Positions 1 to 64,000 of a stretch of 64,000 bases of DNA are shown here, one piece after another (within the stretch, counting starts at the first letter, position 1; every line of letters begins with the position of its first letter). A program made the position numbers and the translations under genes. The stretch comes from Podarcis tiliguerta (taxonomy: Eukaryota), in the NCBI GenBank assembly GCA_965153285.1, contig OZ229119.1, one strand, 5' to 3'. The notes beneath the pieces were generated by a model, which searched no databases, was not told where the DNA came from, and was given only the letters and a program-made list of their open reading frames with translations.

Positions 1-3000
1 GTAGTGATTGGTGGGGGTAGTGGGATTTGGGCCTCAGAGAGACGAGGCAAGCCTGAGTTCGACGGCGCTTTCCCTTGGGAAGGCGCTACGCTGGGAAAGT
101 AATAATGATGTCTCCTTCCCCCGTTTTAGTTGTGTGAGGAAATTGCATTTCCAAGTCTCTGCCTGAACCCCACACTGGATGCCTTTGTGTCGTCAAGCTT
201 GCATTCAGAATGCTTTGTCCTCCTGCCCCACCCCCAACTAGGATCCATAGCAGTGTTCCCTTGATATATGCTGAAATAGCACCAGCGGCCATTTTGAAAA
301 TAATCTGGGCCAACATGGCCATTTGGTAACAAAGCTGTGATTGGACACTAAGCTAGTAAACCCTTTCCCTGACTCTCAACCCTCCCTACCTCAGCTCCTG
401 CCCACAAAGAATGTCATGCCCTGAACTAACTAGGAGTCCAGAGAACCCAACCAAGAGAGAAAAGTTTAAATCAAAACCACCCCAGGCCCCGTCCACCCCA
501 TCTCATTTGGCTCAGGCATTAAATTTAGGAGTGTCGCCCATCAACCCGGAGACCACACCTACCACTTTGAAAGCTCCAAGGAAGTGAAAAAAATAGGCAG
601 CCATTGTGGCACCAGCACCATTCTTCTGTGAGTCCCTTTGCCCCCACCCTTCCCCTCCACCACCACCTGCACCAAGCATGACTTAAAATGTAAGTCTTAA
701 ATTTGGCTCTACTGCAACCAGGAGAGGAGGGAGGCTGGAGTGATGGGTGGAGGAAAGGGGCAGAAGCTTAGCTGCAGCATCTGTTCATGGTGCCTTGTCA
801 TTTTAAAAGGAAAGGCATCACCTCAAGGTTGATGGCTGGCAGCCTTAACTTAATTTCAAAAGCTCAGCAAACAGCAGGAGATGAAGGAAGAAAATGCTAT
901 GTGTTAATCTCCACGAAAGGCACCCAGTCTCCTGTGCCAGGGATTCCCAAACGTATTACTAATAGGAGATATCCGTGGAACATCGTCACTGCTCTACATT
1001 CAGTTGTGCTGATTTCCTCACAACACCCAAGAGCAGCCACCTCATTTGGGTCAAAGGCAGGTTCATACCCAACATTTGAGAATCTCGGCCTGGAAGGGTG
1101 CCTCTCTGTTCTCCACCAATCTCTTCTATTTGGAACATTCTCTTCATCACATTAGATGGTCTGCATGATGGAATGGAAGAGGAAACTGCACAGGTGGAGT
1201 TGCAAGCATTTCACCTCATTCCGCTGCACATGCCATGTAAACGGAACCAAAGGCAAACCAATTTAAAACAAAGAAATAAATAAATTCTACTGCGCGCGCG
1301 CACACACACACACACACTATACTTTCCATGCGTTTGGAAATGATAAAAAGTTAAGTTGTAACTTTCACATTAACCACTAAAATTGTGCGAATGGATGGCT
1401 GTAAAAGGGATGCTCCTGGCCTGAGAAACTAAAAACACAGCGTGGAAACACCCATTCTGTGCATTTTCCATTGGACAGTCCCATCACTATTTACTCATAC
1501 ATACTGCAGTGTAAACTCCATTTTGTAAATCATCCAACGAGTTCTTTTAAATACATTCTATGCTATTAATGCTTTGGAATGCAATCCACAGGTCAACTGG
1601 AGCTTTTCAATACAAATGTCATGTGAAATATTGTTAAGTTATTTATACCCAACAGATAGACAAAACTTTCAGATATTTAAAAATATCTAAACAACTCAGA
1701 AAAATAAAATGCTGTCAATATATATATATATGTAGTCATTTCAACACCATCTGGACTTGGGGTGCAGTTATGGCATTACTTAACCTGTACCATTCCACAG
1801 TATTGAAAAACAAGAGAAACAAATCCAAATATTGATACTTATTTAAAAAAAAAAAAGTCCTCAAGTGTCTGAAATATTAACCCCCAAAGTCAATATGTTG
1901 GCTTTGAAACCAGAATGCCCCCTGCCACCGTCAAAGTACTGATGGATCCAGACAACAAAATGATTTTTCTTACTCAAACAAGTTGTTAAATTCACTTGCA
2001 GAATACTGACTGGATTTCAGCCACTTGCCTTTGAGATCTCCCACTGAAACTGATCAACCGAGCTGATACTGAGGAAGAACTATACCAGATAAAGGACATA
2101 AACCAAGAATTGCAGGTTCCTTGTTGGATTTTGCAGATGAGGTCATCCAAATGAGGTTGAGAGAAGGAAATTTATTTTGAACATAGTGTGCTGCTGAGAC
2201 TTTTCTTTTGAATCTAAATAGAGGTATACACAGCAGGTCAGTTACAAGTGGGGAAAAGCTTTTCTTCTAATAAACAACACATCTTTCCATTATATCTTCA
2301 TCGCTGAGGCCTATTCAGCTCCCAAAGAAAGCTAACTGCATGCTTTCCTACATATTGTAACGAAGTCCCTCAACTGCGCTAACAGAAATGATAGGAATGG
2401 TAACCAGTCCTTGCTCTTTTTGGAATTGTTCAGCCATCCTCCACCATTTGCATCAAAAGGCCAAGCCAATTAATCACATAAAAGCAACTTTTAAAGCCGG
2501 TAAAGTCCTACCCTGATACAGCTGGATATTCCTCAAGGCCCGTATCTTTAGGACTAGAGTCCGGTGACCATGTTGAGAGAATGAAGCATATGATTATGAA
2601 ATTGAATTAAGACTTACTGTTACAAGCACACCTTTGTAAATAACACAGTTTGCTTCTTTTGCGATGGGGAGGAGAAAATATGCAGTCAGTGTTGTAGTAG
2701 TATTCAGAGACAACACCTTACCCCATGGGGAAGACAATACGAGCCAGTGGCTGGGGGAAAATCAAATCTGAAGATCCCATACAGAAGAGCCCCCCTGGAA
2801 GCTTAGCTACAGAAGCAGAGCTTATCCAAACCTCTTGATATCAAGTTGAGAAATCTCCCAAGAATTCTGCTTTCTTTGCAGGATTTCTGGAGCTTACAGG
2901 GATAAGAAATGTCTATAAGCAGAGGTTTTGTTTGCAGGCTTATTTAGGTACTGGCACTTCTTGTTCCAACCCAACCGGCAAAGAAAACACAGTATAAAGT

Positions 3001-5952
3001 AAGGGAGATTCTCACACTCAAGGACTAGCTAGACTCTCAAGCATGCTTCACCAACATCATGTGTGCAAATTGCACACACTCTGGTCCTAATCCAGCTCAG
3101 CGTTACGCATTCACAAACCTACTGAAATAAAGAGGCTTGCACAGGCCTCACCACACTGGCTTGTGGCCATTTCCTATTGACCCATCCCTACTGCTTTGAC
3201 CCTCGGTGACCCATGTTTAGCTGATTGCATGAAGGTAAGTCAGGGCTGATCAGCTTGTGGCTAGGCAATTCACCAGCAGGATGGAACTTAAAACTCTTGG
3301 ATGCTCACATTGTACTGGTTATATTCCAACGCTGAGGGACTTCGATGGACAGACAACATAATAGCACATTGTGTGCCTTCTTGATGGGCAAAAGGATGGT
3401 GCTACAGCACTGGAAGGAATGTATGTCCACTGTAAACTCCCCCTCCCATTGCTCAGTGGTCAGAAGACACATGTACCCTTACACCATAGGAGAAGTCACC
3501 TTCAGCAGACAGCACAACGGAAATTAGCACTAGAACACTGGGGCAGTGGTGTAACATGGGTTGCTGACCATCAGGGCGTCAGCAGGGGTGGGGGCACATG
3601 CGAGAGGGACGCAAAGCCCACGCCGAGGGTGAACGGAGCCCGCCTCCAACAGGCCCCTCACCCACTGCTTCCTCCACCTGCCCACTAGACCAAGCCACCT
3701 GCTGCCATGCCTCAGCTGCCAAGACTCCATGCCTGTCGTGCGGGCACCTGATTGCATCCCTTCAAAGATGTGCACCCGGGGCCATGTTCCCCCCTGCCCT
3801 TCCCCCACACTACGCCTCTGCACAGGTGTTCTCTCTGTGGGATTGTCTGCATGAAGTACATGCCCAGCAGACTCTGCTGGAGCACATCCCTGCCCCTGCC
3901 TTTTTTCCCTTCCTCCCTGACCAAAGTCCCTCCCCCCTTTTAGGCTTGTTCTGATTGTATTTACCGTATGAGACTGCACTACAAATTACTATCAGCCATT
4001 GCTAAGCTGTCTTTTTTCTTATGCCGTTTTTATTCATTGACTGTATTGTTGAGGATAACCAAAAAAGAACAACGAAAGGAAAGATTGCAGGTAGGGAGAC
4101 AAAGCTCCACATGAGTGTGTTGGCAGTTTGACTGTGGGGGTAAGGACAGCATGAACTAGAGAGTTTCAGCTGCAAGTTAGTAGAATTCAAGGCAACTCAG
4201 AGGGTTGTGTAGGTCCACAGTTTTGTGCTCTGGGAATCTAATCTAGGGCTTAGTGGCTGTGCTACCTATTTTATAACAGCCTGCTTGCTGTTTGTATGTT
4301 AAATAAGCAGTTTACCAAAGATACCTTAAGAATACCATGCTCTTTCTCCAAAGAAAACGAAATAGAGGGATGCTATCCCTTTGCTTCCCGCTGCTTGAGG
4401 AAGAGGAGAGCACTTAATATTGGTCACAAAGAAGGAAATTACCCACCCACCCTGGAGGGAAACTGTGAGTTGGCACGAGTCAAAAAAAGAGAGCAGCAGA
4501 AATTACAGCAACTCCAAACAAGAGTCCGGAGGTGGCATATCAACAGGTAAGAGCTTTACTGGATCGTCAGCTACAAGGAAGTCAAGACAGGCCCAGAGAC
4601 CCAACAGAAGAGCTGCCATGTGGATAGCTAAGGATTTCCCTATCAATTCTGAATGTGTTGAAGGGTTAGTAGCTGAGAAACAACAGACTCTTGTCTGTCT
4701 TGGGTGTTTCCAGCAGTGATCCAAATGAAAAGCTAGGGGAGAGTCCTATGAACTGAAAAAGAACTGGAGATCATGGTACTAAGGTAGAGTAGCTGAGGCC
4801 TGCAGTCGGGGGAAAGTGGTAGAGAATATGTAAAAAATGCAAGGGAGCATGCAAGGTGGCTTGGAGGATGACTGGCTGCAAGCTGTAGCCATGGATGAGG
4901 AGAAATCCCTTGCCAACTGTATTATAGCATGTGCAGCCTATGAAAGCTCAGGCCCTTACAGCTGTTGTACTCCAAGGTCACAATCCAAGAGAAGGAGTGA
5001 TCCAGAAGCCCATGAATTATGAAGGCACTTCAGACCAGGAAGCCTATCTGCCTAAGCTTGGGAAAAGGCCCAGTATAAGTGACTGGGATGGTGGAAAGAA
5101 AGGAGAATTACTAGCGGTCAGTCCGAGTGAAGTATCCTTGGGCCCTCTGATAAAAGCTTATTGGTTTGGACCAGGCATAAGTAAGGCACCCTGAGCCAGG
5201 AATGTCCCTGAGCAGTCATCAGTCCAGGGACAGAGCTTAAAGGATTCATTTTCTTTAGATGAAAGAGGAGCAGGGTCATATGGTGGCTTCACAATAGCTC
5301 AAGTATACACAAGTATTCGTGGAAGCAAAGTAACTCCTGAAGCAGGCAGCAAACCACTGATCCTATACTGGATTCCTAGAGAGCTACTGTGTGGACCTTC
5401 ACAATCCTCCAGACTTCTTACATTCCTTCTGAAATCCAATATAAAGTATATAACAGGCACCATTCACCAAGAGGTTTTCTTGCGCAGGCCCCATTGAAAT
5501 GAGTGGCAACGGAGTCACATAACTCCCACCGATGTCATAGAGTTTGTGCAGATTACCTGGCAGGTGGTGCTCCCAAAGTATGATCCAGTCATACTTAAGC
5601 ACTTTATAGACACACTGATTTAAATGTGAGGCATTGAAAGATAAATTTAAATTTTCTCACTGAAATCAACTGGCCCTAAAAATGGGGCTGGATCGTGCCC
5701 ATAGCCTGCAGTCTCTGATTGCTTTTTGTATTATTTGTAAATACCCAATTTATTCATCAGCAAATACTATGTAATTGTGTACAAGGCAAGATTATGCAAA
5801 ACAATTTGCATAATGTATATAAATGATAGCATCTGTCAATTTACCAGTTAATGTAAACTCTTAACATAAACACATTTAAGGTTAATGTCTAGATAGTCAG
5901 TGAATCAAAGGAGAGGTCTTAATCTTCACACCTGTCTAGAAACCATTTAGAT

Positions 5953-6088
5953 CAGGCATAGGCAAACTCGGCCCTCCAGATGTTTTGGGAATACAACTCC
6001 CATCATCCCTAGCTAATAGGACCAGTGGTCAGGGATGATGGCAGTTGTAGTCCCAAAACAGCTGGAGGGCAGATTTTGCCTATGCCTG
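5953..6088. mobile_element. 136-bp hAT-superfamily MITE
   Basis: 14-bp TIRs CAGGCATAGGCAAA / TTTGCCTATGCCTG and an internal palindrome. Perfect 8-bp TSD ATTTAGAT at 5945-5952 and 6089-6096. Confidence 0.92.
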
Positions 6089-6788
6089 ATTTAGATAGTG
6101 TGCAAATCCATGATAAAACATGACACTCAGAAGTAGGTATCAATGGTGAGGTGTTTCAAGACTTACTTCAAAATGGCCTGATATAGTCTTCACTCCAAGC
6201 TCCATGAGGTTTTAGTCTGCATATGGAGCTGAGAGGGGAACCTCTGGCCCAGAAGCTGAATGCGACCCTTCAGATCTCTCTATACAGTTCTCAGGACTTT
6301 TCCAAGGTAATTTCCTTCTCCGCAGGCCTCACCCCTCACTACCTCTATAACACACCCTCCTTGAGATGGGCGGGGTATAAATTATAAATTATTATTATTA
6401 TGAGCTTGGCTGGAATGTGTCCTTGCAGTGGCAGACTTTGGGTTTTCAAATTTCAGTGGTGCCCTGTGCAACGCCAAAATTCGGCACCCTCTGGTGAATT
6501 ATTTCAAATGTGTTTTCAAATAAATCACTTGTAGTTTTCAAAATGGTCTCTGACAAACAAGCAAACAAAATCTATTGGAGTGTCTAGAGTGCATGATTGT
6601 CCCAAATGCCCCTGGGGGAGTGATGGCATGTGATGAGGTGACATTCCTCACAGGGAAATGGTACAGAAAAAAAGATGGCTGCCTAAATGGGGGCAGCCAT
6701 TTTCTTCCCATACTGTAGCCCTGTGAGGGACTTGCAGCCACATATAGCATGCAGCAGATATTGCCTGTTAAACAAAGGGGATTTGAAA

Positions 6789-6846
6789 AGGAAGGAAGGA
6801 AGGAAGGAAGGAAGGAAGGAAGGGAGGGAGGGAGGGAGGGAGGAAG
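6789..6846 (+). repeat. (GGAA)n/(GGGA)n microsatellite
   Basis: Seen directly. Confidence 0.9.
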
Positions 6847-9800
6847 ACCACCTCATAGAATTGGTGGAAGCCTGGATTCTGCAGAGGGCTATGTTCTAAT
6901 CCACACATCAGTCCCGGAGACAAAGTCCACTTCAGATTTCAGCCTGCCAAATTCCTCGAGCATCCTCCCTTTGAGATCCCCCTTTTCAGCTGTCTGACTT
7001 TATGAGATTAGAAAGGATTGAATTGTTTTAAATTTGCCACATTATTTAAATGTGTCCCTATCAATTGAATTATGACTTAATCTAATGAAATCTAGCACTG
7101 CTTTTCTTTCTCATGGTTGAAAGCTGCTTGATACTTCCCTGTTTAGGAATAATTTGTTTTTGCCACCATAGAAACTGGAAAGTGCACGTTTGCTACGAGA
7201 GAAAGGTTTGCCTTTGGGCCACAACTTTGTAGACACAAAGATAAATCAAAATAATTTAGAAAATTACCTACTTATAAACAGGGTCTGTCACTACATGTTG
7301 GCCCTTAATACTCAATGGGCATATCTGTGCCAAACATGGTCATTCCTTCCTTCCCCAGGAAAATATAGTTGAGCGGGGTTAGGAATCTCTTACAAAGAAT
7401 GCTCACAAATCTGTGGGAGAAATCATGGCAGTAAAAGTAACACAAACTAGTATAGACAGAGCAATGATGACCCACCCACCCCTTCTGTGTGCTGTATACC
7501 AATAACCTCGCCTCTGCCCCTCAGTGGCTGTCAGACAGTTGTTCTCCCTCATTCAAACCACACCGTTAGATATTTGCAAACGTGTTGTCATGACCCCCAT
7601 TAACCTGCTTTTATGACATGTATCAGTCTTCACTCTCCTGGGCTGCCTATATGGGCATCAGTGACGGACATTACAGAAAAATTGACACAACATCCCAAAC
7701 CAGCATGTTGGATTTGGCCGTGGGTGGGAGATGCATTAGAGCACCCAAAATGGCAACCTCATTGTTTGCACTGCATAGGGAAGGTTTTGCTTGAGTTTTA
7801 AGGGGAATTTCTCCTTGAAAAAAAGTACTGAAACTATCCACAGTCCCTCTGCATGCAGGCACACGTACACAATCTCCCACATTACTTATCTTCAGAGAGT
7901 TCCACTCACACAGAGAAACTCACTTAACATTCTGCAGTGTCCACCACAGCTAATAGAAAGAGAGCAAGCTGCTGAAGGGCAATTGCATAGCCCGTACTTA
8001 ACCTTGAGCAAGAGGATTTGATGTCCAGGCCTCAGTTTCGCACCTCCTTGGCAAAGGCTGGCTAATCGGAGAGAACAGCAGAAAATGCTTCATGGCATTC
8101 AGCTTAACAGTTCAGATAAGGAAGCAGCCCAGGAAGCCATTCTTTTCTGGATATAGGAGGGATATATAGCTAGCGGTTAAGATAGGGCAGAGAAAGTCAC
8201 AAAATGCCTGGAATTTCTGCTTGTGTGATGGAAGGTGATTTTCCACACAGCGGCTCAGAGGCGATAATATCTGTTCCTCTTTGGTCTAAGATCTTACCGA
8301 CCCAGAAGAATAAGGGAAGGGAAGAAGTGAACTCAGTAGAGGCTACCTGGAACAACATTCAAACCCTTATTGTGTGCTGGCATTCTAGGGAAAAGAGCCC
8401 GGTTTACCTAACCACCGCAAGAGCGCACTTATGCATGATCAAAAAAGAAGAGAAAAGGGCATTTATCTGCATAAAATTGGCCTATGCTAATTTATATGTA
8501 GAGATACAAATTTAGAAACAATTTCCATAATTTATGCAAAAATGCAGTACATCTCATTTGGGAAAGACTGTGACGAGATTGGCTTGTGTGCCAGCTGATT
8601 CTACCACCCAGTGTTGTTGATGGGCAACTTCCAACCTCCTTTTCTCCCTCCTTCAAGGCCTTTGCTGTGCTCCCTTCTTAGGTTCCTTTCTCTTTAAAAT
8701 GGACATGGGCCAGACAGACCTTCAAACAAAAGATACCTTCATATAGAAGGCTGTGCTCTGTAAAGTAGAACCTATCATCTGCCCTGCACCTGATTAAAGA
8801 ATGGATGGAAGGGGGAAGTTTTACCACATTTCCAGTTTTACTTTGAAGTAATAAGACAACCTGTTTCAGTAAGCTACCAACCAATTTTTGCTGTACCACT
8901 AAAGCCTAATAGAAACTGGGCAGTATATGCAGAGTGGATGAATAGATTTGCTTCCTGTGATTCAATATTAAGATCTTGGCCAGTGGTCCATTTGGATATG
9001 AAGATCAAAATTATTTCTGGAATCAGACAGATCAGGAGGGACGCCAGAAATTAAGGGATTACTTTGAGGGCTAGGTTTAAAGAGGGCAAGGGAACATATG
9101 TACACAGAAAAACCTCAGGGATGCACAATACAAAAGCCACATAACAAGTGCTAGTAGGTGCTTCAAAATATGCTTCTGCTAATGGAATGCTTGCAAGATG
9201 GTAAACACCAAAACAGATGCAACTAAAAGTCTAGTTGTACATCAAAAACAAAACTGGGGCACAACACTCCAGTAAAGTTCTCCTGCACAAACTCCACTGA
9301 AGTGAATGGGAGACGTGTAAGCAGCTCTCCCAGATTGTTCCTCAGATGTTTATGTGTTTTTAAAAGGAAAAATGGAATGGTTACAGGGTTGTAGAATTTT
9401 AATGTTAATGTTTTCACAACCCAATACTGTATAGCCTTGATGGTGTCTGTATTATGTATTGTGTTACAAGCTGTGGTCATGTTAAGGACTCTGGGAGTAT
9501 ATAAATTTAATAAATAACACACACAAAAAACAAAATTTAAACCACAGAAGATAAGTGCAGCATATGAATTTGCAAAATATCTAATGAGAGTTCACATGTT
9601 TAAAGAGTTGAAGAGAACAGTGGGTCTTTTTATGCATTACATGCAAAGAAAACAGACCCTTTGCCTTTTACACATTTCACCAGTTGGGCGTGTCATTTTA
9701 GTGGTGAAACTTAATTTCTGCAAATTTCTTCAGTGAAGAGTGGTGAAAATAAGTTTTGGGGTGTGAGGAATTCAAATCTGCTATTATTTTTGTGATTGGA

Positions 9801-11189
9801 CAACATTTAGCTTGGCAAATCTATGTTTGATTAGAAAACACATAAAATGCTTTTGGAAAACCAAAGAATTTTAATTTTACCTTCTGGTCAGGTAATGCTA
9901 AATAATAATAATAATACAAGTCTCCTTCCAGTCACCAAGCAATACAATGATATCAGGCCCACACAGATCAACAATCCAGAGAAAATCTGGGAACCCCATG
10001 TGCAGTACAATTCCTCAAGAAACTGAGCCAAACCACAAGCCACAGGTCAAGTCACACATGAGATTGATTATATGATCAAGATACTGAGGGTGGAGAAAAC
10101 TTTCTGGAACACATATTCAGGTAAGGGAAACAGGATGCAAAGCGTAAGAAATGAACAGACAATGCCATTACCTTCATGCCCTGCTTATAAATTTTGCAGA
10201 GGCATTTGGGAGGCCACTGCTGTAAACAGTGCTGGACCAGTTGGAGACAATCAATTTGTTCAAGGCCACACACCCAATACAAGGCAGAAGTGGGATTTGA
10301 GCCCTTAAGTACAATTTCTTTGACACTACATACTGCTGCATCACAACAGCAACTTTACACAAGGCCAACCAGTTAACTTACTATACAGATCCCAACCCAT
10401 ATTGTTCCCCTTGAAGAGATCCACTCCCTAAAAGAATTTCACCTGCATTTCCATATATTTACCCCCTCTCCTTCCTCCCACCCAACCCTGAAGAAAATAT
10501 CCTCTCCCTTTTACCCATCTCCATGGCAGGGTCAGGCAGACAAACTATCAGCTTCCTATCCCCTTAAATCTCTCAACTCTCTTTGACAGGGAGAAGAGGT
10601 GGTTGACAGGGAGCTCCTGGGGTAGGAAAATTACGGTACAATAATTTGGAGAAAGCAGTGGACCAATCAAGCAGCCAACCTCCAAGGAATGCCACCAATG
10701 AGGAGCCAGCCTTCTCACATCACCCATTGGCCCCAAACCACAGGAAGCAGACATGCACAACTGCCAGCAACCCACAGGGGCAGGCAGGGAGCAAGTTCTC
10801 TGAACAACATTTGCATTCCCTCAGGAAATTTCCCCTCGAGGTGGCAACATGATATCCCAGCCTATTATTTCCCCAAATTGTAGACAATTTTTGCCCCAAA
10901 GTGCCCCAAAATGGTGTACAGTATTCATGCACCCAGTTTGGCAGAGGCTATGGTTGTACACATATTGTCGAGTGCCAGTCTGGGAAGCCACCCCCTGGGA
11001 TGTCCTACAAGTACCACAATTGCCTTCCCTGGTAAGAGATGACCTTTACTTCAAGGTGCTTCATGTTTCAACAACACATAAACATTCATGACTGCCATTA
11101 ACCCCACCCCACTCCCCATCATGCATTGCAGCTCCCCTCCCTTCCACACAAACATTTTCCCCACAACCTCCCCTTTTCCCATCACCGCC

Positions 11190-11260
11190 CTCAATCAACA
11201 AAACTTCTCGCCACAGCTTCTGTTCTTGATCATTTTATTTTGGTGACTTTCATGCTACAT
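11190..11260 (-). terminator. Polyadenylation signal with upstream UGUA and downstream GU-rich element
   Basis: Minus strand reads ...TTTTTATGTAGCATGAAAGTCACCAAAATAAAATGATCAAGAACA, then GAAGCTGTGGCGAGAAGTTTTGTTGATTG and a G-rich tract. AATAAA at 11234-11239. Confidence 0.6.
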
Positions 11261-12691
11261 AAAAATTAGCTTTTCTATAAAAAAGTATTCACAATTTTTC
11301 CCCAAAATATTTCAAGGGTATTTTTTTTAATATTTGTAAGTTTTCTTTTTGCAGCGAGGGTTACCAGTCATCCCATATCCTCCTGCTGCCATCATCTTTG
11401 TTCTCTTTACATTAAAAATAAATATATGAGATGACAAAATTCAACACAGGAGGGATTTATTGACTCTAACCAAAAGACTGGGAAAATCCAGGTTTTCCCC
11501 AGTGGCTGGAGATACCCACAAGAACATGGCACAGAGTGCCAATGGAATTTCACTGGGGAGCAACATTTATTTCTCTCCTGATTTCTGAGTCGCCCTTCTC
11601 TGTGAATGGGTGTGATTTCATAATGCAAAATAGCTGGAACAATTGGAGGAAGCTCCCAGAATTATGGACAAGTATCTGGGCAAATGTGAATTATTTTAAA
11701 ACTTCAAACACAATTTCCCATCTCTCATACTAGAATTTCATAGAAATTTCTCAACTCTACCAGATTTAAATCTAAAACCTGAAAACAGACTATCTATACT
11801 ATAACCAACAGATCAACTAACTAGGACTTCTAACCAGAAGTCTTGACTGTCAATTCTCTTTGACAGACATATTTTGGAACTGTTTATGGCACTTTGGAGG
11901 TTGTTGATTGTGATAAATGCATTGTTTGATCCAAGGTTTACAATTACCCACCTAAATTGGAGTGAATTGGTTTCCAGTGTGGGTCTTGTTCACCCAAACA
12001 CCACTTGCATGCATCTGGTTACATACATGGGAGATTAAGGAATAATATATTGTTTTCATCTGTCTCTACATCTTGTTCTGTATGAATTCCATACTCCCTA
12101 TAAGTGACTACAGATGTTCATGGACCAATTGGTAACTTACCAGGTACATATTTATTGCTTGGTATGCCAGTCAACTGGAACATCCTGCCAAGTAATGAAT
12201 TTTATTACTACAGTTTCTAAATATTTCTGAGCAGATTAAGAAGTGTGGTAAATGTCTCATCACTTGACAGTCTGTTTCAGATGACCAACATTCCAAGTGT
12301 TGGAATGTATATGATGTGCTCTGTAACTTGCATAGGCTTCAGAAAACTGTCTTCCCCCTCTTCCCCAGTAATGTTAGCTCCAGAAAACACTGGAAGAAAG
12401 ACCAATGGAGGTGAAGAGAAGGGCAAGACTGAGCTGTAATATATGTTACAATGCATTCAAAGAGAATGTGGCTCTGATTTACACAAGTCACTATGTGAAT
12501 ACCTATATGCATAGCTCCTGCTTCCTCCAATCCTTTCAACTATCACTCCATTCCCTATTATGAGATGACACCCACCCACATAAAAAGATGACTGAGAAAT
12601 ACTATATATAAGTAAATAGCACAATATAATATTCAGGACCCTCAGCAATCCATGTTTGATTAACAGTACTCTGTTAATAGTGATTCTATGT

Positions 12692-12754
12692 ATCAATCAA
12701 TCAATCAATCAGTCAGTCAGTCAGTCAGTCAAGCACACACAAACACACACACAC
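12692..12754 (+). repeat. Compound (ATCA)n(GTCA)n followed by a (CA)n microsatellite
   Basis: Seen directly. Confidence 0.9.
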
Positions 12755-13988
12755 TGTAAGGAAGCACTAGCTGAAGTAAATGTACAGAAATTAGATTTTG
12801 AATGAGACAACCTGGTGGATTTAGCCATTCATTATGGATAAGGATAGGGGAGTTGTGAAAACCCATAAAAGAGAAAAGATGAAGAAGAGCATTGGGTCTT
12901 TGAACAGCAGCAAGCCTAGAATCATACAGTAATGCGGTTCATGCTGACGTTCCTTGCTGTTTTGGGAAATGTTGCTTGAAATTGTTATTTCTATCAATTG
13001 TAAATTGTGTTCTCTCTCTATAATACAGACAAAAGAAGGAAATCTACATTTTTAGTTACATTCATTTTCAGAATCTCTTTTGTTTCAGATGAATCATTCT
13101 AACTTGGTCTCACCATTCACTCCACATACACAAAACATTCATTTTAGTCAGTTTAAATTATCAATTAAGCTCCATTTCAGTCTGGAGATTTTTCTTTTCT
13201 TTTACTAGTGGCCAAATGTTGGCAAAGTGCTTTTTTCCCACTAGGAAAGTTTTGTTAGAAATTTCCTAGTTAGTTTTTAAAAGGGAGGGGGCTTTCCAGA
13301 TGATCAGTTTGTTAAAGCACATTCACAGTCCAGTCCTACACCAAGTTTGACATGCTTAATCCTACAAAATTCAGTGGCTTTAGGGGCCTAACAACACATT
13401 ACATTAATGATGTGATTAGCAATCACATTGTGTGTTGTTAAAAATTAAATATCAAGTGCAGCGGAAACAACTGTTATCAGGATCCTTCCTCCTCTTGGCA
13501 CAATCTCCATAAAATGCCCCCCACAACACAGAAATTACCACTGGGGAGGGAGAATCTCCACTGATGCCAATGGGAGCTTGGTATGTAATGCGAGTAGCTG
13601 TGCTGGGCAGGGAGGGGGATTTCATGCAAATTGCATGAGTAGAGCTTAACCCTTCTCATCCTGTGCACTCTGATCTTATTGACACTCACATCCCTCCACC
13701 TGTATTCTTTTTCAAAAAAATAGCATGCAATGTGATTGTAAATCATACTGTTAATATTATATGTAGTTAGGCTTCTGGATGCACAGAGTGCTGCGCAGAA
13801 CTGGAGTGTAAGTGTGTTGCCATTACTCATTTGTGATATGGGATCTACATTTCTAGCAGTGTCTCTATTGCAGCATTTCCACAAGCAGTGTAGGCAATGA
13901 CTGCACATTACCTGCAATACCACCAGTGAGAAATGTGCTCACTTACTACCACAGCTCGTGACATTCTTGCATTTACAGTTTTCAACTA

Positions 13989-13994
13989 TTTATT
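13989..13994 (-). terminator. Candidate alternative poly(A) signal
   Basis: AATAAA on the minus strand in an AT-rich block; the downstream element is weaker than at 11234. Confidence 0.3.
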
Positions 13995-16900
13995 TTATAG
14001 AATGCCCTTGTTTACTGTGCACTGTATCAGCTGTCTACTGCAGTGATGGTGGAGCCATTCTGTACTAGTTCTAAACAAAACTTCAGTAAGCAAGGCAAAC
14101 ACATGTTGCCAATGAGGATGTTTTACATGATTTCCCTTAAAAACGTCTTTGCTGGCTGCACCCTTTCCAGCTGTGCTTTTCGAAAGCTGTGAACAACAGA
14201 ACTGCTGTCTCCCACAATATGGTGCCTCCTTCATCAATGATTTTGGAAGAAGATGCTTCTGGAATCAGGGCTAGCATCGCTATATAACTAGAATAGGATC
14301 CAGGGTTTTTTGCCCCCTAATCATTGGAAAAGCCCCCACCCCACCCCAAATGAGAGAGCATGAGACAGAACAGCAACTTTCTGATGCACAAAAGACCAGA
14401 GAGGTATATTGCAAAGCTCTGCTCTCTAACAATGACATCTCAGAACTGTCCTACCATCAAACACATTACAAACACAGGTTGCACGGCCTCCCATCTGAAC
14501 AACACAGACTGGAAACTATCTTAACATTGTATTGTAGGCTACACCTCCTTTACCCCCCACCCGAGCTCCCCTGACTTACCTAAAAGTATGCATACAACAT
14601 GCACACACATTTCACATTGGTTTGTGTGTGCCTGCCTGCCTGTTTGAATAAACACAGTAATTGAGTCAGGCTTCCAAAGCCAATGATTTATACTAGGAAC
14701 TAAATATTTGACTGTGAAATGTTATGGACTATAAGGAGACTTTGCTCCTGTCATTCCCATGCCTCTTATACCTCCTTTATGCTTTCCTTTTCCCAACTCT
14801 CATCTGTATCTCTAGGCTAAGGTGCATCTTAATACCAAAGACCTATGACTGAACCTCTCAAGTGTTTCTTGCTTAGGCTTAAAGCAGCCATGGGAAGGAG
14901 GAATTTTATCATGGCTGCAGAAGGGTGGAGGTTCAACCCTTTCCTGGTGCTTCCTTCCCAATATGTGTATTCCCACCGAAAGCTTCTTTTTAGGCATAAA
15001 GGGGGGAAATTGGTCCCTGCAGTGCTTCATGCTGAAGATTGATCTCCACCCATACAGCTCTCCTATCAATCCACAAACTGGCTTTGGGAAATGAGAGGAT
15101 TGCAGTAAAAGCACCTTCCCACTTCCCCCCATGACACTGCCAGAGTCTTGCAACAAGACAGGATGTCAGGTACTGGCTGTAATATGCCTTTTAGCAATTG
15201 CATTATTCAGCAAAGAAACACATTAGCCTAAATCCAAATCAGTTATCTGCTAGCTAGCAAGACTTAGCTTATGGCTCAAAGTCTAAATTTCATCCTGTTA
15301 AAGAGTAAAGGTGGCCATGATAATAGTGCAAATTGAACCAACAGAGTATGAACAATTAATTAAAGGGTGTTGATGTGTTTGCCATAGTCTCAGGAGTCAC
15401 CCAAAGGCCATTCCAAGCAATGTTTCCTCTGAGATGTATGAGAGGTTACTCAGTGATGTATGCACCACAGCAGTTGGTAGCAAGGCAGAAAGAAGCTTGG
15501 CACCAAGTGAAAGACGCCTGGCACCCGGCTGTGAATAAGGAGGACATGGCAGAAAAGCAAGGCGCTGTGCTGCAGACAGTGCAGCCCTTGGCTGCAAAGC
15601 AAAAGAGGCTGGCACACTAACAAGGATGATGATGCAGTCGATAGCTGAAACAGAAGCAGCACGAAGGGGAAATGTTGCACATAAGAGCAATAGGCAGTCA
15701 CCAGTGACAGTCGGAGGCATCTGTGACATACTGTCCACATACTGAATAACACATTGCCCTACATCTGACAGCACCATCCACTAAGAACATAAGGGAGTTG
15801 GTGGGTTGTGGGATTAACAGAATCCAAGTTGCAGAGGGGCAAATTCTCCCACTTCTATGGAATGATGTTTGGCTAGCAAGGAATCCTTCAAATCTGTTCT
15901 TAATCTCTTCTGCCTATCATGAATTGCACAGAAAAATAGGCCACACATTAGTCCTTCCTGTCTACAAATCTAGCTATATGTACACTGTAAAGCTACTCTC
16001 AGTCCACTTTATTTAGGTGGCAAATGTGCACCACGTGCACACAGGACTTCTGAGCTGTAAAATCAACCTTCCAGAGGGAGCCAAAGTCCTTGGCCACACC
16101 CACTGAGCCCCCAACCAAGAGCAGTTTTATACTTGGCAAAATAATAACTCATTCCACAAGGCTTTACTTTTGCTCTCTGCTTACAGCAAATCACAAAAAC
16201 TAACACCTGCCTTTAAGATAAAACTATATATACTCTCAGCTTCCCTCTCACAAACCACAATGCAAGTGGAGCTTACAGCATAGTAGAGAGAAACAGCAGC
16301 ATCCTTTCTGGCTTTAGTCATGGCTCTTCATGATAGTCTACACATCCTTTATCCAGAACAGAACTCCCCATGTCCAGTTCTTACACATTTGCTCATATGG
16401 TTAGATGGAAGGGTCACAGAGTCAATAAAAGGGCATGGCTTGTTCCACAACCCTGTATATATTCTGGGATGTGATCTCTATAAAGGCAGTTGCCCCTGCC
16501 TTTGTTGTAGAACAGTTAGGTCACACAGGAGTAGTTATATGGTCCAGAGAGACGGAAGGGCGCAAGATTCCCCCTGCCCCTAGGCAGCACCCTGCGATTG
16601 GGGCTTGTAGAAAGGGTGAATTGAACTTGAGCTAGGAAAATTGCAAATCATTGTTTCAGATGCTGCTACTAAAACAAACAGATTGGATTGACCTGCAAAT
16701 TGCTACATAAATGAAAGGCACACAATAAGCATTACATAACGTTATGGTAAAAATCAGTACAAATAAAGCTAGTTAACTGGCTAGAGACCTGGTCACCCAA
16801 TAGATTTCAATTACCAGTTTTCCATGGGAAGATATTATTAAGCAAAGTTATTTCCAGATCAGTAAGAATAATACAAAGGCACAATGCAAATCCAGATGCT

Positions 16901-17489
16901 TTTAACTGAAAAGGCAAATTGTTGAGCTGAAAGGCTACCCTGAACCCCACTTTACTTTAAAAGATGGCCAGCTGGCATGCATCCATATCCCCACCCCAAT
17001 ACGCAGTTCAGAAAGCCAAACAAAACATTAATATCCTTATTCTGCACGTGACAGAAGGATAAGGGCAGCTCCTTGATAACCTGCAGCTGCCGAAGAAAAC
17101 ATCAACTACCACGAGCCCTTTCTTTCTATTTTGTTTTCTCAGGGAAAACATTCTAAGGCCATTGTTTTCCACACCACTATTGGTAGCCTAAAACACATGA
17201 ACTTGATGCTAAGAATATTTGAAGATGACCAAAAATAAAAGGAGCAGGTGAGGATTATGTAACACAGGAACATCCCTTAATGCAGTGGAGGGGGGGGGTG
17301 AGGAGGCACCTATCTACAAACAATGGGCGGAGTCCAGCACAAGGAGTGTTCAATGGAGCTTGTGCGAGAGAATATTCTGGAGTGTTGTACTCAGCATAAA
17401 CCATACCTCCCAAATGGAAATCAAACCCTCAGACACCGAGCCTTTGGAAATAAAAGAAGGTCTGTTTCCTTCACCAGGGATAAGGAGAT

Positions 17490-17740
17490 ATGAGTCAGGC
17501 TGGCTCAATGAAGAGGGGAGTGAACATTGGCCACTTTGTGGGAGGCGCTCATTATTCTGGCATGGTTCTGCCTCCACTGTTGAAGGCAGTAGGTGTCTGA
17601 ATACCAATGACTGGGAATCAAGGGTGGGGAGAGGGCTGCTGTGGTCAAGTCCTGCTTTCAGGCTTCCCATAGGCATCTCATTGGCCCCTGTGAGATGCTG
17701 GACTAGCTGGACCACTGGCCTGATCCAACAGGCTCGCCTT
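17490..17740 (+). mobile_element. Decayed CR1-like LINE 3' end
   Basis: CTCCACTGTTGAAGGCAGTAGGTGTCTGAATACC...GGCTTCCCATAGGCATCT...GCTGGACTAGCTGGACCACTGGCCTGATCCAACAGGCTC. A related copy lies at about 46160-46395. Confidence 0.5.
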
Positions 17741-19361
17741 GTGTTTTTGGATAACAAGATCAGGGTGTCAAAAGGGTTGATGTTAGACAACAAGGGCAGT
17801 AGCAAGAGGGAACAGGGGAGGGTAAGCGTACGAGATATACTTTTGATTTTATTTTGCATTTTTACAAAAGGGTCTTGAGAAAATTAGAGAGGACATAAAG
17901 ATGGGCAACCAACCATTTAAAGACTTATAAACAAGACTTCTTGTAATAAGAAGGCAATTTTAAGGTAATACAATGTTAGATGGTTGAAATGAAGGCTGAC
18001 AAAGTGCATTTGATGGGATTTATGAGGACCCTCATGAAAGAAAGCATGGTGAAAAGGCTTTGTGTCCATGCCTCAATTGTCAAATCATGCCAACTGTTTA
18101 TTAGAGTCAAAAGAACTTTTCCAAGGAGATCACAGATGGTACACTGTTCTGCTGCTACCTGAATAGCTGAAGAGCAATACCAGGTGATTTCAGAAATGTA
18201 CCTATTAGCATGTGGGTGGCTGGGTAACAACATCTGTCAATTATTTATATTTTAATCATATTAAATAATTAAAACCCTGCCCTTCCTTCAAATAGTGCAG
18301 GGTGGCATATCTAGGATAATCCCATTCCATCTCTCCAAGAGTAGGCCATCTAGCAAGCTTCATGGCTGAGTAGGGATGTGAAGTACAAATCCAACACTCA
18401 ACTCAGTCTACCACACTAGCTTTACTTCCCACAATGAAAGGGTTCTGCTTGGAAAAGAGATGCCATCTTTAGATGCCCACAATCACACATGCACAGCAAG
18501 AGAGGAGGAGGGGGTGAGGTGACAGCCAAAGAAGCAGCGTAGACTGGACAAAGAAATGAGGTACAAAACCTCAGAAGAGATCTGAACCCACTTCAGTAAG
18601 GTGGGGTTATGGTCAGATTTGAACATGGGGAGTGAGGCTCTGACATGGGTTTTACGTAGAAGATCCAGAATAACAACCTGCTGTGTAGGAGGGATATTAG
18701 AAAATGGCTTTTCCTTGCAGAAGAAGTGGGTGAAGAAGACCCTTGAACAATGTCAGAGAAAGACACACATATAGAAATGGTGGATGTTACTAACATCCCA
18801 GGAAAAGGAAGGGAGAGAAACATGGGACAGTTTTCAGAGGAGAGAGAGGGGAAAAAATAAAGACAGACAATCTAAGGAAAGGGGTAGCCTGGTGTTTCAA
18901 ACATATAATCTCAAACATGTAATCTCTAGCTATCAATACATGTTCTAATTAAGGAAACTATTAACACCCTTTTCCTCCCCACCCGCCACCAGCCCCCAAA
19001 CCTCCCCCAACATGAGTCCCTTTCTTAGCACACACATAGAACATCCAGATAAACTTCCCAAACTGGCAAAAGCAACCACTGAAACAACTTCAAACACCAC
19101 AGACCAAGGAAAACCACAACTCATAAGTCAATTCCCCTTCCCCATGCCTTTGCTTAATATGGAAATACTGTACATATAAAAAAATTACCCTCTTCCCCCA
19201 ACCTGAATATAGCTGCTGTAATTAGCTCCTGTACATATGTACACTTATATTTACATATAACCGCAATCAAATAAGCGGATGATATATATGGCACAACATG
19301 AATACATAACATTAAAAACAATGTCAGGAAATGTTGCATTGTTTCTGCTTTGATAAAATGC

Positions 19362-19367
19362 TTTATT
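19362..19367 (-). terminator. Candidate alternative poly(A) signal
   Basis: AATAAA on the minus strand followed by U/GU-rich TTGTTTTTAATGTTATGTATTCATGTTGTG. Confidence 0.35.
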
Positions 19368-21761
19368 GTGACTAAAAAGAGTCAAAAATGTTTGCTGAAA
19401 TATATTGATTTTGATGTTTGAGATGTGTCCATACATACTCAGGCTTTTTGCTGAAGTTATGTGAGACCTACATATATATTATTCAGCTTTTTAGTATGTG
19501 GTGTGTGTGTGTGTGTACACAAAAACCCACACACACCCACACACCAGTGTTTATGAAAGAAATGCAGTTAACTCAGTATGGAATTGGTCGGACCTTCCAA
19601 GAACTTAACTGTGGTATTCATTACAACCACTTGTGATAGGTTAAATAAATTAAATTATGAATAACTGATAACACAGATTTTATCTTGAGCCCAGTTCAAA
19701 TGACTGAGTTGGCATGATGGGCTTGCTGACCAAATGGATCCAGCTCGGTCTGACACGTGGTCAAATCGTTGCATACCCCACAGCTTCGCGGACAGCATGA
19801 CATGTGAGCTGGGTATGTGATTAAGCTTTACCACGGGAGACCTGAGCCTGGAACCACTCACTCCACCAACTCATCATGGAGGAGGGCAATTTAATTTGAA
19901 GCTTATGGGGGTGCCCTTTGTCTATGCCCCTCCTTGGCTCACTGGTTTATCACCAAGCTGTTCTGGTTGTGTGAAGTGATCTTCAATCTTCAAAGCACTG
20001 CTTTGTTGTTTTTAACTGGACTTTGCTAATAGAGAATATTCTAATTTTGTCAAGATGTACTCTACACTAATTCACATTATTGTCAACAATAAAGGGAATT
20101 TGGTAACATTCAGAGGCTGGAAAGGGCGGGCCTTCAAAGTATTTAAAATAAAAGTTTTTAAAATGTGGTGGTTTAGTTTGAAGTTTGTCTGGATGGGCGC
20201 CAGAAATGGAAACCCATCCATAATGGAAATGATGCTATATGTCTGGATCTATAACTGGCGGTTATAACCCTAACCAACTTTTCCAGTGGTGAGGGTGTAG
20301 GGAATATTAAGAACAGAATTATGGCTTGGAAGCCTATTTGGCTACAAACTGGAAATAAGCCCTTGGGGGACAAAGCTAGTGTCCCACTAATTACTTTCTT
20401 CATATTCGAGCAGCGTCCAGAAGTAGAGTGGACGTTTTCCACTTGGACAGACCTGGTATGTTCAATATGTAATTGTAGGGAAGCACTTATGGGAGAGGAT
20501 GCAAAATGCAAGCTTGAGGGGTTGAGGTCCTCTTCTATTGTTGCCAGGAACTTCAGGGCCCGATCTTTCAGGTAGCTTCATGCGCATATATCTGATGGAT
20601 GTGATGGAATGAAACCAACACAAGTCCCATTTGGGAGCAGGTGGGCAATATGGAGTACAATCAGGAATAGGCTGCCAGCTCTTTTGGACAAGAAGGGATA
20701 CGGCCATGCTTGATCTAAGCAAACTCATGAGGCATACATGTTTGTTCTGACAACATCCTGGAACAAAATAGTTCCTCTGTGCAACTAGCCTCTGAGTATC
20801 CTAATGATAACTGTATTTAGGAATGATGTAGATTTTTATTAAAGGAATTTGAAGAAGAATTCCCAGTGGCAGGAAGTGGGTTGTAAGAAACTGCCGGAAT
20901 ACCTGTGCCCAAATTGGGATTGTGTTGGATTTTGGCAAGTATGAAAGATACTAGTTGATTTACATGTGCAAGGGAGTATGAGGTGGGGATGGAGAGGGGC
21001 AGTATAATTTTAGAAACCTGTAGATTAGTGCTGATGCAGGGACAACCCATTTTCTTTGATATGTTTGTGTCATGCATAATACCCCACTCACCAAATTTAT
21101 GGAGCACCACACATTATGGCACGATATAACATAACATAACATGGTGTATTGCTACATTGGCAGACATACCACCTCCATTAAAGAATGCCAGAATAAGTGG
21201 TCCGGCGGCATGCCATACTAATGTCTAACAGCATGGGAAGTCTGCCATTCCCCCACCCCACCCCATCTTTTCCTCCTTTATACCATAACATTTATTACAT
21301 ACATATTGCCATGGCTCCAGAAGTATGAGCATTTAGAAAGTATTTCAATATATCCTCCCAAAAGACATTAATGGCAAGATATGCCAGACTGGAAAAAAAA
21401 CCATACCAGTTACATTATGTATGTTCAGGTACAGAACCACTCACCCATGCAAAACAAACACCCTTAGTTCATGGTGGGGGGGGGGAATCAATGTTATGAA
21501 ATGACAGAAATATTAGGAACACACCCCATTTTTCTAAGAGGAAGAAGAAACTGGGTTTCTGAGCTGATAAACATTCACTTTTGTTGGCCTCTCGTACAAA
21601 GTCTCATGTATTTTTTTGGCAAGTTAAGCAACCAACATCACAGCCTCCATTCTAGCATAAACAGCACCTGCTGCTAAAATTTCCTGTTATGTTCACTCGA
21701 TTATTTTTAGTGAAATAACACTCGGAATTTTAAATTACAAAATTGTAATCAGTGTTCCAAG

Positions 21762-21763
<2 letters not shown>

Positions 21764-21792
<29 letters not shown>
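21764..21792 (+). repeat. (GT)n microsatellite
   Basis: Seen directly. A shorter (GT)n lies at about 19501-19516 and (GC)n(CA)n at about 1292-1317. Confidence 0.9.
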
Positions 21793-24700
21793 ATCCAACC
21801 AACCCTTTCCCTCTTGGTCAAATTTCAAGAGAAAGAAAAATGTATGTTTCAATTGAAAGAGAAGGGGAAAGAAAGCCAGAGGCTCATTTCATGTGTCAAG
21901 GCAATACACAAGACACCTGCAAATGGATTGTTGTTGAAAGTCCTCCAACATTTCCTGTTATCCTTAAGCAGACAATTTTCACACTCTGTGCACACAAATT
22001 AAAATTTGTAAAGCACTTTAATATTATCAAACCTAAACACTATAAATGTAAACATGTCATTCAACGTTTAAATTGAGCTAGGGTCAGAGAAAAAGGTTAT
22101 AAGAAAATGTGAACCATAGTGAACCGTCATCCAAAACAAAGATCTGGAATCATTCTGAGAGTTCAGTTAGCATCTTTTTGGTTTGTTTTTCAGTTTAATT
22201 TTCTCCGAAGTACCATTCTCAACTGTATTTGGTTTCAGCTGAGGGATGGGAATACTGACATAGCTGCCAAAGGCAGGCTTAATCAGTAGGATCAAACCCA
22301 GCTGCTTAATAAACCTTAAGAAGTACTAGTAAACTGAGATTTCCCAGTCCCAAGGTTTCCAAGCCAACATTAACTTTGGAGAAGTCCCTGTAGTGTTGGG
22401 TGATGATCTAAACTGAACATTCAAAATGATGGTTTGCTTCATCACCAAGGGAAAACAGCACAATGCCCAGGACCCAGATTCCAGAGAAGAGTTATGGTAT
22501 GGAGTTTAGAATCAAGCAAGGGAGATATAGTGTGCTTCCATTAGAACATGAAAGCCCTGCTAGCAAGGCTAGAGGTGATCGAATATATTTTCGAACCATG
22601 AAGAAAAAAGGTGGCAGGTGTGTAGATAGAGGTATTCAATGCATGCAGTTTTCTCTCCTTCTCCCCCATTTTTAACAGCCTGGGCCCACATCAAACAACT
22701 TCCAGACACATTGCCTGAAAGTTGCAGGGGTGGGAGGACAACCTAAAATCCCTCTTCTCTCCAAACCTGAATATTCACAAGAAGAGAAGCACTAGTTTGT
22801 ACAAAATGTAATAGAAAAGAAAACCATATTTACAAATGAAATGAATGCCTTCTCAACTGCTCTTATCGGAGGGTTCACTCCATGTTCTGCAGACTGCTAA
22901 GCAAGCATTATTTTCTTTACAGGAGAAAGAAGAGAGGAACAAAAAGGCGTTCTACTCCTCCAACCATGGAAAGGGCATCCCTCCTTCCATAACTTGCTTA
23001 GTAAATCCAGAGGAGGTGGGGGAATCCGATTTCACAAAATGTTCAGGCCCTTCCTCCTGGCCTCTGCCTACCAAAAAAACAAGGCCTTCAGTTGGCTTAA
23101 ATGCAAGAAAGGTATTAAGATAAAGCCAAGTAGGGTATGGTTGGAAGGATACACGAGAAGAGAATCAGCTGCAGGAAATGTGGCTCGAAAAAGAATGGCT
23201 GCTTCCAAAGCTCAGGGCCTGTGCCTGTCCATGCGTTCAGTTCTACTGCAATGTGCCCAAGATAGCCGAAGAGCACTTTTCACAGTCCTTTCCAGTTAGG
23301 AAAGCAGAACAACAGACCCATGAAAAAGTGAGGTGCTTTGCCACATTTTTGGGAAGCAACAATGGACCTGTTGCCCTTACCTGAGGGTTCCTGCTGTAAA
23401 CGAAACAATATCGCTTCTAACAAGTGTCTCATTTTAACTTGCATTTACAGTTATTCCTCCTTGGTAGCCAAACTGCTGTTATCAGTACTATATGCACTGA
23501 GGACAGGGCCAGAACAACTCTCAAGATGCTAAGTGATACCGCTTTTGCACTTTTGAACCTGCCGGTCCCCTTCACAACAATATTCCCCACATCTTTCCAA
23601 CTCTGCTCTCCAGTCGTCACCACAGCATCTGTAGGATCTGATGATTCATCTCCTCATGCCCTGTGGAAGACAAGCCATGTATTTCCACAACACTATAATT
23701 ATCAAATATAAGAATATATTCAATAAATACACATATACACATGTCTGAGTTGTGCTGGCCCTATTCCCACCACCACCACCTTCTTCCACTTTCTACTCAG
23801 AGGAAATACACCATCAGCAGAGAAAGCCTTTCCATTATTCATCTTGCTCGTGTTGCATGATATGCTGGAGGAGGGAGCAATGGCTGAGCCTTCTCCCTGC
23901 CAGATTAAATTCATCAGAACAACTGTGGAGCTTGAGTTGCCAGCCCTGCTCTTCTTTTCATTCGCTGCCCTTTATGTTCCCTTGCATTGGAAAGGTTTGC
24001 TCTGCTGGGTTTGTCTACTAAATATCGTAGCGATAAGAAACTCATGTTGTTACGATGGTTCGTGTCAATTAAGCTTGTGCATAAACCAACCCATATTTGA
24101 TATTTCACCATTTCAAAATTAACAAGTTGTTCATGAGTAGCACAAAACCTGCAACAAAACCTCCCCTGGGACCCCAACATTTGAATTTTCCCAAGACTTT
24201 TGCTGAAAGTTTCACTGGCATTCGCTTTTATCATTCCAATTTGTCTTTCAGAAGTGACCTCACTGGGTTACTGTTGACTGGACTACTGGCTAGATCTGCA
24301 TACATATCAAACCTCCCCTCCCCCTGGTAAATATACCAAGATTTCAATACATTTTTATCTTCAGTATATATATATGTGTATATGTATATATGCAACTCCA
24401 TATTTCAGCCTTTAACCCACAGAGTCTTCACAAAAGAACTGAATGATTTTTTGCATGTAATCAACATAAAATGCATTAAGTTGATCCCACACTATTCACG
24501 TCCCATCAATTTTGCTTAAAAGTACATATGTAAGAAGACCTGTATCTTCTTCATGCCCATTCTATCTCTTCCATTCTCCGCCTCAGGCCACCTTCTCGTA
24601 TCTGTACTAACCATCACAGTTTGGCGCCGAGAAAACCCCAAACTCTGCGGCTATTGCTCCCACTCGTATGCTGGCCTCTCCTCAACCATGCCTTTGCCTT

Positions 24701-24984
24701 TCCCAACTGTGAAAACACAAGCTAAGCTACTAAGCTCTGACATGTGATGGCCAGGAATGGAACTGTGAGTGGAGAAATGAAAAGAGATCATCGGGGATGG
24801 GGGATCTGGGGAAAGAAAGAGGTGGCACTTCGCATCAGCGCTGCCTAAGCAGAACTCCAATACTCCACAAAGAAAAAAAGAGTAGCAGAAGAGTAGCAAA
24901 TGGGAACTAGGTCTGAACCCACCACCTGCCCCTCCCACACGTTGCATTTCCAGCACCATCCCCTCCCATGCTTTTCCCCATCAC

Positions 24985-26883
24985 TCAGACATCAGACTCA
25001 ATACTGGAAAGTTTCTCATAAACNNNNNNNNNNNNNNNNNNNNNNNNNNNNNNNNNNNNNNNNNNNNNNNNNNNNNNNNNNNNNNNNNNNNNNNNNNNNN
25101 NNNNNNNNNNNNNNNNNNNNNNNNNNNNNNNNNNNNNNNNNNNNNNNNNNNNNNNNNNNNNNNNNNNNNNNNNNNNNNNGAAGTCTGGCCTGGCCTTGGG
25201 CCCTCCTGCCACCACAGGCTGCCTGAAGAAATAGGATTTGCTGCCGTGGAGCAAGCACTGGTCATCCCCAAAAGTGGGGATGAAAGGGTTTTGAGTGACC
25301 CGGTCGGGGTAGAGCGACTTGCTGAGCATATAACCACCACTAATGCCAGGATTGTTGTGGTGGTGGTGGCTGGTGGCGGGCACTGAGGACTTGTTGTTGG
25401 CAAAAGTGGACTCGCTGGCTGGCATCTCAAACATGTGGGCATAGGGGCTTCCCTCCAAAAAGCGGCCCTTGTCCTTCAGGCTGACGCTGCGGGGGGCCAG
25501 GGCGGCGTCTTCCTTCTGCAGATCCACAAAGGTGTCATAGGAGTGCTGCCGGCGTAGCTTGTTGCGATTCTTCTTCTGCACCTTGGAGGCAGAGTTGGAA
25601 GGGCTCTGAGGATACTTGGTAGTGGAGGTGCTGGTTGCCACGGGCACAGGAGCAGATGGCTGATCCAGCTCTTGGAGGGAGTTGTCCTCACTGATGTCGT
25701 AGAGGTTTCCGGCCTTCTTGCAGGCTTCACACCGGATGCATGGCTGGCGGGTGGAATTCTGCCCCACCACGGTCGGAGTGTAGTTATGCAGCTTTGATGG
25801 GCAACTGCGGCAATAGTTAGCGCCAGGGCGTTCCTCCCAATCGAGATTGGTGAGGTTTTTCTCCCATGGCGCTGGTACCCCACTCACAACACTGTGCTTG
25901 TGCTCATTGTTTGCTCCAAACTCCCCCGACCCGTGTTTGTGGTGGGTCCTGTTAGTACATGTCCCTGCTCCCCCTATAGTTTCACGCTTGAAGTCATCTC
26001 CCCGCTCTTTATAAATATCCGTCAGATCCACATGTTCCCAGTGCGGTGAGTTCTCCTTAGCCCGGAACTGGTCCAAATAGAAATCCCGTAGCCCTTCCTT
26101 GTCCCTAAAGTAGCGCTTATGGTCAGGGGAACGGGGACGCCGGCGATAGGCCAGTTCAATCTCATCAAACTCTCTCCGCGACTTGGCCGAGGCTGGGCGC
26201 TTCTTTAGACTATCTTTATACTGCTGTTTTCGCCGCTTTGCAGCATTGCCCTCAATGTTGCCATAAGTCACGGTATGAGTCGATATGTCCGAGACATCTG
26301 AACGGATCAAATCGTCGTGTGCCCCTCCACCGCTGTATCGGTCACTCTTGAAAGACAACTTGCCATAAAGGTCACCTAACTGGCCATGTTTGGCCGGCGG
26401 CAAACCGATATCTAATGGCTTCTTACTGAGAGATCGAGGCTGTGCGGAGAAGGGTGGATTATCACAGTCATACAGTCCATCGATGGAGCTGGCGCTCCCT
26501 ATGCTATGGGGGCGATGGTGGTGATGATAATGGTCTTGGTAAACATTGCTTTCTTTCAGCTGCAGATTACCAAAGGTCCTTTCCACCTCACTAATATAAT
26601 CACTGAAGAGGTTTTCCTCGCAGGGGGGGTTGTTGTAAGACTTGCAGTCGGAGTGAGTGAAGCTACGGCGGTGCTCAGAGATATCGTAGACAGAGGATTC
26701 GCGACGGATAAAATCCAGGGCACTTTGTGGTGAGCCATTGACACCTGAAAGGTTTGCCATGTTCTTTGCTGTTCGGAGCAGGCGCAAAATGTTGGAATGG
26801 GTATTGTTCATGGTGGCAGTGGGGGAGTTCATGGAAGAATGGCGGTCCTCAATAGCCACTCCATGGATGCAGCTGTAAATACC
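24985..26883 (-). CDS. GRIN2B: GluN2B terminal coding exon (exon 13 equivalent), cytoplasmic C-terminal domain, 632 codons plus TGA
   Basis: TTGCAG acceptor, then [12 protein letters not shown]... Retains the CaMKII site LRRQHSYD, the Cys cluster CRSC...CIRCEAC, the YEKL endocytic motif and the ESDV PDZ ligand. TGA at 24985-24987. Positions 25024-25179 are N. Confidence 0.98.
25024..25179. other. 156-nt run of N (assembly gap or masked segment) inside the last coding exon
   Basis: Seen directly. It spans exactly 52 codons between ...KARPDF and VYEKL..., and the frame is preserved. Confidence 0.99.
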
Positions 26884-28329
26884 CTGCAATGGGGGAAAGC
26901 AAAGGGAGGTTAGCAGAGGAGCATTCCAGCAGGGGAGATGCAGAGCTTGGAGGACTGAGACAAAGAACCTTGTCCTTTGCTAAATAGGATCCTCAGTGGG
27001 ATATTGTTGGGAGATGAGACAATCTAGACACTATCATAATGGTTCTTCCACTTTTAATCTTCCTCCACCTTTGCCCCTCTACCCCTTGCCCTTTCATTAT
27101 TAAATTGAAATAAATCTAGAAATTTATTCAGACCTTTATTGAAGTGGTTTGGTTTTTTTAGACATGGTTGCAGATGTTTCTTACAGATCAGATGCTCAGA
27201 GTGCTGTGGTCAGGAGTACTGTTTAAGGGTTACACCTTAAGCACTAGCTGCAGGATGTGATCACTGTTTTCCAATGCCCTGGTAAGCGCTTCAGACAGTT
27301 TGTAATCATGCACATGAGATTATTCTGAATCTCCAACTACTGCAGATAGGCCATTAGACAAGCCTTTGATCCACAGCACTTGTTTACATTTAGTTTCTAG
27401 GCATGATTCAAGGTGATACTTCTTACTTAGAATACCTAAAAGAGTCCAACTCCTTCCTTTGCAAATATTCTTTAGCTTACAGATTTTGGAAACGGGTCTA
27501 ACCAGTCAGAAATTTGAGGCTGTCAGGACATGACTTTTAGAGGTACAACATATTGGTTCACTTGGCACAGGTTCCTGACCCTCTGCATAGCCTCTAGTCA
27601 TTGTTATTCATCTTGATTACAGACTCTGACCCACAATTGCTGTATGAGTTCCAGCTCTTTCTCCCTAGTCCTGATAAAGAATTGTATAAATTAGGAAGTT
27701 GTACAAAATAGATTTTCCCAACCAGAATTATGCTGTCTTAATACTTTGTCTGAGTTTGACTTTTCTGGTCAAAGAATTCCGCATCCTAAAAATGGATCAG
27801 AGTTTTACAATTAAGAGCCTAGTCTGTTAAGCAAAGAAAGTAATGATGAAAAAATCCACATTTTAACAATGAACATTTACATTGTCACCTCCAAATCATC
27901 TTTAATCCTAGGAACTCAAACTGATGAATTTATTAAGTAAAAGGCAGCTTATGCAGGAGGATCTGATTCCTTAGTGCATCATCACACAATGTAATAATAT
28001 TGGCTGGGATCTGTCAATGCAGCCTTGTGCAGTTCATAATCTCTAACTGGACAGAGAAAGGAACTTTCTTGTATGTTTTCCACAGCTCATGAATTGGAGT
28101 GATAACTAGTAGCAGGGCCTTCTTACTGGTGGTGCCCTGGCTATGGAATGCCACCCCTCAGGAAGTTCTGCTTGCCCCTTAATTGTTTAGTTTTTGCTAC
28201 TTTGAAAACTCATCTCTTTCTGGAAGCATTTGGAAATAATTGGGTTTTTCAGGCTCTGATCTAAAGATAGCTGCTGTTTTAATGTTTTTAATGTAGTAAT
28301 ATAATTGTGTGTTTGTGAGTGTGAGTGAA

Positions 28330-28380
28330 AGAGAGAGAGAGAGAGAGAGGCGGACAGACAGACAGACAGACAGACAGACA
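28330..28380 (+). repeat. Compound (GA)n(GACA)n microsatellite
   Basis: Seen directly. Confidence 0.9.
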
Positions 28381-28985
28381 ATTTGTTGTGTAGCTATTGT
28401 ATGCTGCCATGAGATTCTTACTGCTGAAGGGAGATTAAAAAAATCTACTAAATAAATAATAATATTTGAAATAATGAAAGGGAAAGAATTTTGGAATTCA
28501 AGGAAATTCATACAGAAATTATTTGCTAGAGAGAAAGTTTCTGATCTAAGTGTCCTTTGTTTCTGTCAGTAAAATCTACTCAGAAACATGGGAGAGGGGA
28601 GTTACCTAAAAGTCAGAGTTCTACACAATGTTCTGCTCCAAAGAAACCCCCCTTCTTGTTTTGAGTCTTTCATTATGCTTCTCCAAGACATTTACTCTGA
28701 AGCAAAGCTGAAATAGTGGCCACTCTCCAACCCCTGAACCAACACTTGAAAAAGTCTTGCTGTCCCATTCAGAGACCAGGTCCTGCCTTCACCCAAGCTC
28801 CTCTTATAGTGCTGCTTGAAACAGGTGGCTTCCACCTGCTGCATGGCAGGGATGCTCTTGTTCTTTCAGATAAATTACCAAGAATTACAGAAAACCTTTT
28901 CACACCTTGTTGAAGAAGTGGCTGAGGCCACTGTCCCAAGAATTTAGATTCTCCCAACCTTTCAAAGTTCCATTTTCTTTTCCTA

Positions 28986-29495
<510 letters not shown>

Positions 29496-29956
29496 CTATT
29501 TAGAAAGGAAAGATGCTCCCCAGGGCTTGTTTTTCAGCTGGAACTCACTGGAGCTCAGTTCCAGCACCTCTCTGGTGGGTGCCATTGCCATTCTAAGAGA
29601 ACAAGGGAGGCATTCATGGTGAGTTCCGGCACCTCTTTTTCTAGAAAAATAGAACTGATCCTCCCTAACCCTCCAGTCCTCGAATTTCATTTCCACTTAT
29701 GTTGGATTTACCTAGCCGGAAAACTATACTGGGGCAGTGGGGTGGTGGGTCCACATATAAATTTATTTTTAATAAATAAATAATAGCTACAAAGTAGAAT
29801 AGCCACAATACACCAGAAGTTCATAGTACGGGTGAGTAACAAGAAAATGATAGCATTGCTGCTGACTAGTTGTTGTTGTTGTCTTAGCATTAGTGGTAAG
29901 TAGGGGATAATAGCTTCACTCAATGGAGACACACTCCTAGTTCCTCATCCAGATCA

Positions 29957-30205
<249 letters not shown>

Positions 30206-32344
30206 CTAAATCATGTGATGCTAAAGGAAGTTGAGAACTCCCATGTGACCTCAGGTAACCAAACACAGAGGAAGCCAGGCGGAACAATTGCTTGGGCACA
30301 ATCAGCATTGAGATGAAGGCAGGTTGTAGCATCACCACACAAATCTGCCACATCTTCCAATGGATCTAAACAGACACTATGGCCAATGGTCAGAGATGAT
30401 GGGAGTCTAGCAACATTTGGAGGGCCACAATTTAGTTAACTTTGATTTAAAGATGCCTATGCAGCCCATGTAAACCATTTCATTTATGACTGAACAATGC
30501 TTTCTTCTTCAGCTTGTGAATTCAGCAGCATTTCTACCGTAACTATGTTGTGAATTAAGAAAGCAAAGCAGACCATTTCCCCAACCAAGCAGCTGGAAAG
30601 ATAGCATTAACCAAAATGTAATTACTCAAATTAGCTTCAGCCAGGACCCCTGCTTATGGGAAGAATCCCATAGGCATCTTTAAAGATGACAAGTGGTTAG
30701 GAGATCAAGTTATGTCTCCCTATGAGGGCAGTAACGCTAGCTTTATGGTGTCCCACTAACCTCAAATGGAAGAAAGAAGAAAAAGAATCAGTGCCCAATT
30801 GGAAAAATAAATTACTAGTCCCAGCAATAAGGGTGTGTTTGCACCAGCTACATTTTGAAGCATTCAAAGATAGAATTGCTGCCTTGTTCTGTTGCACCAT
30901 GAAGCATTTCCTGTCTTCATTGCTCAAATACTTCCACATGGATTTACATAATGTGTAGTTTGCCTTTATATGAGTAGAAAGGGTGGCATAGTGATATTCC
31001 CTTCCCCTCCCCCTCAAACAAGAAAAATAGACCCAAAGCTACCCTGTCTGGTAACCTGGAAATTATCCTTATTTGTTCCAGGTTATCAGGTGAGTAGCAG
31101 CCTAGCATGACAAATAAAAACTTTAATTTGCATTCTCCAGGGAACAAACTGTGTATAAGCAGTCCTCCTTCCACCAGTAGAATAATCTGATTTCTGGGCA
31201 ATGAAGAGGAGGAAGAGGAGAGATAGGAATTAATAACCTCAAATGTAATGGAAAAATCATAGCTCGCCAGGTGGGTCAGAAGGTTTCTGGGACAGCAGCA
31301 GCTGCCCCCAAAAAGAAATTTGTTGAGAAATAATTTAAGTCACATGGCAAGCCATTTACATAGGTGGAGAAGTTGTATGGAGCCTTTGCAAAATGGTTCA
31401 GTTATGGTTCCCTGGCACCCAATAATTTAAAAGTTCTGTTCAGGCAACCTGAATCATGCCTTACAGCAAAGCATAAGTGGGGCCCTTACCCTCTCCCATT
31501 ATAAAATGTGCACTGACTAGCTGTACCCTAGTATCCACATCTGCAGGGAGGAAGCCTTTGAGGCACAGCGTGACATGTGAAGGCCTCTTCCTTGCAGACA
31601 TTTGTGCTTTATGTGCAGATGCCAAAGGCATAATGGAAATATATTCGTTGTATGCAAAAATGACAGCTATTGAACATAGAAGACCCCAAAGAGGTGAAGT
31701 GATTCTCCACAACTGGTTTTTCCTCAGAAGATTGCTATTCTGTCACTGATGATCTAGACTCCTTCATAAAACACATGTGACATCAAGAGCAAGGTTAGTC
31801 AGTGTAGTACTGCTCCCAGTTTATACGCTGATACAGAACACGAGCTGAATCAATGGAACAGGGCTACCTGTGAGTTTACACAAGTATAGTATGTGTGTGT
31901 TTACCATGGAAAAGATGCAGCCCTCATATAATAGTGGTTAGGATCCCCAGCTTACTAATATTTTTATATAGCAATTAACATTAGGGATTAAGATAATATC
32001 ATAGTTATTTCAATAATTATGAATTGTAGGTGATGTCTAGCCACAACTATTGCACTGCATCTTAAGGCAATATTTCCAGCAGCTAATCTACTTTTCAGAA
32101 AGTCTGCATTGATGCAAGAAGGGGAAGAATCATTGTTATATTACTTGCACATATCTAGCCGAAAAGAACAAATAATAATAATAATGGATGAGATAAATTG
32201 TTCTTGACAACGTTGTGGTACATGGATTATACGCAATGTTTTAGCAGCAGGAATATTAGGGAGAAGGTTCTTCAAAATCCCAAGAGAATTACACACACAG
32301 GTTTACATTAGCAACCTTATTCTTTAGGGAAGAGGCAATCTCAC

Positions 32345-32505
32345 CCTGTCTTTAATGAGGATAGCGCATCTCCCACCGATCTTTGGTTGAACTTCACCAT
32401 GTAGGCGTGCATCAGTTCGTAATTGTTGCGAATGTTCCTCTCTGTACTGCCATTAGGAACTGTCCCAAAGCGGAAAGGTGGTGAGAAAGCATTTGGGTTT
32501 TGGAA
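32345..32505 (-). CDS. GRIN2B: GluN2B coding exon (exon 10 equivalent), S2; not in the supplied ORF track
   Basis: Hand translation: [54 protein letters not shown]. Polypyrimidine tract and CCAG acceptor, GTGAGA donor, 161 nt. Confidence 0.97.
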
Positions 32506-33096
32506 CTGGAGAAAAAGAGAGAAAGAAAAGCTCTCAGGTTGTTTTCTCAGTGGTTATTTGAGAGAGAACCAGATTTTCTGGGATATCAAGTTGGGAGTTA
32601 TTTCAGAGCTTTAATGGCATGTTGGAACCAGGCCACAGCATGCCATGCATAAGGACTGTAATCCAAGAAAGCTATACATGTTCATGAAGGAGAACCATGC
32701 ACGATGCAGTAGCTTTATTTGATAGTTTCACTGTAACACGTTATACTGCCAAAGAGACAAGAGGCTGAATTAAAAAGCAGTACAGCAATTCCACTATCAA
32801 AACCAAAGCATGGGAAACAGTGAAATCACCTGCTGCATTTGCAACCACATACAATGTATTTCAACTGTAATATTTGTTTTAAAGCTGACACAGAACAAAA
32901 TATTTCCCTAAACAGAAGAATATTTTCTACTAAACAGTTGAAATTATCTTCAAATGTGCTTGCCAATCCTGAGATGGCGGATGGAATGACTAGCCATTTT
33001 TTAAAAATCTACACACAAAAGAACACTCTAACTTATAATAGTGGTGTGTAGATGAAGAGATGCAGCTATGCAAGTATAAGTAGGCTTAGACATCCT

Positions 33097-33244
33097 GGAT
33101 AGCTCAGTTGCTTAGAGAGTATGATAATGCCAAGGTTGCTGGTTTGTTCCCCATATGGAACAGTTGTATATTCCTGCATTGCAGAGAGTTGGACTGAAAT
33201 GATCCTCAGGGTCCTTCCCAACTCTACCATTCTATGATTCTATG
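33097..33244 (+). mobile_element. Short tRNA-derived SINE with CR1-type tail
   Basis: A-box-like GGATAGCTCAGTTG and decayed B box GGTTTGTTCCCC; 3' end GTCCTTCCCAACTCTACCATTCTATGATTCTATG. Related tails at about 43645-43720 (+) and 44995-45085 (-). Confidence 0.75.
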
Positions 33245-36200
33245 TAGAATGCTCAAGATTCCCATTGGCTGAGTCCACTGGCGTTACCAGTGTCAGGGAG
33301 CAAGTTTAGACATGCATAACAATATCCATTAGTCCACCTTTTTACTTTCTCCTATATAAATTGATTGCTGCCAAATTTTTTTTCTAGGGAGGAAAGTAAA
33401 CTGCTGCATTTGAGGATATTGGTACAGTGAGAGGGCAAAACTCTTCCCCAAAACTGAATGGCCTAGCTCATACTTGTTGGGGTCTCATTGTGTGTGCAGT
33501 GGGGAGTGCAATGCATGTTTGTAAACAGAGGTACACTATATTACATACAACCTCATGACTCTTTAGTATATAGAAACTCCCTTCCACTCATGATCATGAC
33601 CGACATTTTACATGCAATTCTCTTCTGGGACCCAAAGGTAATAATAAATAAAGAATACAGAAAAATACAGCTGATACAGAAGGAGCAACATAATTACGCT
33701 GGAACTAAAACTAGCCACATCATCTGAAAGCCTACTTGGTCCTAATGATTCTCTGAAAGCTGGCATGGTCTGAAACAGGTGTAGGAAACTCCCCCCCCCC
33801 CCGCCCCCGCTGTTGCTGAACTTCAACTCCCAACAAACAGAGCTGGTGACCAGGAATGATCGGAGTTGACCTTCAGCAACATCTGGAACTCCAGAGGTTG
33901 TCTACATCTGGTCTACAATCTAAATCAGTGAGATCCACATGTATCATCCATTTTAATTTATGTAAATTTAAAATTGCCTGGCATTGAAGTGGAATTGGAA
34001 AAATACAGTGACTCGTCTTCCTACTAAACATTATAGCATTTTATGGAAATAATTTCTCAAAGAAAGAGTATGATCTATTGCAAGAGCTTCAAGTTATAAG
34101 TTCATGAATCAAAAACGTTAATGCAAGATAATGATTTCTTAAGAATGTTTTGCACATTTTCCTAAAGGGGAAGACAGAAGTTTACAAATACTTCTGGGAA
34201 GTATTTTCCATATCCACAAGCCCCCTGCAGAATAAGTATGTCTGCGTTAATTCCCTCTGCTGCCTTCACTTTCTTCACATAATGGATTTTGAGTAAAGGG
34301 GATTCTAATCCCCGTCTTAATTTGATATGTTGAACAGTTTCCGTACATCATCCAGTCAAAAGCACTGCTGTGAGTATTCACATTGTTTAATAATATGCTC
34401 TGTGGCTGATTCAGAACAACACTTCTTCAAGCTTCTGTACCCTCCTCTTCACTGAGGACATCATTATATAGACCCAGTCAGAAGACCCTTGAGACATTCC
34501 ACTTCAATAAGTTTTGACCCCACCATCGAGATGAGACAAGAGCATTCCATGCACCAGGTTCACTATGGGCAAATACTGTGTCTGGTAATGGTCATATACA
34601 TAATCACCACTGTATACTGAAAAAATGCTGAACACCTCTCATATCTCTACATTGTCCTAGTTCATACCCAGAACATACCACAATGTGAAATTTAAGCTGT
34701 TTTAGTATTTCAAATTGTTGTATGTTCTAATGTATTGCAATTTTCCCCTGATCTTATGGAAGAACTGCAAGAATGAGATCTTCAGGGTCCTTGCTTACTG
34801 TGGACATTAGCAGATGATTACAGAGCAAACAAAAGTCATTTAATGAAAAATAGAAGTATTAGAGGAAAAATAGATACAAAATTGACAAGATTAGAAGGAA
34901 CTGACAATGAAATGAGGAATGAAACTAAACCAGAGATGATTGAAATGGAAAATGGGAACAGAAATTACCTAGAGGATCTGGTTGCTTTGGTCCTGTCTCA
35001 TTTCTCAGATATCCCAACAATACTTGTATGGAATTTAATCATTTACATTGGGACGGCAAAGTTTTAATCCTTCCCCACCCATGAGTCTGACAAAAATGGC
35101 CCTCCACCACAATTACAAAAAGGTTCCCATTGGCACTAATGGAGCTTGCTTCCAATGCTGATTGCAGTTTAATGGTGGTGTTCTGTGACTGGGGAGGAAA
35201 TAGTTAATTGTCCCTTTTTGTGCATTGTAGTTCCAATAAAACACTCACCCTCCTTCCATGCTGGGTGGCAATTTTTCAAAAATTTGTAATCCATGCAATT
35301 ATTGTCTGTTTTGGCTATAAGACAATAATTTCTACCTTCCAGGCCTACAACAGGTGTTAATTAACATAGCAAAGCTAGGGTGATTGTGTTATCCCCAATT
35401 ACTTGTGTTATGAATGGTCACTTAGCTTATCTTAAGCTTCACACAGAATTTTCACAGACCGCACTTTTTGCAACTCATGGGAATATGGCTCCATCTATAA
35501 CCTCCACCCACATGTGCATGTGTGGCCACACAACTGAATATAACACTTCATGCATCTGACAAAGTAAATTCTAGTCCATTAAGACTTATGCCATAATACA
35601 CCTTTTAATCTATCAGATACCGCAAAACACTTGGTTACTTTTTTCTGTAGCAGACTCACAAAGCTATTTGTCTCAAAGATGCTTCCAAATCTTTTCTAGG
35701 ACCGCTGGCATCTCCCTTCATTTGAAGTGATGCTCCTCATTCCACAATGTATTGAACAGACCATATCTAAAGGCAGCAAAGTTTAACTGATGGCTACAGT
35801 ACAGAGAACATCTCACTCTCACTCCTCTTATTTTATTTTGGCAGAAAAGGGTAGAAAATGGGATGGAAGCCATCTTGCAGGCCCCTTGCTGCTCCTGGTA
35901 AATTCATCCCTCATAAAACTCTTTTCAGGCTGAACTGCTGTAAGATTTTATATGCTACTTGGTTTACCCAAGTCACAATCAATGCTTTCTGGGGTTTTAT
36001 GAGCAGTAAACTTTAGCACTGACAATTACGAAAACTCCTTAAAATCCATACACAGAGAAGTAGTGGTGGGAAAAGTGAGTTGAGATGTAAGCCAGGGGCC
36101 CAAAATCAGCATTAAGAGGTGGAAATTATGCCAAGGGCTTTCAAGTAAATGGAAAATTCCCTCCTCACTGCTGCAGAGAGGCATTTTGCGTGGCTTAGTA

Positions 36201-38101
36201 GCTACTTTTGCCAATCTAATAATGGGCACAATAAAGGAGACAGTGAAAGTTGCTTAACTGTCAAACCTGATATTGATATTGTAGCAAAAATATCACACCA
36301 CCCCAATCTCTGAGCAGTGCGAGATTCCAGGGGTCAGGCACTTACCCAGGGTTTGTGCTTCCTTTAGGAATGAGGCATGGTGGAGAATGTGGTGTCTTTA
36401 TGATAATATGGTTTATTGACAAATATATAGCACCTGAGCTATGATGGAGGGGCTTTCAGCATTACACACTGAGAGGGTCCTGCCTTGGATTCAGACAGTC
36501 AGCCCACCTTGCTCTGACACCCACTTTTGCCAGCTTGGAAAATGCAACTATCTTTCCTCTTGCTTACATCAAGCAAAAACTCTTGTTCTGAATAGAACTG
36601 CTCTCCTTCCAACTCTAAAACTCTACTTCAGAAACGGTTTGTCTTCATAAATAATTCTGAATTGAGAAAGAGGCCCCTCCCATTTGCTCTCTGGCACTGA
36701 GCCACTCCCTTTGTCCCAGCTAACGACTCATCATTAGTATGTCATCACCAGGCTGGCCCCTGGCTTTTTCAAAATGCTAAATTCAATCAGCGCCGGATTC
36801 AGGGAGGTGCAGGTGGTTCCCCCACAAAGGGTGCCAAGACGAAACAGCGCAAAATTGAGAAGATCCATAATTGAGAAGATCCATTTGGGGGTCACCAAAT
36901 TTTGGCTTTGCACAGAGCACCATATGATGAAAGATGACCAAAGTCTGTCTCTCATTCAATATCTGGCATCCCAGAATTAGGAGGGGAGTCCAGGAACCCC
37001 ACAAACTTGTAACCATTGGCCTAGCAAGGTCAGGTGGTACCCAGTGTGGAAAATGTCTTGTAACCCCTCCCCCATTGAATTTTATTTTTATTTATTTATT
37101 TAGCCAGCCTGCAATAATGGTTTGACTCTTTTTGGGGGAGCCAGAATTGTTGAGCTTTTCTGGGGAACGTTTTGGCAGCGGAAAGCCTGTGTGTGCAAAA
37201 GCCACACTGTCTCTCACAGATGTGGAGTGCCGCACAGCATTTTGTCACACCCCTCAGAGGTGGCACCTGGGGCAGACCGCACCCAACACACCCAGCTTGC
37301 AACGCCTCTCCTTGTAACCATATAAACTATGGACCTATGCGGTGCACACACAGTAAACTTATCTTACATGGACACAGCAGTTATATGAAAAGTATACTAG
37401 GGTTGCCATATTTCAAACAGTGAAAATCTGGACAGAAAAGTGTTCTGTATATGTCTGGGGAAATCCAGACATATGGCATCCCTAAGTATACACCATCACT
37501 TCCTACTGTAAAAAACATCAGACTGCCAATGTGTACATGTAGTTCAAAACTTAGAGCTCTTTGAAAATAGCTGTGATCCTTACCAGCAGGGGTGGTACAT
37601 TTTTCTATGGTAATACCAATACCTTCTGCTGGCAGAATAGATAAAATCCCTACCAGTACTGTGCAGAAATGTGCGTTAAGGAGTACTGAGGATGGCACGA
37701 GTGTTTCTGTGCTGCTAATAGATGGATGGGGGAAAAACATTTACTGGGATACAGGACATTAAAAAAAAACTTAGACATGAGAAGCCTGATAAGGTACATT
37801 GCACAGAACACAAGAATCCATTCTAAAGGGACAAAATAAAAACCTTTTAGAAAGGCAAAGAAGGCTTTGTACCTGTAAGTCATTCCAAAATCAATAGTAC
37901 TTAGATGTGCTTTACTCTGCACAGTAGTGGGTAGGTGGGTGTGGGAAGGGGTGTGGGATCACATGTGTTGCAAAGTATCATGCCACATTTTATTACCATA
38001 TATAAAGTGCAGGCTAAATCCATGATCCCAGCACTCTCAGCCCGAGCTGTGTCTCTACACTAGGAATAACCAACAATAGGCTACATGTATGTTTGCCAAT
38101 A

Positions 38102-38454
38102 GGACGTGGGTGGTGCTGTGGGTTAAACCACAGAGCCTAGGACTTGCCGATCAGAAGGACGGCAGTTTGAATCCCCGCGATGGGATGAGCTCCCATTGCT
38201 CGGTCCCTGCTCCTGCCAACCTAGCAGTTCGAAAGCACATCAAAGTGCAAGTAGATAAATAGGTACCACTCTGGCGGGAAGGTAAATGATGTTTCCGTGC
38301 ACTGCTCTGGTTCGCCAGAAGCAGCTTAGTCATGCTGGCCACAAGACCCGGAAGCTGTACGCCGGCTCCCTCGGCCAATAAAGTGAGATGAGCCCCGCAA
38401 CCCCAGAGTCGGTCACGACTGGACCTAATGGTCAGGGGTCCCTTTACCTTTACC
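38102..38454 (+). mobile_element. Full-length Sauria SINE
   Basis: tRNA-like head GGACGTGGGTGGTGCTGTGGGTTAAACC...GTTTGAATCCCC; body CTGCCAACCTAGCAGTTCGAAAGCAC...GTAGATAAATAGGTACC; (ACCTTT)n tail. Perfect 14-bp TSD TATGTTTGCCAATA at 38088-38101 and 38455-38468. Confidence 0.93.
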
Positions 38455-41400
38455 TATGTTTGCCAATACACTGAGCCACCTCATGTTCCTAGGGCTGTAG
38501 AATCCAAATCTTGAAGATATGACTTCCAGCATCTTTTTAAAGAATTGCTAATTGTTCAATCAATGTCAATTGTACCTCTGCAACTTGCAACCACTCCCAT
38601 CCCCCAGGCACCGGATCTAGCTCTGCAGTCCAGTGCAGAGAAATCTTGAAAATTAAATGCAAAGATCCATATGATACCCAAACTCTGAGATCTTTGGCTG
38701 CAAACTTGACAGGAACACACATAAATATTCATCCCTAGTCTGCAGGTTTTGTGTTTGTAACACTGAAGGGAACCAGCTGCCACTCACGTACCCATGGGGC
38801 CTAGAGGAGTGAAGGAAGAGACTGAAGAAAAGGCCTTATTTTTGCACAGAAATTATTCTATCAGAAAACATCCCCCCCCCTCAAGAATAGCCTCATTTCT
38901 ACCCCTAATAACTAGTGATTTGGACCAATTCATTTTGAGCCTGTAACACCTGCAAGTGCAATAAGCCTTAAAGGGCCAGGAAAAGGGCGGGCTGTGAAAA
39001 GAATTTGTGACTCTGTTGCAGCAGAACTGGGAAAATTAGTGAAAGACGAGGAAAGCGACTTCCTCTTTCCACCAGAAAGCCTTAGCTGCCTATCAGGGCC
39101 TGGTGCATAGCAGGTCATCATAGTACTTTTGCCAGGCCAGGGAGTTAGAGGTTGGAGGGAAGGCTGGGCATGGTGAGGCAGAGACAATTCAGTGGCAGAA
39201 ACAGCAGGAAGACCCCAAATACGGAAGCTTTTAGTGGGTGTTGCATCTTCTCACATAGTGCCATTATGAAAATTCACAAGGCTTCTCTGCTGGTGGCGTC
39301 CTCTTTTGTGCCAGAGTTTGATGATGACATAAAGCAAGAAGGCAGAATCTTTTTCCACCCAAAGGCTGCATTTCCTTCTGGACAATCTTCCAGAAACCAC
39401 GCGCCAGAGATGAGCAGGGCCAGAGGGGAAAGTGTGCAGATCAATAAATGTAAAATTTGCTTTGCTTAGTGGGCTAGTTTCTACTGACGCTCATACCCCA
39501 CCATCCACCCACCCTCCAGGCAAGAACGAGGCATCACCAGAGTTCAACAACACATTCTACCTAGGCAAATACACTCAATGAGGGTGTGGAGCAGGGCCAG
39601 TGAGGGGTATGGTCTGTGAAGAGGGTATGTGACCAGGGAGTGGGTGTGGCTTAGGGAGAGTCCTGTGAGTCTGATAGGCCTGGAAGACAGCATATGGCTC
39701 CTAGGCCTGAGGTTCTCCACCTATGACACAAAGGGTGAATGCCTCAGGACCCATTGCAGGCTTGAGTACCTTAACACTTTCAAATGGAACAACATGGGAA
39801 AGCAAGTATGTCCTCTTGCTAATAGGTCATATGTAGAAGGTGGGTTTTTAGGAACTCTCAGATGTTCTGAACTAGGAATGCTTAAGAATTCTGTTTCATT
39901 TGCATTTTTTAAGCCAAGCAACCAGATGTACAAATTGAAACAAAGTTATCCCTTGGTTGTCACACTCCTCCAAACATTGTGGTACTGTTCTCAGCTCAAA
40001 GAACCACCAAAAAGCCTATTAAATTGTGTACTTTAGGCCAAAGTGCACACAAAATCATATATTTTAGGATAAAAAGTATATTTTATCTAAAGATATGTCA
40101 AAAAATGTGCGTCCTGTGAGGAAATAAGTAACAAAGAATGCAGATTTCCACGCAGATTTATGAAGAACAAGAGAGAAGGCGCTTATGAATGAACACATGC
40201 AAAACTGCTTCTGGGGACATGGCCAACTCCACCACTGGGCGGCAGATGCTGGAATTAGAGCAATGGGAGCCACCACCATCCAACCATTCCTTCTCAACAC
40301 CCTTCTCTCTCCTCTGTTGGAAGACAGAACTGGGTGTGCCATGTGGCTTGTCATGCAACCCCTGCACTTAGGCCTGTTGTCCTCAGGGGCAGTGGAGGAT
40401 GCCAATATTGAAGCAGAATTCCACTGCTAGTCCAGTCCGCTTCTGAACACGGAATCAGGAACAGTTCATAATTCTATGCATTTACCTGACAGGGTGATGC
40501 TGCAATGATAGCTTCCAGATAGCAGCATCACTGCTGCTTACAGGGATGGGAAGGGGCAAGATGGCAGCAAGGTTGGGGCTGTGTAGCCACACTGGTAGAG
40601 CCAATCCAGTGTTCCCACCTATGCATCCACACAGCCCCAGCCTTGCTGGTGCCTCATCCCTACCAGTGTGTGGCAAGTGATAGTGCTACCCAGAAGCTAT
40701 TGTGGCAGCTCTGCTCCAGTGGGCAAGCCACACCTGCATGCAGTTGGTGTGTGTGGATCATCTTTTTTGCCTCAGGCAGCAAAATGTCTTGGGCCAACTT
40801 AACCATCAATCATTATTCTGAACTCACTTAAAAACGTAAGAACAAATGTGTTCTAAAGAAACATCAAAGTGTAACATTCCAAAGAATAAACATATATATA
40901 TATATAATGTCCAGTAGCACCTTAGAGGCCAACTAAGTTTGTTCTTGTATAGGCTTTTGTGTGCTTGCTCACTTCTTCAGATACACAAAGGATACTTTTA
41001 CAGTTCATATAATTGAAGCCAATGTCTTCGAAAAACCAGAATCAATTTACATTCTTTGGTAAGTTATTCGTGAGGCAAAAAAAGAAAAGATACAGCATTA
41101 TTTAGCTATAGCTGCTCTTCCAGACACAGAGGGGAAGCAGCTTTTTAAAATGAAAGTGTTGCTTTTTAAAGTTTGTCTTTAAACAGTGAATAGAATTTTA
41201 CATGGCAATTTAACAAGGAAGTTTGCATTTGGGGGATATTCAGCAGGGCTAAATGTTTGGTGCAGGAGGTGTTTATGTAGCAGTTTTGTCCAGTTTTATC
41301 ATATCTGCTGTGGACTAAATTAGTGCTGACTTAAGCTCTAGTACAAGGCTGTGGTTTTGAGTATCCATAAAGCAGTACTACTGTTTTGCTAGGTGCAGAT

Positions 41401-43001
41401 AACCTCGGGGCTTATTCAAACTCCTGGAAGGAACATGATAGGCAATATTTGATTTCAACAGCTAAATATAATATTATTGATTTCTGATGTTCATAGTGCT
41501 ATCAGCAATATCTAAATAAAACAAAATTGGCAACAATATGATTGCAGGGAAGGAATGTGGCTATGATAAGTTTTGAAAATACAGCTTTTCAAAATACAAA
41601 AAACAAACAAACACAGGCATTGTGCAATTATCAGAATGCCAGAGCTCCCAATTCAACCGTTTTCCAAACACCCTAGAGATTTGAAGTTTGGTTACCCCCA
41701 AGACTTATGAAAAAACAGTTGGTTAATATTTCATCTACCATTTTGGTTATTATTATTGTCTCTATAAATCCCTCACTAAAGTCCTGTTTAATGTGAGTTA
41801 ATGAAAGTCATTGTGGATAAGATATCTGGAGTTCTTTTCTTTTGCTCACTCACCTGCCTGATAGATGCCACGGCTGCCCAACTGTAGCATGTTACTTACA
41901 TCTCAATCAATCCTACAACCCAACCCCAAATACATTTATTCAGGAGAAGCTCCCAGTGTGTTCTGTAAAATGTACTCTCTGGTAAATAAATAAGTTTAGG
42001 GGTTCAATTGAAAGACTACTGCATTTGTGAGAAGAAAAGAAGCTTTCTTTTACTTTTGTTTGTTTGCTACTTGACCTGCTCCTCATTTCTTTCATTATTG
42101 TCTCCTAATGAGAAGTTTGTTGTTATTAGGAAGTTACAAAGCTGCCTTATACGAGCCAGACCAATAGTCCATCTAGCTCTGTATTATCTACGATGGTTGT
42201 GGCTCTCCAGGGTTTCAGTCTTTCCCAGCCCTACCTGAGGGAGCTGAGGGGCAAACCTGGCACTGTCTGCACACAAAACAGATGCTCTACCACTGAGCTA
42301 CGGCTGGAAGGCACCAAGAAATCCAGTGAGGGATGTTTTTCTTCTACAGTGATGCATCAGACACTCAAATGCTGCACCTGTTGCTTCTCTACCTATCACA
42401 AAGCTCTGGAACACACAAGAGCCAGTAAACAAAACAGGCAGAAACTCCCTTCATCTGTAATTTAGCTTAGTAAGTTCTCAAACTTTTTTGCCCTTTTGTG
42501 AGCTTAAATTGCTGTAGCTACGGGTGACACTAAGTGGCCAAGGGGAAGGGGTTCCACCAATTTCCTTGCAACCAAGGGCCCAAACAAACTTGGAGTCGAG
42601 TCTGTCTATACAGAAGTCTATATGAAGGAGGAATATTTCATCTTCCAAATGTTGACATGCATAACTCATGTTGCCTCCAGTGTGCTGAATGTCCCAAGAT
42701 ATGCGACCACATTGCTCAGTGAACTAGAAGCCATTGTGTGTCCACAATACCCCCTTTTGATATATTCCTTCTGACAGGTATTTGAGATGGATAGGATCCA
42801 CCATGTCCTCATCATGAATCTCTGACAACGAATTTCAACTAAACTGTCACTCCACTTTTTATGTTCTACATAATGATGCTGATAGTGTGCTATCTATTAT
42901 CACTGATGCTTGTTTCCTGTCTGGATTAGAAAACTCTTCCCAAATTCAGTGTTCATTTATCTTGTAGGAGTTTTAAACTAGTTTCATGATGTAATGCATT
43001 G

Positions 43002-43138
43002 CAGGGGTAGAGAACCTGTGCTACTTCAGGCCTTGTTGACTCTTAACTTTCATTAGCCCCAGCCAGGATCTCGAATTGTCAGAGAGGATGGGAATTGTAG
43101 TCCAACAGCATCTGGAGAGTCATAGGTTCCCATTCCTG
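43002..43138. mobile_element. Degenerate hAT-type MITE related to 5953-6088
   Basis: CAGGGGTAGAGAACCTGTG...GATGGGAATTGTAGTCCAACAGCATCTGGAG...GGTTCCCATTCCTG. TSD not recognisable. Further decayed copies at about 30350-30440, 33776-33910 and 47297-47425. Confidence 0.6.
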
Positions 43139-43827
43139 CTGTAGCACCTCAAGGCTGTAAGACAACACTGCATTAAAAAAAAAAATTCCCTGAGCTTGCA
43201 TAACCCCTGCAGTTTCAAAGTGTTACCCCTGTATTGTTTTCAACATACATTAACTATGAAGTATGGATTACTGCAGAGGGTGCCAATGTTGGGGGGGGGG
43301 GGGCAATGGCCATATCTGGAATTCTGAGGAAGTTCCGTGGGTGTGTCCCAAAAAGGCTGCCATTGAGTGTGGCACAACAAAAAATGGCTGCCACATCTAA
43401 AAGAGCAGAAAAAGTGAAAGGACCACAAAATTACTTAGGCATCTCCCCCCCCCCTCCGCCCCCAGTCAAGAGGTAGAAGGGCACCTGCATCAGTCACCAC
43501 CATATTCAGTCACAGAGGAAAGCTCTTTGCACCTCTCCTCTGTTCAGATTTTTCTATTATTGTCTCTTGCAGTTATTACTGTTGTGAATTGCTTTGGTAT
43601 TCACTGAATGAAAAGTGGCATGATGATGATGGTGATGTCTGGACCCCCATTGTAACCTATCAAGGATGCTAGACTGGATTACCTTTGAAGTCCCTTCCTG
43701 TTCTATGATTCTATAATTCAGGAAGGAGGGAGCTTTCTGACTCCAAGGTCCACACTCGCTCACTGCTAACCATCCAGAGTCCATGCGTCAGCAGCGGGAA
43801 GGGCCACACCCTCATACATAACCCACA

Positions 43828-43834
<7 letters not shown>

Positions 43835-43894
<60 letters not shown>
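43835..43894 (+). repeat. Compound (TC)n(AC)n microsatellite
   Basis: Seen directly. Confidence 0.92.
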
Positions 43895-44176
43895 CATTTT
43901 CGCACAATTAAAAGTAAAAATTGGTCAGAAGGTAGATTTTGAATAATTGCCCTCATCAATGGAGTGCAATATCCAAATTGGAAATTGAATCTGCCAGAGT
44001 GCCACACAATCCCTAATCAATATATATGTGGGTGGCTCTCTAAATCTGATCCCTGGAAGAAACCCCATGCAGAGGTGTATTCTAAGAACTTTTCCAGACG
44101 ATTTCCTCAAGAAGCCAATGTTAAGCAGAATCCTGATTTGAGACCTCATGAGTCCCAAGCTGGCTGAGTTTTCTTA

Positions 44177-44330
44177 GGGCATCTCCACACCATACATTTA
44201 AAGCACATCTTAAGTGCATGGCTTCCCTGGAAACTATAGTTTACCTCTCACAGAGCTATCATTCCCAACACCCACAAAACTACAGTTTCCAGGAGTCTTT
44301 GAGGGAAGCCATGCGCTTTAAATATACACA
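44177..44330. mobile_element. Degenerate palindromic MITE, same family as the host element at 48420-51115
   Basis: CACACCATACATTTAAAGCAC...CATGGCTTCCC...GGGAAGCCATGCGCTTTAAATATAC, with inverted arms. Confidence 0.6.
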
Positions 44331-47300
44331 TCAACTTTTGTCACTATTTCCCTCAGAAATGCAGATTCTGAATCATCCTCTCAGATATACCTTTACCAGG
44401 TCCTAAGTGAGGAATCAAAGCCAGGAACTCAAAGCAAACTCTGAGACCTTCACTTCTTCCCTGTTAATGGTGAAACGTATAACCAAAGTGCTTCCTGAGT
44501 AATGTTGGTGCACTGGTGTTCTCAAATATGACATGTGCTTGGCAGCAAGATTTTAATAGTTGTCTCTGTAAATTGTAGTCAGTGATATCACTGAGTTGGG
44601 AATAAGAAAAGAAATAATTATCAAGGAACTCTGAGATTAAAAGAACATAAAAGGAAGCTAAAAATAGCAAGTTTAAAGAAGGTTGTTCTTCTAAAATGGC
44701 TAAAATCATAGCAGGGATCTAATTAGCAAAGAAATCTTCCATCACATTTCGTCACATGCAGTAAAGTGCACATAGTAGGTTCAGTAGCTTGACTCAACCT
44801 CCATGCAGAATCCAAATTTATGCAATCTCTGCGTTAACTAGACTGTTTAGTAATTCAGAACTACACAACCTCTTCTCTGACTGTATTGAATCTCTGATCA
44901 GAGCAGCTTCTTGCAACCAAGTTACTACATAGGCTCTACATTGACCTTGTTGCTAGGCTACATCATCCCTTCACTGCATAAAAATTGAAGACTTATAGAA
45001 TCATAGAATTGTAGAGTTTGAAGGGATCCTGAGGATCATCTAGTCTAACCCAATGCAAAGCAGGAAGCTCAACTAAAGCATCCAAACTCCAAACTTCTCC
45101 ATGCTGGCAGAGATAAGGGATCACATAAGCCCTCATTGTTACATCTGAAACAGCACCCCAATTCTACAAGTTGTATCCTGAATTGAAAAGTTCATTTTGA
45201 GTGATGTTTTCCATGTAACTTCATTGTAATAATTCAAAGGCAGGTATCTGGGTGTCTGCTATTCAATAAATTTTCTGTTGGTGATAAATTCTGGCAAGAG
45301 GTTTTTTATGCAGATGCATTTATGGGAATTAATAAAATAATAAAATACGGATGCAAAATGTTAATTCTAAATGTGGCCACCAGTCTTCTCAGCACAAATA
45401 TGCACACCAGAAATATACAGCATTTTACCAAATGCTACCAATATCTGAAGCACGTAAATCTCTCTGTGGAGGAAACATGTGAAGCCACTCTTTGCACTAT
45501 GCACCAATGTGAAAAGAGGATAAGCAAAGCAGTCAGTCACACATTTCTTCTTTTGCTGTTTCCAACTGATCCAATTAATATAAATGACCAATTTGCTGCA
45601 TCTCCAATGGATTAAAATACTAGGGATAAAATACTGAGCGTGAGTGAGCGCTAGTAACAAAGTACTGAGGAGAAAATAAGGGGGCAGATATGTTAAACAC
45701 TTGTGCAATCATGGCAACAGGGTGAGGAGGTCAGGGCAGTGAAGTCTTACTGCAACTGCCTACCTGGTACACAGGCTGTGGATGTCATGTGCCATGAAGA
45801 TCATGTGAGAGAGGAATGAATGGTTTTTGCATATCAGCACCAGAGATACTGGGAAATACAGTTCTGAGGTTCCTGAGCAAAAATATATGTTACAATAATT
45901 CTCCAGTGCACAAAATTTCTATGCACAGAGCCTGCTACACAGAGTGTCAGAGTCTCAATGCCTTGACATCTGTATGTTAGCCCAGCAGAGAAAATAGCAG
46001 CTCTGAGGGGATTTTAAATGGACAAACAACATGGTAGAAAATAATTAACATCCCTCCTCCCTGGCCGTGGTCCTGATCAAATTTGCACATGCTTGGCTGC
46101 TTTTAAAAGAGACAGGACATCTGATTTTGGGCCACCAATGTCTCGTTTAATCCGGCCCTTAGGGAAGGGGGTTAAACAAATGCATGGAAGATAGGTCTAT
46201 CAACAGCTGTTAACTACGATAGTTAAATGGAATCTCCAGGCTCAGAGACAGAGACAGTGTGCCTCTGAATATCAGGTATGAGCAAAAGAAAAGAATGCAT
46301 GTTGACTGTTCTAGTTACACAGGCTTCCTGGAAGCATCTGGCTAGCTGAACTAGGTGTACTCTTGGTCTGACTTAGAAGGGCTCCTCTTATTTTACTCAG
46401 TAGTAGAGCACAGTCCCTGAAATCTCCAGGCAGAAAACCCCTTAGCTAAAACCCTGGAGAGCCACGGCTAGTCAACATAAACAATACTGAGCTAAATGGA
46501 CCAATAATCTGACTCAGGATAATGGAGCTTCACATTTTCCTATTTTCTTATGGGCAGCTTCAAAGGGAACAAGAACAGAAATATAATGTCCAAAACCCAT
46601 CATGTAATACTGCAGCAAGATAAGAGGAAAAGACAGCACAGAATTACTGTTAGCCGCACCTTGAAACTGTAATCTTTTAAATCATGTGCTGATTATTTCT
46701 TTCCATCTTGCCTCAAGTGTAGCCTATTGGGAGATTTTCACACATGCCCCTCTTCCAGCATGAGTGAAATCCAAGTCCAAAAGTCAGCATGCCTATTCTC
46801 TGCATGTCTTTAGGCTTTATCTGCTTAAGGTACTGAGAAAAAACACATTTGTACTCCCATTAATCCTGAAGAGTCCCATTACAAGTTTTTACCACCATTA
46901 ATCCCTGCAGCGTTGAGGAAGAGAGAGGATCCTATGAGGAATGAGTCAAAGCTAAAGCACATCACAGTCATACCAGTGTTTTAAGCCGTTCCACTTTGAG
47001 CTGAGATTTAAAGGGGGGCAGGAAAGACAAAAAATATATCACATGTTGGTGTATTTAAACATTCATAACTTTATAACTAACCAGTCTATTTTCTTCCAAC
47101 AAAGAAAGGGCACAAGCAACTTAAAAAGGCCAAATCTGAAAACTCAATGGTACATCTTGATTTGCAACTCTTTGTCCACAGACCTCATAAATCACTTCTA
47201 TTCTTCCTACTTCCTAATGGTAGCAGCAGCCCTTAAACACTGTGTAAAATTGAAGCATCCAGCTAATGTGAAAAGTATTCAATGAAGAATTCAGATCAGG

Positions 47301-48583
47301 GGTAGGAAACCTGTTGCTCTCCAGATGTTGTTAGACTCCAGTCCCCCACCCAGACCCATCTAACATGGTTAATGGTCAGTGATGATGGCAGAACCCTCTG
47401 AAGAGTCACAGGTTCCCCACCATGTGCTAGGTGAGATCTCTTCCTGTAACAAGTGTTCCATAGCTTAAGAACTGGAAAGTGCTGCCTGGCACCTCAATCC
47501 TGAATATATTTACTCAAAAGCAGGCCTAATTGATTTGAAAGGAGCTTAGTTTCACAGAAAGTATGCTTAGGATCCCAGTCTATAACAATGAGGATGTACT
47601 TATCTTTAAGTAAAATCCTACTGATTTTTAAACTAGGCTGTTCAAGTGTTTAAAGGTAAGGATGTGTTTTGCTAGATTATGTTTCATATCCAGGGGCCTA
47701 GCCGAATAATAAGATTTATGTGCCTTGGATTTTAAGATTAAAATGTTGAAAAGAATAACACTAAAAACCAGTAACATGGACAAATCAACTGCACCAAAAA
47801 GCGCAGAATCATAGAAATAAACTGCAATCCTATTTCTATTGTGAAAAATAACCCCTTTATTTCAAATAAGTTCAGCATCTTCTATGAATGTATACATTCA
47901 GAGATATGAACACCTGCCTGTTACGCTATCACCGATTTGTCCTTTAACCTTTGGCCCCTTCCTTTGATCTTAAAGAGTAAGGAACTGGGAAATGGATATT
48001 TAAGGGAACAATTATCTGAAGGGGGAAATAATTGGAGGCATGTATACATGGGAATTTGTTTGGAGGGATCTGCTAGAGGTAGAAAATAGGTTCAGCAAAA
48101 ATGAGCCATGAGAATGATGAAACTGGGTTTAGCTATGGAATCAGAACATAGGAAGATCCCTGCTAGGCTCACAGAAAATCCCAACGAATTCTACATTCTG
48201 TTTCAGCATAAGCAAGATGTGAAGGTGAGACCAACACTGCCTTTTTCGTTCTCAAGAATCATTTGATATTCAGAGGTATACTGCCCCATCATGATTCATT
48301 ATCAAAGGTAAAAGCTTCTGATTAACCTGTCCCCCTATAATTTGTTTAATTGTTTCAAAAGCAACAGAGCTATTGGCCTCCATTATACCTGCCACAAGAA
48401 AAGCATTGTATGAAGAGTGAGCTGCATTCTGGGAGCTGTTGTTGGTGAAAGGTGCTGAGAATTGTTAGGAGGTCACCAATTCCTCTCACAGAACTACAAT
48501 TTCCAAAGTTCCCTGGGATGAGGGATTGATTGTTAAATGTAGCTCTGGGAATTGTAGCTCTGGGAGGAAACAGGGTATCTATA

Positions 48584-50954
48584 CCGTATTTTTCGCCCTA
48601 TAGGACGCACCGTCCCATAAGGCGCACCTAGTTTTTTGGGGGGGAAATAAAGGAAAAAAATTATTTCCCCCCCAGGCGCGGGGTTGGGGAAGCCCGAGCT
48701 TCCCCCGACCCCAGCCCCCAAACAGGCAGCTCTCTGCAAGCCGTGGGAGCCCAGTGCTGGCTCCCGCTGCTAGCGGAGAGGTCCGCGAAGCCTGGGCGCG
48801 CTGAGCTCAGCGCGCGCAGGCTTCGGCATGCAGGCACCTCTCCGCCAGCAGCGGGAGCGTTCCCGCTGCTAGCGGAGAGGTCCGCGAAGCCTGGGCGCGC
48901 TGAGCTCAGCGCGCGCAGGCTTCGGCATGCAGGCACGTCTCCGCCAGCAGCGGGAGCGTTCCCGCTGCTAGCGGAGAGGTCCGCGAAGCCTGGGCGCGCT
49001 GAGCTCAGCGCGCGCAGGCTTCCGCATGCAGGCACGTCTCCGCCAGCAGCGGGAGCGTTCCCGCTGCTAGCGGAGAGGTCCGCGAAGCCTGGGCGCGCTG
49101 AGCTCAGCGCGCGCAGGCTTCGGCATGCAGGCACGTCTCCGCCAGCAGCGGGAGCGTTCCCGCTGCTAGCGGAGAGGTCAGCGAAGCCTGGGCGCGCTGA
49201 GCTCAGCGCGCGCAGGCTTCCGCATGCAGGCACCTCTCCGCCAGCAGCGGGAGCGTTCCCGCTGCTAGCGGAGAGGTCCGCGAAGCCTGGGCGCGCTGAG
49301 CTCAGCGCGCGCAGGCTTCGGCATGCAGGCACCTCTCCGCCAGCAGCGGGAGCGTTCCCGCTGCTAGCGGAGAGGTCCGCGAAGCCTGGGCGCGCTGAGC
49401 TCAGCGCGCGCAGGCTTCGGCATGCAGGCACCTCTCCGCCAGCAGCGGGAGCGTTCCCGCTGCTAGCGGAGAGGTCCGCGAAGCCTGGGCGCGCTGAGCT
49501 CAGCGCGCGCAGGCTTCGGCATGCAGGCACATCTCCGCCAGCAGCGGGAGCGTTCCCGCTGCTAGCGGAGAGGTCCGCGAAGCCTGGGCGCGCTGAGCTC
49601 AGCGCGCGCAGGCTTCGGCATGCAGGCACCTCTCCGCCAGCAGCGGGAGCGTTCCCGCTGCTAGCGGAGAGGTCCGCGAAGCCTGGGCGCGCTGAGCTCA
49701 GCGCGCGCAGGCTTCGGCATGCAGGCACGTCTCCGCCAGCAGCGGGAGCGTTCCCGCTGCTAGCGGAGAGGTCCGCGAAGCCTGGGCGCGCTGAGCTCAG
49801 CGCGCGCAGGCTTCCGCATGCAGGCACCTCTCCGCCAGCAGCGGGAGCGTTCCCGCTGCTAGCGGAGAGGTCCGCGAAGCCTGGGCGCGCTGAGCTCAGC
49901 GCGCGCAGGCTTCGGCATGCAGGCACCTCTCCGCCAGCAGCGGGAGCGTTCCCGCTGCTAGCGGAGAGGTCCGCGAAGCCTGGGCGCGCTGAGCTCAGCG
50001 CGCGCAGGCTTCGGCATGCAGGCACCTCTCCGCCAGCAGCGGGAGCGTTCCCGCTGCTAGCGGAGAGGTCCGCGAAGCCTGGGCGCGCTGAGCTCAGCGC
50101 GCGCAGGCTTCGGCATGCAGGCACCTCTCCGCCAGCAGCGGGAGCGTTCCCGCTGCTAGCGGAGAGGTCCGCGAAGCCTGGGCGCGCTGAGCTCAGCGCG
50201 CGCAGGCTTCGGCATGCAGGCACCTCTCCGCCAGCAGCGGGAGCGTTCCCGCTGCTAGCGGAGAGGTCCGCGAAGCCTGGGCGCGCTGAGCTCAGCGCGC
50301 GCAGGCTTCGGCATGCAGGCACCTCTCCGCCAGCAGCGGGAGCGTTCCCGCTGCTAGCGGAGAGGTCCGCGAAGCCTGGGCGCGCTGAGCTCAGCGCGCG
50401 CAGGCTTCGGCATGCAGGCACGTCTCCGCCAGCAGCGGGAGCGTTCCCGCTGCTAGCGGAGAGGTCCGCGAAGCCTGGGCGCGCTGAGCTCAGCGCGCGC
50501 AGGCTTCGGCATGCAGGCACCTCTCCGCCAGCAGCGGGAGCGTTCCCTCTGCTAGCGGAGAGGTCCGCGAAGCCTGGGCGCGCTGAGCTCAGCGCGCGCA
50601 GGCTTCGGCATGCAGGCACGTCTCCGCCAGCAGCGGGAGCGTTCCCGCTGCTAGCGGAGAGGTCCGCGAAGCCTGGGCGCGCTGAGCTCAGCGCGCGCAG
50701 GCTTCCGCATGCAGGCACCTCTCCGCCAGCAGCGGGAGCGTTCCCGCTGCTAGCGGAGAGGTCCGCGAAGCCTGGGCGCGCTGAGCTCAGCGCGCGCAGG
50801 CTTCCGCATGCAGGCACCTCTCCGCCAGCAGCGGGAGCGTTCCCGCTGCTAGCGGAGAGGTCCGCGAAGCCTGCATTCGCCCCATAGGACGCACCCAGAT
50901 TTCCCCTTCATTTTTGGAGGGGAAAAAGTGCGTCCTATAGGGCGAAAAATACGG
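48584..50954. mobile_element. Non-autonomous Tc1/mariner-superfamily (Tc2/pogo-like) DNA transposon, 2371 bp, carrying an internal tandem array
   Basis: Perfect 27-bp TIRs: CCGTATTTTTCGCCCTATAGGACGCAC at 48584-48610 and its reverse complement at 50928-50954. TA target duplication at 48582-48583 and 50955-50956. Subterminal TIR-like repeats CCCATAAGGCGCAC (about 48614) and TTCGCCCCATAGGACGCAC (about 50876). CCGTA termini with TA duplication are typical of Tc2-type elements. No transposase. Confidence 0.93.
48762..50873. repeat. Tandem array: 21 full copies plus 33 bp of a 99-bp GC-rich palindromic unit
   Basis: Unit TCCCGCTGCTAGCGGAGAGGTCCGCGAAGCCTGGGCGCGCTGAGCTCAGCGCGCGCAGGCTTCGGCATGCAGGCACCTCTCCGCCAGCAGCGGGAGCGT. 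Unit starts fall at 48762+99n up to 50841. Hand count gives 72/99 GC and 13 CpG per unit. Confidence 0.98.
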
Positions 50955-53900
50955 TAATTATCCAGAGCTACATTTATTAAGAGTGAGGGGAACAGGGATC
51001 TCCTAACAACTCCCAGCACCTTTCACAAGCTGTAGCTCTCAGAATTGCCTGGAGGAAGCCATGACTGTTTATAGTGGTATCATAGTGCTGTAAATATATA
51101 GTGTGAATGTGGCCACAGACAAACAATATCAGAGATGGCCTTACCATTAGGAAGAATGAGGCAGCCACCTGAGTCCATCTATTTTTGGTATATTTGAATG
51201 GTGCCAAATAATTCAATAGCTATTACCATTGTACTTCTCTAGTAGTTAGAGAAGGGGAAAGATGCATGTTTTTGCCTCCGATGCCAAAATAATTTGACTG
51301 GCCATAGGTACTATGGATTCTAACTGGGTATGGGTACTGTTACTCAGAGGCACAGAGGTCTTCAAACATTTAACTGGATTTAAATCAATCACACCAAAGG
51401 CCAGAATTTAGGGGGTGGGGGTGAAGGGACAAGACTTACCTCAAAACTAACACTTACGACAGACACAAACAACAGCAAGAGAAATCAAAATTGGGATGCA
51501 AGGGATTTTAGGAAAGTAATGTGCTAGATTGGAATAAGAAGACCACACAAGCAGACTACAAGCCCCAACAACTCCAACAATGTCAATGTTGCTGCTCCCA
51601 GCAGGAAAGGATTTATAGGTGTGTGCAGCATTAGGGCCACATGGGGCTGAGGGGCCTCCAAGCCCTTAGTGTGCCTTGTTAACTGAGAGGATAGTTTTGA
51701 AATGTGACTACAAGCAATGAATTGAGATGGTTGAATTCTAGCATTTTAGTTGTTTTGTTTCTACTGTTTGCTTCTCCTTCTTCCCAATTAAAATCAGTGG
51801 AGGCTGGTCCGTTAGGATAGAGGTCACCAACCTGGTGCCCATGAAGGCCTTCATTGGCATCCCTGAAGAGGGTTACCAGACTCAGAGCTTTCATTAAAAA
51901 AGAAGAAGATTCTAGCCCTTCTAATAAGAAATTTATCAATCATAACATGCAGGTACCTTTCTGAATAATTTCTTTCAAATGAGCCAGCCTGGCTGTTCCG
52001 GCCTCTCAATGTTTTTAGCCAATAAGTGAGGTCAGAGCTGTGACTGATATAGTGAGTTGTTTGGACCCCAGGCAATAGGAATCCATTCAGTCCTAACAGA
52101 GATGGATTTATAATGGTACAATTGCAGCAATTGCACTAGGGCTCATGGCAGCAGAGGACCCAAACACTGAGTTTTTAATTTTTTTAAAACAGTATGTCTT
52201 CAGCCCTTCTAGAAATAAAGCTACAAAGTGTAATGTGCAGGCAGCCTTCAAAGCTGTGGGTTGCCAACCTGATGCAAGCAGAGGGACGACTATAATCTAT
52301 CTTCAAGCTCCGCAGCATGGAGCATTTGCTGGAGTTGGAAGGATCCGCCAACTTCCAACTCCCATTGGCTATGATACTAACTCCTCCCCTACTTTCTGGA
52401 AGGATTTGCCTGGGCGGCTGCTGTGGGACAAAGTGAGAGGAGAGGAGAGGAGTGATAGTTGCTACACCTCTGGTGTTGGGGGTGGGGAAAAGTGCTGAGA
52501 CCATTTTACCTCCTCTTCTTTGGCTGCCCAGGGAAGGACTTTCTGAAAAGATGGGGAGCTAAGAAGTGTGGATGCAACACATACATTAAAAAAATGTTAA
52601 ACTCCCTCTTCCAAATCAGGCAGATCTTTATGTAATGGGAAAAGACAACAGGATTTCCAGCCACAGAACCTTTACATTACATGAAGTTTGGCCATCTATC
52701 CAAGAACCTGAAATCCAGAATACACCTTAAGGTAAAGAACAGCCCATGGTTTGGTACAAATGGCATTTAATATCTCAAAAGGGAGGGGGAGGGACATAGG
52801 AAGAAAGGCCTTTTAGCCCCAGGATTTGAATCTACCAACAATAATCCTGTGCTTCTTATACATGCTAATTCATCCATCAGCAACCACCGAAGACTCATCA
52901 TCTTTGATGGTTTGTGAGGTCAAAATGGGACAGAATGAATAATAAAAAAGGCACTGAAAAGGTCACAAATATTACGGACATCTGTCTTGAGGACATCTAA
53001 TCTAGGAGACTGTAGTGCCACCCTTGCAGCATATCAGACAAGCCTGGTTTTAACAAAGTATGATAAGATAATATTGAACTAATAAATATCATTATTGTTG
53101 CTAAAAAATAAACCAATGCACTAATGATAAACTAGAGCTTACAACACTATATTCATCAAGAGCTATGACCCATAAGCACAAGGAGTCCACCTCTGTGACC
53201 ACAACCTCTGTCTAATGCTGCTGCACAGCCCAGCCTACCATAAAACATCTGCATCTATAATTCACACAATTGCCAAAAAATCAGGAAATGAGAGCAAGGG
53301 AGAAAAAATATTAAGAAAATGGGTGAGGGAAATTTCCTTTCAGGGTTGCATCCCCATCCCTCATTCACCAATAACAGCAGAGCCCCAAATTATCAACTAC
53401 ATTGTAACTACATTAACTTGCATGAGGGTATTTTTTCTCTCCAGCCTAAGTACTTCCAACTATAGCTATTTAGCTGATATTCCTCCATTTTCTTAAGCTT
53501 CATGCTAAAATATATAACATATCGCTGCAATCCTGTGCACACTTATTTGGGAGTAAAGCCAATTGAATATAATGGGATTTCCATATAACTATGCATAGGA
53601 GTGGGCTATTGTGTATGGGGTGTGTGTGCTTAAATCCTATTTCTGCCATGGACTTAAGCATATCAGTGTCTGTTCCTCCTCTTTACAGGGAAGATAATAA
53701 TAACCTCTCAGAGCATTGCTGTGCAGCACTTCTCAGCTTGTGAGAAATTCCTAAGGAAACTGGAAAGCAGGAGAACAAAATCAGCCAAAGACAAAATGTT
53801 GTATTTGTCATACTTGCCCCAAGCAGAGTTCAAGTGGATTAAAGGGTAGCAGAAGGAATGGGAGGCAGAGCACTAGTTTATTAGTTCACAGTTGCTAAGA

Positions 53901-54165
53901 AGAGAGCAGGCACATTCTATTTCTTTGCCCAGTCAAGATATATACAAAATCTGGGTTTATCAGGGAGGTCGTTTCAGCTCTCCTGGAAACTGGTCATAAA
54001 GTTATAGGATGCCAACACATAGGGATGCTCACTTTATACTTTGAGAAACTTGGGTTTAAATATTCAATTCAATTCAAATCAATTAAAAAACACACACAAA
54101 ATAGAATTAAAAAGTTTTCTTATTATTTGAATTATCATGTTATTTATTACTAACATCATAAATTA

Positions 54166-54543
<378 letters not shown>

Positions 54544-57500
54544 TCAGACTGGCAAAGTCCATCATTCCAAGTAGTTAGTACAAAATCCTGACCCTTTTCT
54601 CTTATACATCACTTTGTCTGATTGCGCAAACATAGGTTGGTATACTGGAAGAATCCCATAAATTTGCACACTTTTCTTCCTCTCTTTCTCTGTTCTTCCT
54701 GGTTAATATCAACTAATTTACAGCAGAATTCTAACTATGTCTGCTCAGAAGTAAGCCCCAACAGGACCTACTCCCAGGTAAGTGTCCATAGAATTGCAAT
54801 GTTAAATCTGAAGAGGTAAAATAGCAGTTGGCTTCTAAAACAGAGACTGAAACCAGGGTTAGAAGTTTACCTCAATCTCTGGTTTAGAAGCTAACTATGG
54901 TCAGTGGTAACTGTTCTTATGCCACGTCAGATGTAGCAATGAAACCTTGCAGTTAACACTAACCAGAGAAAGAAAGGGAAATTCATGCAGCTGGAGGAAG
55001 TTGGGAGATGGCACAACCTTGTTGGATGTTCCCAGTTATCAAAGCATGGTTTGGCAGTGTGATGCGTCAGTGGTAGGCTTCAGGTTTCATGGCGGAGCCA
55101 ATCAGTTATCAGCCAATAGGCTTCCCAGTTCCGCATGTAACTGAAGAAAGCAGTCATGTTTGGGGAGAGCCTGACTAGTGTTCTGCGAGGGGGAACTCCT
55201 TTTTACTACTCTAAAACAAAACAAAACAACACAACACAAAACGGATGTGCTCTCCAACCCTAGAAAGGGAAAGCACATCAAAGATAATAAAAATTATTGA
55301 AAAACACTTGGCATTGCTGATGTTCACCTGTTGTCTTTTGAGGGCTACATGAGTGTTCTTGGGATTGAAAGATCCTCTAACAAAAAGTAAAAACAGTCCC
55401 CAAGAAAGCACAACTCTAAAAGCTGAACTTTAAAAAGTACAGAAAATTGTGTTAACATAGTAAATGAGTGAGTATGGGGTGTGTTGCTCATCTCTATTTG
55501 TTGTGACACTGACATTTAGGTGGGTACAATGGAATTCCAGCGGCCACATTCTGCACAAAGGACAACAATTTGCATTTCCCATCCACAAAATGCTGTAGGT
55601 GGAACGCAGGGGAAATGTGACAGTCCTGTAGCAGAAAAGTGTCTTAAATAAATATGCCTGGATCCCACAAAATAAATGAGTAAAAGGACCCTAACGTTCT
55701 GTGGGAAACCCGGAAACGAATCTACCCTTGGCTGCTCAGCTCAGTGGGTGACCTTGGGCAACTCACCTAGTCATCATCTTCTGGTTGCTGTGAAGCTAAA
55801 AGGTCATTTTGAGTACCTCAGATGAAGGGTGAGGTATAGCAAAATGTCATCTGCCTTAACAATACACGCATGCATTTTTGTTTATCCAAACGTTATCGTA
55901 AATAGAGTCACTGAAGCGACTAACTCCGCAAGCCACTCCTCCAACCTAAACTGCAACAGGGAGGAAGCGATACCCGTGCCTCCCCGTAAGATGAAAGTAT
56001 GCAGTGCTGCTCTCTCAGTCTTGGCATACTTATGTATGACTTGCAAATAGAGGCACACATTAATCTTTTTCACATCACAAGTTTTAGACATTCAGGAGCA
56101 CTCCCATGAGTAAAACAGAAATTTCATGACGCCTCTAGCTCTATAACAAATTGTGGCATTTGGTATCATAGCTATTGTTGTTCTGTTAAGTAAGTGTGAG
56201 CACAGGTTTTCAAAAGTTCTTTAAGTCCTACAAGGTCACTGTGATCTAAACAACTAGAAACATCCATGCAATGAAGTACAAGGCCAAAAGAGTTCCTTCA
56301 CACAGCTGCTCTTTTCCCGTCTGCATTTTAATGGAACTAACTCAAACCAAGTTCACAGAGTCTATTAGTTATGCTTATTAATGCAGGCTTATGTGCCACA
56401 ACTCCAGCTGACTTTCAATAAGAATTGAATGAATGTATCTGATGGCAAATCTGGCTCCCACATATGCAATGCAGATGAGATAAGTTATTATGAGAAACAT
56501 TCATTTTGCATTTTTTGGCTTTTTGAATACTTAACAGTGAAGCATTTCATCAACATTTATTTTTGCATGCAAATTAATTTATCTCTGTATTGATGTTTAT
56601 AATTTGCATTTTAAAAATTTGAGGAAGCGAGTAAGGAACTTTTAAAGGAAACTTTTAAAGGGAAAATGGATAAATAAAATAAAACTTTAAACTAGCTCCA
56701 CTGCATAATTGCAAAGAAACACTGTTGAACATTGCTCATTTTCAGTTTTGCATGGTTTATATTTGCTGCTGCTTCTTCCAGAATCACCATAGATTTATAA
56801 AGCAAGAGTACCTTTTCAGGATACCTTAACAGTTAAGATAAGATTATCATCCTCAATGACTACACAGAAGTAAGTCCCATTGAGTTGCATGGGCTAACAT
56901 CATGTGGACTATGCAAACAGCTGCAAACACACAGTGAACTCTGTGTAGCATTTGGTATCCAGAAAAAACACACATGAACATATCCATATTGGCCTTGTGC
57001 AATGCATGTTTTTCATAACAATGTATGTCATCATTTCACATATAGAATCCAGTTTTGCCCCAAATAATTCATTCAAGCTATTCACCATTCACATCTGTTC
57101 TGCTACCTGTACTAAAAATATGTGCATGGTGTGTATACAGAAATTTCAGCATGAGCATCTTCATGAATATTCACAACTCTGCATACATCTCCTTAGATAT
57201 GTGCATTGGTCCATGTATGCTGTCCACAGCTTGTGGACAACAGCTCCCTTTGGCATGACTATACATAAAGCTCTGACTAAATTTCCATTTCAAAATATCT
57301 TTTCTTCAGGGCTCAGAAACTTGGTGGCATAGATACGTTCAGGGCAAATTTGAGAAGCGGGTAAAACGATTTTCACACAAATATCTCAGTTCAAGCATCT
57401 TCATATTTTCAGCCTGTGGGTAAACCAGAAGGTCTTACGTAGGGGGCCATTTCACAGCTCAACGAAGCCAAGGGACTATACCAGTATCTTACCAGCATCC

Positions 57501-58415
57501 AAGTGCTTTCACTTATTTCCTGTATTCTGCCTTTGCCCTTCACTCATAAATCAACTCTCTAATCAGACAGCTTTGCACCTTTTGCTCCCTGTCCCCCCGC
57601 AACTACTCCATCTACATCCCCCACCCACCTGAGGATATTAAATTAATGGTTAATATGTCTCAAATTTATGGAGGCAGTAGAGTATGACAGTGGAGATGGT
57701 TTATCATTTCTGCTGCTTCAAGCACCCCTAGATTGCTGTAACTTCCTTATCCCTGTCCTTCTTCTGACACACAATCTAGATGTGAATTAATTTGCAAGGG
57801 GTTAATGTGCAGAGGTTCTCCATTAGGCACTTTGGGTGAATCTCTGAAAGGAAATAATTCCATTAATGCAATTAGTGTAATGAGAGATAGATGAATGTAA
57901 CATTACATAGCTTTGTAATATCATCATCATCATTGTCGTCATGTAAATTTCCAGTTATACAGCCAAGGCAAGCAGAACCAAAGTAGGAAAAGCAATCAAG
58001 GGTTGCAAATTTATTATGTTAAAATTCATATGCATGACAAAATTTGCAAAAATTTGCGCATTTGCTGGGTACCAATTCAAATGTGAACAGTTGTCTAAGG
58101 GAATATATATTTCAGTTTAACAAAGTAGCATGTTTACTTTGGAGAAATTATGAGCAAACACACATAGGGTCAGGCAGATAATTTCAGGTCAGCTGGAAAT
58201 TAGTGGCTCTGTATTGTGAGCCATGCAAATGCCCAATCATCCAAAGAGATCCATTTAAATTTTCTGCTGTTTGTGAACCTATTGATTCAACTTCTTTCCT
58301 TGTTTACCCAGAGAAAATACAAAATCTGTAAATGGTTGACATATATGCAGGAGGAGGATAAAATGAAGCCAAGCAAGATCATAATCGTTGCATGTTGAGA
58401 GAAATGTCTCCTTAC

Positions 58416-58541
58416 CTCTGCCATCAGCCAGACACCGGTTGTATCCCACAGGGCTGAAGTACTCAAAGACAAAGACCGCCACCGCAGAGATTATAAGCAG
58501 CATTACAAACATCATCACCCATACATCAGCACTGAATGGCT
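58416..58541 (-). CDS. GRIN2B: GluN2B coding exon (exon 8 equivalent), M1
   Basis: (E)[46 protein letters not shown] acceptor, GTAAGG donor, 126 nt. Confidence 0.98.
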
Positions 58542-59852
58542 CTAAAGAGAAAAAGACAGAAATTTTGTAGGTACTTTTCCATCCTACCCCAAAATACAAG
58601 CCAGCCCCATCAGTGGAAGCCAAGTGCAAGGACATCCATTTATGGAAAGGGCCTTTTCCCCTCGTCTCCTCACCCTGCCCCCTAGGGAGGAGAGCTGGTA
58701 TTGTTCTATCTGGCAAGCAGAAAGGCTTATGTGGGTGGAAAGATTGGAAGAGCCCATCATTAAATTCCAACAGAACTGATTTGGTTACTGTTTCTTTACA
58801 GTTTCTGTTATTCTAAATGGCAGCTGCTTTCAGGTACAGAACTTACACAGGGGTGAGTTTTTGCCAGCACCTTACGGTATATAATGAAGGTGCCAGGTGA
58901 GCTTCCCTGGAGAGAGCATCCCACAAGTGAGAAACTATTGCAGAAAAGTCCAGTTCTTGTATTGCCACCCTCCAGACCTCACACGAAGAAGGGCCTCAGG
59001 CCCTTCTGGGTGGGTTAGTATGGGGAGAGGTGGTAATATGCAATTGCAGTAGTTTGCAATACGTTCTAGTGGTTCTGCCTTTGAAATGTGTTCAAAATAC
59101 TGCTTTCAGGCTGATGTTAGGATCCTGTTGTCTGGAGCATGTGACTCCATTGTGATTCACTTTGCTTTGACGCTCAGCCTGGTTTAACCCAGGCTCTGGA
59201 CCTCTGTACCCCAGAAAGCCAGCCTAGTTCTTTCCCTTTCTGTAGACTGGCACAGAGCGCCATATTGATGTAGATCCTCAGAATGGAAATGAACTAGCCA
59301 GTTAAGAATTAGTATCTAGCTTTTTTGTCAGTATATTTTCTCTGCTGCTATTGTGATTTCATTTGATTTTTTAATGTTTTATCGTGCTTTGAGGGCTTTG
59401 CACGCAAAAAAAGGCTTATAAACTTCAAAAAAGAAAGCAAGAAAGAGACTCTGCCTTCACGTCTTTGGATATAAGGCAAAGTGATAGGAACAGCTTCTTC
59501 TGAACGTCTGCATGTCATACTGCTGGGATGCCAAATGATTGTCATAGGTCAACTGCAGGAAGCAAAGATCAGGGGAAAGCTGAATAAATGTATTTGAACA
59601 TAATTAAACTTCTAGTTCTGGAACCTGGGACCAATATTTCTGAAGTTGTTTGTTAGTATTCTCATTTTCACATCTAGAACCTGGTTCTGAAATCTAGTTC
59701 AGGATTGAACTTTAGAGTGTATAAAGTTTCTTTCAAGCAGTGTGTGTGTGCTGTTTGTTTTTTAAATTAGAAAAAGAACAGCAAACATTCTGGTTGTTTT
59801 TCTTAAAATATTTTCCCCTGCACTTTGCCTCAAAATATATGTATATAATTTA

Positions 59853-60086
<234 letters not shown>

Positions 60087-60544
60087 TCAAGAATAAAGGA
60101 TGCTTTCGGGTAAGTTAAAGCAGCGACAGGCTGCCACACATTCACAAGGTTTTGTATATATGAGGCAGGAAGGGAGAAAGCAAGGGCAAATGGTGTTGAC
60201 ATCACATTTGGAAATGGGAACTGGGAGAGATAAAGGAAAAAGAAAGGAGGAGGAAGGTGGCACATTGTGCAATAAGAGAGGAGAAAAAGAGTGGCAGGCT
60301 AGCTAAGAATTATTTCACATCATATTTGAACATTCAGAATGGAAGGTCAGATCAGTGAAAGGAAAAACAAATAATTACTGGGAAGGACCATCCTTGTTTT
60401 CCATTTCCCTGGAAAACAACAGCCCTCCCCACAAGTGTGCCCCTTGTTGTGGGTTGGTTTCAGTATTTGTGTACACACATATGTACACATACCTGCAAAA
60501 CACTTTGGGGGTTGGGATCAGAGACAATGTACATTTAGGAACAA

Positions 60545-60685
60545 CATAGGAGGCTGCTTTATGCTGAGTTAGACCACTGATCCATCTAGCTCAGCACTGT
60601 CTACACTGACTGGCAGCAGCTCTCCAGGGTTTCAGGCAGGGATGTCTCCCAGTGCTTCCTGCAGATGTCAAGAGTTGACCCTGCG
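60545..60685 (-). mobile_element. Dispersed squamate SINE/LINE-tail repeat fragment
   Basis: CATAGGAGGCTGCTTTATGCTGAGTTAGACCACTGATCCATCTAGCTCAGCACTGTCTAC...CTCTCCAGGGTTTCAGG resembles 42128-42300 and, inverted, 46400-46545. Confidence 0.55.
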
Positions 60686-61170
60686 ACTCAGCTGCTGCCC
60701 ACAGATTTAGAGACTTGGAGAAAGGTGGCAAAAATCCTTTAAACTTTACAGTTGTATATACTGGTGTTTCCTTTTGTGTTATTGGATGTCATACCTCGCA
60801 TCACCTCCTCCATCAAACGCATGCTGAGAAATACTCTGGCAGTAAATGGACCACAAGCAGCAGAAAACAACATTATTTCTATTGCTCTTCGTTTCCTGCT
60901 TGTTCCATAAAACATTTTTTCTTACATTTGCTTTTATATTAAAAAAAAAACACCATGTAAATATCATATAGCTTCACAAATTCGTTTGATGATAATTCCA
61001 AGATGATAATTTTTCCCAATGGCAAAATTCAAATTGATACACAGATTTGGAAAGCATAACTCAATTGGTTTCTGCCCCAAGAACAAGTATCACCTGGCGA
61101 TAGAGGGGAAATAATTCATTCAGTCTGTTGGTGAGCCTGTAAGTAAAAGCAGGTACCTTTCATGGCTTAC

Positions 61171-61342
61171 CTCGCCTATCATTCCATTCCATGTTCCATT
61201 GATCTTCTTCCCATGTTTACCATTGGTTACCAAGTAAAGGTCATAGGTGAACTTGACAAACTTGGAGATTTTCTTGAGAATATCAATACAAAACCCTTTG
61301 CAACATTTCTTGGTGTACGCAGTCTCCTCATCCGTCTTGTTG
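61171..61342 (-). CDS. GRIN2B: GluN2B coding exon (exon 6 equivalent), S1
   Basis: (D)[62 protein letters not shown] acceptor, GTAAGC donor, 172 nt. Confidence 0.98.
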
Positions 61343-61929
61343 CTAAACAGCCACAACAAAAAGTGATTAAGTGTAACTGATAAATGATATTTTAAAACTA
61401 AAAACAAAAATATATGGCCCATTTTTTCCATCATGCTGCACTCAGAAAGTGGATTTAATCTTGAGAAATTCCATATGATCCTTGAAAAACACAGAACTAC
61501 CATGTTTAGCTGCAAATTCAAACTTTGTGTGGCATTCTCAGCAGAAACTGAATGTTATAAGCAGAAATTTTGAAAATATATTCTTGTCATTTTTCTTTTT
61601 TCATCTTCTTCCTTTTTTTAGACAAAGGTGCTAATTTCCAACAAAAATGTGATTTGGACAATTTTGATCTGTGCTAGAATTTAGAATTGTTGAAAATTGA
61701 CTACTGTTATCCCCTACTTCTTTCCTTGGCTACTCTCTCTTTCATTCTCCATTACATCCCTAGCTGAAAACTCTGCTTGATGTTTTGCTGAATGAGCCAA
61801 GCTGACTGGAATGTTGAATTAGTGGCAAGTGGCAACAAAGCCAGCCTGAGACGGTCCAGCTGGCTTTGCTGCTGTGGAGAGAAACATGCTAGGAGGAATC
61901 AGCTAGAGAAAGATCCTGTTGGCACTTAC

Positions 61930-62138
61930 TCTGTCACATTTCTTTTTTGGCAGGGGACAGTGTTTCTCATACAGGTACCGCTTAGGGGGTCCACATTTTC
62001 CACAATGACAAACGGTGCTTCTTCTAGGGTCACTATGCTAAGATGGTCGTCCGCACGCTCCTCACTGTCAGGGTAAAGCTCAGAACGTGGCCACACATAA
62101 TACTTCATCTTGAGACGCTTGTCCTTCCACCATCCCAC
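61930..62138 (-). CDS. GRIN2B: GluN2B coding exon (mammalian exon 5 equivalent): end of ATD, ATD-LBD linker, start of S1
   Basis: Translates [69 protein letters not shown]. Acceptor CTTCAG (AG at 62139-62140), donor GTAAGT at 61924-61929. Length 209 nt; ends in phase 2, matching the next exon. Upstream exons lie outside the window. Confidence 0.97.
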
Positions 62139-62429
62139 CTGAAGCAATGGAAAAACAGAAAGAGATCATTGCTAAAACCATCACCCCAAATTACAGTCCA
62201 CATGGTCAGCTGAACTTTGTAGAAATACATGGAAACTGAATGTCTGGATTAATTAATTTTAAAACTACGCACTAATCCCTGATCCAAAAATGAAGCCGGT
62301 CTTAATGAAGCAGCAGCAGCATCCCATTAAAACCCACTGAAACAAAAGGCCTCAGTTGTTTCTCAAAAGACAAGCAGCGACAGGGCCAAACACACATGCA
62401 CAACCCTCAGGAAGGTGTCACACAAAAAG

Positions 62430-62780
62430 AGCTCTGTCTCTTATGCCCAAGTCCAACAACAAGAAGGCTTGGAACAGGGCTCAGAAGTAGATCTCAGTGC
62501 TTTGATCAGGTTCATATGGGAGTAGGTGATTATTGAGATTCCCTGGTCTTAGACCATTCAGGGCCTGAAACATTAAAGTCAGCACCTTGAATTCAGAAAC
62601 AAACTGGTAACCAGTGGGACATCAGAATAATAGGATCTAACTTGCAAACTCCATTTAGAACTCCGGAAGCTGCTTTCTCAACCATCTTCAAAGGTAGTGT
62701 ACATTACAATAATCTAACCTGGGAGCAACTAAGGCACAAGGATAAATGACCATGCCCAGTTTCTCCAGAAAAGGGAACAG
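62430..62780 (-). mobile_element. Decayed L2-like LINE fragment
   Basis: Recognisable antisense RT 3' motifs: CAGCACCTTGAATT...AAACTGGTAACCAGTG...ACCATCTTCAAAGGTAG...TACAATAATCTAACCTGG. Smaller pieces at about 58900-59035 and 28110-28230. Confidence 0.45.
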
Positions 62781-64000
62781 CTGCAGATTAGCTTGAAGCT
62801 TTTAAGAAGATTCCTGGTCATGATGGCACTGCTCCCTGGACATCCAGGAGCAAAGCTGAATGCTGACTTTAAGAGGAATCTAACCCCTGCTTCTGTGTGA
62901 AGTACTTGAATGGGATGTTACCACAGCTAACACTACATTGCAAAGATAAAGGTTTTCCATGTTCCCTGGCTGAATTATTATTATTATACCTATTATACCT
63001 TTAATAAACACCCATTTAAGATTTTGCTACAAAAATGTAAAAAAAAGAAAAGAAAAAAGAATATATTGTTCAGTTTTCTGCAACACATGACAATATTTTA
63101 ACAGGAAGCTTAAATAAGCTTAGTTTTATGCTACTATGTATGGCATTATGAACCTTCATCTTCCATTAATACCCAAAGTAAGTTCCTGGGAACTTGACAT
63201 TACTGTGTTTTCTACATTGAGTACTAGATATAGAAAAAATATTTCTTTGAAATTGGTTCTGATCCATTCACAAGTTGACATTTTTAGGACTAATGCTCCT
63301 TGAGGTGCAATATTCCCCACAGAAAGTCCAGAATACCTATCAATAATGCTTTCAGACATGAAAAGTCCTGCCTTTGTGCCCATTATTTCCATCACCATTG
63401 ACACTAATTACTGCCTTGGTTAGCACATATGAGACAAGAGGGCACAGGCTGAACAAACTCCCCTATATTTTGTGGCTGTGGCTCCCTCAACCTCCACCCA
63501 CTGGGTTTTGGTCAAGGCAAGGTGAATACGGGAGCAGTGTGGGTGGAAGACTAAAGTGAACTTTGGTTGCTCACTCTTTACCTGCTTTGTGGGCTTTAAT
63601 TCCTCATGCCTGTCAGTTCACCCTCTTCTACTATTGCATCTGATGTTTTAGAATCACTGGACAAAAGCACTTATTATAGCCTCTTTGGATGTCAAAGGTT
63701 ACGTCAGTATAATCAAGGATTTTGGGGTATTCTGAATTTAACAGCACCCAGATCATTAAATATTTATTGCTCCTTTAAAAAAAAAAATCAAATTAAGGTT
63801 TTAAAAAGAGAGAGAGAATCCAATGTGGGCTTAGTAAACAAGTTATTTCAAGAAAGGAATAAAAGTCATTTACAGGCATAGGTGACCTGCTTACTCAGGA
63901 TCCCAAAGGGTTTACAGAGGACCTGAACAGTCAAATCAATAGGTATTACAAGAATTATGATAGGTGGGTCCGACATTCTCCTGAGTAGGCAATAAAATAC

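Follow-up and report, generated by a model that had tools for sequence, protein, structure and literature searches.

A 2371-bp (~2.4-kb) element lying in a GRIN2B intron is supported as one copy of a non-coding, non-autonomous, TA-targeting TIR element whose core has been tandemly amplified. It most probably belongs to an abundant MITE-type family with a chassis of 137 and 81 bp, the GC-rich double-palindrome cassette of which has grown in this copy to 21.3 units of 99 bp, most of this expansion having occurred in place or in the copy's immediate ancestor.

Anatomy and genomic setting of the element

The constituent features of the element and of the older repeat that hosts it are listed below, with coordinates referring to the 64-kb window, i.e., the whole stretch of DNA that was analysed.

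48426..48581, unstranded: left half of the older interspersed repeat hosting the insertion, of which 48426-48489 is inverted with respect to 50983-51045 (80% over 64 bp)
48582..48583, unstranded: left TA target-site duplication, read directly and marked by contig breakpoints at 48582
48584..48610, plus strand: left 27-bp TIR, perfect complement of 50928-50954
48584..48720, plus strand: left chassis of 137 bp, containing the TIR, both motif copies and two hairpins, one A/T on a G7/C7 stem and the other GC
48594..48624, plus strand: two copies of the 14-bp quasi-palindromic motif CGYCCYATARGRCG (48594-48607 and 48611-48624), forming a tight hairpin in the fold of 48584-48720
48723..48761, plus strand: eroded cassette edge unit, with 48723-48750 matching unit positions 70-97 at 22/28 (local alignment)
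48762..50873, unstranded: 99-bp array of 21.3 units, each unit consisting of two palindromes
50874..50954, plus strand: right chassis of 81 bp, with the inner motif copy at 50878-50891, a central hairpin, and the outer motif copy at 50931-50944 within the right TIR
50928-50954: right 27-bp TIR, reverse complement of the left TIR, inside the right chassis
50955..50956, unstranded: right TA target-site duplication, read directly
50957..51075, unstranded: right half of this older host repeat, inverted relative to the left half (outer limit approximate)

The TIRs, described as perfect in the initial annotation, are indeed reverse complements over 27/27 bp (48584-48610 on the plus strand versus 50928-50954). 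This reverse complement is the single further occurrence of the 27-mer in the 64-kb window, and chance matches were recovered in none of 100 shuffles even with 3 mismatches permitted. The TA duplication claimed alongside the TIRs is present at both ends (48582-48583 and 50955-50956); the adjacent flank bases differ, and no longer target duplication of 3, 4 or 8 bp fits. The previously estimated layout of a left arm of about 180 bp, 21.3 units of 99 bp and a right arm of about 80 bp likewise holds, the measured values being 178 bp, 21.3 units and 81 bp. Only the TIR and one motif are common to both arms, and no microsatellite was found within the element. The paired copies of CGYCCYATARGRCG are candidate transposase-binding sites, which a transposase might recognize at the ends of the element. 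Both chassis have pronounced folding potential as DNA (−39.6 kcal/mol, z −6.7 for 48584-48720; −28.2 kcal/mol, z −8.6 for the right chassis).

The array is recovered by TRF at 48762-50873 with a period of 99, 21.3 copies, 98% matches, 0 indels and a score of 4126, its length of 21.3 units being that of the assembly. Comparison unit by unit yields 15 variant letters in 2112 bp, i.e., the units are 99% alike. As single-stranded DNA the double-palindromic unit folds at −49.8 kcal/mol (z = −8.8 versus shuffles), and the hairpin potential of the array is strong on both strands. Compositionally, it has a GC content of 72.5% and 281 CpG dinucleotides, with a CpG o/e of 1.01 over 2112 bp, versus 0.07-0.17 in the flanks and 0.28 in the surrounding genome region. 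CpG islands are defined compositionally by a length over 200 bp, GC over 50% and an o/e over 0.6, and the array exceeds each of these values. Its preserved CpG content could mean either youth or a lack of germline methylation.

The host intron is ~24 kb long. A minus-strand exon at ~54274-54510 matches GluN2B residues ~594-672 with 162 bits (GluN2A, 157 bits), so that, read in gene orientation, the element lies ~3.3 kb downstream of the exon, in agreement with the distance from the pore-forming exon of an NMDA receptor given earlier. The older repeat hosting the insertion has a depth of 10²-10³ times the flank in all four sequencing runs compared below; in every one of them the contigs covering the orthologous flank end within this repeat, at 48522-48535.

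Family abundance, growth of the array and transposon class

We compared contigs and depth across the left flank, the left arm and two units in four runs (X1, X2, X3 and X6) from four related lizard species. The initial annotation had suggested a MITE family, and this comparison uncovers a very abundant one common to all four species. By k-mers, the repeat is covered roughly 10⁴ times as deeply as the single-copy flank, and the summed depth of the TIR bins relative to that flank is ~38,000× (X1), 24,000× (X2), 14,000× (X3) and 25,000× (X6); these family figures, like the unit counts below, are rough because contig depth is not copy number and short reads under-sample GC-rich hairpin DNA. The match of 76-83 contigs per run starts precisely at 48582 and is preceded by unrelated AT-rich sequence (agreement 0.35-0.36). 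None of the variant letters listed for the family contigs falls in the left TIR. Beyond 48720 the family contigs part from the GRIN2B-intron copy as loose ends, and contig depth falls at the border of the eroded edge unit (48723..48761).

Letters that distinguish this copy are unevenly distributed among the organisms. At the left-arm sites 48613, 48620, 48622, 48684 and 48755 its letter is the majority one in organism A and a minority one in B, C and D; its cassette letters at 48772, 48837 and 48846 likewise hold the majority in A but make up 0-8% of the depth in the other three organisms. Only in organism A is the 99-bp cassette variant found in the GRIN2B-intron copy common, at >10 times its abundance in B or C. 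The element had been called young: the dominance of its subfamily and cassette letters in A alone fits such a recent origin.

The array is not a one-off, as contigs spanning unit-to-unit junctions with other letters occur elsewhere in the genomes of all four species (31 contigs of X1, for instance, carry C at 48860). These junctions would also be expected if a master copy already bearing ~20 units had transposed, such that the family disperses ready-made minisatellites. However, the X1 depth is ~20,200 at the unique left edge (48755) versus ~22,000-38,000 inside the units, giving a genome-wide average, rough as depth is, of about 1-2 units per element, against which 21 units are an outlier. 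Moreover, G35, non-A64 and T99 are present in every unit of the array and are minority letters among the unit-like contigs of X1 (39%, 38% and 16% of the depth), so that the array shares three genome-wide minority letters, and it also contains variant units re-duplicated internally. Dispersal of preformed arrays is thus rather doubtful.

The array instead looks locally amplified, because only 15 of its 2112 letters differ and the edge unit on the left has decayed to 79%, and because variant units recur non-adjacently and position 77 is linked to position 64, in addition to the shared minority letters. Specifically, the same shifted-register variant unit is seen at three places that do not adjoin one another, and the variant at unit position 77 (G, once A) is linked to C64 of the following unit (4/7 versus 1/13, Fisher p 0.03). 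The suggestion that transposition is coupled with array growth finds no support in these data, which point to local amplification and an average of ~1-2 units per element.

We propose that in wall-lizard-type genomes the chassis of 137 and 81 bp carries the GC-rich double-palindrome cassette, and that its growth in the GRIN2B-intron copy, whether mostly local or in the immediate ancestor of the copy, would most likely have proceeded by replication slippage, unequal sister-chromatid exchange or gene conversion, each favored by hairpin formation. We infer such a slippage or exchange mechanism, together with the recent origin and the lack of a host function. The element, which the initial annotation took to be probably still mobilisable, may be mobilised in trans by a Tc1/mariner-superfamily transposase that would read the 27-bp TIR and the 14-bp motif present twice per end.

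Like a MITE, the element combines TIRs, a TA duplication, no coding capacity and a high copy number (as a rough, depth-based measure). MITEs typically reach at most about 600 bp (PMC3879986), a size that this copy exceeds at 2371 bp; stripped of the additional units it would measure ~390 bp, and the term miniature hence applies just to a chassis with a short cassette. No transposase is encoded, the long frames being only the stop-free frames of the repeat itself, and no autonomous partner with the same TIR is present in the 64-kb window. Scans for the TIR in metagenome, viral and prokaryote genome collections gave 0 matches each, which has no bearing on lizards. Judged from the sequence, TA and TIR would place the element only within the Tc1/mariner/pogo group and no narrower, so that the 'Tc2-like' label of the initial annotation is more specific than these features allow. 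Helitron, hAT and piggyBac elements are ruled out by the perfect TIR and the TA-only duplication. Tc1/mariner-type and Stowaway-like elements are expected to show a TA target, an AT-rich context, short TIRs and repeated subterminal motifs. Given that TA and TIR alone support the assignment and no transposase is linked to the element, another superfamily, e.g., a different group with 2-bp duplications, might be considered; this is unlikely, as dozens of sampled ends show a TA target within AT-rich surroundings and the short TIRs come with repeated subterminal motifs, both as predicted for Tc1/mariner-type and Stowaway-like elements.

Assembly, coding and host-function readings of the array

Two further readings have very little probability. 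The first is that the 21.3 copies are an assembly artefact, a tandem array over- or under-expanded: short-read contigs do collapse the array, but its 15 variant letters are irregularly spread without the period-2 or block pattern of a mis-joined array, it has no indels, and its 2.1 kb is far below the length of current long reads.

Under the second, the array would have been taken over by the host, serving GRIN2B as a regulatory element or as an unmethylated CpG island within the gene, or giving rise to hairpin RNA or small RNAs. Its composition (2.1 kb at GC 72.5% and CpG o/e 1.01 in a region at 0.28) and its hairpin potential on both strands are compatible with such a role. Against this stand the lineage specificity of the cassette variant and the dispersal of the same cassette over thousands of unit equivalents, which leave nothing to tie it to GRIN2B. 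In addition, unit position 77 bears a stem-breaking G in seven units and an A in one without a compensating change, and all Rfam matches are far below threshold. A host role is scarcely credible, and nothing suggests an effect on GRIN2B.

Neither coding nor RNA families account for the repeat. The Pfam matches to SAP and DUF6344 are sums of partial matches of 12-14 residues with 0 passing stretches. No Rfam threshold was reached, mir-503 scoring 31.6 bits versus 54 and mir-651 32.9 versus 106, as generic hairpin matches. A predicted-protein word search with the stop-free frame of the left arm found no relatives in a collection that apparently contains no lizard MITE calls.

The array, best read as amplified transposon sequence, poses an annotation hazard: it presents two stop-free frames of ~750 codons along with CpG-island and miRNA-like hairpin scores, none of which reflects a gene. 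With this element, the few vertebrate MITEs on record as seeds of minisatellites gain a squamate member. Its family offers a usable and unusually clean system for studying the birth of tandem arrays inside transposons and the speed of their turnover, because it is on the 10⁴ scale, has a short conserved chassis and palindromic CpG-rich cassettes, and includes cassette variants with >10-fold abundance differences between close species. More speculatively, and with considerable reservation, the family might be active today and spreading unmethylated, cruciform-prone, GC-rich cassettes through the genomes of wall lizards as portable CpG islands, whose turnover between sister species would give each species its own intragenic CpG islands, fragile sites or recombination hotspots, in this instance within GRIN2B.

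Comparison with known transposon-borne tandem repeats

A MITE with an internal tandem array is ordinary selfish-DNA behavior known from frogs, clams and flies. To call the element an undescribed system, as had been done, is thus an overstatement, MITEs with internal arrays being already on record (PMC3879986, PMC4079207, PMC9659126). For the lizard family itself, no description was found in the searchable literature, where no work on array-bearing MITEs of lacertids or Podarcis came up, and the TIR strings are absent from the relevant papers there.

Among vertebrates, miDNA4 of Xenopus tropicalis is a Tc1-mariner MITE carrying a satellite motif (Scalvenzi and Pollet 2014, per PMC9659126). Set against that description, the lizard element is similarly a non-autonomous Tc1/mariner-type MITE with an element-born monomer that has been tandemly amplified and homogenised; it differs in that its unit is a 99-bp GC-rich double palindrome of CpG-island composition. 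Xenopus laevis offers a further case in the Xmix MITE with its Xstir repeats (Hikosaka and Kawahara 2004, per PMC9659126): lineage-specific tandem repeats likewise ride on a MITE, but a table in the citing review derives Xstir from the TIR region (PMC9659126), whereas the lizard TIRs are single and the repeats central.

Tandem arrays also arise from interspersed elements in lizard genomes as squamate SINE-derived satellites, whose arrays are usually short with rare long homogeneous loci and of which there are few in lacertids (PMC10702118); these, however, come from retroposons (Squam SINEs), and DNA-transposon-derived arrays do not feature in that paper. The Drosophila virilis foldback element Tetris, with 220-bp repeats inside long TIRs (PMC4079207), is comparable as a non-autonomous DNA transposon with internal tandem repeats expanding to kb-size satellite-like arrays. 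The lizard element departs from it in its single 27-bp TIRs and central array, as opposed to the long tandem-repeat TIRs that define foldback elements.

Other tandem-repeat-containing elements include the bivalve DTC84/pearl-type MITEs and Drosophila DINE-1, SGM, PERI and mini-me (PMC3879986). In these elements, as in the lizard one, arms with inverted repeats flank a central core of repeats variable in number, and the palindrome in each repeat has been proposed as a hotspot of length change (PMC3879986); the lizard units are palindromic too. The bivalve and Drosophila elements contain at most ~5-6 repeats, their array is bordered on one side by a microsatellite, and their duplication is AA (PMC3879986), in contrast to the 21 units, lack of a microsatellite and TA duplication of the lizard element, which works like the pearl/DTC84/DINE-1-type MITEs and is not a member of that group.

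Ends and internal organization of the element

The MITE-type element is real and correctly described in the initial annotation, whose account of its structure (27-bp TIRs, TA, two arms and 21.3 copies of a 99-bp unit) is borne out by direct reading and repeat finding. Its parts are as follows:

48582-48583 and 50955-50956: TA immediately outside each end
48584-48610: left TIR, with its perfect reverse complement at 50928-50954
48594-48607 and 48611-48624: copies of the 14-bp motif at the left end
50878-50891 and 50931-50944: copies of the 14-bp motif at the right end
48723-48750: stretch at the end of the left arm resembling the unit
48762-50873: tandem array of the 99-bp unit

The left TIR has no further occurrence in the window other than its right counterpart, and 100 dinucleotide-preserving shuffles yielded no chance TIR match even with up to three mismatches permitted. 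The duplication is 2 bp, because the bases beyond the TA differ between the sides. The left (178 bp) and right (81 bp) arms are unrelated except for the TIR and a 14-bp quasi-palindromic motif, CGYCCYATARGRCG, found twice at each end; hence, it does not qualify as a foldback element. The left pair of motifs folds into a tight hairpin, and the right pair constitutes the stem of a longer one (-28.2 kcal/mol, z -8.6). Tc1-type ends are expected to have two transposase-binding sites each, and these motifs are candidates for such sites. The unit-like stretch closing the left arm matches unit positions 70-97 at 22/28 letters and is an eroded piece of the unit, which places the end of the conserved left end (137 bp, together with the right arm termed the chassis) near 48720; contigs from other family members diverge from the element just behind this same position.

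Tandem Repeats Finder reports the array with period 99, 21.3 copies, 98% matches and no indels, and a unit-by-unit layout leaves 15 variant letters in 2112 bp. The only other tandem repeats scoring >80 in the window are (AAGG)14.8 at 6788-6846 and (TC)20 at 43835-43874. The unit, termed the cassette, comprises two palindromes with a single-stranded DNA fold of -49.8 kcal/mol (z -8.8), and its half-unit-shifted register folds at -45.4 kcal/mol (z -8.0). The array has a GC content of 72.5% and 281 CpGs (o/e 1.01), as compared with 43% GC and a CpG o/e of 0.28 in the whole window and a CpG o/e of 0.07-0.17 in the 1 kb on either side of the element. Just one of the 15 variants resembles a CpG transition, namely A at position 77 of unit 8, where the neighboring units have G. 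This CpG content might reflect either very recent homogenization or an escape from germline methylation.

Growth of the array and its family in four lizard species

Four lines of evidence favor local amplification and homogenization of the array over a random sample of family units: (1) its units are 99.3% alike; (2) its edge unit is eroded, as expected of exchange that evens out an array's interior more strongly than its edges; (3) units with a variant at position 77 tend to be followed by one with C at position 64 (4/7 vs 1/13, Fisher p 0.03), and this shifted-register variant unit is found three times at non-adjacent places, implying that already mutated units were re-duplicated; and (4) G35, non-A64 and T99, common to all its units, are minority letters among the unit-like contigs of run X1 (species A). 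Eight units have G or A at position 77, which disrupts pairing in a stem and is left uncompensated, indicating no visible selection on hairpin integrity. Growth probably proceeded via replication slippage, unequal sister-chromatid exchange or repair-associated template switching, helped by the palindromes; a palindrome-aided mechanism of this kind was proposed for DTC84 (PMC3879986).

A public run search recovered matches to the stretch in runs from four related lizard species, A-D. Logan contigs from one run per species were placed on 47950-48960 at 85% likeness.

Table. Abundance of the element's TIR and cassette, as summed contig k-mer depth, which is not copy number.
Species (run); single-copy flank depth; TIR bin 48596-48629; TIR/flank ratio; cassette depth/flank (48762-48960)
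A (X1); 13.1; 500,993; about 38,000; about 2,250-3,000x
B (X2); 29.2; 710,287; about 24,000; about 125-240x
C (X3); 6.2; 85,719; about 14,000; 40-55x
D (X6); 11.1; 278,502; about 25,000; 490-1,250x

Among the matches listed, 76-83 contigs per run in X1, X2 and X6 begin matching exactly at 48582 and are preceded there by unrelated, AT-rich sequence (agreement 0.35-0.36); such breaks are characteristic of the terminus of a mobile element that targets TA. Divergence between the window and the orthologous flank is about 1% in A, B and C and 3.4% in D; in all four runs the flank contigs stop at 48522-48535, inside an older repeat. The window carries T at 48080 and A at 48139, against A and C in all four runs; its letters there are either errors or alleles private to the individual assembled. 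A 12-bp stretch at 48124 is missing from run X1, and positions 25024-25179 of the window consist of 156 N, either masked sequence or a gap.

The element's letter at left-arm sites 48613, 48620, 48622, 48684 and 48755 predominates in A (53-85% of depth) but is the minority letter in B, C and D; for sites 48772, 48837 and 48846 in the cassette, the share of its letters is 63-98% of depth in A as against 0-8% in B, C and D. Together with the depths, these shares indicate that the element's subfamily and cassette variant were amplified in the lineage of A. Unlike cassette depth, chassis depth varies less than 3-fold among the four species; cassette turnover is faster than chassis turnover.

A unit-to-unit junction with C at 48860, a letter absent from the element's array, occurs in 31 contigs of X1 and 5-20 of the other runs, showing that tandem units are present elsewhere in these genomes; several borders between chassis and cassette are likewise represented among the contigs. 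Per-position depth in X1 is about 20,200 at the unique left edge (48755) and about 22,000-38,000 within units, giving, for elements that have this left edge, a mean of about one to two units, a figure that GC bias against 72% GC hairpin DNA could make too low. The 21 units of this copy are an outlier and, judged by depth, long arrays are the exception in the family.

Gene context, host repeat and coding potential

The surroundings of the element include:

about 54274-54510 (-): exon matching GluN2B residues about 594-672 (pore region; SYTANLAAF motif at 54357)
about 29957-30205 (-): next GluN2-like open stretch, ligand-binding-domain-like, downstream of the pore exon
48426-48581 and 50957-51075: halves of the older inverted-repeat element hosting the insertion

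Against solved structures, the pore exon scores 162 bits with GluN2B vs 157 bits with GluN2A, and on this small margin the host gene is likely GRIN2B. The GluN2-type gene lies on the minus strand of the window, and its two exons delimit an intron of about 24 kb; in gene orientation the element indeed sits 3.3 kb downstream of the pore-forming exon, as first annotated. The insertion occupies the central loop of the older repeat, whose halves are 80% alike over 64 bp, with an 11-bp perfect stem adjoining the insertion site. In all four species the older repeat has a depth 10^2-10^3 times that of single-copy sequence, and it is present in hundreds of copies. A few contigs of single-copy depth fuse other copies of it directly to a MITE end (joints 48470>48582, 48505>48581 and 48534>48582), which could reflect either coincidence or a preference for inserting into hairpin loops.

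Stop-free frames run through the array on both strands (48632-50884 (+), 751 codons; 48664-50907 (-), 748 codons), because on each strand one frame of the 99-bp (33-codon) unit is free of stops. Pfam returned SAP (E 4e-07, above its cutoff) and DUF6344 on these frames only as sums of many partial repeats, with no single stretch passing; a word search for protein relatives of the frames found none, and no Rfam family reached threshold for the element. We accordingly reject a gene reading, the frames being a by-product of the unit and the Pfam hits repeat-summed and partial; the array can mislead automated gene prediction and domain annotation. The element is most likely selfish, without host function.

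Relationship to known repeat-containing MITEs

Within the literature searched, the TIR string appeared in no paper and lacertid elements of this sort were not described, and a squamate study of TE-derived satellites was confined to SINEs (PMC10702118). The proposal of an undescribed system is overstated, as the element belongs to a known class, the MITEs carrying internal tandem repeats. Its Tc2-like affiliation, its continued mobility and a coupling of transposition with array expansion, all suggested in the initial annotation, are hypothetical. Established examples are DINE-1, SGM, PERI, mini-me, pearl and DTC84 (PMC3879986) and Tetris (PMC4079207), with Xmix/Xstir and the Tc1-mariner MITE miDNA4 of Xenopus (PMC9659126) as vertebrate cases. 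The lizard element resembles these in its mode; however, it has neither the microsatellite module nor the AA duplication that define the pearl/DTC84 group, nor the repeat-built long TIRs that define foldback elements. Compared by description only, miDNA4 is the closest to it.
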